Origin: a virus
DNA length: 37,608 bases
IMG/VR virus record: IMGVR_UViG_3300045988_118543
Location: 1-37,608 of that record
Strand: one strand, 5' to 3'
Below the pieces are notes generated by a model. It was given only the letters and a program-made list of their open reading frames with translations, was not told the origin of the DNA and searched no databases. Below, one piece after another: positions 1 to 37,608 of the stretch. A program made the position numbers and the translations under genes. Every line of letters begins with the position of its first letter. Within the stretch, counting starts at the first letter, position 1.

Positions 1-85
1 AAATAGGATAGAGGTATTTGGTATTAATGAAGATGGATCTAGGGAAAAGATTGATATATCTGAATTTATTTCAGCACAAAAAAAG
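1..85. repeat. Terminal direct repeat, left copy (85 bp, identical to 37524..37608)
   Basis: Base-by-base comparison shows nt 1-85 (aaataggatagagg...cagcacaaaaaaag) recur exactly as the last 85 nt. The window begins and ends exactly on the repeat. Confidence 0.95.
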
Positions 86-87
86 AA

Positions 88-116
88 CCTGCCCTCGTTA
101 GAAGGCAGGCTTTTTT
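88..116. terminator. Bidirectional intrinsic terminator downstream of the endolysin
   Basis: Stem cctgcc (88-93) / ggcagg (104-109) with a 10-nt loop. A T6 run follows at 111-116 on the + strand. On the - strand the same stem is followed by ttcttttttt (87..78). It lies about 60 nt past the endolysin stop. Confidence 0.7.
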
Positions 117-168
117 ACACAGTTAGTTTAAGTAGTTATTCAATTGTTGTTTTTAAGTGTTTCTGTCA

Positions 169-1665
169 CTATTTCTTTCCCAAAATTCGATTACCGATTT
201 CTGCCCAAACTTTTAAATATTCATTTAAGGCTTCTGTATCGAATTGAGGGAATGTTGGAATATCCGGTTTATCTTCTGGATCTTCCACTTCAATTGGTTT
301 TGATTTAAATACATCAAATTCTACATACATTACATCTTTATCAATTGGATTCGAAGTGTATTGATATAGGTCGCATAATTCGGAACGATCCGCATTTAGA
401 TTGCCATCATTTGAGATCCAAGCAGCGATCCATTTAGGATAGCCTGTTTCTTCGATATATGTTCCAAACCAACTCTCCGATGCGTAAATTCCTACATAAT
501 ATCCGCGCTCTTTGAAATATTCACAGAAGATTTTACAAGAACTGGTGCATCTATCTTTATTCATCACACCATTTTTGCCTTTGTAACCATCTACATCTTC
601 CATATCGAACCAGATACCAAGATCCGGCACGATATCATGTTCTTTTAATAAATTGTAAAGGAATCTAGCTTGTTCCAGTGCTTGCTCATCATTTAGCGCA
701 TAGTCATATAGATACACACCAAATGGAATGTTAGCTTTTCTACATTTTTCTACATTTTTTAAGAAGTATTTATCCTCATTCGTACCATATGCTGCACGAA
801 TGATTACAAATTCATACTTCGATACATCAAAGTCTCCTTGATGTTCCGAAATATCACAACCCCAATGTTTTACCTTTTCAGAGAAATCCGGTTTCTCCGG
901 TTCTTCATCCGGTCTTTCTGGATCAACCGGAACAGATGGATTCTCTTCCTTTACTTCACTAAAAGTTGCCCATTGATCATCACTGCCTTCAGCTGGTCTA
1001 GCTTCGGTAGGTGATACTGCTGCAAAGACACGAATGCTTGGGTCTTTGTCATATTTCCATGAGATATAACGATGCCCAAATCCAACTAATTTGTAATCAT
1101 ACTGTTGGACTTCTCCTTTATACATTGCGCCAAAAGCAGGACCAGTTGGACTATCACGATGCACTGTGATTGGAATATCGTTTCTAAAAGTAGCAACGCC
1201 AATTTCAGGTATCAGCATGCTTGGATCATAACTATCGGATGCACTTCCACCACCACTGAAACATTTAGGTCTGAAGGCAGTAGCGAATGTAGCACTGTAT
1301 GGAAGCCTTACGATGTTAAAAGCTCCACCAGCGCCTCCTTGGTTCTGGCCTAAGAAATTACCATATCCTCCACCTGCATCACTGTCAAAGATTGCAATAT
1401 GAGAATAAGGAGTCGCAGAACATTCAAAGAACACTGCAATGTCTCCTGGTTGCATCACGCTGACTTCATCGCAGAAATTCAAGATACCATTCGATGCACG
1501 ATTGTTCCAAATGTCTTTAACATAACCGGATGTTGAACAATGGATGCGACTGTATCCCAATCGTTCTAGATAGTACATTGCACCGTCCCAGCACTGGGCT
1601 CCATAATACCCATCTAGATCATAGGCACGTCCTAAGACTTGATTTTTAAAATCGATATAGTTCAT
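169..1665 (-). CDS. Endolysin with an N-terminal CHAP peptidase/amidase domain and a C-terminal GH25-type muramidase domain
   Basis: 498-aa ORF with RBS aggag 9 nt upstream of the ATG. CHAP-like motifs are DLDGYYGAQCWDG and HIAIF. GH25-like motifs are GCDISEHQG, FVIIRAAYG and FGVYLYDYA. It is the last gene of the lysis cassette, directly after the holin. Confidence 0.85.
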   Translation of the reverse strand: MNYIDFKNQVLGRAYDLDGYYGAQCWDGAMYYLERLGYSRIHCSTSGYVKDIWNNRASNGILNFCDEVSVMQPGDIAVFFECSATPYSHIAIFDSDAGGGYGNFLGQNQGGAGGAFNIVRLPYSATFATAFRPKCFSGGGSASDSYDPSMLIPEIGVATFRNDIPITVHRDSPTGPAFGAMYKGEVQQYDYKLVGFGHRYISWKYDKDPSIRVFAAVSPTEARPAEGSDDQWATFSEVKEENPSVPVDPERPDEEPEKPDFSEKVKHWGCDISEHQGDFDVSKYEFVIIRAAYGTNEDKYFLKNVEKCRKANIPFGVYLYDYALNDEQALEQARFLYNLLKEHDIVPDLGIWFDMEDVDGYKGKNGVMNKDRCTSSCKIFCEYFKERGYYVGIYASESWFGTYIEETGYPKWIAAWISNDGNLNADRSELCDLYQYTSNPIDKDVMYVEFDVFKSKPIEVEDPEDKPDIPTFPQFDTEALNEYLKVWAEIGNRILGKK

Positions 1666-1692
1666 ATTTTTAAACTCCTAAGTAAAGAGCGA

Positions 1693-2157
1693 TTACTCGC
1701 TCTCATTTTCTTTATTAATCAATTTATCAGCCACTTCTAGTCCATTCTGCAGGATCATTGGCACATTGAATCCGGCCTCTACAAAATTCTCAACGATTGA
1801 ACGTGCTTCATTCACAATTAATGAAGCCAGGACAAACCATCCAAGTACCGTAGTGACCTGAAGATCAATACCAATCGTAGAACCTACTTCAATCAGACAC
1901 GCTGCAATACCGAAGCCAAAGGCGATCATCAACCAGTATCCTAATTTTTTAAGAACTCCCTGCCAGCCTTTGACACTATTCTCTTTTCCGGCCATTCTTG
2001 ATTTCATCCAACCAGTGATCCAGTCGATGACGTTTAGAACCAAGAAAAAAGCGAACAAAAACCAATGTTCACCGAAAATCATCGTTAAGAATGCAATAAT
2101 CGCTCCTAAAAGTGAATTATATGCGTCCATAAAATCAAACATCTTCATTTTTTTCAT
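1693..2157 (-). CDS. Holin (phage_holin_4_1 / TcdE-like family)
   Basis: Hydrophobic protein with three predicted TM segments. Motifs LNVIDWITG and NEARSIVEN are typical of this holin family. It sits immediately upstream of the endolysin. The start is uncertain: the ORF track starts at GTG 2166, and in-frame ATGs occur at 2157, 2148 and 2142. Confidence 0.8.
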   Translation of the reverse strand: MKKMKMFDFMDAYNSLLGAIIAFLTMIFGEHWFLFAFFLVLNVIDWITGWMKSRMAGKENSVKGWQGVLKKLGYWLMIAFGFGIAACLIEVGSTIGIDLQVTTVLGWFVLASLIVNEARSIVENFVEAGFNVPMILQNGLEVADKLINKENESE

Positions 2158-2171
2158 TAACCTCACTCTTT

Positions 2172-2921
2172 CTATTCAGCTTTTTGAAGATAACGTGGGA
2201 CGGATTCGCATGATGCGTATAGAGGCTGTCCACTATCTTCTAAACATAGGTATAAGACTCCATTTTCTGTATAATATTTATCTTTATATACGCACATCAA
2301 TTGTGAATATGGAATAGGATCTTCTTTGGTTCCAGCATGTGAACTTTCAATTCTCTGATATAGTGCTGCAGTGTTGATTCCAGGTTCTTGCCCTTCTAAA
2401 ACAACCGGAATTTCTTGTCTTGATTCCCATGCCTCTTTATTGAATTGGAATCTTTGGTTAGCTTCCATCTTTCCACCAATGAATTCTTTCCATTCAGTCA
2501 ATACAGATACACATTGTAAGATTTGATCATTTGTCATCAAAGGAATTGCATATGCAATGGCAAATGCCTGTTCTTGTGTTAAGCCACCTTCCGGTTCTTC
2601 TCCTTCTGGTTTGGATAAAGTAATGCGATAAATAGTTTTATCTTGTTTATCTACCTTATAACCAAATTCATCAATAATGGTATAACCAGTATAAGAATCA
2701 TCACCATACACGATAGGATTCTTGTTTGCTTCGAACGCATTTTGAATAACATCGATTTCAGATTCACAAACAAATGTGATGTTTAGATTATCATTGATTT
2801 CCTGGATCAATTCATTGCAAAGTGTGATATCTAGATCACCGATTTTGATGTTTTTTGAAGGTTCTTCATAGATAGGATCATCATTATAGATCTCTTCATT
2901 GTTCTTAACTTCTTCACTCAT
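2172..2921 (-). CDS. Hypothetical protein with an acidic N-terminus, located between the tail-fibre region and the holin
   Basis: 249-aa ORF with RBS aaagaggtaag upstream of the ATG. No confident family recognised. The C-terminal segment YKDKYYTENGVLYLCLEDSG faintly resembles small carbohydrate-binding modules. Confidence 0.6.
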   Translation of the reverse strand: MSEEVKNNEEIYNDDPIYEEPSKNIKIGDLDITLCNELIQEINDNLNITFVCESEIDVIQNAFEANKNPIVYGDDSYTGYTIIDEFGYKVDKQDKTIYRITLSKPEGEEPEGGLTQEQAFAIAYAIPLMTNDQILQCVSVLTEWKEFIGGKMEANQRFQFNKEAWESRQEIPVVLEGQEPGINTAALYQRIESSHAGTKEDPIPYSQLMCVYKDKYYTENGVLYLCLEDSGQPLYASCESVPRYLQKAE

Positions 2922-2947
2922 ATTCTTACCTCTTTCTATAAAATAAA

Positions 2948-2973
2948 AGCATGAAAGGAAGTGCTCTCATGCT
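2948..2973. promoter_or_regulatory. Hairpin spanning the recombinase translation-initiation region
   Basis: 7-bp stem agcatga (2948-2954) / tcatgct (2967-2973). The 12-nt loop aaggaagtgctc contains the recombinase SD. On the - strand the hairpin is followed by tttatttta, which is terminator-like. Confidence 0.45.
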
Positions 2974-3865
2974 ATATAAAGATTTAGTTTTAGACTGGTT
3001 GAAAAACCAAAAAATTTATCTGAAATATTCTACATTTACAAACTACTGTAATATCTCGCATAACCAAATCATTCCTAATCTAGGTGATTATGAAGTAGAT
3101 CAATTGAATAATGATATACTTCAAGAATTCATTTTGAATCGATTAAAGCAAGGTCGATGCGATGGAAAAGGAGGTATTTCTCAAAAATACGCTCAAGATA
3201 TTATTGCTGTATTAAAACTTACTTTAGGAAAAGAAGTAGAAATACAGCTTCCTTATTCTCCGCCTAAGGAGGTAGAAATTTTTGAAAAATCAGATCAAGT
3301 AGCATTGATTAATTCCCTCCAATCTAAAATAACAAATAAAAACTTTGGTATTCTTCTGACTATTCATACAGGGCTAAGAATTGGTGAACTCTGTGCTCTT
3401 AAATGGTCAGACATTAATTTTGATACACAACTTCTACACATCAATAAAACAATTATACGAACATACACAAAGGAAGATGGTTCCAAGTTAAATATCACAG
3501 CACCTAAGACACGTTCCAGCATTCGCACGATTCCTTTAAATAAGTGGATCATGCAATACGCTGTACTCCTCCGTGGATTAGATAATGAATATATCGTTAC
3601 AGGAAAAGAAAAATATATAGAACCGAATAAATATAGGTTGTACTACAATCGACAACTCAAAGATTTAGATTTACCACATCGTAAATTTCATTCTTTAAGG
3701 CATACATTTGCGACACGATGTATCGAGTGTGGTTGTGATTATAAGAGTTTGTCTGAACTCTTAGGGCATTCAAACGTATCAATTACAATGAATTTATACG
3801 TTCATCCACAACTTGAATTGAAACGTAAATGTGTTGAACTGCTAGCAGATTACTATGAGCATTAG
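2969..3865 (+). CDS. Tyrosine site-specific recombinase (XerC/D- or Rci-like), candidate tail-fibre shufflon invertase
   Basis: ORF track gives 2951..3865, but the ATG at 2969 lies 8 nt after AAGGAAG. Catalytic signature is complete: R in TGLRIGELCAL, K in KTRSSIRTIPL, HSLRH (H-x-x-R), and LGHSNVSITMNLYVH (H...Y). It also has an N-terminal SAM-like domain. This is a plus-strand gene embedded in the minus-strand tail-fibre module. Confidence 0.85.
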   Translation: MLYKDLVLDWLKNQKIYLKYSTFTNYCNISHNQIIPNLGDYEVDQLNNDILQEFILNRLKQGRCDGKGGISQKYAQDIIAVLKLTLGKEVEIQLPYSPPKEVEIFEKSDQVALINSLQSKITNKNFGILLTIHTGLRIGELCALKWSDINFDTQLLHINKTIIRTYTKEDGSKLNITAPKTRSSIRTIPLNKWIMQYAVLLRGLDNEYIVTGKEKYIEPNKYRLYYNRQLKDLDLPHRKFHSLRHTFATRCIECGCDYKSLSELLGHSNVSITMNLYVHPQLELKRKCVELLADYYEH

Positions 3866-4115
3866 TATGTCCTTTACGTCTGGAGCAGAAGGTGGAAATT
3901 ATTTAATTAAATTATTGGAATCTCAATTGCCACAGCACACACATACAGGTATGGGTGGACCTTTAATGATTGCCGGTGCTGGAGATAGATCACAAATTGG
4001 ATCAGGAACAAACGCCACTTATGGGACAACCAATGGTGGAGAAAACTGTAACAACGATGCTATAAACATTCAAAATCCTTATATCGTTGTTAACATATGG
4101 AAGAGAATTAGCTAA
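3855..4115 (+). CDS. Silent alternative tail-fibre C-terminal cassette A (promoterless gene segment)
   Basis: The reading frame continues from the core (MSFT|SGAEGGNY...LPQHTHTG...NIWKRIS). It is homologous at both ends to the C-terminal part of the 4398..4892 protein, and LPQHTHT is tail-collar-like. It has no SD of its own and starts inside the recombinase 3' end. Confidence 0.7.
   Translation: MSISMSFTSGAEGGNYLIKLLESQLPQHTHTGMGGPLMIAGAGDRSQIGSGTNATYGTTNGGENCNNDAINIQNPYIVVNIWKRIS
3864..3877 (+). repeat. Recombination core site A (agtatgtcctttac), + orientation
   Basis: The same 13-nt core gtatgtcctttac occurs at 4385..4397 and 4693..4705 on the opposite strand. Site A begins inside the recombinase stop codon. 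Confidence 0.8.
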
Positions 4116-4125
4116 CTCTCTTCCA
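4098..4125. repeat. 28-bp near-perfect palindrome at the convergent ends of cassettes A and B
   Basis: Sequence is tggaagaga-a-ttagctaa-c-tctcttcca. Both cassettes end with WKR(I/V)S-stop, and their stop codons overlap here. Confidence 0.85.
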
Positions 4126-4395
4126 CATATAAACTGAAAAATAAGGAATAATGTTATCAGCTATTTTTGTTTTACCATATGAAACATAAACATCAGCATT
4201 TGTTGTTTCTTTTTCATGAGATGTTTTACTAAAAGTCTCTGAAACTTGATAACCTGCATTAGTTGGATTCGCCCAATCATCACCATTCTGCACAAGAATT
4301 TTAGATCCGATTAAACCGTAATACTCTCTAAATTGTAGTCCATAATCATGATGATGCTTATATTTACCACCTGTTGAACCGGTAGTAAAGGACAT
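4108..4395 (-). CDS. Alternative tail-fibre C-terminal cassette B
   Basis: Starts at the ATG inside core site B (MSFT|TGSTGGKYKHHH...YMWKRVS), 2 nt after the stop of the expressed gene. It is homologous to the variable part of the 4398..4892 protein. No obvious SD. Confidence 0.7.
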   Translation of the reverse strand: MSFTTGSTGGKYKHHHDYGLQFREYYGLIGSKILVQNGDDWANPTNAGYQVSETFSKTSHEKETTNADVYVSYGKTKIADNIIPYFSVYMWKRVS

Positions 4396-4397
4396 AC
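4385..4397 (-). repeat. Recombination core site B (gtatgtcctttac), - orientation
   Basis: Exact 13-nt core match to sites A and C. It directly follows the TAG stop of the 4398..4892 gene. Confidence 0.8.
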
Positions 4398-4892
4398 CTA
4401 AGCGGTACGTCTAAACATATATACACCAATGCCAGGCATGATATTATCTGTATTTTCAGTTTTGCCAGATATCCCAATTTGAGATGCATTTGTTTCACTA
4501 TCAGTTCGATCGTTCATTGACTGTAAATCTGATGATCCAATATAGAGTCGCATGTTCTCGGGATAATTTGTTCCATTATTGATTTCTCGATAATCCATAT
4601 ACATTCGGTTGCCGCTTACGAAATGGTTCCAATCCGCACCAAGAGTTCCTGGATTGTGTTGATGCTTGTATTTTCCATACGTTCCTAGAGAAGTAAAGGA
4701 CATACTTGTAGTACCATCATCTCCTTGACCGGCGCCAATCAAAACTCGACCAGGAGCAAACGCTTCCCAAGTACCACCAAACAAGGTTCCTGGATTCGTT
4801 GAAGCGGTGCTAATATAAATAGAGCCGACCGGATATACCAGGTCGACCAGTTGACGTATTTTTCCTTTCGATTTAAATCTGAATAAAGACAT
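4398..4892 (-). CDS. Tail-fibre tip / receptor-binding protein (tail-collar-like): constant N-terminus plus currently expressed cassette C
   Basis: 164-aa [27 protein letters not shown] resembles phage tail-collar/baseplate fibre proteins. Core site C lies in frame at residues 64-67 (MSFT). The C-terminus YMFRRTA parallels cassettes A and B. Confidence 0.8.
4693..4706 (-). repeat. Recombination core site C (agtatgtcctttac), - orientation, inside the expressed gene
   Basis: Exact core. Its flanks form a 7-bp imperfect dyad, ACAAGTA-TGTCCTT-TACTTCT. Confidence 0.8.
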
Positions 4893-4908
4893 AATAATAC
4901 TTTACCTC

Positions 4909-5301
4909 CTATTGTTCAGTCATAGCTGCATCATTACCAGCTAACAATGACGTGATTTTGTCATTTAATTCTTTTCCTTTCGCCGCAGTCAAAGCGGATG
5001 TTGTACTTGTTGATGTCAAATTATCAGTAAGAGGGGGCTGTGGTCCAGTGTCTCCCTTATCACCTTTAGCCCCCGTCAAACCTTTGCTTCCATTTTTGAC
5101 ATTAAACGTTTGCTTAACACCATTTGATAGAGTAACAGTAATCACGTTTGTTCCAGAATCAGCAGATGATTCTGTTGTTTGCTCAATGCTTGTAACAGAT
5201 ACCCCATCAGCACCTTTAGCGCCAGGATCTCCTTTTGGCCCCTGAACACCTTGATTCCCTTGCGGACCCATCACGTTGCCAAGATCAACTCGTCTTGCCA
5301 T
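4909..5301 (-). CDS. Collagen-like (Gly-X-Y repeat) tail-fibre protein
   Basis: GPQGNQGVQGPKGDPGAKGADG and GAKGDKGDTGP triplet repeats. The N-terminus MARRVDLG is shared with the next gene. Confidence 0.75.
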   Translation of the reverse strand: MARRVDLGNVMGPQGNQGVQGPKGDPGAKGADGVSVTSIEQTTESSADSGTNVITVTLSNGVKQTFNVKNGSKGLTGAKGDKGDTGPQPPLTDNLTSTSTTSALTAAKGKELNDKITSLLAGNDAAMTEQ

Positions 5302-5311
5302 GATGCCACCT

Positions 5312-5893
5312 CTATTCTTGGTATGTTGCGATTAAGTGACCGTCCTCTATGCTCAACTCTGGAGTGACACCATCTTTACCAGCTGGCCCCTGTGGACCTT
5401 GTGGACCTTGCTCACCCTGATCTCCTTTAGGCCCTTGCTGACCTGGAGCACCTGTAGATCCAGTTTCACCTTTAGGCCCCTGAAGTCCTTGATCACCTTT
5501 CTCACCTTTTTCTCCTTGAGGTCCTTGTTCGCCTTGATCACCTTTATCTCCTTTAGGACCTTTGATATTTCCAGCATTTTTAAATTTTCCATTTGTTGAA
5601 TCTCCGCCAGAACCGACATAAACCCACAAAGTACCTGAATTATCTAAGTATGCATCTCCTGCTGTACCAGTTCCTGGTAATTCAGATTCATCAACTACAG
5701 AACCTTTGATATTTACTCCAGTTCCATCCTCGCCAGCTGGACCCTGTACACCTTGTACGCCTTGAGGGCCTTGATCTCCCTGATCACCTTTTTCTCCACG
5801 AGACGGTTTCAATAAGTCTGTTTCTCCTATGAACCAGTTCCCATTAACTCCAATGCTTGGAACAATACATCCTAAGTCTACTTCTCTTGCCAT
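5312..5893 (-). CDS. Collagen-like (Gly-X-Y repeat) tail-fibre protein
   Basis: Two long G-X-Y tracts (GEKGDQGDQGPQG... and GPKGDKGDQGEQGPQGEKG...). The ATG at 5893 is preceded by aggagg at 9-nt spacing. The ORF track start at 5926 is over-extended. Confidence 0.8.
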   Translation of the reverse strand: MAREVDLGCIVPSIGVNGNWFIGETDLLKPSRGEKGDQGDQGPQGVQGVQGPAGEDGTGVNIKGSVVDESELPGTGTAGDAYLDNSGTLWVYVGSGGDSTNGKFKNAGNIKGPKGDKGDQGEQGPQGEKGEKGDQGLQGPKGETGSTGAPGQQGPKGDQGEQGPQGPQGPAGKDGVTPELSIEDGHLIATYQE

Positions 5894-5906
5894 AAAATCA
5901 ATCCTC

Positions 5907-6485
5907 CTATTCTTCGTACTTAACAATTAAATGGCCTTTTTCATTTACATAAAAAGACGGTGCTCCTGCGCCGCCCATTGCTTTAATTTCATCTAGTTCT
6001 TGTAATATTTGATTAATTATATCTGGATATGTCTCTTCAAAAGACTCATCTGGTTCCAATCCTTCAAGAACCTGAGAACGAGCAACCGTGGTATTCCATT
6101 CATTCGTTACATCATCTTCAATCGATTTTTTTGCACATACGATGAAACGGACTATTCCACGTGCTTTTGCAACTTTTCTACTTATCAACCAGCTAAATGT
6201 GATATAGTCACCATCTGCTTTCATATCCTCACAATAATAACGGTCTTTTTCTCCTGCTGCATTTTCATAATTTACAAAGATAAAGAGTTCTGATAGATCG
6301 ATATTATCGCCAACAATTTTGGGACATTTGAAATATACTCTTTCTACATCTTCATCTGATTCAACCCCCAATGTTGAATATGTGTCTGGAACAAAAATCT
6401 CTCTAGTTTCAGGATCAATGTCACAATATTGAACTTCTTGAGATAATGCATCAAACGCCTGTAAGGCTTCTTTTAATGTTTCCAT
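5907..6485 (-). CDS. Tail-fibre/baseplate-associated protein (hypothetical)
   Basis: 192-aa ORF in the fibre module. Its C-terminal motif GHLIVKYEE resembles the C-terminus GHLIATYQE of the 5312..5893 protein. Confidence 0.55.
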   Translation of the reverse strand: METLKEALQAFDALSQEVQYCDIDPETREIFVPDTYSTLGVESDEDVERVYFKCPKIVGDNIDLSELFIFVNYENAAGEKDRYYCEDMKADGDYITFSWLISRKVAKARGIVRFIVCAKKSIEDDVTNEWNTTVARSQVLEGLEPDESFEETYPDIINQILQELDEIKAMGGAGAPSFYVNEKGHLIVKYEE

Positions 6486-6799
6486 TGCATCCTCACCTGC
6501 CTAACGTAGATCTGATTGGTTTCGAACTTTTCTTCACCTTCAACAAAAGTGATAAAGAAATTAATCACATTGCTTTGTGCGATTGAATCCGGAACAAAGC
6601 ATCTGTCATTTATGATTGGAACATATTCGATGGCTTTCTCTTTGATAAAGCAAGCCACCTTACGATAATTCTGTAGATCCTCGTCAAAAGAAAAACAACA
6701 ACACAAGTATTTTTTCGAACCTTGAATGATATTTTGAAAATCACATGATGGATCTTTTTCTAGTTTCTGCTGATTCACTTTAAATTTAAGCACTCTCAT
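6473..6799 (-). CDS. Hypothetical structural-module protein
   Basis: The ATG at 6799 is preceded by ggagg at 6-nt spacing. The ORF track start at 6820 is over-extended. Confidence 0.5.
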   Translation of the reverse strand: MRVLKFKVNQQKLEKDPSCDFQNIIQGSKKYLCCCFSFDEDLQNYRKVACFIKEKAIEYVPIINDRCFVPDSIAQSNVINFFITFVEGEEKFETNQIYVRQVRMQWKH

Positions 6800-7454
6800 T
6801 GTCGGCCTCCACCATGACATCGGTTGATCCTAGTTTCATTTCGTTGATCAATTGTTTCACCTCGTTAATCGCTGTTTGTAATTCTTGAGGTGTAACCAAA
6901 TCTTCCGGATTTATATCGCCAAATCGATTAATGATATTACTCATTTCTTGAATTTTGCCATCGATACTAGGTTTCATCTCATTCCATTGATCTGCTGCAC
7001 TGTTTGCAGCACTAGCAGCACTATTCGCTGAACTTGTAGCATCTTCAGCTGCTGACTTTATCGATTCAAGTTCATTTGTTGCTGCGATACACTCTTGCGT
7101 TGCTTGTCGTACTTCAGACAATGCGACTTCATATGGATCATCACTTTGATGCGGCGCCTCTGTAACACGAATCAAAAATGGAAAGCTTCCTAATCGATCA
7201 TCAAAAATCAGTTGACCTTTATATCCTCCAGATTTTGCGGTTATATTTTCTGGTATCAAAAAAGAGACCACATTATCCTCAGATATACTGCAGTCTCCTT
7301 TTACTTCCTTATTTTGCGATGTTTCTATTTCATATACACAATTCTTACCTTGTATGTCTTCTGAAACCATAAATTCTGCATATCGTAGAGTATCATACTG
7401 CATACAATCGATGCACGGTGTGACCCCTCGACTCATCAATGATATATAGTTCAT
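6786..7454 (-). CDS. Baseplate upper protein-like (BppU N-domain-like) protein with a coiled-coil C-terminus
   Basis: 222-aa ORF with RBS aggagg. The N-terminal pattern (DIQGKNCVYEI...VSFLIPENITAKSGGYKGQLIF..FPFLIRV) resembles the BppU_N Ig-like domain, followed by an Ala/Ser-rich coiled coil. Confidence 0.5.
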   Translation of the reverse strand: MNYISLMSRGVTPCIDCMQYDTLRYAEFMVSEDIQGKNCVYEIETSQNKEVKGDCSISEDNVVSFLIPENITAKSGGYKGQLIFDDRLGSFPFLIRVTEAPHQSDDPYEVALSEVRQATQECIAATNELESIKSAAEDATSSANSAASAANSAADQWNEMKPSIDGKIQEMSNIINRFGDINPEDLVTPQELQTAINEVKQLINEMKLGSTDVMVEADNESA

Positions 7455-7466
7455 TTTGTGTACCTC

Positions 7467-7967
7467 CTATATTTCTACTTCAATCCAGCGTGCGCCGATA
7501 ATAATGCCGTTTTGCAAATCTAACTCTAGAACTCGTTTTGTACCACCAGAACCTCCTGAGTAGCATTTTGGTCGCAACAATCCACCATCTGGCCAAGATA
7601 GAGAAACGATATTAAACACCGCACCTCCACCAGGATATGCCGCACCACCTTGATTCTGCCCCATCCATTGACCGTTGTAATACATGGCAACGTGACCATA
7701 TCCTCCTCCGTATGCATTGGTCCATACTCCAATATCACCGTTTTGAGGATTACCTGTCACAATATCATGATTGTTCAGAATTCCATTACTGTTCCTCTGC
7801 TCCCATAAATCACGGGCTCCTCCGGTAGCAGTACAATGAATCGGATTGTACCCTAGCCATTGATCATAGAACGCATATCCGTCCCAGCACTGAGCACCGT
7901 AATATCCGTCAACATCATGACCGGTGCCGTTATACGTATCGATAAACGTTTGAAATGACTGCGCCAT
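7467..7967 (-). CDS. Tail-associated CHAP-domain peptidoglycan hydrolase
   Basis: DVDGYYGAQCWDG, GHVAMY and GQNQGG...FNIVSL...RPKCY are clearly paralogous to the endolysin N-terminus. The ATG at 7967 overlaps the Tal stop (TGATG), with an aggag RBS. Confidence 0.8.
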   Translation of the reverse strand: MAQSFQTFIDTYNGTGHDVDGYYGAQCWDGYAFYDQWLGYNPIHCTATGGARDLWEQRNSNGILNNHDIVTGNPQNGDIGVWTNAYGGGYGHVAMYYNGQWMGQNQGGAAYPGGGAVFNIVSLSWPDGGLLRPKCYSGGSGGTKRVLELDLQNGIIIGARWIEVEI

Positions 7968-9793
7968 CAATTGACTCCTGTAACGATCCCTTTTTCAACA
8001 GTTAATGAATTTTCGACTCTGTATGTTCCGGTCAGTCCGCCTTTTCCATTAATCGTAAGCACGGGTGTTCTGATTTGGATTGATTTATCATTTCCGCTTC
8101 GAGTCAAGAATATACTGCAGCTATCATCCCCGCTGAATGGAACAATATTAATTGACCCCGATCCATTATTGATATTCCCCCACATGTTGATTACTGGTTT
8201 ATTATCTGTTCCTGAATCAAGAGGTCCAACTGTGATTCCTGATGCTGAAAAGTTACCATCCGTAGCTTGTGTACCTAAATATAACCAATTTCCTATACCA
8301 ACATCTTTATAGGTGTTCAAGATTCCCTTGAACTCTCCGTCATTCATGACTAGCTCTCCAGTCTCCATGTTTAAATAGAATGTTCCATTCAAATCCGAAA
8401 GAATACCAGTGATTATATAATCAGCATGAATCGAACGATAATCTATAGCGGTTCCCCATTTCCAATCACTGCCGTCTTCTGTTCTCTCCATTGCAAGCAT
8501 CAAGCCCTGTGTTCCCAGACACAATGCACCATAGGAAGGAGATTCTGGATCTGTATCTTGCATCAAGATTGCTTTAACTTCTGTTTTATTCGCCCTGTCC
8601 TTTTGTGCCATCAACACGGCATTGGCAGCACTGATAACACCTTGCACTTTTTCTGCAATTACCGTATTTGTTTCTACATTTATTACTTTTTCAACCGCCG
8701 TCTTAACTGAATCGACATCATCAAAATAGTTATAAGATAATTCTCCTATTTCTACAGAATTGACTTTTTTCAAGATTGCATCCCAGATTAAACGAACAAC
8801 CCTGGTTTCAGATACAACATCAATGCGTTTGTTTCGACAGTGAACCGTATCACCCAGGCACACCTGTTCAAGTTCCTTTACATCTTCATATTCCTTTGAA
8901 TTTTGCAAAAGAAAAACATTGATTTCCCCACTTACAGTAGGTGCATCAATGCCAAGTTCAAACTGCTCCTGTGCTGCATTCCGTAAAGCTGCGTCCAGTT
9001 GTTCCTGTGTATCACATACGATGATGCCATTTTCTTCATCATCTTCCTGTGCATCTTCACGCATCTTGATATTACTAAATTCCATTGCCTTTTTATGGAC
9101 AATTCGATATTTATCAAGATTTGGACTGTCTACGACACCATTATTTGTCATAGTATGGCCGTTATAAGCTTTCGGTTTGATACGAGTTACGATATCTCGC
9201 ATATCTGTACTGATATGCATGCCATTCATATTCTTTCCGTAACGAATCTCTACATTTCTGTCAGATCCAACACGATTATTTACTGACACATGAAAATTAT
9301 CAAAATATATTTCTCCACCCCACCTTGAGATAAAGGAATTTTCATCTGAACCATTTAACGCCTCCATCAGGTTTTTGTCCACATAATAGGCTGTCGATAA
9401 TCGCAATATATCCGATGATCCAGTGTATTTAGAATTTGTGATAATTGAGTCCAATGCACCCTGACCATTCGTATCGGTCGGGCGTTTATCATCAATCCAG
9501 CAATCATCCATACTGTCATAGAAAATATGTTCCAGATCACATGTAACACCCTTATTATCATCAATATCATAGTTAACGATACGATACAGTTGTTTTTTTC
9601 CATCGGAAGCCGGTACTTTTATAACCGCATCATCCTGTATCCACTTCCACCTTCCATCCTCATCTAATGGATGATCTAACGATCCTAACCAGTCTCCATT
9701 CAATGTTGAATCTAAAAGACATTTGGTAGGAGTCAGTACAATATCACCGTTTTGATCATAATTGGTGTTTCCTTTTTTATATAATTGAATCAT
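7967..9793 (-). CDS. Tail-associated lysin-like / tail tip protein (Tal, prophage tail endopeptidase-type minor structural protein)
   Basis: The N-terminus MIQLYKKGNTNYDQNGDIVLTP... is typical of siphophage Tal proteins, and the gene sits directly after Dit. The ATG at 9793 overlaps the Dit stop (ATGA), with a ggaggtgg RBS. Confidence 0.75.
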   Translation of the reverse strand: MIQLYKKGNTNYDQNGDIVLTPTKCLLDSTLNGDWLGSLDHPLDEDGRWKWIQDDAVIKVPASDGKKQLYRIVNYDIDDNKGVTCDLEHIFYDSMDDCWIDDKRPTDTNGQGALDSIITNSKYTGSSDILRLSTAYYVDKNLMEALNGSDENSFISRWGGEIYFDNFHVSVNNRVGSDRNVEIRYGKNMNGMHISTDMRDIVTRIKPKAYNGHTMTNNGVVDSPNLDKYRIVHKKAMEFSNIKMREDAQEDDEENGIIVCDTQEQLDAALRNAAQEQFELGIDAPTVSGEINVFLLQNSKEYEDVKELEQVCLGDTVHCRNKRIDVVSETRVVRLIWDAILKKVNSVEIGELSYNYFDDVDSVKTAVEKVINVETNTVIAEKVQGVISAANAVLMAQKDRANKTEVKAILMQDTDPESPSYGALCLGTQGLMLAMERTEDGSDWKWGTAIDYRSIHADYIITGILSDLNGTFYLNMETGELVMNDGEFKGILNTYKDVGIGNWLYLGTQATDGNFSASGITVGPLDSGTDNKPVINMWGNINNGSGSINIVPFSGDDSCSIFLTRSGNDKSIQIRTPVLTINGKGGLTGTYRVENSLTVEKGIVTGVN

Positions 9794-10506
9794 GGATGCA
9801 ACCACCTCCAGCGTGGTTTTAAAGTTAAAACAAATCCAGGAGATATCGTAATTGTATTCACTCCTGGATTTAAATAATAATCTTCAAAATCACCATTTAT
9901 AAGGGTATTAGCTAGATTTTTTGAAGACGCCAATATTACTTCCTGACGTTCTGTATCAATGCAAACCGGCTCTGTTAAATCTAAATCTAATGTGTTTCCA
10001 TTGACTGTCAATGTACATTTTCCTGTTCCTTCAATTCGGTAGATTGGTTCCGATACGCTATAAATGTTGATTATTTGATTATTCAATACATTTATGAATC
10101 GATCACCATCTTTTTGATATACTCCGGGATCACAAGTAATCGTTAACTGAAATTCGATAGAAATATCTGAGTATCTATCATAATCACTTATTTCAACATG
10201 TTTTATCCTGAAATAGCTCGACTCCATGCCTTCCAAAGATAAGCACTTTGATTGCATAAGACGACTTATGAATTGTTGATATTGTAAATCAACGCTTACC
10301 GCATCAATTAAAGTGATATCGCAATCCATCGTTATGATTGTGTCGCTATAGGTGCCATCTGTACTGGTCAGTGTACCTTTTCTTCCTGGGATGGAAATTT
10401 GTGTATAATTTGGTGATCCATATTGTATCGTTGGATAGCTATCAATTATACGCACTCCGTAGGATGCGCTATAGATCTGATCTGTTTGAAAAGTATATTC
10501 TATCAT
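9790..10506 (-). CDS. Distal tail protein (Dit, Sipho_tail-like)
   Basis: 238-aa ORF between the tape measure and Tal, in the canonical position and of canonical size. It overlaps both neighbours. Confidence 0.7.
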   Translation of the reverse strand: MIEYTFQTDQIYSASYGVRIIDSYPTIQYGSPNYTQISIPGRKGTLTSTDGTYSDTIITMDCDITLIDAVSVDLQYQQFISRLMQSKCLSLEGMESSYFRIKHVEISDYDRYSDISIEFQLTITCDPGVYQKDGDRFINVLNNQIINIYSVSEPIYRIEGTGKCTLTVNGNTLDLDLTEPVCIDTERQEVILASSKNLANTLINGDFEDYYLNPGVNTITISPGFVLTLKPRWRWLHP

Positions 10507-12530
10507 TTCTTATAACGCCCCTTTCCTTTCTGGTCGCGACTGATCTTCTTGATCGTTGCCTTCGTTGTTTTCTCAACAAGCGTATCACTATCGACTACGA
10601 ACTGATTATTGATAATGATTGGTGCATCATCCGTAGAGCCTGTATCCGTACCATTAGAATCATCAATATATGCGGCTGCAGGATGATCGTATGCCCTGCC
10701 CTGTGCAGAGGATACGAATCTAGATGCCACTTCCTTCTTGCTGGCATCAAAGGCCGCCTGTGTCGATCTTGTGGCTGCCTTTTCCAGTTCCGGTGTTTTC
10801 TCATCAAGGCCCTCTGCCTCGCCTTCGACCCAGTTATAACCAATTTCTTTTTTGGCCCTTCTGGAAGGAGAGTGAATGCCGAGCCAACCTAAGACTGAAT
10901 CAAAAGCTCCTTGAACACAGCTTACCGCTTTGTCAATCAGCCATGATCCCATGCTTGCAATACCATTTCCAATGCCTCGTATTATATTCATACCTACATC
11001 CAGCCAATCAATATTCTGGATATAGTTGATCATATTCGATACGACATCACCAAGTCCTGCAATCAAGGATGGTATTGCACTTAATATACCTTTTATCAAT
11101 TCGCCTAACAATTGCACTCCAGTAGTTAAGATATTAGGTAAATGCTGGATCAATGATCCTATGAAATTAGCAATAATCGTTGGGACTTGTCTAACAAGCT
11201 CCGGAATACTATCAACGATACCTTGTACTAAACTCAAAAATAACTGATTGGCCGAATCCCATAGCTTTGGAAGGTTACTAATAAGACCACTTACAAAATT
11301 GGCCACCGCTTGAACTGCCAGTGGTATCAATTCCGGTAATTTAGCAGATATACTATCAAACAATTGACTAATCAGCTGGACACCGCCAGCAGCTATTTGA
11401 TAGCCATTCTCTGACAACGTAGTTAAGAACTGTTGAATCACTAATAATGCTGCATTGATCAAGGATGGCAATGCCATAGCAATTCCTTGTACCAGTGAAC
11501 CTAATATCGTTGTCGCAGTATTAAAAACAGCTGGTAACTGTGAACTCATACCGTTCAAAAGATTGGTGATGACCCCTGCCCCAGCTTCAAACATTCCTTC
11601 AAGACCGCCCTCTTCGAACGCACTTGAAAGGGTTGATAATGCTTCATTGGCCGCCGGAAGAATACTGTTTGTCATCTCTTCCGAGATTGGTTTCATGATA
11701 TCGCCAAGCAGTTGCTGTGCATTGTCTTTTAAAGTAGACATCTGACCTTCAAAGGTCTTGGATTGTTTCTCCATTGACTGGAAATACTTTCCACCTTCAG
11801 AAGTTGCTCGCTCCATCGATGCTGTGATTTCATCAACAGACAACGTACCATTGGAAATACGATCGTATAAGCTTTCCATTGATTCCCCTGTACTTTCAGA
11901 AATTTCCTGAAGAGGGTTGAATCCAGCTTCGATCATCTGCTTGATATCCTCAAGCTGTACTTTTCCAGCTGAGCTCATCTGACCATATGCAGTGGCAATA
12001 CGCGACATCTTATCTGCAGACCCCTGAGAGATATCTCCCAGCATCATCATCTTGTCCATTGCCTCATCAGCCGTGAACCCATAGTTCATCAGCAACTGTG
12101 TTGTATCGGCCAACTCAGGTAATTCAAATGGAGTTTCTGCTCCAACCTTTTTCAATTTATCGATGACTTCAGCAGCTTTTTCAGCCGATCCTGTCATTAC
12201 TTCAAACGAAGTCTGATAAGTTTCAATGGATGCATTGTATTTAACACCTGCAACCGCCAATCCGCCCATTGCAGCCGTGACACCTGCAATCGCTGCAATA
12301 GATGCCTGTGCTGCTACTTTAGCAGCTGAGCTTACGGCAGAAAATCCTTTTTTCGACAGTGATCCAAGTGAATTAAAAGCGGACTTCCAGCCTTTGGTGG
12401 AGTTATCTCCCTGCTTGCTAACATTGTCCGCTGTTTGTTTGGCTTCTTTTTCTGTTTGTTTCAGACCGGTCTTGAGCCCGTTTTTATCAACGCTCACGCC
12501 AATCTTAATATCACCATCATTGCTTGCCAC
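10503..12530 (-). CDS. Tail tape measure protein
   Basis: 675 aa, Ala/Gly/Ile-rich and helical, with repetitive hydrophobic segments. It follows the chaperone genes. GTG start with an aggtgag RBS. Confidence 0.85.
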   Translation of the reverse strand: MASNDGDIKIGVSVDKNGLKTGLKQTEKEAKQTADNVSKQGDNSTKGWKSAFNSLGSLSKKGFSAVSSAAKVAAQASIAAIAGVTAAMGGLAVAGVKYNASIETYQTSFEVMTGSAEKAAEVIDKLKKVGAETPFELPELADTTQLLMNYGFTADEAMDKMMMLGDISQGSADKMSRIATAYGQMSSAGKVQLEDIKQMIEAGFNPLQEISESTGESMESLYDRISNGTLSVDEITASMERATSEGGKYFQSMEKQSKTFEGQMSTLKDNAQQLLGDIMKPISEEMTNSILPAANEALSTLSSAFEEGGLEGMFEAGAGVITNLLNGMSSQLPAVFNTATTILGSLVQGIAMALPSLINAALLVIQQFLTTLSENGYQIAAGGVQLISQLFDSISAKLPELIPLAVQAVANFVSGLISNLPKLWDSANQLFLSLVQGIVDSIPELVRQVPTIIANFIGSLIQHLPNILTTGVQLLGELIKGILSAIPSLIAGLGDVVSNMINYIQNIDWLDVGMNIIRGIGNGIASMGSWLIDKAVSCVQGAFDSVLGWLGIHSPSRRAKKEIGYNWVEGEAEGLDEKTPELEKAATRSTQAAFDASKKEVASRFVSSAQGRAYDHPAAAYIDDSNGTDTGSTDDAPIIINNQFVVDSDTLVEKTTKATIKKISRDQKGKGRYKK

Positions 12531-12576
12531 TCTTTCTCACCTGCCTTTGTGTGAGAGCAACTGGCACATGATGGCT

Positions 12577-12738
12577 CTATCTGCTCTGTTTCCCTTTATT
12601 GATTTTTATTTCGAAAATTTGTTTGCACTTCTTATTCTTACATCGCACTGTGATGCCCTGACATTCTGCATTGTCATGAATAATCATGGGCATTTCATAG
12701 CCACAGTGAGGACAGACTACTTTTCTTGTTTGTGACAT
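12577..12738 (-). CDS. Small zinc-ribbon protein (53 aa, not in the ORF track)
   Basis: Hand translation gives MSQTRKVVCPHCGYEMPMIIHDNAECQGITVRCKNKKCKQIFEIKINKGKQSR, with a CxxC...CxxxxC pattern. It fills an otherwise empty gap between Gp15-like and the tape measure. RBS gagg lies upstream. Confidence 0.5.
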   Translation of the reverse strand: MSQTRKVVCPHCGYEMPMIIHDNAECQGITVRCKNKKCKQIFEIKINKGKQSR

Positions 12739-13349
12739 TCTTCCATCCTCTTTCGAACGTACTCCTTCATCTTAGCATTTCGTCTAGCCAGTTTGACTTT
12801 TTTATCAACCTTGATCTGTTCCGTATGGATCGCATATCTTTTTTTCATGTTCTTGATGAATTTCTTCTCAGATTTTGGAACATCCTTAAGATTGACCGTT
12901 CGCCAATACATCACCTTTGAGATAAGATGATCTTCATTCAAACTGTTGAACATGGCCAGGAATTCCCACCAGTGCAGATCTCTGTCTCTTGTCTGATTCA
13001 GGTTGATACCATACTGGCTTCGGAAAGCTGCATAGATCATAGAAGCATCCTGGTCAAAATCATATGCTCTTTTACCGGAAGAAGATCCCTGACCTGTACC
13101 CGTTTCTTCACTGGATATACCACCACTGAAGAAATACAGAAATTGACGCATGGCTTCATCCAGATCATCTGGAACATTATCCATGTAAAAGATATTCAAG
13201 ACCTCCATCATTTTCTGTTCATCGGATTTATTTGGAGCAAACAGATCTATCTCGCACAAGATAAGTGCTCTATATCCCCAGTCAACTGGCCAATCCTCTC
13301 CATTGATTTCGACCGATGTAGGAAGTGCATCGATTAGAATATTTTCCAT
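12717..13349 (-). CDS. Phage Gp15-like tail-assembly-associated protein
   Basis: MENILIDALPTSVEINGEDWPVDWGYR... resembles the Gp15 family of A118-like siphophages. The ATG at 13349 overlaps the upstream stop (TGATG). Confidence 0.6.
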   Translation of the reverse strand: MENILIDALPTSVEINGEDWPVDWGYRALILCEIDLFAPNKSDEQKMMEVLNIFYMDNVPDDLDEAMRQFLYFFSGGISSEETGTGQGSSSGKRAYDFDQDASMIYAAFRSQYGINLNQTRDRDLHWWEFLAMFNSLNEDHLISKVMYWRTVNLKDVPKSEKKFIKNMKKRYAIHTEQIKVDKKVKLARRNAKMKEYVRKRMEECHKQEK

Positions 13350-13684
13350 CAATGAATTCGCTTAGTTGAAAACTGAGCAAATTTCTTCTTGTCGGATGCG
13401 ATTGCCTTTAAGAACTGATCATACATTTCATTTGCCTTGAACATGTCTGTACAATCGCCAATGACATCCACCCCTGTCGTTGAAATGAAGAATTTTTTGA
13501 TCATATTGATCCATTTTTCAAGGAACACATACATTCCCAGTTCTCCATCTTCCATCTTGGCCACGCTGGCCTTGATAGCCGCTTCCTCTTCACCCAGGAC
13601 CTTTAATGCCTCTTCATATTTTTTGGCATCTTTCATATCATAGATGTTAAAGCTAATATTCTTTCCATTGATTCTTGTTTTCAT
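13349..13684 (-). CDS. Tail assembly chaperone-like protein
   Basis: The ATG at 13684 lies 2 nt after the major tail stop. The ORF track start at 13819 is an over-extension into the major tail gene. Position between the major tail protein and the tape measure. Confidence 0.55.
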   Translation of the reverse strand: MKTRINGKNISFNIYDMKDAKKYEEALKVLGEEEAAIKASVAKMEDGELGMYVFLEKWINMIKKFFISTTGVDVIGDCTDMFKANEMYDQFLKAIASDKKKFAQFSTKRIH

Positions 13685-13685
13685 A

Positions 13686-14192
13686 CTAAGCACCTGCACT
13701 ATACGTATATTCGGTTGGGTTGTCTCCAACTTTTCTGAATTCGACATCAATTGCAGCTGATTCACCAGCGTTTCCTCCACCATCCGAATTGATGATGATA
13801 GAAACTTTTCCCTTTTCACCTTTTCCAGTCAAAACGTTGAAGTATACATAATCGGTGATAACTTTGTTCCCAGTACCATATTTGATATCATGGCTGAAGA
13901 TATAATCCTGAACTTCATCACCGATATATCTGTCGCCTGAAATTGTGAAAGATCTCTGGTTTCCTGTACGCTGCGTAGACTGTCCGGCACGAATATACGT
14001 TTTGTCCACAGTGATCGGATTCATCTGTGCATCTAGTCCTTCAATGCCAAGCTGAACAACATTGTAATCTGCTTCATCTGTGTCTGGCGTTTCAGGAGTA
14101 GTGCTAATGGCTAAAACAAAATCATCATTGGTTACCCATCCTTCATAATCCGGATTAGGAGTATATCCCTGCATCAATTCACTTAGTTTCAT
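13686..14192 (-). CDS. Major tail protein
   Basis: 168 aa from the ATG at 14192, with a strong RBS aggagg. Position upstream of the chaperones and tape measure. The ORF track start at 14330 is over-extended. Confidence 0.7.
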   Translation of the reverse strand: MKLSELMQGYTPNPDYEGWVTNDDFVLAISTTPETPDTDEADYNVVQLGIEGLDAQMNPITVDKTYIRAGQSTQRTGNQRSFTISGDRYIGDEVQDYIFSHDIKYGTGNKVITDYVYFNVLTGKGEKGKVSIIINSDGGGNAGESAAIDVEFRKVGDNPTEYTYSAGA

Positions 14193-14631
14193 TCCTGTTT
14201 TCCTCCTTGTCAAAATAATTGATTCGACATTGTATCTGATATCTTGCCAGGCCTTCCTTAGGATTGATCCCAGAAAGGTTTGGCATATTTTGTAAATTTT
14301 CAATCTCCTGAATCTGGCAGTCAGGGCCAAAGTCAGGAAAGTTTTTCTTTCTGTTCTGTTCGGTTATCCAATCCATGAATTCCTGAACAAAATTCATGCA
14401 TTCTAGATTCAACATGTCCAGATCCGTTGAATATGGGCGGATAATCGTGATTGTAAATCCATATACTTTTTTTGCCCCTTTAAAGTATCGCTTGATCACA
14501 CGATCGGAATAATCGGTGGTCAATGCGATCTGATCGATTGATTCTGAAGAATAGTTGAACCCCAGGGTCTGTTCTGCTATTTCATCAATCTTTTGCTTAA
14601 AAAACTTATATACTGCATCATGCTTTGTCAT
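14179..14631 (-). CDS. Head-tail joining / tail completion protein (hypothetical)
   Basis: 150-aa ORF in the connector block between the capsid and the major tail protein. Confidence 0.5.
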   Translation of the reverse strand: MTKHDAVYKFFKQKIDEIAEQTLGFNYSSESIDQIALTTDYSDRVIKRYFKGAKKVYGFTITIIRPYSTDLDMLNLECMNFVQEFMDWITEQNRKKNFPDFGPDCQIQEIENLQNMPNLSGINPKEGLARYQIQCRINYFDKEENRNETK

Positions 14632-15074
14632 CTTGATCTACCTTTCAAATAGTTCCTGTACGACTCCAACAGCTCATCCCCTCGTGCGACCATCATCGCT
14701 CTATTCCAGTGGCTGGTTGCTTTAGGATGCCTGAATTTTGAATACGTTAGTTTCCGTGTTGAAGGAACCTTTCCTACATTCGGTCTTGACCAGAACCTTT
14801 CTCCATCTGTAAAGGCTCCTGTCTTGTATTTAGGATCTTCGTACAATTTACCTTCCCACTGATAATGGGCATACGGGCTTATATAATGTACGATTCCACT
14901 ATCTCCCTGTGTATAGGTTCGAACGTTCTGTGCCAGGACCAAGTTATCTGCAGGCACATAAGGGTCCATCAAACGTTCTGCCTCATTGGCTAAAAAGAGA
15001 AGACCAGCATCTCCTCCGGTCTTCTCTTCAATGATCGTATTTGTTGGTTTCAGCCATCGAAAACCACTGCTCAT
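14628..15074 (-). CDS. Head-tail joining protein (minor capsid protein-like)
   Basis: 148-aa ORF. Synteny matches A118/SPP1-like connector genes. Confidence 0.5.
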   Translation of the reverse strand: MSSGFRWLKPTNTIIEEKTGGDAGLLFLANEAERLMDPYVPADNLVLAQNVRTYTQGDSGIVHYISPYAHYQWEGKLYEDPKYKTGAFTDGERFWSRPNVGKVPSTRKLTYSKFRHPKATSHWNRAMMVARGDELLESYRNYLKGRSR

Positions 15075-15076
15075 GA

Positions 15077-15436
15077 TCAGCCTCCTAATCGAATATGTTT
15101 TCCAAATCGATAGCGTGTGTTATCACTAATCGAAGTGATACGGAATGCATCCGGCTTATATCTATGTAGCAATTGGGTCGCATTCATATCCTGCCCTATT
15201 TCATCGTTTACAGAGCCATACACAACGATATCATCCAGCGACACATCTATATCCTCTTGAGGAATTCGTACTGTGTACGTATTGCTTTTGGTAACATCCG
15301 TACCATTCTGGGATATTGTTGTTTCACATTTGTAGAAACAATTTACAATTACCTTGCTAGACCATTCTTCTTTTCGATCAACAATTACTTTGTGAAAAAG
15401 CGTAATGGTATGCGTATAGTTTGGATTTGGCATCAT
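15077..15436 (-). CDS. Head-tail joining / head closure protein (hypothetical)
   Basis: 119-aa ORF in the connector block. Confidence 0.5.
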   Translation of the reverse strand: MMPNPNYTHTITLFHKVIVDRKEEWSSKVIVNCFYKCETTISQNGTDVTKSNTYTVRIPQEDIDVSLDDIVVYGSVNDEIGQDMNATQLLHRYKPDAFRITSISDNTRYRFGKHIRLGG

Positions 15437-15834
15437 AGACCTCGATACATCAATCCTGTTCGGCTCAGATACTTGCTAACGATACCGTAGATAACAGAAG
15501 GTTTAGCTGAATCAGAATACTTCTCTTTCATGGCTGAGACATCATATGTAGCACTTTCCCCATCATTGGAATAAGAACTTAACGTCCCTGTTGTTCCATC
15601 TTCAGAAATACTCTCTGTATATCGATACTGCTCAAACAAATACTCAGCTAATTCACATAGACAATCTTTTACATCATTATTGATCAAAGATTCATCTTCT
15701 TTGATTCGGTCAAAAGTAAGATGGTCTAATTCCCTTTTTGCTTGCTTTATCCAAAAAAGAAAATCTTCATCGCTTAAAATTGGAGTGCGATTCATGAGAT
15801 ACATGTCGATATAGTAATGATAATCTACATACAT
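15433..15834 (-). CDS. Head-tail connector (adaptor) protein-like
   Basis: The ATG at 15834 overlaps the upstream stop (TGATG). Position is just after the capsid genes. Confidence 0.5.
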   Translation of the reverse strand: MYVDYHYYIDMYLMNRTPILSDEDFLFWIKQAKRELDHLTFDRIKEDESLINNDVKDCLCELAEYLFEQYRYTESISEDGTTGTLSSYSNDGESATYDVSAMKEKYSDSAKPSVIYGIVSKYLSRTGLMYRGL

Positions 15835-16142
15835 CACTGCATCAGTCCTGCCGTCTTCAAAGCCTGGATGATAGCATTGATTGCAGTTTTGTTAGCATTA
15901 GCTAAGGTTACGATGGCCTGAATCTCTGCTTGTGTATAAGCTTCCCCCGGTGCAGTAGCATCGGCAGCAGAAACAGGCGATACAGAAGTAGCCGGAGTGA
16001 ATTCACTCTCCGGGATATCCGGCTTGGTGTAATTGTCGGCAATATATTGGATGACCTCGGCATTTGTATCCCCGGGGATAGATGAAGCCTCACTGTCAAG
16101 CAGTTTGGCAGCAAGAGCTTTTAATGCATTAACATTAGACAT
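15834..16142 (-). CDS. Hypothetical head-associated protein
   Basis: 102-aa Ala-rich ORF directly after the major capsid gene. C-terminus is AINAIIQALKTAGLMQ. Confidence 0.5.
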   Translation of the reverse strand: MSNVNALKALAAKLLDSEASSIPGDTNAEVIQYIADNYTKPDIPESEFTPATSVSPVSAADATAPGEAYTQAEIQAIVTLANANKTAINAIIQALKTAGLMQ

Positions 16143-16158
16143 AGATCATTCCTCCTTG

Positions 16159-17346
16159 TTAGGCAGCTTCTTTGACCAAGGTTACTGTTTTTGTAACTTC
16201 AGATGCATCGACCGCAATATCAATTGTCTGTGCAATGTATCCTTTCAATGTAACCTTTGCCTGATAGTTACCTTTGCGTAAGTTGAATGTTGCCAATCCA
16301 GAAGCATCTGTTTTCAAGATGGCTCCGTTTAGATTCACTTTGGCATCTTTCAAGTTTCCACCAGAGTCTTTTACAGTGATCTTAACTGCCTGAGTTGTAA
16401 CAGGAGACGCTGGTTCAAGATAAGCGAAAGCACATCCTGTACGGTCTTCATTCAAGCGAGTTGCTGGATTTGGCAATGCCCATCCCATACGGAATACAAC
16501 ACGCAATGCAATCATATCCTGCTGTGCAAGGTTGTATACGATTTCCTTTGTCTGTGGATCCTGGATGATACCCTGATCTAAGATCTTAACTGTAACATCC
16601 TGACGAATTGCATATACTGCCTGAGTGAAGTCACCAGCAACCAACTGTGCAATATCAGCAAAGAAAGATCCGTTCTGAGGGAATGTCAATGGTGTTCCAT
16701 CCAAAGAATACTGAACCGTGCTCTGTGGATCGCGCATGAAGATTGGGTTTCCATTCGCATCTCTCAAACCACGTAATTTAGATTTGAAGTTTAATGGTGC
16801 GATTGCTCCAGATACACCATATCCATCATTTTCAACTTTAGAGAACACTCCATCTTCACCAAGGATCAGATCAAAATAATCTTTTCCATCAGCTACTGGA
16901 ACATTGTTTCCTGCCTGTCTTGCTAAAGTGATGATATCGTTCTGCCATTCTGCTGGCTTGTTATCACCAAAGATGATGGCAGCATCGACACGTTTACCAA
17001 TGGCTTCATTAACACGTGGAGTAACTTCACCCATGATATCAAATTCTGCATCATCCAATACAGCTTCAGGAATTGGTACAATAACCGCCAACTCAGCTGC
17101 AGTGATAAATACGTTATCCCATGCTTGACGGCTTGTCTGTTTCATTCCTGTATCACCATTAACCCAGTAAGCTTCAGGTAAGAAATCCAATACACGGATA
17201 CGTGTCTGATTGGATGTCATGTTTGGCAACTTACGTGCCATGCTCATGAACACTGACTGTTTTGGCGCATCTTGAAAGATATTCTGTACTACTTGTTCGC
17301 GGATAATCGCTTCCGCATCTTGTCTATTTACGATATTTACTGGCAT
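16159..17346 (-). CDS. Major capsid protein (HK97 fold) with a C-terminal prealbumin/Ig-like extension
   Basis: RBS aaggagg. Sequence FITAAELAVIVPIPEAVLDDAEFDI...AIIFG is typical of HK97-type capsid proteins. The last ~85 aa (VKITVKDSGGNLKDAKVNLNG...TDASGLATFNLRKGNYQAKVTLKGY) resemble a CarboxypepD_reg-like beta-sandwich. Confidence 0.85.
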   Translation of the reverse strand: MPVNIVNRQDAEAIIREQVVQNIFQDAPKQSVFMSMARKLPNMTSNQTRIRVLDFLPEAYWVNGDTGMKQTSRQAWDNVFITAAELAVIVPIPEAVLDDAEFDIMGEVTPRVNEAIGKRVDAAIIFGDNKPAEWQNDIITLARQAGNNVPVADGKDYFDLILGEDGVFSKVENDGYGVSGAIAPLNFKSKLRGLRDANGNPIFMRDPQSTVQYSLDGTPLTFPQNGSFFADIAQLVAGDFTQAVYAIRQDVTVKILDQGIIQDPQTKEIVYNLAQQDMIALRVVFRMGWALPNPATRLNEDRTGCAFAYLEPASPVTTQAVKITVKDSGGNLKDAKVNLNGAILKTDASGLATFNLRKGNYQAKVTLKGYIAQTIDIAVDASEVTKTVTLVKEAA

Positions 17347-17359
17347 TTATATTTCCTCC

Positions 17360-17881
17360 TTATAGTTTTCCAAACGCTGCTCTAAGAGCTTCATTTGCCT
17401 TATCCTTGCTTGTCTGTACATCATCCGGATTGGTTCTTGTTGAACCTACGACAAAAGGTGTTTTTCCAAAGTAATTTGCATTGTTTTCTTTTAGGTCCTT
17501 GACGATATTCTCACCATTTTTGATTTCCCCTTTGTCATCCAGTTCCAACTTGTCGACTCCCCCATATTTGTACAGCATATAGTCCCGGTCCTTGCAGTCG
17601 TCTCCCAACAATGAAAAGAACTTTTCCTTTTTGGACTTGTTCGTGTTGTCTTTCTGCAGACCTTCATATTTCTGTTTCCAGTTATCACGGTCCTGTTCGA
17701 TTGATGCAAAATCACGTTTTTCTAGTTCCTGGATTCTTCCATTTGCATCTTTTAGCTGCGTAGCTTTCGCATTGTAATCTGACTTTGATACAAAGTGTTT
17801 ACCGATATAGGCTGTGATACCTGATTCCTGTTCGGATGTCAGTTCGACACCCATTTCCTTAATGTCATCAATTAAACTCAT
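17360..17881 (-). CDS. Scaffolding protein (phage GP20-like)
   Basis: 173-aa charged coiled-coil protein immediately upstream of the capsid gene. Confidence 0.75.
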   Translation of the reverse strand: MSLIDDIKEMGVELTSEQESGITAYIGKHFVSKSDYNAKATQLKDANGRIQELEKRDFASIEQDRDNWKQKYEGLQKDNTNKSKKEKFFSLLGDDCKDRDYMLYKYGGVDKLELDDKGEIKNGENIVKDLKENNANYFGKTPFVVGSTRTNPDDVQTSKDKANEALRAAFGKL

Positions 17882-17981
17882 TTTTCTTCAATCTCCTTTT
17901 TATTCCGGGCGGTACCGGTACGATCTACACAATTTATTCCCTTGTGATCGGGTAGGGACCTTTTTACGTCATATCCAGGAC

Positions 17982-18015
17982 AAAATAAAAACGACCTAAA
18001 CACTGCTTAGATCGT
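17982..18015 (-). terminator. Intrinsic terminator (minus strand)
   Basis: 9-bp stem (18015..18007 pairs with 17999..17991, with one G-U in minus-sense RNA) and a 7-nt loop, followed by uuuuauuuu (17990..17982). Confidence 0.7.
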
Positions 18016-18187
18016 CCTTAATAAATTTAGGTAGTTTTCTTTTCCTGGGCGGGTCTTTCACATACACCGTCTCCTTTCTCGTCTTGCCACAAAAAATGCA
18101 GGTATGGATTATTTTTTCCACCCTGCATTTCTGTTGTTGATCATAATAACTTGTCTTGATCTGACTGTTCCAAATGTGATTGCACAT
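17996..18187 (-). CDS. Small Cys/His-rich (zinc-finger-like) basic protein
   Basis: MCNHIWNS...CRVEKIIHTCIFCGKTRKE...PPRKRKLPKF. The ATG at 18187 is chosen over the ORF track TTG at 18199. The SD is weak. Confidence 0.45.
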   Translation of the reverse strand: MCNHIWNSQIKTSYYDQQQKCRVEKIIHTCIFCGKTRKETVYVKDPPRKRKLPKFIKDDLSSV

Positions 18188-18189
18188 AT

Positions 18190-18226
18190 TACTCTTCAAT
18201 ACTCTATTTTACTCTTTGCTACTCTT
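18190..18226. repeat. Four TACTCT(T/A) repeats at exact 10-bp phasing (AAGAGTA on the minus strand)
   Basis: Copies start at 18190, 18200, 18210 and 18220. They lie directly upstream of the small Cys-rich ORF and directly downstream of a terminator. Confidence 0.8.
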
Positions 18227-18233
18227 TGAACAC

Positions 18234-18259
18234 TAAAAAAACACACCTGTTACAGTGTG
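18234..18259 (-). terminator. Intrinsic terminator (minus strand) after the candidate immunity gene
   Basis: Hairpin cacac(c)tg / ca-gtgtg spans 18242..18259, followed on the minus strand by a U8 run (plus-strand A-run 18234..18241). Confidence 0.6.
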
Positions 18260-18274
18260 CTACTTATTACATTA

Positions 18275-18502
18275 CTATGCACTAACCAATTCTATTTTTT
18301 CAACATCCGACAAAGGTATAGTTCTTACAAATCCCTCATCCTTATGAAAAATTTCTAACTCTTCTACTTCCTCTGGGTCACCCCATGTTGTCGATTCCCA
18401 AAATACACCTACATCAAAAGTACCATCACTACATGTCACTTTGACAGACTTATTGATATACTGTTGGAATTCTTCATATTGCTTTAAATCCATAGGTTTC
18501 AT
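18275..18502 (-). CDS. Small acidic protein, candidate immunity protein for the MuF-fused toxin domain
   Basis: 75-aa ORF whose ATG directly abuts the MuF stop (TAAATG). The SD aaggagg lies inside the MuF 3' end. A terminator follows. Confidence 0.5.
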   Translation of the reverse strand: MKPMDLKQYEEFQQYINKSVKVTCSDGTFDVGVFWESTTWGDPEEVEELEIFHKDEGFVRTIPLSDVEKIELVSA

Positions 18503-20161
18503 TTATTTATAAGCCTCCTTCTTTGACATATAATCAGGCACTATATGATATCCGTATCGTTTTGAATACTTGATTTTAAAAACCGACGTTTCTTGTTCTT
18601 TTCCAGTAAAGTTATTAACAACCACTCCAATAATCTTGTCATTCGTCAGGATTATTTCTTCTTCTTTCCATTTTCCATTAGAGTCGTATGTGTTGATTCC
18701 TTTTTGTGCATACTGATTAACGATTTCCTTAATCTCTTCTTCCGATATTGTTAAATATGACGGCTTTACCTTTTGGTTTGATTGTTTCGTAGCATATTCA
18801 TTTGTGCCCGGAATATGCTTGTTCTGCCTTCCTTTAGCAATATCCATCTTATATCCTGATATATCTTCTTTCTTTGTCAAATAAATTATATCATTTTTAT
18901 CATCTTTTTTCTTTAATTTGATTCTTACAATACCATCATTCCCAGTAAAGGTCTCTGTTTCCTTTTTGATTTTCTTACTTGATACCTTTATCTTTCCAAG
19001 TCCATCGTTGTAGATGCGTTCTCTTTGCGTAGGAAGTCCCATCTTCTTAGTAAAATCATTGTATCTGGATATGGTGTTCTGGTACCTTGCCTGTTTAAGG
19101 ATCAACATATCCTTTGTTGCCTCATCCGCATCTTCAAGCCCTCTTTCCAAGAGACGTATATCCTGTCGATACTTTCTGGCAGTTCGTTCCAGGTACCTCT
19201 GTTGCTGCAAAGCTTCATAGGTCGTGTATTCCTTGCCGTTGTAAAGCTTTTTCTTGTTTTCTTCAGCAATCATTTCTTTCAGTTCATCATCTGAATATGT
19301 TCTGACCGATACACCTGGAATAAACGGCCTGTATGTGTGATAGCAATTGGCTCCACAGAGTCCTGTAACAGAACCCAGGCCACACTTGGTTACAAGTTCT
19401 TCCTTTGAGTACACACGGCCTTGCCACACCTGATGCGCCGGTCTAGCTCCTACGTGATAGGATATCTCAAAATAGTCTGTTCCAATTTCCTGTGCTGTTT
19501 GCTCATTGATTCGGCCCTGTATCTGTCTAAATCCGGTCAGCACTGTAGTTCGAACATGGGATACCATACCTCGATGTGCTCCACTTTCAAAATCAATGAT
19601 GCGGACTCCGGAAGTGGTCATCTTGTTGACCACTCTTTCAAGGACCTGTTCATAACTGAAAGCACCGCTTGAAATATCCAGGATTGCCTGATCCAGCTGT
19701 GACTGATAAAACGTTTGAAGCGGAGTAGCTATCAACTGACCATTTGGCTGTCGCAACACAAAGCCAAGTGATCTGGCCATTCCTCCAATGGTTTCATACG
19801 TCTGATCATGGATACCACTGACCAGCTGCTGCAGTTCGATATTGTCTTTATAAGGCACCTGCTCAAGACCTACAGTCTGAAATTCTCTGTAATGTCCATA
19901 ATATTCTTTATAAACTTCATCATCAAAGATTTTGTCCAGTTTTATCTCTGTACCTTTCAGTGCCTCTTTAAAATACTTAGCCACATCTTCTTCAGCAACA
20001 CCAAGAGATCGTAATCGATTCATCAGATAATCCGATGAAGCACCAGAGAAACCATTTTCTTTAATAAGATCGACCATTTTTTCCATGATTTTGATTTCTA
20101 GCTCTGAAAACATTTTAGCGATATCTTCACCAAAGTTTTCAATCTCACCATACTTTTTCAT
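18503..20161 (-). CDS. Head morphogenesis protein (MuF / SPP1 gp7-like) with a C-terminal polymorphic-toxin-like domain
   Basis: 552 aa directly after the portal. GLCGANCYHTYRPFIPG is typical of Firmicutes phage minor capsid/MuF proteins. The last ~109 aa (GRQNKHIPGTNEY...GKWKEEEII...FKIKYSKRYGYHIVP) match my recollection of the polymorphic toxin type 50 (Ntox50) signature. Confidence 0.75.
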   Translation of the reverse strand: MKKYGEIENFGEDIAKMFSELEIKIMEKMVDLIKENGFSGASSDYLMNRLRSLGVAEEDVAKYFKEALKGTEIKLDKIFDDEVYKEYYGHYREFQTVGLEQVPYKDNIELQQLVSGIHDQTYETIGGMARSLGFVLRQPNGQLIATPLQTFYQSQLDQAILDISSGAFSYEQVLERVVNKMTTSGVRIIDFESGAHRGMVSHVRTTVLTGFRQIQGRINEQTAQEIGTDYFEISYHVGARPAHQVWQGRVYSKEELVTKCGLGSVTGLCGANCYHTYRPFIPGVSVRTYSDDELKEMIAEENKKKLYNGKEYTTYEALQQQRYLERTARKYRQDIRLLERGLEDADEATKDMLILKQARYQNTISRYNDFTKKMGLPTQRERIYNDGLGKIKVSSKKIKKETETFTGNDGIVRIKLKKKDDKNDIIYLTKKEDISGYKMDIAKGRQNKHIPGTNEYATKQSNQKVKPSYLTISEEEIKEIVNQYAQKGINTYDSNGKWKEEEIILTNDKIIGVVVNNFTGKEQETSVFKIKYSKRYGYHIVPDYMSKKEAYK

Positions 20162-20162
20162 G

Positions 20163-21545
20163 TTATTCCGTCATGTCATCGATCAATGCGGTCTGGTCAT
20201 TCATGCCAACAGCTTTCTTAGCTTCTTCTTCGGTTTCACCAAACCATTTCATGCGGTATTCCCACAGCTGCATGGCTCCCATAGCTACATCCGAACGATC
20301 TGTCTGTCTTTCTTTTTCTGTGTCTACGACCAGGCTGTCATCCCAGATAAAGGAAACTCTGTGAGACCCTTGAGGAACCAGATCGTAAATGGTACACCAA
20401 AGATCCATTGCATCAATATAATCTTCAAGTGCATCCTGCAATGCTTTCTGACAATCCGATACAAAGGTGTAGGACCTTTGCTTTGATGTCTTAATTTCTT
20501 CGGCTGTTTTTGCCTCATTGTTTGGATCGCTCAACGTTCCGTATGCCAAACAGCAGGCAAATTCAATTCTGCGCAGCTGCTGGTTCAATCCATTAAAATA
20601 GGAAGTATCTCGAATTTCCGGAGAAAAAGCTTCAAGCAATGGCTTATCCACGGCTCCCTGCGAATACTCCATTGCTCGATACAGTCTGCCTTTTCCACCA
20701 GGATACACAAGCTTGTCCTGATTCTTGTCATACTTTAGCAAGGATTCTCCTATGTGAATGGCTGTTTCTTTAGATTCGAACTCCCATGAAATTTGTGAAT
20801 ATCGATTATCTGCCTCATGTATCAGATCTGTTCCGCGTGAAAAGCACGACACTCCCAGAGGACTATCTGCATCCTTATTGTTGGCCAAAGGCACTTTAAA
20901 ATATCCTATCGGAAGCTTTGTGACATTCTCTATAGTGATTTCTTCAGCAAGGCCTGACCATCTTTCGGTAGATTCAAGACTGATCTCACTACCAAGGATG
21001 CCATCCGTATCCGATTTGAACGCCCGGTTTCGAATGGTCAGTCTTGTTCCTTTCAACTTGTGGTATTCGACCCTTGTATAGATCGAATTGGCCTTTCTGT
21101 ACTGCTCGACAAAACAGATACGTGTAATATTTCCTGAATCATCAAACGTGATGGGAAAGAAACTGTCTGCCTGTACAATCTGTGTTGCCAGTCCATTTTC
21201 TGTGACATACGGTTTGAAAACAATGCCACCTTTTGCACAGGCCAGTTCCGTAAACTGTCTAAGCTTACGAATTTGCTTCTGATAATGAGAATCTAAAAAA
21301 GTAGCTCGAGAACTACCTGTTATCTTTGATTCCATTTCCAGTGTGATCAAACGGGCCAGCTCGCTCGATATTGCAGAGGGAAGGCCCATGCTTTTTGTAT
21401 CCTCATTGATCCAAGGTGCTCGGTCCTTGAACATAAGTGACCACAGTTCTATCTGACGGGATGTAACATCGGTCATGGCAAATGTGATCTGCTCATCTTT
21501 TTCAAGCACCTTTGTCAATGCTTCATACATTTTTGAGTACCTCAT
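20163..21545 (-). CDS. Portal protein (SPP1 gp6 / A118-type)
   Basis: 460 aa, positioned between terL and MuF. RBS ggagg. Confidence 0.85.
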   Translation of the reverse strand: MRYSKMYEALTKVLEKDEQITFAMTDVTSRQIELWSLMFKDRAPWINEDTKSMGLPSAISSELARLITLEMESKITGSSRATFLDSHYQKQIRKLRQFTELACAKGGIVFKPYVTENGLATQIVQADSFFPITFDDSGNITRICFVEQYRKANSIYTRVEYHKLKGTRLTIRNRAFKSDTDGILGSEISLESTERWSGLAEEITIENVTKLPIGYFKVPLANNKDADSPLGVSCFSRGTDLIHEADNRYSQISWEFESKETAIHIGESLLKYDKNQDKLVYPGGKGRLYRAMEYSQGAVDKPLLEAFSPEIRDTSYFNGLNQQLRRIEFACCLAYGTLSDPNNEAKTAEEIKTSKQRSYTFVSDCQKALQDALEDYIDAMDLWCTIYDLVPQGSHRVSFIWDDSLVVDTEKERQTDRSDVAMGAMQLWEYRMKWFGETEEEAKKAVGMNDQTALIDDMTE

Positions 21546-21555
21546 TTACTACCTC

Positions 21556-22929
21556 CTATCCATATCGAATCAAATTGCTGATCTCTCGTTCAATCGTATA
21601 TTCAAAACTGTCCAGACTGTCGATGTCGGTTGATCCATCATCCAGTCGAACGTTCTTGGTTAATTCGTCCGGGTCCCATACTGCCTGGCACAATGCATTT
21701 TCCAAGCTTTTGCAATTGTCCGCATCATAGAAAAAACGATGCTGTGCCATCAGTATCGAAGTTGCATTGATTCGGTCATTGATGGTTGTTTTCAACGCAT
21801 TTTCAACTCGAATCCATGCCAGTCCATGTTTTCTCAGACTGCTTCGAATGCCTGCAATCAATGTCTGTTCGGCACTGTCGGCATAGACCCTTGTAATAAA
21901 TCCATATCGAGATATAACCCTCTGGCAGAAGTCACAGAACATGTTTCCCAGCATTTCAGGATCTATCTCTATCGTGTTTCCAGATGCATCTTTACACCCG
22001 ATCCACTCACTGGCAATGGCCACCACATGATTGTATCCTCGTGTAATCGCGGTTGCCGTAAAGGAATGACCAGAACCGGAACCACCAAAGTCGATTCCTA
22101 CATTCAAAAGCATAATGTCTCTGACCTTGTCACCTTTGAACTGATAGGAATACTGCTTAGTTGAAACATCATCTGCAAAGTGACGATAGATCAATCCGGA
22201 TGCAATCACACGCATTCCTTTGATGTCACGCATGTACCAAATACTGTTTGGATCGTATCGGCTTTCTATAGCTTTCAAACGCTCTGGTGTAATCGTGATG
22301 TTGTCATAAATCGTACAGTGCATGTAGTTGTACCCGCCAGGGAATTCTCCTGCGTTCTGCAGATCTCTGTACTTGTCGATATACTCCGTGTAGATCGGAT
22401 GTTTCGGATTGTCTGGGTTCAAGTCCCAGAATATCTTCAAACGCTTTGCAGCAAGGAGTCGGTTATTTGCCTCCTTGATCGTGTTGTCATGATGCAGGTT
22501 GATCTCGGTAGCAATCCACATGCCGTAGGAGTTACCACGAATCTTTTTAAAGGAATCTTCTTTGGCTGCTCCTGCAAAGATCACAACTTTTTCAACACCG
22601 CCTGTATCCGGCCCCTTGATAAAAAGAGCTTCATTGTCTTTGAATTTTCCCCAGTGGCTCTGCCCTCTGAAGATGTTCTCCAGGCCAAGGCCATTGCAAA
22701 CGCCAATGTTTAGCTTAGCGTTACCAACTGTTGAACCAGTGGCCAGGTGAATACGATCCGGTGTCTTTTTCAATTCATGGGCAAAGGCAAAAACGTTGTC
22801 AACGGTCTTCCCGGCACGTACAGCACCTTCTGCAACATTGAATTCACATTCGCTGCATTTGCGAATATAATCCTTATGCTTTTGAGAAAATTTATACTCA
22901 AGTCTTTTCTTCCGTTTGACCTGTGCCAT
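21556..22929 (-). CDS. terL: Terminase large subunit (PBSX/Terminase_3-like)
   Basis: Walker A-like motif GAVRAGKT near the N-terminus. 457 aa, with its start overlapping the terS 3' end. Confidence 0.85.
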   Translation of the reverse strand: MAQVKRKKRLEYKFSQKHKDYIRKCSECEFNVAEGAVRAGKTVDNVFAFAHELKKTPDRIHLATGSTVGNAKLNIGVCNGLGLENIFRGQSHWGKFKDNEALFIKGPDTGGVEKVVIFAGAAKEDSFKKIRGNSYGMWIATEINLHHDNTIKEANNRLLAAKRLKIFWDLNPDNPKHPIYTEYIDKYRDLQNAGEFPGGYNYMHCTIYDNITITPERLKAIESRYDPNSIWYMRDIKGMRVIASGLIYRHFADDVSTKQYSYQFKGDKVRDIMLLNVGIDFGGSGSGHSFTATAITRGYNHVVAIASEWIGCKDASGNTIEIDPEMLGNMFCDFCQRVISRYGFITRVYADSAEQTLIAGIRSSLRKHGLAWIRVENALKTTINDRINATSILMAQHRFFYDADNCKSLENALCQAVWDPDELTKNVRLDDGSTDIDSLDSFEYTIEREISNLIRYG

Positions 22930-23587
22930 AAATCTCTCCCTCTATTTCACTCATATCTTCAATCTCTTGACCCTCGCCAGTAATCTTACCAGTTTGTGCT
23001 TTCAATTGATTGATACGTGCTTTCTGTTCTTCTGTAGCAAGCTCCCAGTTCTTGTGCAGCAGTTCATCATACTGCTTGATCATCGATTCCAGGGTTTTCA
23101 TGGCCCTGGACTGTGCCGACATAAAGTTTGCCTGTTTGTCCCATGCTTGTTGAACATCATATGAAACTACATCATCACCACGCATTGATACTTCTTTTGT
23201 CATATCGTTTTTGTCGTGAACATACATGATGTTCTGCGCTCTGACGATGGCTGCCATCTGCATCTGTATGTTTGCCCAGAGGATGTCCAAAGGATCTTCA
23301 GGCATCTCACCGATGATCTGATTTACTTCTTCCGGGAGCCATTTGGCAAAAAACCCATGCTTTCTTGCATTTTGGTTTTCGTCTTTTTTTGGAGTCCTGC
23401 CGGAAGCGTTCTTGTTCTTAAGGGGTGCACCCTTTTTGTGTTTAGGGGGTGCACCCTCTTTTTTGTTCCAGTGGCGCTGCTTCCATGACTTGACGGTATT
23501 AATTGAGACGTTGTATTTCTGCGCAATATCCTTTCGCTTCATACCCGCCTTATAATCTTCATAAGCCAGTTCCCAATTTTCCTTCAA
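22898..23587 (-). CDS. terS: Terminase small subunit
   Basis: N-terminal HTH (YKAGMKRKDIAQKYNVSINTVKSWKQRHW) and a basic linker, upstream of terL. TTG start with ggagg 12 nt upstream. Confidence 0.75.
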   Translation of the reverse strand: MKENWELAYEDYKAGMKRKDIAQKYNVSINTVKSWKQRHWNKKEGAPPKHKKGAPLKNKNASGRTPKKDENQNARKHGFFAKWLPEEVNQIIGEMPEDPLDILWANIQMQMAAIVRAQNIMYVHDKNDMTKEVSMRGDDVVSYDVQQAWDKQANFMSAQSRAMKTLESMIKQYDELLHKNWELATEEQKARINQLKAQTGKITGEGQEIEDMSEIEGEIYGTGQTEEKT

Positions 23588-23618
23588 GCCACATCACCAC
23601 CTCCGATTTGTTTGTTTT

Positions 23619-23652
23619 GCAAAGAAAAAGCACCAGGACTTATCCCTGATGC
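23619..23652 (-). terminator. Intrinsic terminator immediately upstream of terS (minus strand)
   Basis: 8-bp stem 23652..23645 / 23637..23630. Its single non-Watson-Crick position is G-U only in minus-sense RNA. The loop is 7 nt, followed by uuuuucuuugc (23629..23619). Confidence 0.65.
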
Positions 23653-23666
23653 TTTTCAACACTATC

Positions 23667-23675
23667 ATTTTATCA
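23667..23675 (-). promoter_or_regulatory. Extended -10 promoter-like element TGATAAAAT (minus strand)
   Basis: Reverse complement of attttatca at 23667..23675. It lies between the late-regulator gene and the terminator. No good -35 is present. Confidence 0.35.
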
Positions 23676-23701
23676 TGTTGACAAGGTTAGTTTACTAACT
23701 C

Positions 23702-24124
23702 TTACATTTTTTTGATTAAATTTAGAACTTTCTTATATGGATTCTCATATCCATGATCGCTGACCAGTCTTGTATAGGAAACACCTCTGAAGAATGCATC
23801 GATGAAGTCCAGTTCTTTATGATCACATACGATTTTAAGCCGAGCATAGTAGTTCTCGGCTTTTGCTTTTAATTTAGCAAATTCATTACGTTCTTCAAGC
23901 AGCTGCATTTCATCAGATAACAGTGAATTCACAATCGAAGCCTTATCTGTACTTGATTGAACTTTTGGTTGATCCATGTTCCCATTTGGGCAAGATGGTT
24001 CCTGGACAGATTCAATTTTCTGGTTGATATGCCTTAGATCTTCATCGATTTCACGTAATATTGTTTTATACCTTCTGAGACTCTTTATCTCATGAAGGAT
24101 ATACTTTGCTTTGTCATCTGTCAT
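23702..24124 (-). CDS. Putative late-gene transcriptional regulator (RinA/ArpU-like)
   Basis: 140 aa, immediately upstream of terS. N-terminal coiled segment and a C-terminal region (ELDFIDAFFRGVSYTRLVSDHGY) reminiscent of sigma region 4-like phage regulators. The call rests on position, size and weak motifs. Confidence 0.45.
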   Translation of the reverse strand: MTDDKAKYILHEIKSLRRYKTILREIDEDLRHINQKIESVQEPSCPNGNMDQPKVQSSTDKASIVNSLLSDEMQLLEERNEFAKLKAKAENYYARLKIVCDHKELDFIDAFFRGVSYTRLVSDHGYENPYKKVLNLIKKM

Positions 24125-24147
24125 CTGGTTACCTCCTGTTATCTAAT

Positions 24148-24363
24148 TTACCTAATACAGCGATAATGCACTTCAAGCTTTTCATTCAGATTCTTGTTTG
24201 TCTGCTTCAACCCATAGTTTTCTCTATACAGCTCTTCATATCGATATTCTAGGTTTTTATGCTTGGCTTTCAATCGATTATGAGCTCTTAATAATCTTGT
24301 GTACTTGAACTCAACCTCAGCTATTTTGTCAGATAATTCTCGTATCGTTTCATCTTTCGTCAT
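24148..24363 (-). CDS. Hypothetical coiled-coil protein
   Basis: 71-aa ORF, charged and helical. Confidence 0.5.
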   Translation of the reverse strand: MTKDETIRELSDKIAEVEFKYTRLLRAHNRLKAKHKNLEYRYEELYRENYGLKQTNKNLNEKLEVHYRCIR

Positions 24364-24508
24364 CCTTTAACTCTCTTTCTGTTCCTGGCACACACTGAAC
24401 CATCGATGTCCCATATCCATGATCTTCAACGATATACATGGCCAGACCCTCATAAACTAATTCTCCCTGGATCTTCTTCCCACCAAGGGATGTCGCTTCA
24501 TATTTCAT
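24350..24508 (-). CDS. Hypothetical small protein
   Basis: The ATG at 24508 is preceded by ggagga. The ORF track start at 24613 reads through a different small ORF region. Confidence 0.45.
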   Translation of the reverse strand: MKYEATSLGGKKIQGELVYEGLAMYIVEDHGYGTSMVQCVPGTERELKDDER

Positions 24509-24645
24509 AAAATTCCTCCAAAAACAAATGTAAATAGCCAGATCGGCAATATTGCTAATAACCCAAAGAAAAACATCAAACAAAACAGCAAAAATAAGAA
24601 GATAATGATCCATACGATCAACGCCATAACGTCATACCACTTCAT
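24505..24645 (-). CDS. Small hydrophobic membrane protein (46 aa, not in the ORF track)
   Basis: Hand translation gives MKWYDVMALIVWIIIFLFLLFCLMFFFGLLAILPIWLFTFVFGGIL. RBS ggaggg is upstream, and the stop overlaps the next ATG (ATGA). Confidence 0.45.
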   Translation of the reverse strand: MKWYDVMALIVWIIIFLFLLFCLMFFFGLLAILPIWLFTFVFGGIL

Positions 24646-24760
24646 CGTATCCCTCCTGGCCTGGCATTGGGCCGGAGTCTTCCAGCAATGGAAAACTGAT
24701 TATTTCCATCAGCCAGAATGCCAGAAGCACGATAATCAGAGGAAAAAATTTTTTAATCAT
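24632..24760 (-). CDS. Small membrane protein (42 aa, not in the ORF track)
   Basis: Hand translation gives MIKKFFPLIIVLLAFWLMEIISFPLLEDSGPMPGQEGYDEVV. A strong RBS aaaggag lies 7 nt upstream. Confidence 0.45.
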   Translation of the reverse strand: MIKKFFPLIIVLLAFWLMEIISFPLLEDSGPMPGQEGYDEVV

Positions 24761-24789
24761 TTTTACGCTCCTTTCGAATTTATCCGAGT

Positions 24790-25188
24790 TTATCTGAGCT
24801 CTTCCACCCTGATCAGGATGCCAGGCACCTTTGAGTAGACCTTCTCTACATGCTCATCCACCACCAGGGCATCATCTTTCCAAAACCTTAGGGCGGTCAT
24901 GCTGTCTTTTAAAAGTTTCTGCAGATTGTCTGTGTCAGGCTTGCTCGTTCTGTAGGTCCCGGCCGGATGCTTCTTATCTTCCAGAAACTGCCAGCTTACC
25001 TCCAGCTTGATCGGTCCTGCCATCGGTTCATCCGGCATATGCGGTATCAGACCATCTGTCAGCTTTACCTTGGTTCGATTCACCTCTGGCGGATCATAGA
25101 AGTATGGCTTTCCATTTCGAAACCCAACCTTATGCATCTGTGCAGTAGAAGTTGGCGGTATCATCGGCATGAAAAACTCAAGCATCAT
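24790..25188 (-). CDS. rusA: RusA-like Holliday junction resolvase
   Basis: KPDTDNLQKLLKDSM...WKDDALVV matches the RusA catalytic Asp motifs. The ATG at 25188 is preceded by ggag at 6 nt. Confidence 0.75.
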   Translation of the reverse strand: MMLEFFMPMIPPTSTAQMHKVGFRNGKPYFYDPPEVNRTKVKLTDGLIPHMPDEPMAGPIKLEVSWQFLEDKKHPAGTYRTSKPDTDNLQKLLKDSMTALRFWKDDALVVDEHVEKVYSKVPGILIRVEELR

Positions 25189-25390
25189 AGTGTTCTCCAT
25201 CATCCTCGAAAGCACTATCGAAAGTTTGCTTGATCATTCTAAAAAAACAATCTGGGCAAATATCCTGATTCATAAGGTCTGACTCTTTTGCCAAAATTCT
25301 TACACCATAGCGGATACCATATTCATTTATTTTTTTGTAATTTTCAGAGTCAAACTCTTGACCACATTTTCTACAAATTTTTTTGCTCAT
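25178..25390 (-). CDS. Small zinc-ribbon protein
   Basis: 70 aa with a CRKCG...CPDC pattern. Confidence 0.5.
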   Translation of the reverse strand: MSKKICRKCGQEFDSENYKKINEYGIRYGVRILAKESDLMNQDICPDCFFRMIKQTFDSAFEDDGEHYDA

Positions 25391-25419
25391 TTTTTACCCC
25401 TCTTTCATCTCGCGCGATA

Positions 25420-25640
25420 GTCGTGTATGTGTGTATAAGAATGTCCGCAACGCTAAGCGGACTTCGTATACACCTCACGACACACACGAACACGAAGTTT
25501 ATATTTATATAAAGGATTTCGTGGTGGCACGAAAACCAAGGATTTCGTGTCGTGGTGGCACGACACACGAAGATACGAGAACCAAGGATTTCGCGGATTT
25601 TTGCTCACACGAGATCCAAGGATTTCGTGGAGTGGTGGAT
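25420..25640. repeat. Iteron-rich, origin-of-replication-like intergenic region
   Basis: (CC)AAGGATTTCG(T/C)G occurs at 25512, 25536, 25582 and 25616. GTGGTGGCACGA occurs at 25521 and 25552. Many TCGTG/CACGA half-sites form small hairpins (tttcgtg-gtgg-cacgaaa). An AT-rich stretch sits at 25497..25511 and a GC hairpin gtccgc/gcggac at 25443..25462. There is no ORF. Confidence 0.6.
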
Positions 25641-27847
25641 TAGTCTCCAGGTCGGATGACGTACCCATTTTTGACCGAATATCCTGCCTGTTTGACCCAG
25701 CTTCGAATCGTGCTGTCCGGCTTGTCAAACTTGGCCATGAGGTCCTTTATCATGACCGGATCTCCGTAATTTTCTAAATCTATGAAGTTGTCGATAGCGA
25801 TCTTTTTATCGTTTCTTGACTTCTGTGCTTTCTTCTTGGCAGAGTCTGAAGCTTTCTTCCACAAAGGTTTTGCCTCTTCCGGATTGATGTCTTTCAGCAC
25901 CCCTGTATGATCCCAGTGATGCACCGGATAGTCGAACCAAAGATTGACCGGTTCGAAGCGTTTGAACTCACGCAGGGTGCCTTCAATGCGCCATGCTGTA
26001 CGAGCCTTTGTCTTTGCCCTTACGTCCTTCAGTTCCTCCGTGATCTGCTTGTACTGCGGTTTTAAAAGGTCCCTGCACCACTCCAGCATCTTTATCTGAC
26101 TGAACTGATCATCAATCGGTATCTGGTCCTGCAGGTTATATCTGCGCAGCCATTCCATGCAGAACTTGCACACTGCTTTGTTTTCTTCCTGCTCTCTGAC
26201 CGCATCGGATACTTCCAGTTCGATAAGGTCCAGAAGTGCATCCGGGTCTCGAGCGAATACTCCAGAACCACTGGCACGGTCCATTGATCGTTTGCCTCCC
26301 TGCGCTCCCTTTGAATGATGGTGACAGTAGATCACCGCACACTCAAGCTCGGTACATACCTTGTCAAACTGATTACAGAACTTGGCCATCTGATCCGCGC
26401 TGTTCTCATCTCCCGTGATGACCTTGTAGATTGGGTCGATAATGATGGCTATATAGTTCTTTTTTGCTGCACGTCTAATGAGTTTAGGTGCCAGTTGATC
26501 CATTGGTACCGATTTACCACGTAGGTTCCAGATATCAATGTTATTAATATGATTAGGTTGAAGATGCATAGCTTTGTACACATCATCAAATCGGTGCAAG
26601 CATGAGGCTCTGTCAAGTTCTAGGTTGACATACATTACACGTCCTTGTTTACAATCCCATTCTAGCCATTTTGAACCTTCTGCTAGAGCAATCGTTAATT
26701 CTATCAATGCAAAGGACTTACCTGCTTTAGATGGGCCAGATATCAACATCTTATGTCCGCAGCGTAAAACTCCTTTAATTAGCTCTGGAGAAAGACTTGG
26801 CATCTCGTTCCAAACATCGGCCAGGTTCTCAGGATCTGGAAGATCATCATTGACCGATTCGATCCATTCTTCCCATTCGTTCCAAGATGACTTACCGATA
26901 TTTGTATCGATCAAAAACTGCTTATTCTTTCCTCGCTTGATACCCGGCATTCTGGATAAACGGCTTGGGTTCTTGTTTTGCTCATCGATGATTAGACCGT
27001 TCTTTTTACATATCTTATATAAGAAATCTACACGCTTACGGTATTCTTTATTGTCGGCTGCATCCACCTTTACGATAGCGTGAATGGACTTTCCACCACT
27101 GTACACTAGACAAGCTACTGGTAATTCTAATTCACGTATCAAGGCATTCTGCTTGGCCAGATCCATATCATCACATTCAACCAATGCATATCTAAACTCT
27201 GTTACGTTGGAATTCTTACACCCGTTACCATCCAACGGATTGAAACGGATCCATGCACCTGCTTCTTGATCATAGTCTCCCATGACAGCCCCAAGATCAC
27301 CTTTACAACCTCTTAGCTCAGAAATAAGTTGACCAGCTGTCTTTTTGTAAGAACCTTGTGTAGGTACATGTTTTCCATCTTCATTTACCCAAGATTTTGT
27401 AACAAAACCTACAATGTCCTCATCGTTAAACAACGTTTCCAGATACTTTATTAACTCGTTTACTGGTTTCCACTTTCGTCCATCTGGTTGCTCGATAGGT
27501 AATACCTCTACATTGTTTGAATCTACTACCACATAATCGTCAGAAATCTCGTCATCCCAACCAAGAGCTATTGTTTCTTGTCTTATTGACGGAACATATC
27601 CTCGATCATAAGCCATCTGATAAATTGTTCCACCAGTAACAATATTTCCTGATTCTTCCTTGAATGATTCCCATTTAGATCCGCACTCTCCAGGATGGTA
27701 TCGAGCAGAGTCTTTCTGACTCCACTCTTCCCAATCCCAGGCACTGAATCCTTCATGTTTCAACGCCATTCCAACATTGACCCATTCCTGATAGTTCAAT
27801 GTTGAAGGATCAATATACTTAAGTAGTTCTTTAATATTACTTTCCAT
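25640..27847 (-). CDS. DNA primase/helicase (PriCT-2-like N-terminus, central primase-polymerase-like region, RepA/AAA_25-like ATPase)
   Basis: 735 aa. YQEWVNVGMALKHEGFSAWDWEEWS resembles PriCT-2. Walker A motif is ISGPSKAGKSF and Walker B-like motif is AIIIDPIY. The C-terminus is HTH-like. Confidence 0.75.
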   Translation of the reverse strand: MESNIKELLKYIDPSTLNYQEWVNVGMALKHEGFSAWDWEEWSQKDSARYHPGECGSKWESFKEESGNIVTGGTIYQMAYDRGYVPSIRQETIALGWDDEISDDYVVVDSNNVEVLPIEQPDGRKWKPVNELIKYLETLFNDEDIVGFVTKSWVNEDGKHVPTQGSYKKTAGQLISELRGCKGDLGAVMGDYDQEAGAWIRFNPLDGNGCKNSNVTEFRYALVECDDMDLAKQNALIRELELPVACLVYSGGKSIHAIVKVDAADNKEYRKRVDFLYKICKKNGLIIDEQNKNPSRLSRMPGIKRGKNKQFLIDTNIGKSSWNEWEEWIESVNDDLPDPENLADVWNEMPSLSPELIKGVLRCGHKMLISGPSKAGKSFALIELTIALAEGSKWLEWDCKQGRVMYVNLELDRASCLHRFDDVYKAMHLQPNHINNIDIWNLRGKSVPMDQLAPKLIRRAAKKNYIAIIIDPIYKVITGDENSADQMAKFCNQFDKVCTELECAVIYCHHHSKGAQGGKRSMDRASGSGVFARDPDALLDLIELEVSDAVREQEENKAVCKFCMEWLRRYNLQDQIPIDDQFSQIKMLEWCRDLLKPQYKQITEELKDVRAKTKARTAWRIEGTLREFKRFEPVNLWFDYPVHHWDHTGVLKDINPEEAKPLWKKASDSAKKKAQKSRNDKKIAIDNFIDLENYGDPVMIKDLMAKFDKPDSTIRSWVKQAGYSVKNGYVIRPGD

Positions 27848-28664
27848 TTTGATTCTTCCTTTTATATGTTTTATTCATCATTCTTGCAAGAACTAATCCA
27901 CTTCTCGTTATAGTTGGATCCGATGATATAAAATTATGTCGATTCAGATATAACCTTTCCGCTTTTGTAATAACTTCAAGATTATCCTTACTGAAATTTT
28001 TGACATTTCCATCCAGGAACATGACATCATGACCTTCAGGAACAGGACCGTTATAAAATTCATACATGATATGATGCAGAGGTTTCCAGTTAACTCGTTT
28101 GCTCTTTGGTTTTAATTGATTGTTTATCTTCACCCATAGATAACCATCTTTTAATTCCTTGACCGTCCCAACAGGAACTGTGTTATGAGGCATCTTCCCC
28201 GGTTTAAATCGAGTTGGCTTGGATCTTTCGATCATTTCCGGGCTCATGTAGTCTACTAATCTTTTTCCTTTGTTTTTTGGTACGATCCCTTTTTCAAACC
28301 ATCCTGTGATACCGCTGTTTAAATGATTATTTCCGTAGAAACTGTCTACCTGCTTCGGAGTCATATCATAATCAAATTTTTCTTTGATAAGTTCTGACAT
28401 CTTCTTGTGACCGGTCCCTTTATAGTTTTCAAATATGAAATTTCTAATTTCTTCCGGATATTTCCTATGCTTTTTATGATCCACGAATTCCCAGCAATTT
28501 TTGCCTGACAAGATTCGATGATTGTTCTTGTAGTTCTGAATTTGGACTCTCGTAAAATGAGCATTGAATCTCTCATTGAGGGCATCTACACATTCTTTCG
28601 TAGATCTTCCAGGAGCTATTTTTCTTAAATAGGCATCCTGTTCATCACTTAACAACTTTTTCAT
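27837..28664 (-). CDS. Free-standing HNH homing endonuclease (HNH_3-like)
   Basis: The C-terminal segment GYLWVKINN...HHIMYEFYNGPVPEGHDVMFLDGNVKNFSKDNLEV is typical of phage HNH_3 endonucleases. The ATG is at 28664, and the ORF track start at 28799 is over-extended. It overlaps both neighbours. Confidence 0.7.
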   Translation of the reverse strand: MKKLLSDEQDAYLRKIAPGRSTKECVDALNERFNAHFTRVQIQNYKNNHRILSGKNCWEFVDHKKHRKYPEEIRNFIFENYKGTGHKKMSELIKEKFDYDMTPKQVDSFYGNNHLNSGITGWFEKGIVPKNKGKRLVDYMSPEMIERSKPTRFKPGKMPHNTVPVGTVKELKDGYLWVKINNQLKPKSKRVNWKPLHHIMYEFYNGPVPEGHDVMFLDGNVKNFSKDNLEVITKAERLYLNRHNFISSDPTITRSGLVLARMMNKTYKRKNQNGK

Positions 28665-28902
28665 GTCTCTGTTCCAGCATCTCCGGGAGCTGTGGTTTAG
28701 GCGCCTCATACCCATATTCCTGGATAAACTTCTGTGATTCCAGCGCCAGCTTGGCATTGTCAATGATATTGGTTGCCAGCCCCTCCATAGCTCTTGCACG
28801 ACTTACTTCTTTCTTTAGCTGCTCATCTGTCAGATCATCATCGTTCAGACGTTCCATCTGTTCAAATAGATGATTATTTAAATCGATCAATTTATTTTTC
28901 AT
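28645..28902 (-). CDS. Hypothetical protein
   Basis: The ATG at 28902 is preceded by ggagga. 85 aa, charged and helical. Confidence 0.5.
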   Translation of the reverse strand: MKNKLIDLNNHLFEQMERLNDDDLTDEQLKKEVSRARAMEGLATNIIDNAKLALESQKFIQEYGYEAPKPQLPEMLEQRHEKVVK

Positions 28903-28904
28903 GT

Positions 28905-29213
28905 TCAACTTCCTCCATGTCCCTTGGTTTTCTTCCCTGTGGCATGATGCCATTTTTTATTACCATTGCTAACTAGAGCTCTCATTTCCTCGGTCGATGG
29001 CATTTGTAACGTTTTTGTTACATTTCCAAGGTTCCTGAAAAGATAATTCAAAGCGCATCTAGACTGGTCGCTCCCGTTGTATCTTCCTAGAACCACTGTT
29101 GACTTTGATGCAGCATTAGCAATGAGAGCCACAACATCTGTGCCAATGCAATAGATATCAGCTACATGATCCGTATTAACGATGCAATCTTCCATGTTAC
29201 TAATAATCCACAT
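28905..29213 (-). CDS. Hypothetical protein with a basic C-terminal tail
   Basis: 102-aa ORF directly after the helicase. C-terminus is KKWHHATGKKTKGHGGS. Confidence 0.5.
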   Translation of the reverse strand: MWIISNMEDCIVNTDHVADIYCIGTDVVALIANAASKSTVVLGRYNGSDQSRCALNYLFRNLGNVTKTLQMPSTEEMRALVSNGNKKWHHATGKKTKGHGGS

Positions 29214-30812
29214 TTAGATAGCCTCCGGTTTAAATTCGGCCGGCTTCACACCTTGTGGAATTCTCCACCCACATGCTGCAATGCGGTCGATCATATTGCG
29301 CGCTGCATCAAATGGCCATGTCCCCACATGCTGGAATCCTCGACTTTCCAAAAAACGAATCTGTTTAGGAGTGCTCAATCCTTCTTCCCTGCGTTTATTC
29401 AATCGATCGAGCAATAAATTTGCTTTCCCAGCATTATCGATATCATCTGGAAAAATTCCATATTTTTCTAAAGCTTTGATCTGCTTGTCAGATGCAGGAG
29501 CCATTTCCCATCCAAAGGCAGGGACATAGCTTGATAAATCTTCCGCCTGAATAGACATTTCGAACTGCAGTGGATCAACCAGCTTACGTTTGCGTTTTTT
29601 CATAGCAGCCAATTGTTCAGCTAATTTTTCTTCTCGTTCACGTTGCACATCTTCCCTGGCTGTCTGTTCTGCTTCTTCCAGGTCAATGGCCATTGGATCA
29701 ATAGCTGCCTGTTTTTCCATGTTATCTGTCATCTTCTGTGCCACTTCTTCGCTGTCTGCAATTAATGACGCAGGATGACACAGCTCATGTTTTTCTGTAT
29801 GCCATAAGAAATCCAATAGAAGAAGATTCTCTTTTCCCTCACAAAGCCTTGTTCCACGTCCTACCATCTGGCAGTATAAGGATCTTACTTTGGTCGGTCT
29901 CAGTACGATCACACAATCCACAGATGGACAATCCCATCCTTCTGTAAGCAACATAGAGTTACATAGAACGTTGTATTTTCCCTTGTCAAAATCTTCCAAA
30001 ATTTCTGTACGGGCTTGCGTGGATCCATTACACTCGGCGGCGTGGAATCCTTCCGAATTGAGAATATCTCTAAACTTTTGACTTGTTTTTACTAGAGGAA
30101 GAAATACAACTGTTTTTCTATCCATACAATACTTTTTCATTTCCTGTGCGATTGAATAAAGATACGGATCCAAAGCTGTATCGATATCACTGACTTTGAA
30201 GTCTCCTGCTTGTACGGCAACATTGGAGAAATCAATCTTTAGAGGTATGGTCATCGCTTTGATTGGGCTAAGATATCCCTCTTTTATTGCTTTTGGCAGT
30301 GTGTACTCATACGCTAATGACTCGAAGAAATTACCAAGGTTGCGCATATCCCCTCGGTCCGGTGTAGCAGTTACCCCAAGAACTTTTGCCCCGGAGAAGT
30401 ACTCCATGACCTTCTGATAGCTATTCGATAACACATGATGTGCTTCATCAACAATAATCGTGTCGAAATAATCAGGGTCAAACTTCTTCAGTCTGTTTTC
30501 ATTTTGCAATGATTGAACAGAGCCTACAACGATACGAAACCAGGAACCAAGACAGGTCTGCTCTGCCTTTTCTACAGCAGTCCCAAGTCCGGTTGTCTTT
30601 GCTATCTTGTCACTGGCCTGATCTAATAATTCTCCACGATGAGCCATGATCAGTACACGGTCACCATTTCGAACACATTCTTCAGCGACTTTGGCAAACA
30701 CGATCGTTTTGCCACAGCCTGTGGGAAGGACCAAGAGCGTTTTTGTGTGTCCTTGGTCCCACTCATTGAAAATAGCTTGTTTGGCTTCCTGTTGATAAGG
30801 TCTTAACTCCAC
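29214..30812 (-). CDS. SF2 DEAD/DEAH-box DNA helicase
   Basis: Motif I LPTGCGKT, motif II DEAHH, and motif VI QMVGRGTR. GTG start. Confidence 0.85.
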   Translation of the reverse strand: MELRPYQQEAKQAIFNEWDQGHTKTLLVLPTGCGKTIVFAKVAEECVRNGDRVLIMAHRGELLDQASDKIAKTTGLGTAVEKAEQTCLGSWFRIVVGSVQSLQNENRLKKFDPDYFDTIIVDEAHHVLSNSYQKVMEYFSGAKVLGVTATPDRGDMRNLGNFFESLAYEYTLPKAIKEGYLSPIKAMTIPLKIDFSNVAVQAGDFKVSDIDTALDPYLYSIAQEMKKYCMDRKTVVFLPLVKTSQKFRDILNSEGFHAAECNGSTQARTEILEDFDKGKYNVLCNSMLLTEGWDCPSVDCVIVLRPTKVRSLYCQMVGRGTRLCEGKENLLLLDFLWHTEKHELCHPASLIADSEEVAQKMTDNMEKQAAIDPMAIDLEEAEQTAREDVQREREEKLAEQLAAMKKRKRKLVDPLQFEMSIQAEDLSSYVPAFGWEMAPASDKQIKALEKYGIFPDDIDNAGKANLLLDRLNKRREEGLSTPKQIRFLESRGFQHVGTWPFDAARNMIDRIAACGWRIPQGVKPAEFKPEAI

Positions 30813-31301
30813 TTAGAATCGACCACCTTGCCATCCTTGTGCCGGTTGCACTTTAGCCGGGTCAACAAATGATTTGATATTGTTATATTCGTTTCCATTG
30901 TATTTGCGTCTGTTGATTACCACACGACCCTCTGCACCAGGAACTTTTGTCCAGTCCATCTTGATTCGTCCGTCCGGCAATGTCTGGGCACCGATTGCTT
31001 TGAAGAATGCAAACAACTGGCCATTCGTTGACAATAAGAATAATTTCTTATCGATACGTACTTCTTCTCCGTTATAGTTAATCACGATATGTACATTGGC
31101 TGCGTTACAGGGAGGCATTTTTTCCGTCCCGTTACACTGTTCTCTGTCAAAGCCTTCCACGCGGAAAGGATATTCTCCTTCCGGCAGCAGTGTGTACGTT
31201 TTTTCTTCAACTTCATCGTCCCATCCAAGGGCTGTTCCCTGATTGTTTACAGGCTGTTGTGGTGTCTGCTGACCATATCCGTATTGATTTTGATAATCCA
31301 T
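30813..31301 (-). CDS. DUF669-like protein (putative ssDNA-binding)
   Basis: 162 aa in the canonical position between the AAA_24 ATPase and the helicase in Firmicutes phage replication modules. Strong RBS aggagg. Confidence 0.55.
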   Translation of the reverse strand: MDYQNQYGYGQQTPQQPVNNQGTALGWDDEVEEKTYTLLPEGEYPFRVEGFDREQCNGTEKMPPCNAANVHIVINYNGEEVRIDKKLFLLSTNGQLFAFFKAIGAQTLPDGRIKMDWTKVPGAEGRVVINRRKYNGNEYNNIKSFVDPAKVQPAQGWQGGRF

Positions 31302-31317
31302 ATTCTTTTCCTCCTAT

Positions 31318-32403
31318 TTAAAATGGCAATGGCTGTTGATCTTTGATCATCTGATATACCTGATCCCAGGCCCCAATCAAAACGCCATTAATAAAATCGA
31401 TTGGGTAATCTTTGATTGGCATGTCTTCAGGAAAATATCCACGTGCAGCGACAGCTTTTCGTACCATATCTTCTTTGACCATTTTTGGGCGCATCAAATC
31501 GATAAGAGCTTGTGGAATTCCCTGATATTCCGGGCCTTGATAGATTTCCTTAGGAAGATCTTCCGGATCTACGATTTGTGGTGGTTCCTGGTCCATGCCA
31601 TCCCGGATATCAATAGGTTTTGTTTCTTCATAAGGTAAAGGATCTTTTTCTACAGGTTGAGTTGTTTCCCTTTTGGAAATAACTGAATCCGAAAATAAGT
31701 GAGCGATCTGATTGAAATCAAAATCCAGTTTATCCGGCAAATCGTCTCTGTTCTTGGCATCCCAGGTAGCAGTATGCGTGGTATACATCACACGTTTTTG
31801 ACCGCCCTGTCCCTTGTTCTTTCCATCTTTGCTTTTGATCACGATTGTCTGATAGTTTGCAAACAGGATCATATCGGCCCACTCCTTTGCCATTGGAGCG
31901 GTCTTCTTCTCAAGTTTCAGTTCCCAACGGTCGTAAGTGCCCATCTCATCCGGCTGTTCAAATTTTGTAATCTTGGCATGTGCAGTTACCACTACATTGA
32001 TACCTGCTTGCACCACATCTTCTAATCGATTCATAAGCTGGCCAAAACGTTCAGCCAAATATGTGTATCCTTTTCCATACCCTGCATCTTCGATACCATT
32101 CCATCCTTTTGACTGGCAAAGATCTTGAGAACACATACGTTCGGCCCAGTCCAGGGTATCGATTACAAGAGTCTTGCAAGGGCGTTCCTGTGCGACTGCC
32201 ATGACCTCATCGATCAACATTGGCCAGCTTGTTGGTGCTGGCATACGTTTGACATCCAGGTTTCGAGTAGATCCTTCCGTATCGATAAACAGCGGATCAG
32301 GAAACTTGGATGCAAATGTAGACTTACCAACTCCTTCAGGTCCATATACAAGGACCTTTCGAGCATGTGGTATTTTTCCACTCGTGATATCATATCTACC
32401 CAT
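31318..32403 (-). CDS. AAA_24 / Sak4-like RecA-fold ATPase with a C-terminal extension
   Basis: Walker A motif VYGPEGVGKST, followed by FIDTEGS, a pattern typical of AAA_24. Confidence 0.7.
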   Translation of the reverse strand: MGRYDITSGKIPHARKVLVYGPEGVGKSTFASKFPDPLFIDTEGSTRNLDVKRMPAPTSWPMLIDEVMAVAQERPCKTLVIDTLDWAERMCSQDLCQSKGWNGIEDAGYGKGYTYLAERFGQLMNRLEDVVQAGINVVVTAHAKITKFEQPDEMGTYDRWELKLEKKTAPMAKEWADMILFANYQTIVIKSKDGKNKGQGGQKRVMYTTHTATWDAKNRDDLPDKLDFDFNQIAHLFSDSVISKRETTQPVEKDPLPYEETKPIDIRDGMDQEPPQIVDPEDLPKEIYQGPEYQGIPQALIDLMRPKMVKEDMVRKAVAARGYFPEDMPIKDYPIDFINGVLIGAWDQVYQMIKDQQPLPF

Positions 32404-33737
32404 TAGAAACTACCTGCCTTCCATGTTGGTGTGGCTGATTGAAGCAACGGCTCTGAAGCATCGGTTGCTGCATCGAATGAAGCTTGTAACACACCTGCAT
32501 CTTTCACATACCCATCCTCAATGATGATCGAACATTCAGATCCAGTAGATACCCTTGTACCGATAATCTGCAGACCTTCTTTCTCGGCCCACTGACCAAA
32601 TTCCTTAAGCGTTTCTGTATCCATCTGTTCCAGCTTGTCAACTAGGACCATGCCACACTGTGGATTCAGTTTTCGAACGATCGAAGTAGCTACGATTAAC
32701 TGTTCTGCAGAAGACATGTTGTCCCATTTCTGCCCTTTGTAAACCAAAGCACTGTCTTCGATTGACAATCCTTCTAACGGTAGGTTTGCACCTTTTAACA
32801 GATCCATCTTGTCCTGTCTTACCTTCTTCAAGACGGAATCCTTGTTCTCCCATTCAAGCTCTGCCTGATGAGCATCTTCTTCCGCTTTCTGCTTATCAAG
32901 GTTTGCACGTACCTTGCGGTTCACTTCTTCGATTTCTCGCAGGTTGTTTTCCAGTTCTTCCGTGGACTGGTCAACAAGATCCATCGCATTGGTCTTAGCG
33001 ATTGCTAAGTCATTTGTCGCTTTCTCTAACTCTTTTTGCTTGTCATTTAGACGTTTTTGTAAGCTGGCAACTTCATCTGTTAATACTTTGACCAAGTATT
33101 CAAAGTTAGATACATTCTCACGTTTACGAGCATTCTCGCCATTTTGAGCTAAAATAGCCTGCTGCTGATTGATCAATTCCTGTGGTGATACCAGCTGATC
33201 TGGTACACCGTCATAGTGAATCTGTTCCTTTGCAAACTTCTTTTTCTGATCGGCTATACGTCCAGCCATCAATCTGTCTTGATAGGCTTCTTTTTCCTGA
33301 CGTTCCAGTTCCATCAGCTGCGGCCCTACTCCAATGATCTGCAGAAGAATGTTTGCCTTCTCCTTGTCGCTGCTAGCCATGAACTTTGGAACATTCAAGG
33401 CTAACTTTTCAATGAAACTGTCAAGCAATGCCTGGCCGGCTTTCTTCCCTGTGGTGTCGGTAACTTTGAGAGCGCTGTTCTTGCCTTTTCTTTCGACAAC
33501 GATCCCGTTGCTTAGTTCTACCTTTAAATGAGGTGGAATCACTGACTTATCGTTTTGTGGTCGAGAGGGTTTGAATGTGTCCCCACCAAGTGCCCAGGCA
33601 ATGGCATCCAGTACGGATGTTTTTCCCTGACCATTGCGACCACCTATGATCGTCAATCCATTCTGTGTCGGTTCGACTTTAACAGCCTTGATACGCTTGA
33701 CGTTCTCAAGCTCTAACTGATTAATCTTTACTGTCAT
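32403..33737 (-). CDS. SMC/RecF-like ATPase (AAA_23-like) with a central coiled coil
   Basis: From the ATG at 33737 the protein reads MTVKINQLELENVKRI...GGRNGQGKTSVLDAI (Walker A). It has a long coiled coil and a C-terminal VLVDKLEQMD (Walker B-like). The ORF track start at 33890 (GTG) is probably over-extended, and the ATG at 33776 is an alternative. Confidence 0.7.
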   Translation of the reverse strand: MTVKINQLELENVKRIKAVKVEPTQNGLTIIGGRNGQGKTSVLDAIAWALGGDTFKPSRPQNDKSVIPPHLKVELSNGIVVERKGKNSALKVTDTTGKKAGQALLDSFIEKLALNVPKFMASSDKEKANILLQIIGVGPQLMELERQEKEAYQDRLMAGRIADQKKKFAKEQIHYDGVPDQLVSPQELINQQQAILAQNGENARKRENVSNFEYLVKVLTDEVASLQKRLNDKQKELEKATNDLAIAKTNAMDLVDQSTEELENNLREIEEVNRKVRANLDKQKAEEDAHQAELEWENKDSVLKKVRQDKMDLLKGANLPLEGLSIEDSALVYKGQKWDNMSSAEQLIVATSIVRKLNPQCGMVLVDKLEQMDTETLKEFGQWAEKEGLQIIGTRVSTGSECSIIIEDGYVKDAGVLQASFDAATDASEPLLQSATPTWKAGSF

Positions 33738-33795
33738 TTCTTCTTTCTGCCTTTCTTTTATTTGTAAAAAATCCATCTTTATAAAACCTACCTTC

Positions 33796-34023
33796 TCAGT
33801 AGTTTTCATACTCATGTTCTCGAACGAACAATGTTGTCTCGAGAAGACCTCCCGGAACAAAGTAGCAGTGATCGCATCCAACAAAACCACTGATCATTCG
33901 TGTGTTACCTACTGTGGTCAGTGTTCCGCAGTATGGGCATTGGATCAAAACATCCATTGGATCATCTGCATCCTTTACGATCTCAACCGGAGGCTGTGAA
34001 AGGGATATAAGTACTTTCTTCAT
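33796..34023 (-). CDS. Small zinc-finger protein
   Basis: 75 aa with a CPYCG...CDHC pattern. Confidence 0.5.
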   Translation of the reverse strand: MKKVLISLSQPPVEIVKDADDPMDVLIQCPYCGTLTTVGNTRMISGFVGCDHCYFVPGGLLETTLFVREHEYENY

Positions 34024-34027
34024 GCTT

Positions 34028-34234
34028 TTAGATCCTCACTGGTCTGAGGATTCGCCCCCCCCCGAACAAAATTCTGCGTAATTCAGATGCAATCATGCTT
34101 CCAAGGATCGTATGTACTATTACGAAATCTCCAAAGCACTCTTCGTCTTTTGGAGCTTCCTTTAAAATATTTGATACAGCTTCTGCTACTGATTTTGTCA
34201 GCTTATCTTCCGTTAATGTTATTTCTTTCATCAT
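34028..34234 (-). CDS. Hypothetical protein, first gene of the replication operon
   Basis: 68 aa with a strong RBS aaaggag. It contains a G9 run (plus-strand C9 at 34055..34063) near its 3' end. Confidence 0.5.
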   Translation of the reverse strand: MMKEITLTEDKLTKSVAEAVSNILKEAPKDEECFGDFVIVHTILGSMIASELRRILFGGGRILRPVRI

Positions 34235-34251
34235 TTAAACTCCTTTTCTTG

Positions 34252-34399
34252 GCTCCTGACCTACAAGCAAGACACCGGACACATGTTAGAATTTACAATA
34301 TGATCACCGTTCGAATTGGCACATTATCGATTGGTATTAGCTTAAAAGACTGATTCAGAATTAAGGGGAATTCCGATGCCCTGCTTGTAGACCAGGAAC
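34252..34399 (-). ncRNA. Candidate structured RNA element: a 28-bp helix closing a 92-nt internal region (minus sense only)
   Basis: 34252..34279 pairs with 34372..34399. There are 22 Watson-Crick pairs, and all 6 remaining positions are G-U in the minus-sense RNA but A-C mismatches in plus-sense RNA. Confidence 0.5.
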
Positions 34400-34409
34400 G
34401 TATTGTGTT

Positions 34410-34441
34410 AAAATAGAGATGGATTTAAAAGGGAATCCATC
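34410..34441 (-). terminator. Intrinsic terminator after the 34444..34698 gene (minus strand)
   Basis: 8-bp stem gatggatt (34418-34425) / aatccatc (34434-34441) with an 8-nt loop. It is followed on the minus strand by ucuauuuu. Confidence 0.6.
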
Positions 34442-34443
34442 AA

Positions 34444-34698
34444 TTAAGCGCTCTCTACTTTGGTCGGTGTAGGCGCTTTTTTTAATGCGGGTTCATAGAT
34501 AAATCCCGTGTATTCATATAAAAGTTTTGGTGATATGTAATATGCATATCTCCGTGAATCGTCTTCCATCTTCATGGCTGCTCCGATGGGAAGAATTTTC
34601 CTTTGTAATGCAACTCGAATAAACGCCTGATCTTTATTCATAGCGTTTGCGGCTGCTTCAATTGGAACATTCATCCCCGTGAATCTCGGTTCGTTCAT
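34444..34698 (-). CDS. Putative small DNA-binding protein (excisionase/Cro-like wHTH)
   Basis: 84 aa with a strong RBS aaaggagg. IEAAANAMNKDQAFIRVALQRKILPIG resembles Xis/MerR-type HTH proteins. This is a weak by-eye call. Confidence 0.4.
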   Translation of the reverse strand: MNEPRFTGMNVPIEAAANAMNKDQAFIRVALQRKILPIGAAMKMEDDSRRYAYYISPKLLYEYTGFIYEPALKKAPTPTKVESA

Positions 34699-34713
34699 AT
34701 GGACACCTCCTTT

Positions 34714-34911
34714 CTAAAGCATCGTGAGCAACATGGATGCAGCAAGTGTTACCAAACATCCGGCGCAGAAAGCAACTGTTAGCTTTACCATGTGGCTACC
34801 TTCTTTGTCCTCTTCCTGTATCATCTCTTGAACAGCTGCATGACGATTTACATTTTCCATCATCTGATATGTCAGCCTATCATGGATCTGTTCTCTTTCT
34901 TTTTTTGTCAT
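34714..34911 (-). CDS. Small protein with a C-terminal TM segment
   Basis: 65 aa with RBS agagggg. The C-terminus VAFCAGCLVTLAASMLLTML is hydrophobic. Confidence 0.5.
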   Translation of the reverse strand: MTKKEREQIHDRLTYQMMENVNRHAAVQEMIQEEDKEGSHMVKLTVAFCAGCLVTLAASMLLTML

Positions 34912-34929
34912 ATTCTCATCCCCTCTCTG

Positions 34930-34938
34930 TGATAAAAT
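34930..34938 (+). promoter_or_regulatory. Extended -10 promoter-like element TGATAAAAT for the membrane-protein moron
   Basis: tgataaaat lies at 34930..34938, 25 nt upstream of the ATG at 34963. SD gtgaggt sits in between. Confidence 0.4.
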
Positions 34939-34962
34939 ATTCTTGGACTGTGAGGTATTTTT

Positions 34963-35595
34963 ATGGATTATTTATTAGATATTTTCTTAGTGCTTTTTTC
35001 AACTGTTATTGGTTTTATATTCGGAATTTTCAATATAAAACTGAACACGAATAGGAAACTTTTAGATAATCAGTTAACTTTTGTTTATACACCTTTATAT
35101 AGGGAGATTTGCTTTACAAATTTAGGAACTAAACCAGATAAAGTTTTAGAAATAATCAGAGATGTTATTTATACCAATTTTCAATATGTCCCTGATGATT
35201 TGTATGATATTTCTATTAAGCTTTTGAAGAAGTCTAAAAGCGCCGATTTTGATTTATGGAGTTCCATTGAATGGTCTGATTTTGTGGATTATGTTGAAAA
35301 GCAATATTTATGGATTCAACAAAGTATCAACCTTGACAAAAAAGCACAAAATCCTGATATAAAAAGATACCGTAATAAACAAATATTAAACTGTATTATC
35401 TTTTTGTTTATTTGTTTTTTTATGATTTCTTTCAACTTATTTTTAGGTGTCAAATATCTTCATATTTTGTTTAATAATCCTGAAAATCCAAATTTTGTTC
35501 TTTTTATGATTGGTTTAAATATCATTTCTTTTATTCTGATCATATATTTGATATATAATGTGGCCCAAAATTATACCCAATATATTAGCCGATAA
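34963..35595 (+). CDS. AT-rich membrane protein (moron), candidate superinfection-exclusion or abortive-infection factor
   Basis: 210 aa with one N-terminal and two C-terminal TM segments. It is on the opposite strand to the flanking early genes and is markedly more AT-rich than its neighbours. It sits in the lysogeny-module position near int. Confidence 0.7.
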   Translation: MDYLLDIFLVLFSTVIGFIFGIFNIKLNTNRKLLDNQLTFVYTPLYREICFTNLGTKPDKVLEIIRDVIYTNFQYVPDDLYDISIKLLKKSKSADFDLWSSIEWSDFVDYVEKQYLWIQQSINLDKKAQNPDIKRYRNKQILNCIIFLFICFFMISFNLFLGVKYLHILFNNPENPNFVLFMIGLNIISFILIIYLIYNVAQNYTQYISR

Positions 35596-35641
35596 ACAAA
35601 CAATAAATATTTCCATTTCTACACCTCTTCCCTATTCCTTT

Positions 35642-35839
35642 CTAGGATGTTGAATCTTGTTTCAAGAAACCATCAATGATTTTTTTAAGACTGTTAAGAT
35701 ACTCCTTATAATCCCAGCCCTCATGTTGACAGACTGTGATATCAAATCGAATATCATTTAGAAGCCTTATTTTGAGCTGTTCACGAGCCAACTGATTTAA
35801 GCTCTTAGCCCACTCTACGTCCTCTTTCGTCCTCGACAT
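35642..35839 (-). CDS. Hypothetical early protein
   Basis: 65-aa ORF, the first ORF downstream of the consensus-like leftward promoter. The SD is weak. Confidence 0.45.
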   Translation of the reverse strand: MSRTKEDVEWAKSLNQLAREQLKIRLLNDIRFDITVCQHEGWDYKEYLNSLKKIIDGFLKQDSTS

Positions 35840-35883
35840 CCCAACTATTGACCTGTCGAGGAGTAAGTACCTCCGGTAATATT

Positions 35884-35913
35884 ATTGTAATTGATTCACT
35901 AAGAAAATGTCAA
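35884..35913 (-). promoter_or_regulatory. Sigma-70-type early promoter (minus strand)
   Basis: TTGACA (35913..35908), an 18-nt spacer, then TACAAT (35889..35884). It faces the early genes and is divergent from int. Confidence 0.6.
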
Positions 35914-35931
35914 ATAAAAAAATCCTCCAGC

Positions 35932-35972
35932 ACTGGCAATGCTGAAGGTTGTTAAAGAGGTGTACTGGCAAT
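35932..35972 (+). repeat. Two ACTGGCAAT motifs upstream of int
   Basis: Exact 9-mers at 35932..35940 and 35964..35972. The second lies in the loop of hairpin aggtgta/tacacct (35958..35978). They share YTGGCAA with the arrays downstream of int. Confidence 0.7.
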
Positions 35973-35979
35973 ACACCTT

Positions 35980-36023
35980 GTACATAAAAAGTATGAGCAC
36001 TAGTCATATAACTTTTTATGTAC
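35980..36023. repeat. 13-bp perfect inverted repeat (gtacataaaaagt / actttttatgtac) with an 18-nt loop
   Basis: Arms are 35980..35992 and 36011..36023. On the + strand it is followed by ccattttaccaaatttt, so it could act as a plus-strand terminator or attenuator before int. Confidence 0.7.
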
Positions 36024-36068
36024 CCATTTTACCAAATTTTAGCAAGAAAAGAAAGGATGGGTACTATC

Positions 36069-37142
36069 ATGAAAAAGAACAAATATAGAAGACTGCCAAA
36101 TGGGTTTGGAACAATTAGTCATTTATCTGGAAAAAGAAGAAAACCTTATGTCGCAAAAGCCCCAGCTGTTTACATCATTGATGAAGATAATCAAACTGGA
36201 AAGTATTCTCGCCTGATCATTGGAAGTGCAGAAACATGGGAAAAAGCATATCAATTGTTATTAAAGTATAATGAGACTCCATACAACCTAAGCAAGAAAA
36301 ACACAACACTTAAACAAGTATACGATGCTTGGAGCAAGGAGCACTTTGAAATAGTCAGCGATTCATCTGAAAAAGGTTATAAAGCTGCCTTCTCTATATT
36401 AGAAAACTATTATGACAAACCATTTTGTAAGCTGAGAGCTTTTGATTTTGAAAACGCAGCCAAGGAAAGTGGCAAGAACGCTCCAACCTTGAAGAGGTAT
36501 AAAACATTGATTAATATGCTATATAAATACGCTATTAAATATGAGATAACCACCGTTGATTTTAGCCAAGCTGTTGATTTATCCAGCCTACGCAATAGAA
36601 ACCCAAACAAGAAGAAAAAGAATATCTTTACCAAGAAGGAAATTGATACATTGTGGAAAAGCAAAGACAAAAGAACTGTTCAGATAATATTGATTATGAT
36701 TTACTCAGGAGTACGAATCGAGGAGCTATTGAGTTTAACCAAAGAAGATGTATTCTTGGATAGACATGTGTTTGAAATTGGTGACAGCAAAACAGAGAAT
36801 GGCATTCGTACTGTTCCGATTGCCGATAAAATGCTCCCTTTCTTCAAACAATTTATGAAAGAAAAAGGCAAAACGAATCATCTGATTTTAAATGCTAAAG
36901 GAACAAAATTTGGATATCATAACTTTAGAAAAAATTATTGGAACCCAACAATGGAAGAGCTTGGAATGAATCACAGACCGCATGAAACTCGTCATACTTG
37001 TGCAAGTCTCTTAGCCGATCATAAGATAGAACCAAGAACTATCAAAAAGATTTTAGGACATTCAGGTGCTATGGATTTGACCGAAAAGGTATATACACAT
37101 CTTGATGACAAAGTGCTTTTGGATGCAATAAATACTCTTTAA
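36069..37142 (+). CDS. int: Phage integrase (tyrosine recombinase)
   Basis: Catalytic signature: YSGVRIEELLSL (R), TENGIRTVPI (K), HETRHT (H-x-x-R), and LGHSGAMDLTEKVYTH (H...Y). The ATG at 36069 follows aaggatgg. The ORF track start at 36018 lies inside the inverted repeat. Confidence 0.9.
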   Translation: MKKNKYRRLPNGFGTISHLSGKRRKPYVAKAPAVYIIDEDNQTGKYSRLIIGSAETWEKAYQLLLKYNETPYNLSKKNTTLKQVYDAWSKEHFEIVSDSSEKGYKAAFSILENYYDKPFCKLRAFDFENAAKESGKNAPTLKRYKTLINMLYKYAIKYEITTVDFSQAVDLSSLRNRNPNKKKKNIFTKKEIDTLWKSKDKRTVQIILIMIYSGVRIEELLSLTKEDVFLDRHVFEIGDSKTENGIRTVPIADKMLPFFKQFMKEKGKTNHLILNAKGTKFGYHNFRKNYWNPTMEELGMNHRPHETRHTCASLLADHKIEPRTIKKILGHSGAMDLTEKVYTHLDDKVLLDAINTL

Positions 37143-37152
37143 TATAAATTCA

Positions 37153-37174
37153 TTGGCAACAAATTGGCAACAAA
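37153..37174 (+). repeat. Tandem 2 x TTGGCAACAAA
   Basis: Exact 11-mers at 37153..37163 and 37164..37174, 11 nt after the int stop. Confidence 0.9.
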
Positions 37175-37230
37175 CAGTGTAATTTTCCCATATATAAAGG
37201 TATATACAATTTTCTTTCTTAAAACTTTCT

Positions 37231-37275
37231 GGCAAAGCCCTTTAGGTAATTTCCCTTACTTAAAGGGCTTTTGCC
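37231..37275 (+). terminator. Hairpin / probable int terminator
   Basis: Stem aagcccttta (37235-37244) / taaagggctt (37261-37270), extended by ggca/tgcc with a 1-nt bulge. The loop is 16 nt. The T-tract after the hairpin is weak. Confidence 0.5.
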
Positions 37276-37303
37276 TGTTCTAGAGCCTTGAAAAAGGTGT
37301 CTA

Positions 37304-37336
37304 CTGGCAACAAATTGGCAACAAATTGGCAACAAA
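37304..37336 (+). repeat. Tandem 3 x (C/T)TGGCAACAAA
   Basis: 11-mers at 37304, 37315 and 37326, followed by a T-rich tract. Confidence 0.9.
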
Positions 37337-37414
37337 TTTATTTTTTTACTTTATTTATGTAAATTAATAAGCGTGAACTTTAGTTTTTCCAAGAAATATA
37401 GACTTGTCATGATT

Positions 37415-37442
37415 TTGTAAGATTTGATCGCTACACTATTAA
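37415..37442 (+). promoter_or_regulatory. Weak promoter-like element (TTGTAA-16 nt-TATTAA)
   Basis: Located at 37415..37420 and 37437..37442, upstream of the RBS ggaggtg and the TTG start at 37459. Confidence 0.3.
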
Positions 37443-37458
37443 TCGGGAGGTGATCAAA

Positions 37459-37608
37459 TTGGAAATCGAAATCAAGCCTGAAGATCTATCTTTGTTTTTA
37501 GATAAGATTGGCCTTAATAATATAAATAGGATAGAGGTATTTGGTATTAATGAAGATGGATCTAGGGAAAAGATTGATATATCTGAATTTATTTCAGCAC
37601 AAAAAAAG
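37459..37608 (+). CDS. Small ORF running into the terminal repeat (partial at the window end)
   Basis: RBS gggaggtg lies 6 nt upstream of TTG 37459. Translation is LEIEIKPEDLSLFLDKIGLNNINRIEVFGINEDGSREKIDISEFISAQKK... If the genome is circular, the frame continues from nt 2 through the terminator to a stop at 243..245, which looks non-genic. Confidence 0.3.
   Translation, partial: MEIEIKPEDLSLFLDKIGLNNINRIEVFGINEDGSREKIDISEFISAQKK
37524..37608. repeat. Terminal direct repeat, right copy (identical to 1..85)
   Basis: Exact 85/85 identity by direct comparison. Confidence 0.95.

Follow-up and report, generated by a model that had tools for sequence, protein, structure and literature searches.

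A putative tyrosine-recombinase shufflon at the fibre tip of temperate siphophages from gut Erysipelotrichaceae

In a 37.6-kb stretch of viral DNA (analyzed here as a whole and referred to as the window), a gene for a small tyrosine recombinase is followed by two short reading frames and by the last gene of a tail-fibre operon, and the same 13-nt sequence recurs at both short frames and inside the operon gene. This arrangement raises the question of whether the recombinase can rearrange the locus in such a way that the fibre-tip gene receives another C-terminus, and whether a system of this kind has been reported before. We favor the reading, with a probability of roughly 0.85, that the locus is a multiple-inversion shufflon in a temperate siphophage infecting gut Erysipelotrichaceae, in which an armless tyrosine recombinase would act on pairs of inverted cores. 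This reading is strongly supported by comparison of the window with related sequences, as set out below.

Anatomy of the locus and constraint on the core

The core, GTATGTCCTTTAC, was found by sequence scan in 3 exact copies in the window and nowhere else in it, one on the plus strand and two on the minus strand, with all three identical at 13/13 positions (Table 1). The sole further match at up to 2 mismatches lies at 26709, against a chance expectation of approximately 0.83. Each copy heads an intact coding cassette: the core is in frame in the expressed gene, and exact matches precede cassettes A and B, whose frames are open to a stop codon, all of which had been proposed in the initial annotation of this DNA and could be reproduced. 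The first base of site A is shared with the TAG stop codon of the recombinase (3863-3865), and cassettes A and B converge with overlapping stop regions. Imperfect repeats surround the cores, inverted ones of 38 nt at 74-76% and a direct one of 49 nt at 73%, and a scan for promoters and terminators gave nothing over shuffled background. Two features of the Rin-type shufflon, discussed further below, are present: a short asymmetric repeat, rare elsewhere, that heads each cassette and recurs within the full-length gene, and an array of promoterless cassettes between the recombinase and the constant 5' part of the target gene, the latter both in the window and in approximately 45 related loci.

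Table 1. Coordinates of the features in the window
Feature	Position	Strand	Remarks
Armless tyrosine recombinase, putative shufflon invertase	2951..3865	+	304 aa; PF00589 (E 4e-25) and PF14659
Crossover site A	3865-3877	+	Exact core match, adjoins recombinase
Silent cassette A	3867..4115 (open frame from 3855)	+	82 codons from core ATG
Silent cassette B	4108..4395	-	95 codons, open frame
Crossover site B	4385-4397	-	Exact core match, directly past stop codon of expressed gene
Expressed fibre-tip gene	4398..4892	-	164 aa; PF21939 Gp10_C (E 2e-17)
Cassette C, expressed variable part	4398..4703	-	Codons 64-164 and stop
Crossover site C	4693-4705	-	Exact core match, in frame in expressed gene, codons 64-67 (MSFT)
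Constant N-terminal segment	4704..4892	-	Codons 1-63, most conserved part of family
Two collagen-like fibre-shaft genes	4909..5301, 5312..5926	-	PF22337 Phage_fiber_rpt, PF01391 Collagen, PHROG tail-fibre families
Separate integrase	36018..37142		374 aa; PF00589

The expressed gene is the last of the fibre operon, directly downstream of the two fibre-shaft genes, and an AGGAGG ribosome-binding site can be read upstream of its constant segment at 4903-4908. Its product scores 64.7 bits against the Gp10_C profile (threshold 27), covering positions 2-139 of 139, and the profile of the target family in turn matches the C-terminal domain of T4 gp10 (2fkk) with an E of 5e-20; an N-terminal YPVGSIY...GGTW motif and a C-terminal QPY..VY.W.R strand are conserved between the two. 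The crossover lies within this fold, at approximately profile position 54 of 139. Cassette A matches Gp10_C weakly, over the C-terminal portion of the profile, and has no ribosome-binding site of its own. As the initial annotation had described, the variable parts are homologous at both ends and diverge in the middle, with cassettes A and B being 34-39% identical to the expressed variable part and the likeness concentrated at the ends. In an AlphaFold model, pLDDT values are 73-85 in the constant segment and below 50 for residues 81-146, the model giving too little certainty for the variable region (mean pLDDT 56.5). The collagen-like fibre shaft is the probable carrier of the variable tip, and in some homologues (e.g. 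P0115) Phage_fiber_rpt and Gp10_C are fused in a single protein. The label “receptor-binding” that the tip had been given must be softened: judged from position and homology, the variable part may bind a host receptor and may thereby change host range. The C-terminal domain of T4 gp10 is a baseplate adaptor and no receptor binder.

Across 147 unique sites, the consensus core A-N-GTATGTC-N-TTTAC is near-invariant, and the core is under constraint at the DNA level. The wobble base of its Phe codon is T in all 147 sites, while late genes of the phage have 54 TTT and 33 TTC codons, and the GT ahead of the core ATG is kept in 144 of the 147, though it is non-coding in silent cassettes. Positions -3 and -1 go with the sequence upstream and position +14 goes with the cassette, and the exchange is thereby located within the core. 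As variable core position 8 segregates with neither side (55% versus 38% identity), the exchange can be placed only between -1 and approximately +14.

The adjoining recombinase

The recombinase had been described as complete, and this was borne out by a profile search for PF00589 and by alignment to Tn1549 Int (6emy), its nearest solved structure, in which the catalytic R, K, HxxR, H and Y are all kept. PF14659, a SAM-like core-binding domain, and PF00589 are its only domains; like Rin-type invertases, it has no arm-binding domain. Gene callers favor a start at 2969, giving 298 aa. The placement of the gene in the middle of the fibre module, as first stated, did not hold: it sits at the distal edge, between that module and the lysis genes. 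Homologues of the recombinase are found directly upstream of the site array in approximately 45 loci, and this adjacency and co-conservation point to the small recombinase as the likely catalyst of inversion. The window also encodes the 374-aa integrase, so that integration does not need the small recombinase.

Other enzyme classes were considered as well. Among the 39 window ORFs scanned, none matched the resolvase (serine recombinase) family, and no match of the recombinase to an Rci-specific family was seen. A FimB/FimE-type invertase (NF007370/NF007371) was rejected at 21.4 bits against a cut-off of 221, with the cassette orientation also speaking against it, and so was an integron (TIGR02249, 42.6 bits against a cut-off of 265); integron-like cassette capture is further at odds with cassettes that occur in both orientations and are fused in frame to a constant gene.

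Natural rearrangements and alternative explanations

In the proposed mechanism, the small armless recombinase would recombine pairs of inverted 13-bp cores. Only the minus-strand site by the 63-codon constant segment would be transcribed and translated with a ribosome-binding site, and therefore whichever cassette lies behind that site would become residues 64 to the end of the protein, which is predicted to be a trimeric Gp10_C-type tip at the end of the collagen-like tail fibre. The window would represent the state in which cassette C is expressed. Inversion between sites A and C would lead to expression of cassette A (145 aa), and a second inversion, between site B, by then in plus orientation, and the constant-side site, would lead to expression of cassette B (158 aa). 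Every cassette would bring a conserved first strand region (G-G-K-Y-K-H) and last strand (W-K/R-R-x-x), which may pack against the constant N-terminus and leave the divergent middle as the exposed surface. With the crossover located inside a single Gp10_C fold, one protein scaffold could thus display interchangeable surfaces.

The related loci, numbering approximately 45, all read recombinase, plus site, a variable number of elements, minus site and constant segment. The first site is always in plus orientation, 3-12 nt past the recombinase stop codon, and the last is always in minus orientation and abuts the constant segment. Between 2 and 8 sites are found per locus at up to 2 mismatches from the core (9 at most when the match is loosened), in 12 orientation patterns. 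Both inversions that the initial annotation had derived from the layout have natural counterparts in these phages. L042/L106, L105 and L107 carry the A-B-C block the other way round with respect to both flanks, at a cassette identity of 95-96%, and comparison between contigs places the exchange of junction sequences exactly at the core; L102 has the layout predicted for the second step, with cassette B behind the constant part. Cassette A is joined to the constant part in L042, L101, L105 and L107 and in the database protein P0022, cassette B in L102 and P0011, while cassette C lies silent beside the recombinase in L042, L103, L104 and as P0005. Blocks are cleanly inverted in the larger clade as well, between L071 (6+ 2+ 4-) and L089 (4+ 2- 6-), and between L079 (4+ 11-) and L088 (11+ 4-).

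The fusion proteins are likewise found in the protein collection, as genes called in metagenomes. The predicted sizes of 164 (C), 145 (A) and 158 (B) aa were reproduced when the in-frame fusions were recomputed, and P0022 (constant part and A, 145 aa, a cluster of 121 sequences) and P0011 (constant part and B, 158 aa, 63 sequences) match in both length and composition; P0005 comprises 90 sequences. In total, database proteins combine an identical or near-identical constant N-terminus with at least 9 different C-termini. The objection that the silent cassettes might be decayed finds no footing, with 145 of the 146 cassettes in related loci having intact ORFs and the median length being 90 codons for silent and expressed cassettes alike. 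Of 22 cassette clusters with more than 1 member, 13 contain both expressed and silent members, and the pooled repertoire comprises 43 types at a 50% identity level and 88 types at 90%.

The rearrangements described above are seen between contigs, and we infer that switching also takes place within populations. If instead the shufflon were slow or fossil, having shuffled over evolutionary time and now being effectively fixed, there would be no phase-variation switch at the population level. In keeping with such a scenario, the window arrangement is unchanged in three independent samples, and no near-isogenic pair of loci with differing arrangements was found, the 2 pairs with flanks at least 97% identical both sharing theirs. 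A metagenome scan for the constant-side junction returned a single contig, L107, a variant from another lineage, and an exact look-up of the window's own constant and A alleles as a fusion found it absent from the protein collection, so that neither revealed a within-sample variant. In addition, the recombinase gene is truncated in several relatives (L087, L090, L091 and L092), which means that the shufflon can be lost or locked. We nevertheless consider a fixed array unlikely, since the window recombinase is neither truncated nor short of any catalytic residue, the three cores are identical, silent cassettes are intact to the same degree as expressed ones, and divergence of the flanks lags far behind change in the arrangement (among 80 locus pairs with at least 88% flank identity, 78 differ in arrangement). 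Many assemblies also break within the array, at least 11 related contigs ending inside the shufflon or at its edge.

Two further explanations would do without programmed inversion. General homologous recombination between phages that infect or reside in a cell together could have produced the variants, with the recombinase serving, for example, as a second integrase or in dimer resolution. We consider this very improbable: the 13-bp core on which the breakpoints fall is too short, and its conservation too sharp, for RecA-type exchange, clean inversions affect entire blocks, the recombinase adjoins the array in every complete locus, a separate integrase is present, and the core is constrained at synonymous sites. 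Such recombination would find substrates in the 38-49 nt of approximately 75% similarity that the cassettes share on their 5' side and in their conserved 3' end, and positions 15-17 downstream of the core look mosaic. The cassette repertoire moreover differs between related phages, so that exchange or gain and loss is needed besides inversion. Finally, the cassettes could be independent small paralogous genes, each translated from its core ATG, so that several tip fragments are made at once and no fusion is programmed. It is true that an ATG (MSFT) starts every cassette and that gene callers annotate the cassettes as genes, and as the ATG of cassette B lies 2 nt past the stop codon of the expressed gene, translational re-initiation is conceivable. 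Yet the cassettes have no ribosome-binding sites, about half of them face against the operon, they lack the N-terminal 63 residues that form the most conserved part of Gp10_C, and other phages carry the same cassettes as in-frame fusions with the constant part, all of which makes this the least credible of the alternatives to an inverting shufflon.

Relation to known inversion systems

The shufflon of R64/IncI1 plasmids (Rci, sfx, pilV) resembles the window in having a tyrosine recombinase and multiple invertible segments, with C-termini swapped in frame on an adhesin that keeps a constant N-terminus. The R64 site is asymmetric with one side conserved, and likewise the window core. R64 differs in being a conjugative plasmid with a pilus tip adhesin as target, whereas the window concerns a phage fibre, with another site sequence and another target fold. 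With Gin of Mu, Cin of P1 and Min of p15B, the window has in common a phage-encoded inversion that would swap the C-terminal part of a tail fibre, and Min is multi-cassette as well. These enzymes are serine recombinases that work with an enhancer and Fis, whereas the adjacent enzyme in the window, which is the only candidate, belongs to PF00589. As to the target, T4 gp10 (2fkk, PF21939) is a clear sequence homologue; it is an invariant 602-aa baseplate wedge protein, unlike the window protein, in which a free-standing Gp10_C domain with a hypervariable middle caps a collagen-like fibre.

The initial annotation had regarded the system as undescribed, a view that has to be given up, as the Rin shufflon has already been reported from two Gram-positive hosts: from Bifidobacterium breve/longum prophages Bb423phi1, Bl157phi1 and Bl30698phi1 (Mavrich et al. 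2018, PMC6109161), for which virions were induced and assembled, and from Eggerthella lenta clade-1 prophages (2022, PMC8778435). Compared by architecture, the window system is the same as the Rin shufflon. In both, an armless tyrosine invertase distinct from the prophage integrase lies at one end of an array, opposite the constant 5' portion of the gene for a tail adhesin; small promoterless cassettes, weakly similar to one another, lie in between; a short asymmetric repeat precedes each cassette and recurs inside the full-length gene; rearrangement occurs at the repeats (here seen between contigs); and the phages are temperate phages of Gram-positive gut bacteria. What is new here relative to Rin is the host phylum, the target fold and the crossover site. 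The host belongs to the Bacillota (Erysipelotrichaceae) rather than the Actinomycetota, the core has 13 bp (GTATGTCCTTTAC) rather than 11 bp (TTCCCTAACCC), and the crossover lies inside a single fold, unlike in Rin. The target is a stand-alone 164-aa Gp10_C-type tip, in contrast to the TP901-1/1358-like RBP of Bifidobacterium Rin and to the H-type lectin domains that Eggerthella Rin cassettes often encode; as this mismatch concerns the cargo, the mechanism is not affected.

A tail-fibre shufflon of BV01-like Phocaeicola vulgatus phages is described in a 2026 preprint (PMC13596623). It resembles the window in belonging to a gut temperate phage and in having a recombinase beside a multi-cassette region, there of 1.7 kb, which overlaps the tail-fibre gene at its distal end and has a 10-bp directional core, with activity shown by read junctions. 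It differs in its Bacteroidota host, its core (TGGGAGAACT) and its carbohydrate-binding fibre target, and the text consulted gives no recombinase class; the tyrosine-recombinase examples reported so far come from Actinomycetota phages.

A blastn search of the region against GenBank phages found nothing, and no shufflon of a Firmicutes/Erysipelotrichaceae phage was found in the open-access literature searched. IMG/VR alone holds more than 50 contigs of the clade. We find it reasonably probable that these contigs stand for a large and so far undescribed clade of Rin-like tyrosine-invertase shufflons carried by human-gut Erysipelotrichaceae phages (Holdemanella/Floccifex-like hosts). Phage-encoded shufflons are one of few ways to pre-arm a phage population with several receptor specificities. 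While the present loci open no new category of mechanism, they would extend the shufflon design to Bacillota gut phages, where it appears to be common, and offer, at 164 aa, a compact scaffold for which dozens of interchangeable inserts occur naturally, which could help to predict the hosts of Erysipelotrichaceae phages, to explain assembly breaks in gut viromes and to engineer receptor-binding modules. In other gut phages and bacteria, the nearest relatives of the window recombinase (33-39% identity) lie between inverted repeats of their own, a hint of a broader clade of DNA invertases in the gut.

Crossover sites, cassettes and recombinase

The comparative sequence data give good support to a shufflon mechanism at this locus (probability roughly 85%), in which inversion at a short core would exchange the C-terminal part of a fibre-tip protein. 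The 13-mer GTATGTCCTTTAC occurs in three exact copies in the whole window (sites A, B and C), with a single further match at up to 2 mismatches, 22 kb away. The cores are nested in longer imperfect repeats, namely inverted repeats of 38 nt (74–76% identity) and a direct repeat of 49 nt (73%). In the expressed gene, the core translates in frame as M-S-F-T (residues 64–67 of 164), separating a constant segment from the variable cassette C. Cores, cassettes and reading frame were all found where the initial annotation had placed them. The silent cassettes A (+) and B (−) are each open and in frame from the core-internal ATG to a stop codon and are 34–39% identical to the expressed variable part, with the likeness concentrated at both ends. 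The computed fusions of 164, 145 and 158 aa reproduce the lengths predicted initially.

Features of the window and repeat-flanked recombinases of outgroup loci
Feature	Sequence	Position	Strand	Remarks
Tyrosine recombinase, 304 aa	Window	2951..3865	+	PF14659 + PF00589
Site A	Window	3865-3877	+	Exact match
Site B	Window	4385-4397	-	Exact match
Site C	Window	4693-4705	-	Exact match
Gp10_C-type gene, 164 aa	Window	4398..4892	-	Matches Pfam Gp10_C along entire domain
ORF of 167 aa	Window	7467..7970	-	In tail module
Head protein with toxin domain, 552 aa	Window	18503..20161	-	Phage_min_cap2 + Ntox50
Second, larger tyrosine recombinase, 374 aa	Window	36018..37142		Opposite genome end
Outgroup recombinase	L108 (MT835594.1)	1576-2996		Inverted repeats, 29 nt at 97%
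Outgroup recombinase	L109 (MT837341.1)	1063-2502		Inverted repeats, 24 nt at 100%
Outgroup recombinase	L008	5157-7707		Inverted repeats, 750 nt at 78%
Outgroup recombinase	L009	3356-4504		Inverted repeats, 17 nt at 100%

A profile built from the family of the 164-aa protein matched the T4 gp10 C-terminal domain at an E-value of 5e-20; T4 itself uses this domain as a baseplate adaptor. AlphaFold modelled with confidence only the constant N-terminal part and the final strand, and the middle of the family is hypervariable. This variability, the last place of the gene in the fibre operon, and homologues such as P0115, in which fibre repeats and Gp10_C lie within a single polypeptide, point to a putative role in receptor binding. 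Where cassettes A and B converge (4076-4147), their ends make up a palindrome of 36 nt (75%) without spacer, both strands of which code for the conserved ...W-K-R-x-S stop; it might additionally act as a hairpin or terminator.

The recombinase consists of a SAM-like core-binding domain and a catalytic domain, without an arm-binding domain, and its stop codon shares the first base of site A. All of R, K, HxxR, H and Y align with those of Tn1549 Int, the nearest solved structure, which together with the PF00589 match bears out the initial description of a complete tyrosine recombinase. Its adjacency to and co-conservation with the array suggest that it would catalyze the inversions. A hairpin with a 10-bp stem followed by a T-run (2948-2973, minus strand) overlaps the first codons of its ORF; this suggests that the ATG at 2969, also chosen by gene callers, is the true start, and the hairpin could block read-through from the fibre operon. 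As a whole, the promoter and terminator scan that included this hairpin did not exceed the shuffled background.

Recombinase relatives with 60–74% identity are found in Erysipelotrichaceae genomes and MAGs (Holdemanella, Floccifex and ‘Firmicutes bacterium M10-2’), one of them within a 597-kb scaffold and therefore in a prophage. The genes of the nearest outgroup recombinases (33–39% identical), from gut phage contigs and from Bacteroidales and Lachnospiraceae MAGs, are each flanked by inverted repeats themselves and look like self-contained invertible elements. Several relatives (L087, L090, L091 and L092) carry truncated recombinase genes and would be locked shufflons. The deletion in L091 (at 3949/3950, corresponding to window 3268-4311) removed the 3′ part of the recombinase gene together with cassette A and the greater part of B; neither of its end points lies at a core.

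Rearrangements and fusion products among related loci

In IMG/VR, 57 loci encode relatives of the recombinase, most at 72–95% identity. Loci that span the region all share one layout: the recombinase stop is followed after 3–12 nt by a ‘+’ site, then by further sites in variable number, and lastly by a ‘−’ site abutting the constant segment. When as many as 2 mismatches to the core are allowed, these loci have 2–8 sites in 12 orientation patterns; a looser match (3 mismatches, ATG intact) raises the count to as many as 9 in some of them. The inversion between sites A and C proposed initially is seen between related contigs. In L042, both flanks are colinear with the window while the entire segment between these sites is inverted (95–96% identity), and at base level the junctions swap exactly at the core: recombinase|core|A and constant|core|C in the window are recombinase|core|C and constant|core|A in L042. 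The same block inversion is found in L105 and L107, and partly in L101. The proposed second inversion has its expected layout in L102 (...|+|A> <B|-|constant), where cassette B is expressed. Clean inversions also occur in the larger clade, between L071 (6+ 2+ 4-) and L089 (4+ 2- 6-) and between L079 (4+ 11-) and L088 (11+ 4-).

The arrangement differs in 78 of 80 locus pairs with flanks at least 88% identical; both of the 2 near-isogenic pairs (flanks at least 97% identical) share theirs, and that of the window is unchanged in three samples. At least 11 related contigs break off within the shufflon or at its edge (L001-L004, L043, L050, L051, L055, L058, L075 and L083, plus L102 and L104), and one of 36.8 kb (L043/L105) both starts and ends inside the array. 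Assemblers behave in this way where a sample is polymorphic at a locus; the sign is indirect and not proof.

The predicted fusions of the constant part with cassettes A and B exist in the protein collection as P0022 (145 aa, a cluster of 121 sequences) and P0011 (158 aa, 63 sequences), next to the fusion with C (P0001 to P0004, 164 aa); the exact fusion of the window’s own constant and A alleles is absent from this collection. P0005 (‘MSISMSFT...’, 90 sequences) represents cassette C read from the recombinase-proximal position, and the same or a near-identical N-terminal segment is joined to at least 6 further C-termini. P0034 (225 aa) joins a PF07670-type membrane protein to the second, C-terminal half of cassette C; it comes from a 1.9-kb contig and is probably mis-assembled.

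Sequence patterns indicate that the cassettes are maintained and that the core is constrained as DNA. Across 43 loci, intact ORFs of 66–106 codons are present in 145 of 146 cassettes, the median length is 90 codons for silent and expressed cassettes alike, and 118 of the 146 end in the conserved W-(K/R/H)-R-x-x as judged by a motif test. Among the 22 multi-member cassette clusters (at least 90% identity), 13 were seen both expressed and silent, and 14 in both orientations. The Phe codon in the core has the synonymous third base T in all 147 unique sites, against a usage of TTT 54 and TTC 33 in the late genes of this phage; the GT preceding the core ATG is retained in 144 of 147, despite being non-coding in silent cassettes, while the wobble positions of the Ser and Thr codons vary freely. 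Positions −3 and −1 follow the upstream context and position +14 follows the cassette; therefore, exchange would take place within the core, inside which position segregation gave no finer placement. The central base (position 8 of GTATGTC-N-TTTAC) is C, T or A about equally and never G in the 147 sites of related loci, segregating with neither cassette nor upstream context; should it fall in the overlap region, it could restrict the pairing of sites.

Relation to known systems and genome context

While the initial observation as a whole is confirmed in the sequence, its claim to an undescribed system fails. Nearest among described systems is the Rin shufflon, known from Bifidobacterium prophages, in which a tyrosine invertase of the armless type accompanies Rv cassettes, a constant gene (Rc) and rix sites of 11 bp. 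Its 2018 publication introduced it as the first tyrosine DNA invertase encoded by a phage (PMC6109161), and in 2022 the same system was described from prophages of Eggerthella lenta (PMC8778435). The window locus has every architectural hallmark of a Rin-type shufflon, and we rate it a further member of this known kind. It differs from Rin in host phylum, in core sequence, in target fold (Gp10_C instead of a TP901-1/1358-like RBP) and in that the crossover falls within one single domain. A systematic survey (PMC9881135) also has programmed inversion within tail-fibre genes as a recurrent class, and a 2026 preprint describes a tail-fibre shufflon with multiple cassettes and a core of 10 bp in BV01-like Phocaeicola phages (PMC13596623). 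For Bacillota phages, no such system came up in the open-access literature searched.

The window amounts to a temperate phage genome in nearly complete form, and all of the 6.5-kb stretch compared is identical to a metagenome scaffold of 37.6 kb from the human gut (ENA ERZ28595520). On the minus strand, terminase, portal, capsid, tape measure, Prophage_tail (Tal) and collagen-like fibre genes precede the Gp10_C gene; an unknown ORF, holin and endolysin lie beyond the recombinase. No sheath protein was seen in the window, and a siphovirus tail is therefore likely. The second tyrosine recombinase fits a prophage integrase, and no serine recombinase was found among the window ORFs scanned. In the 552-aa protein, an SPP1 gp7/MuF-like head domain is followed by a C-terminal Ntox50 toxin domain, an arrangement we take to be similar to MuF-type phage polymorphic toxins. 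The 167-aa ORF, without a Pfam match, has an N-terminal ‘GYYGAQCWDG’ CHAP-like motif in common with the CHAP + GH25 endolysin (169..1665, minus strand), and may be a tail-associated lysin.
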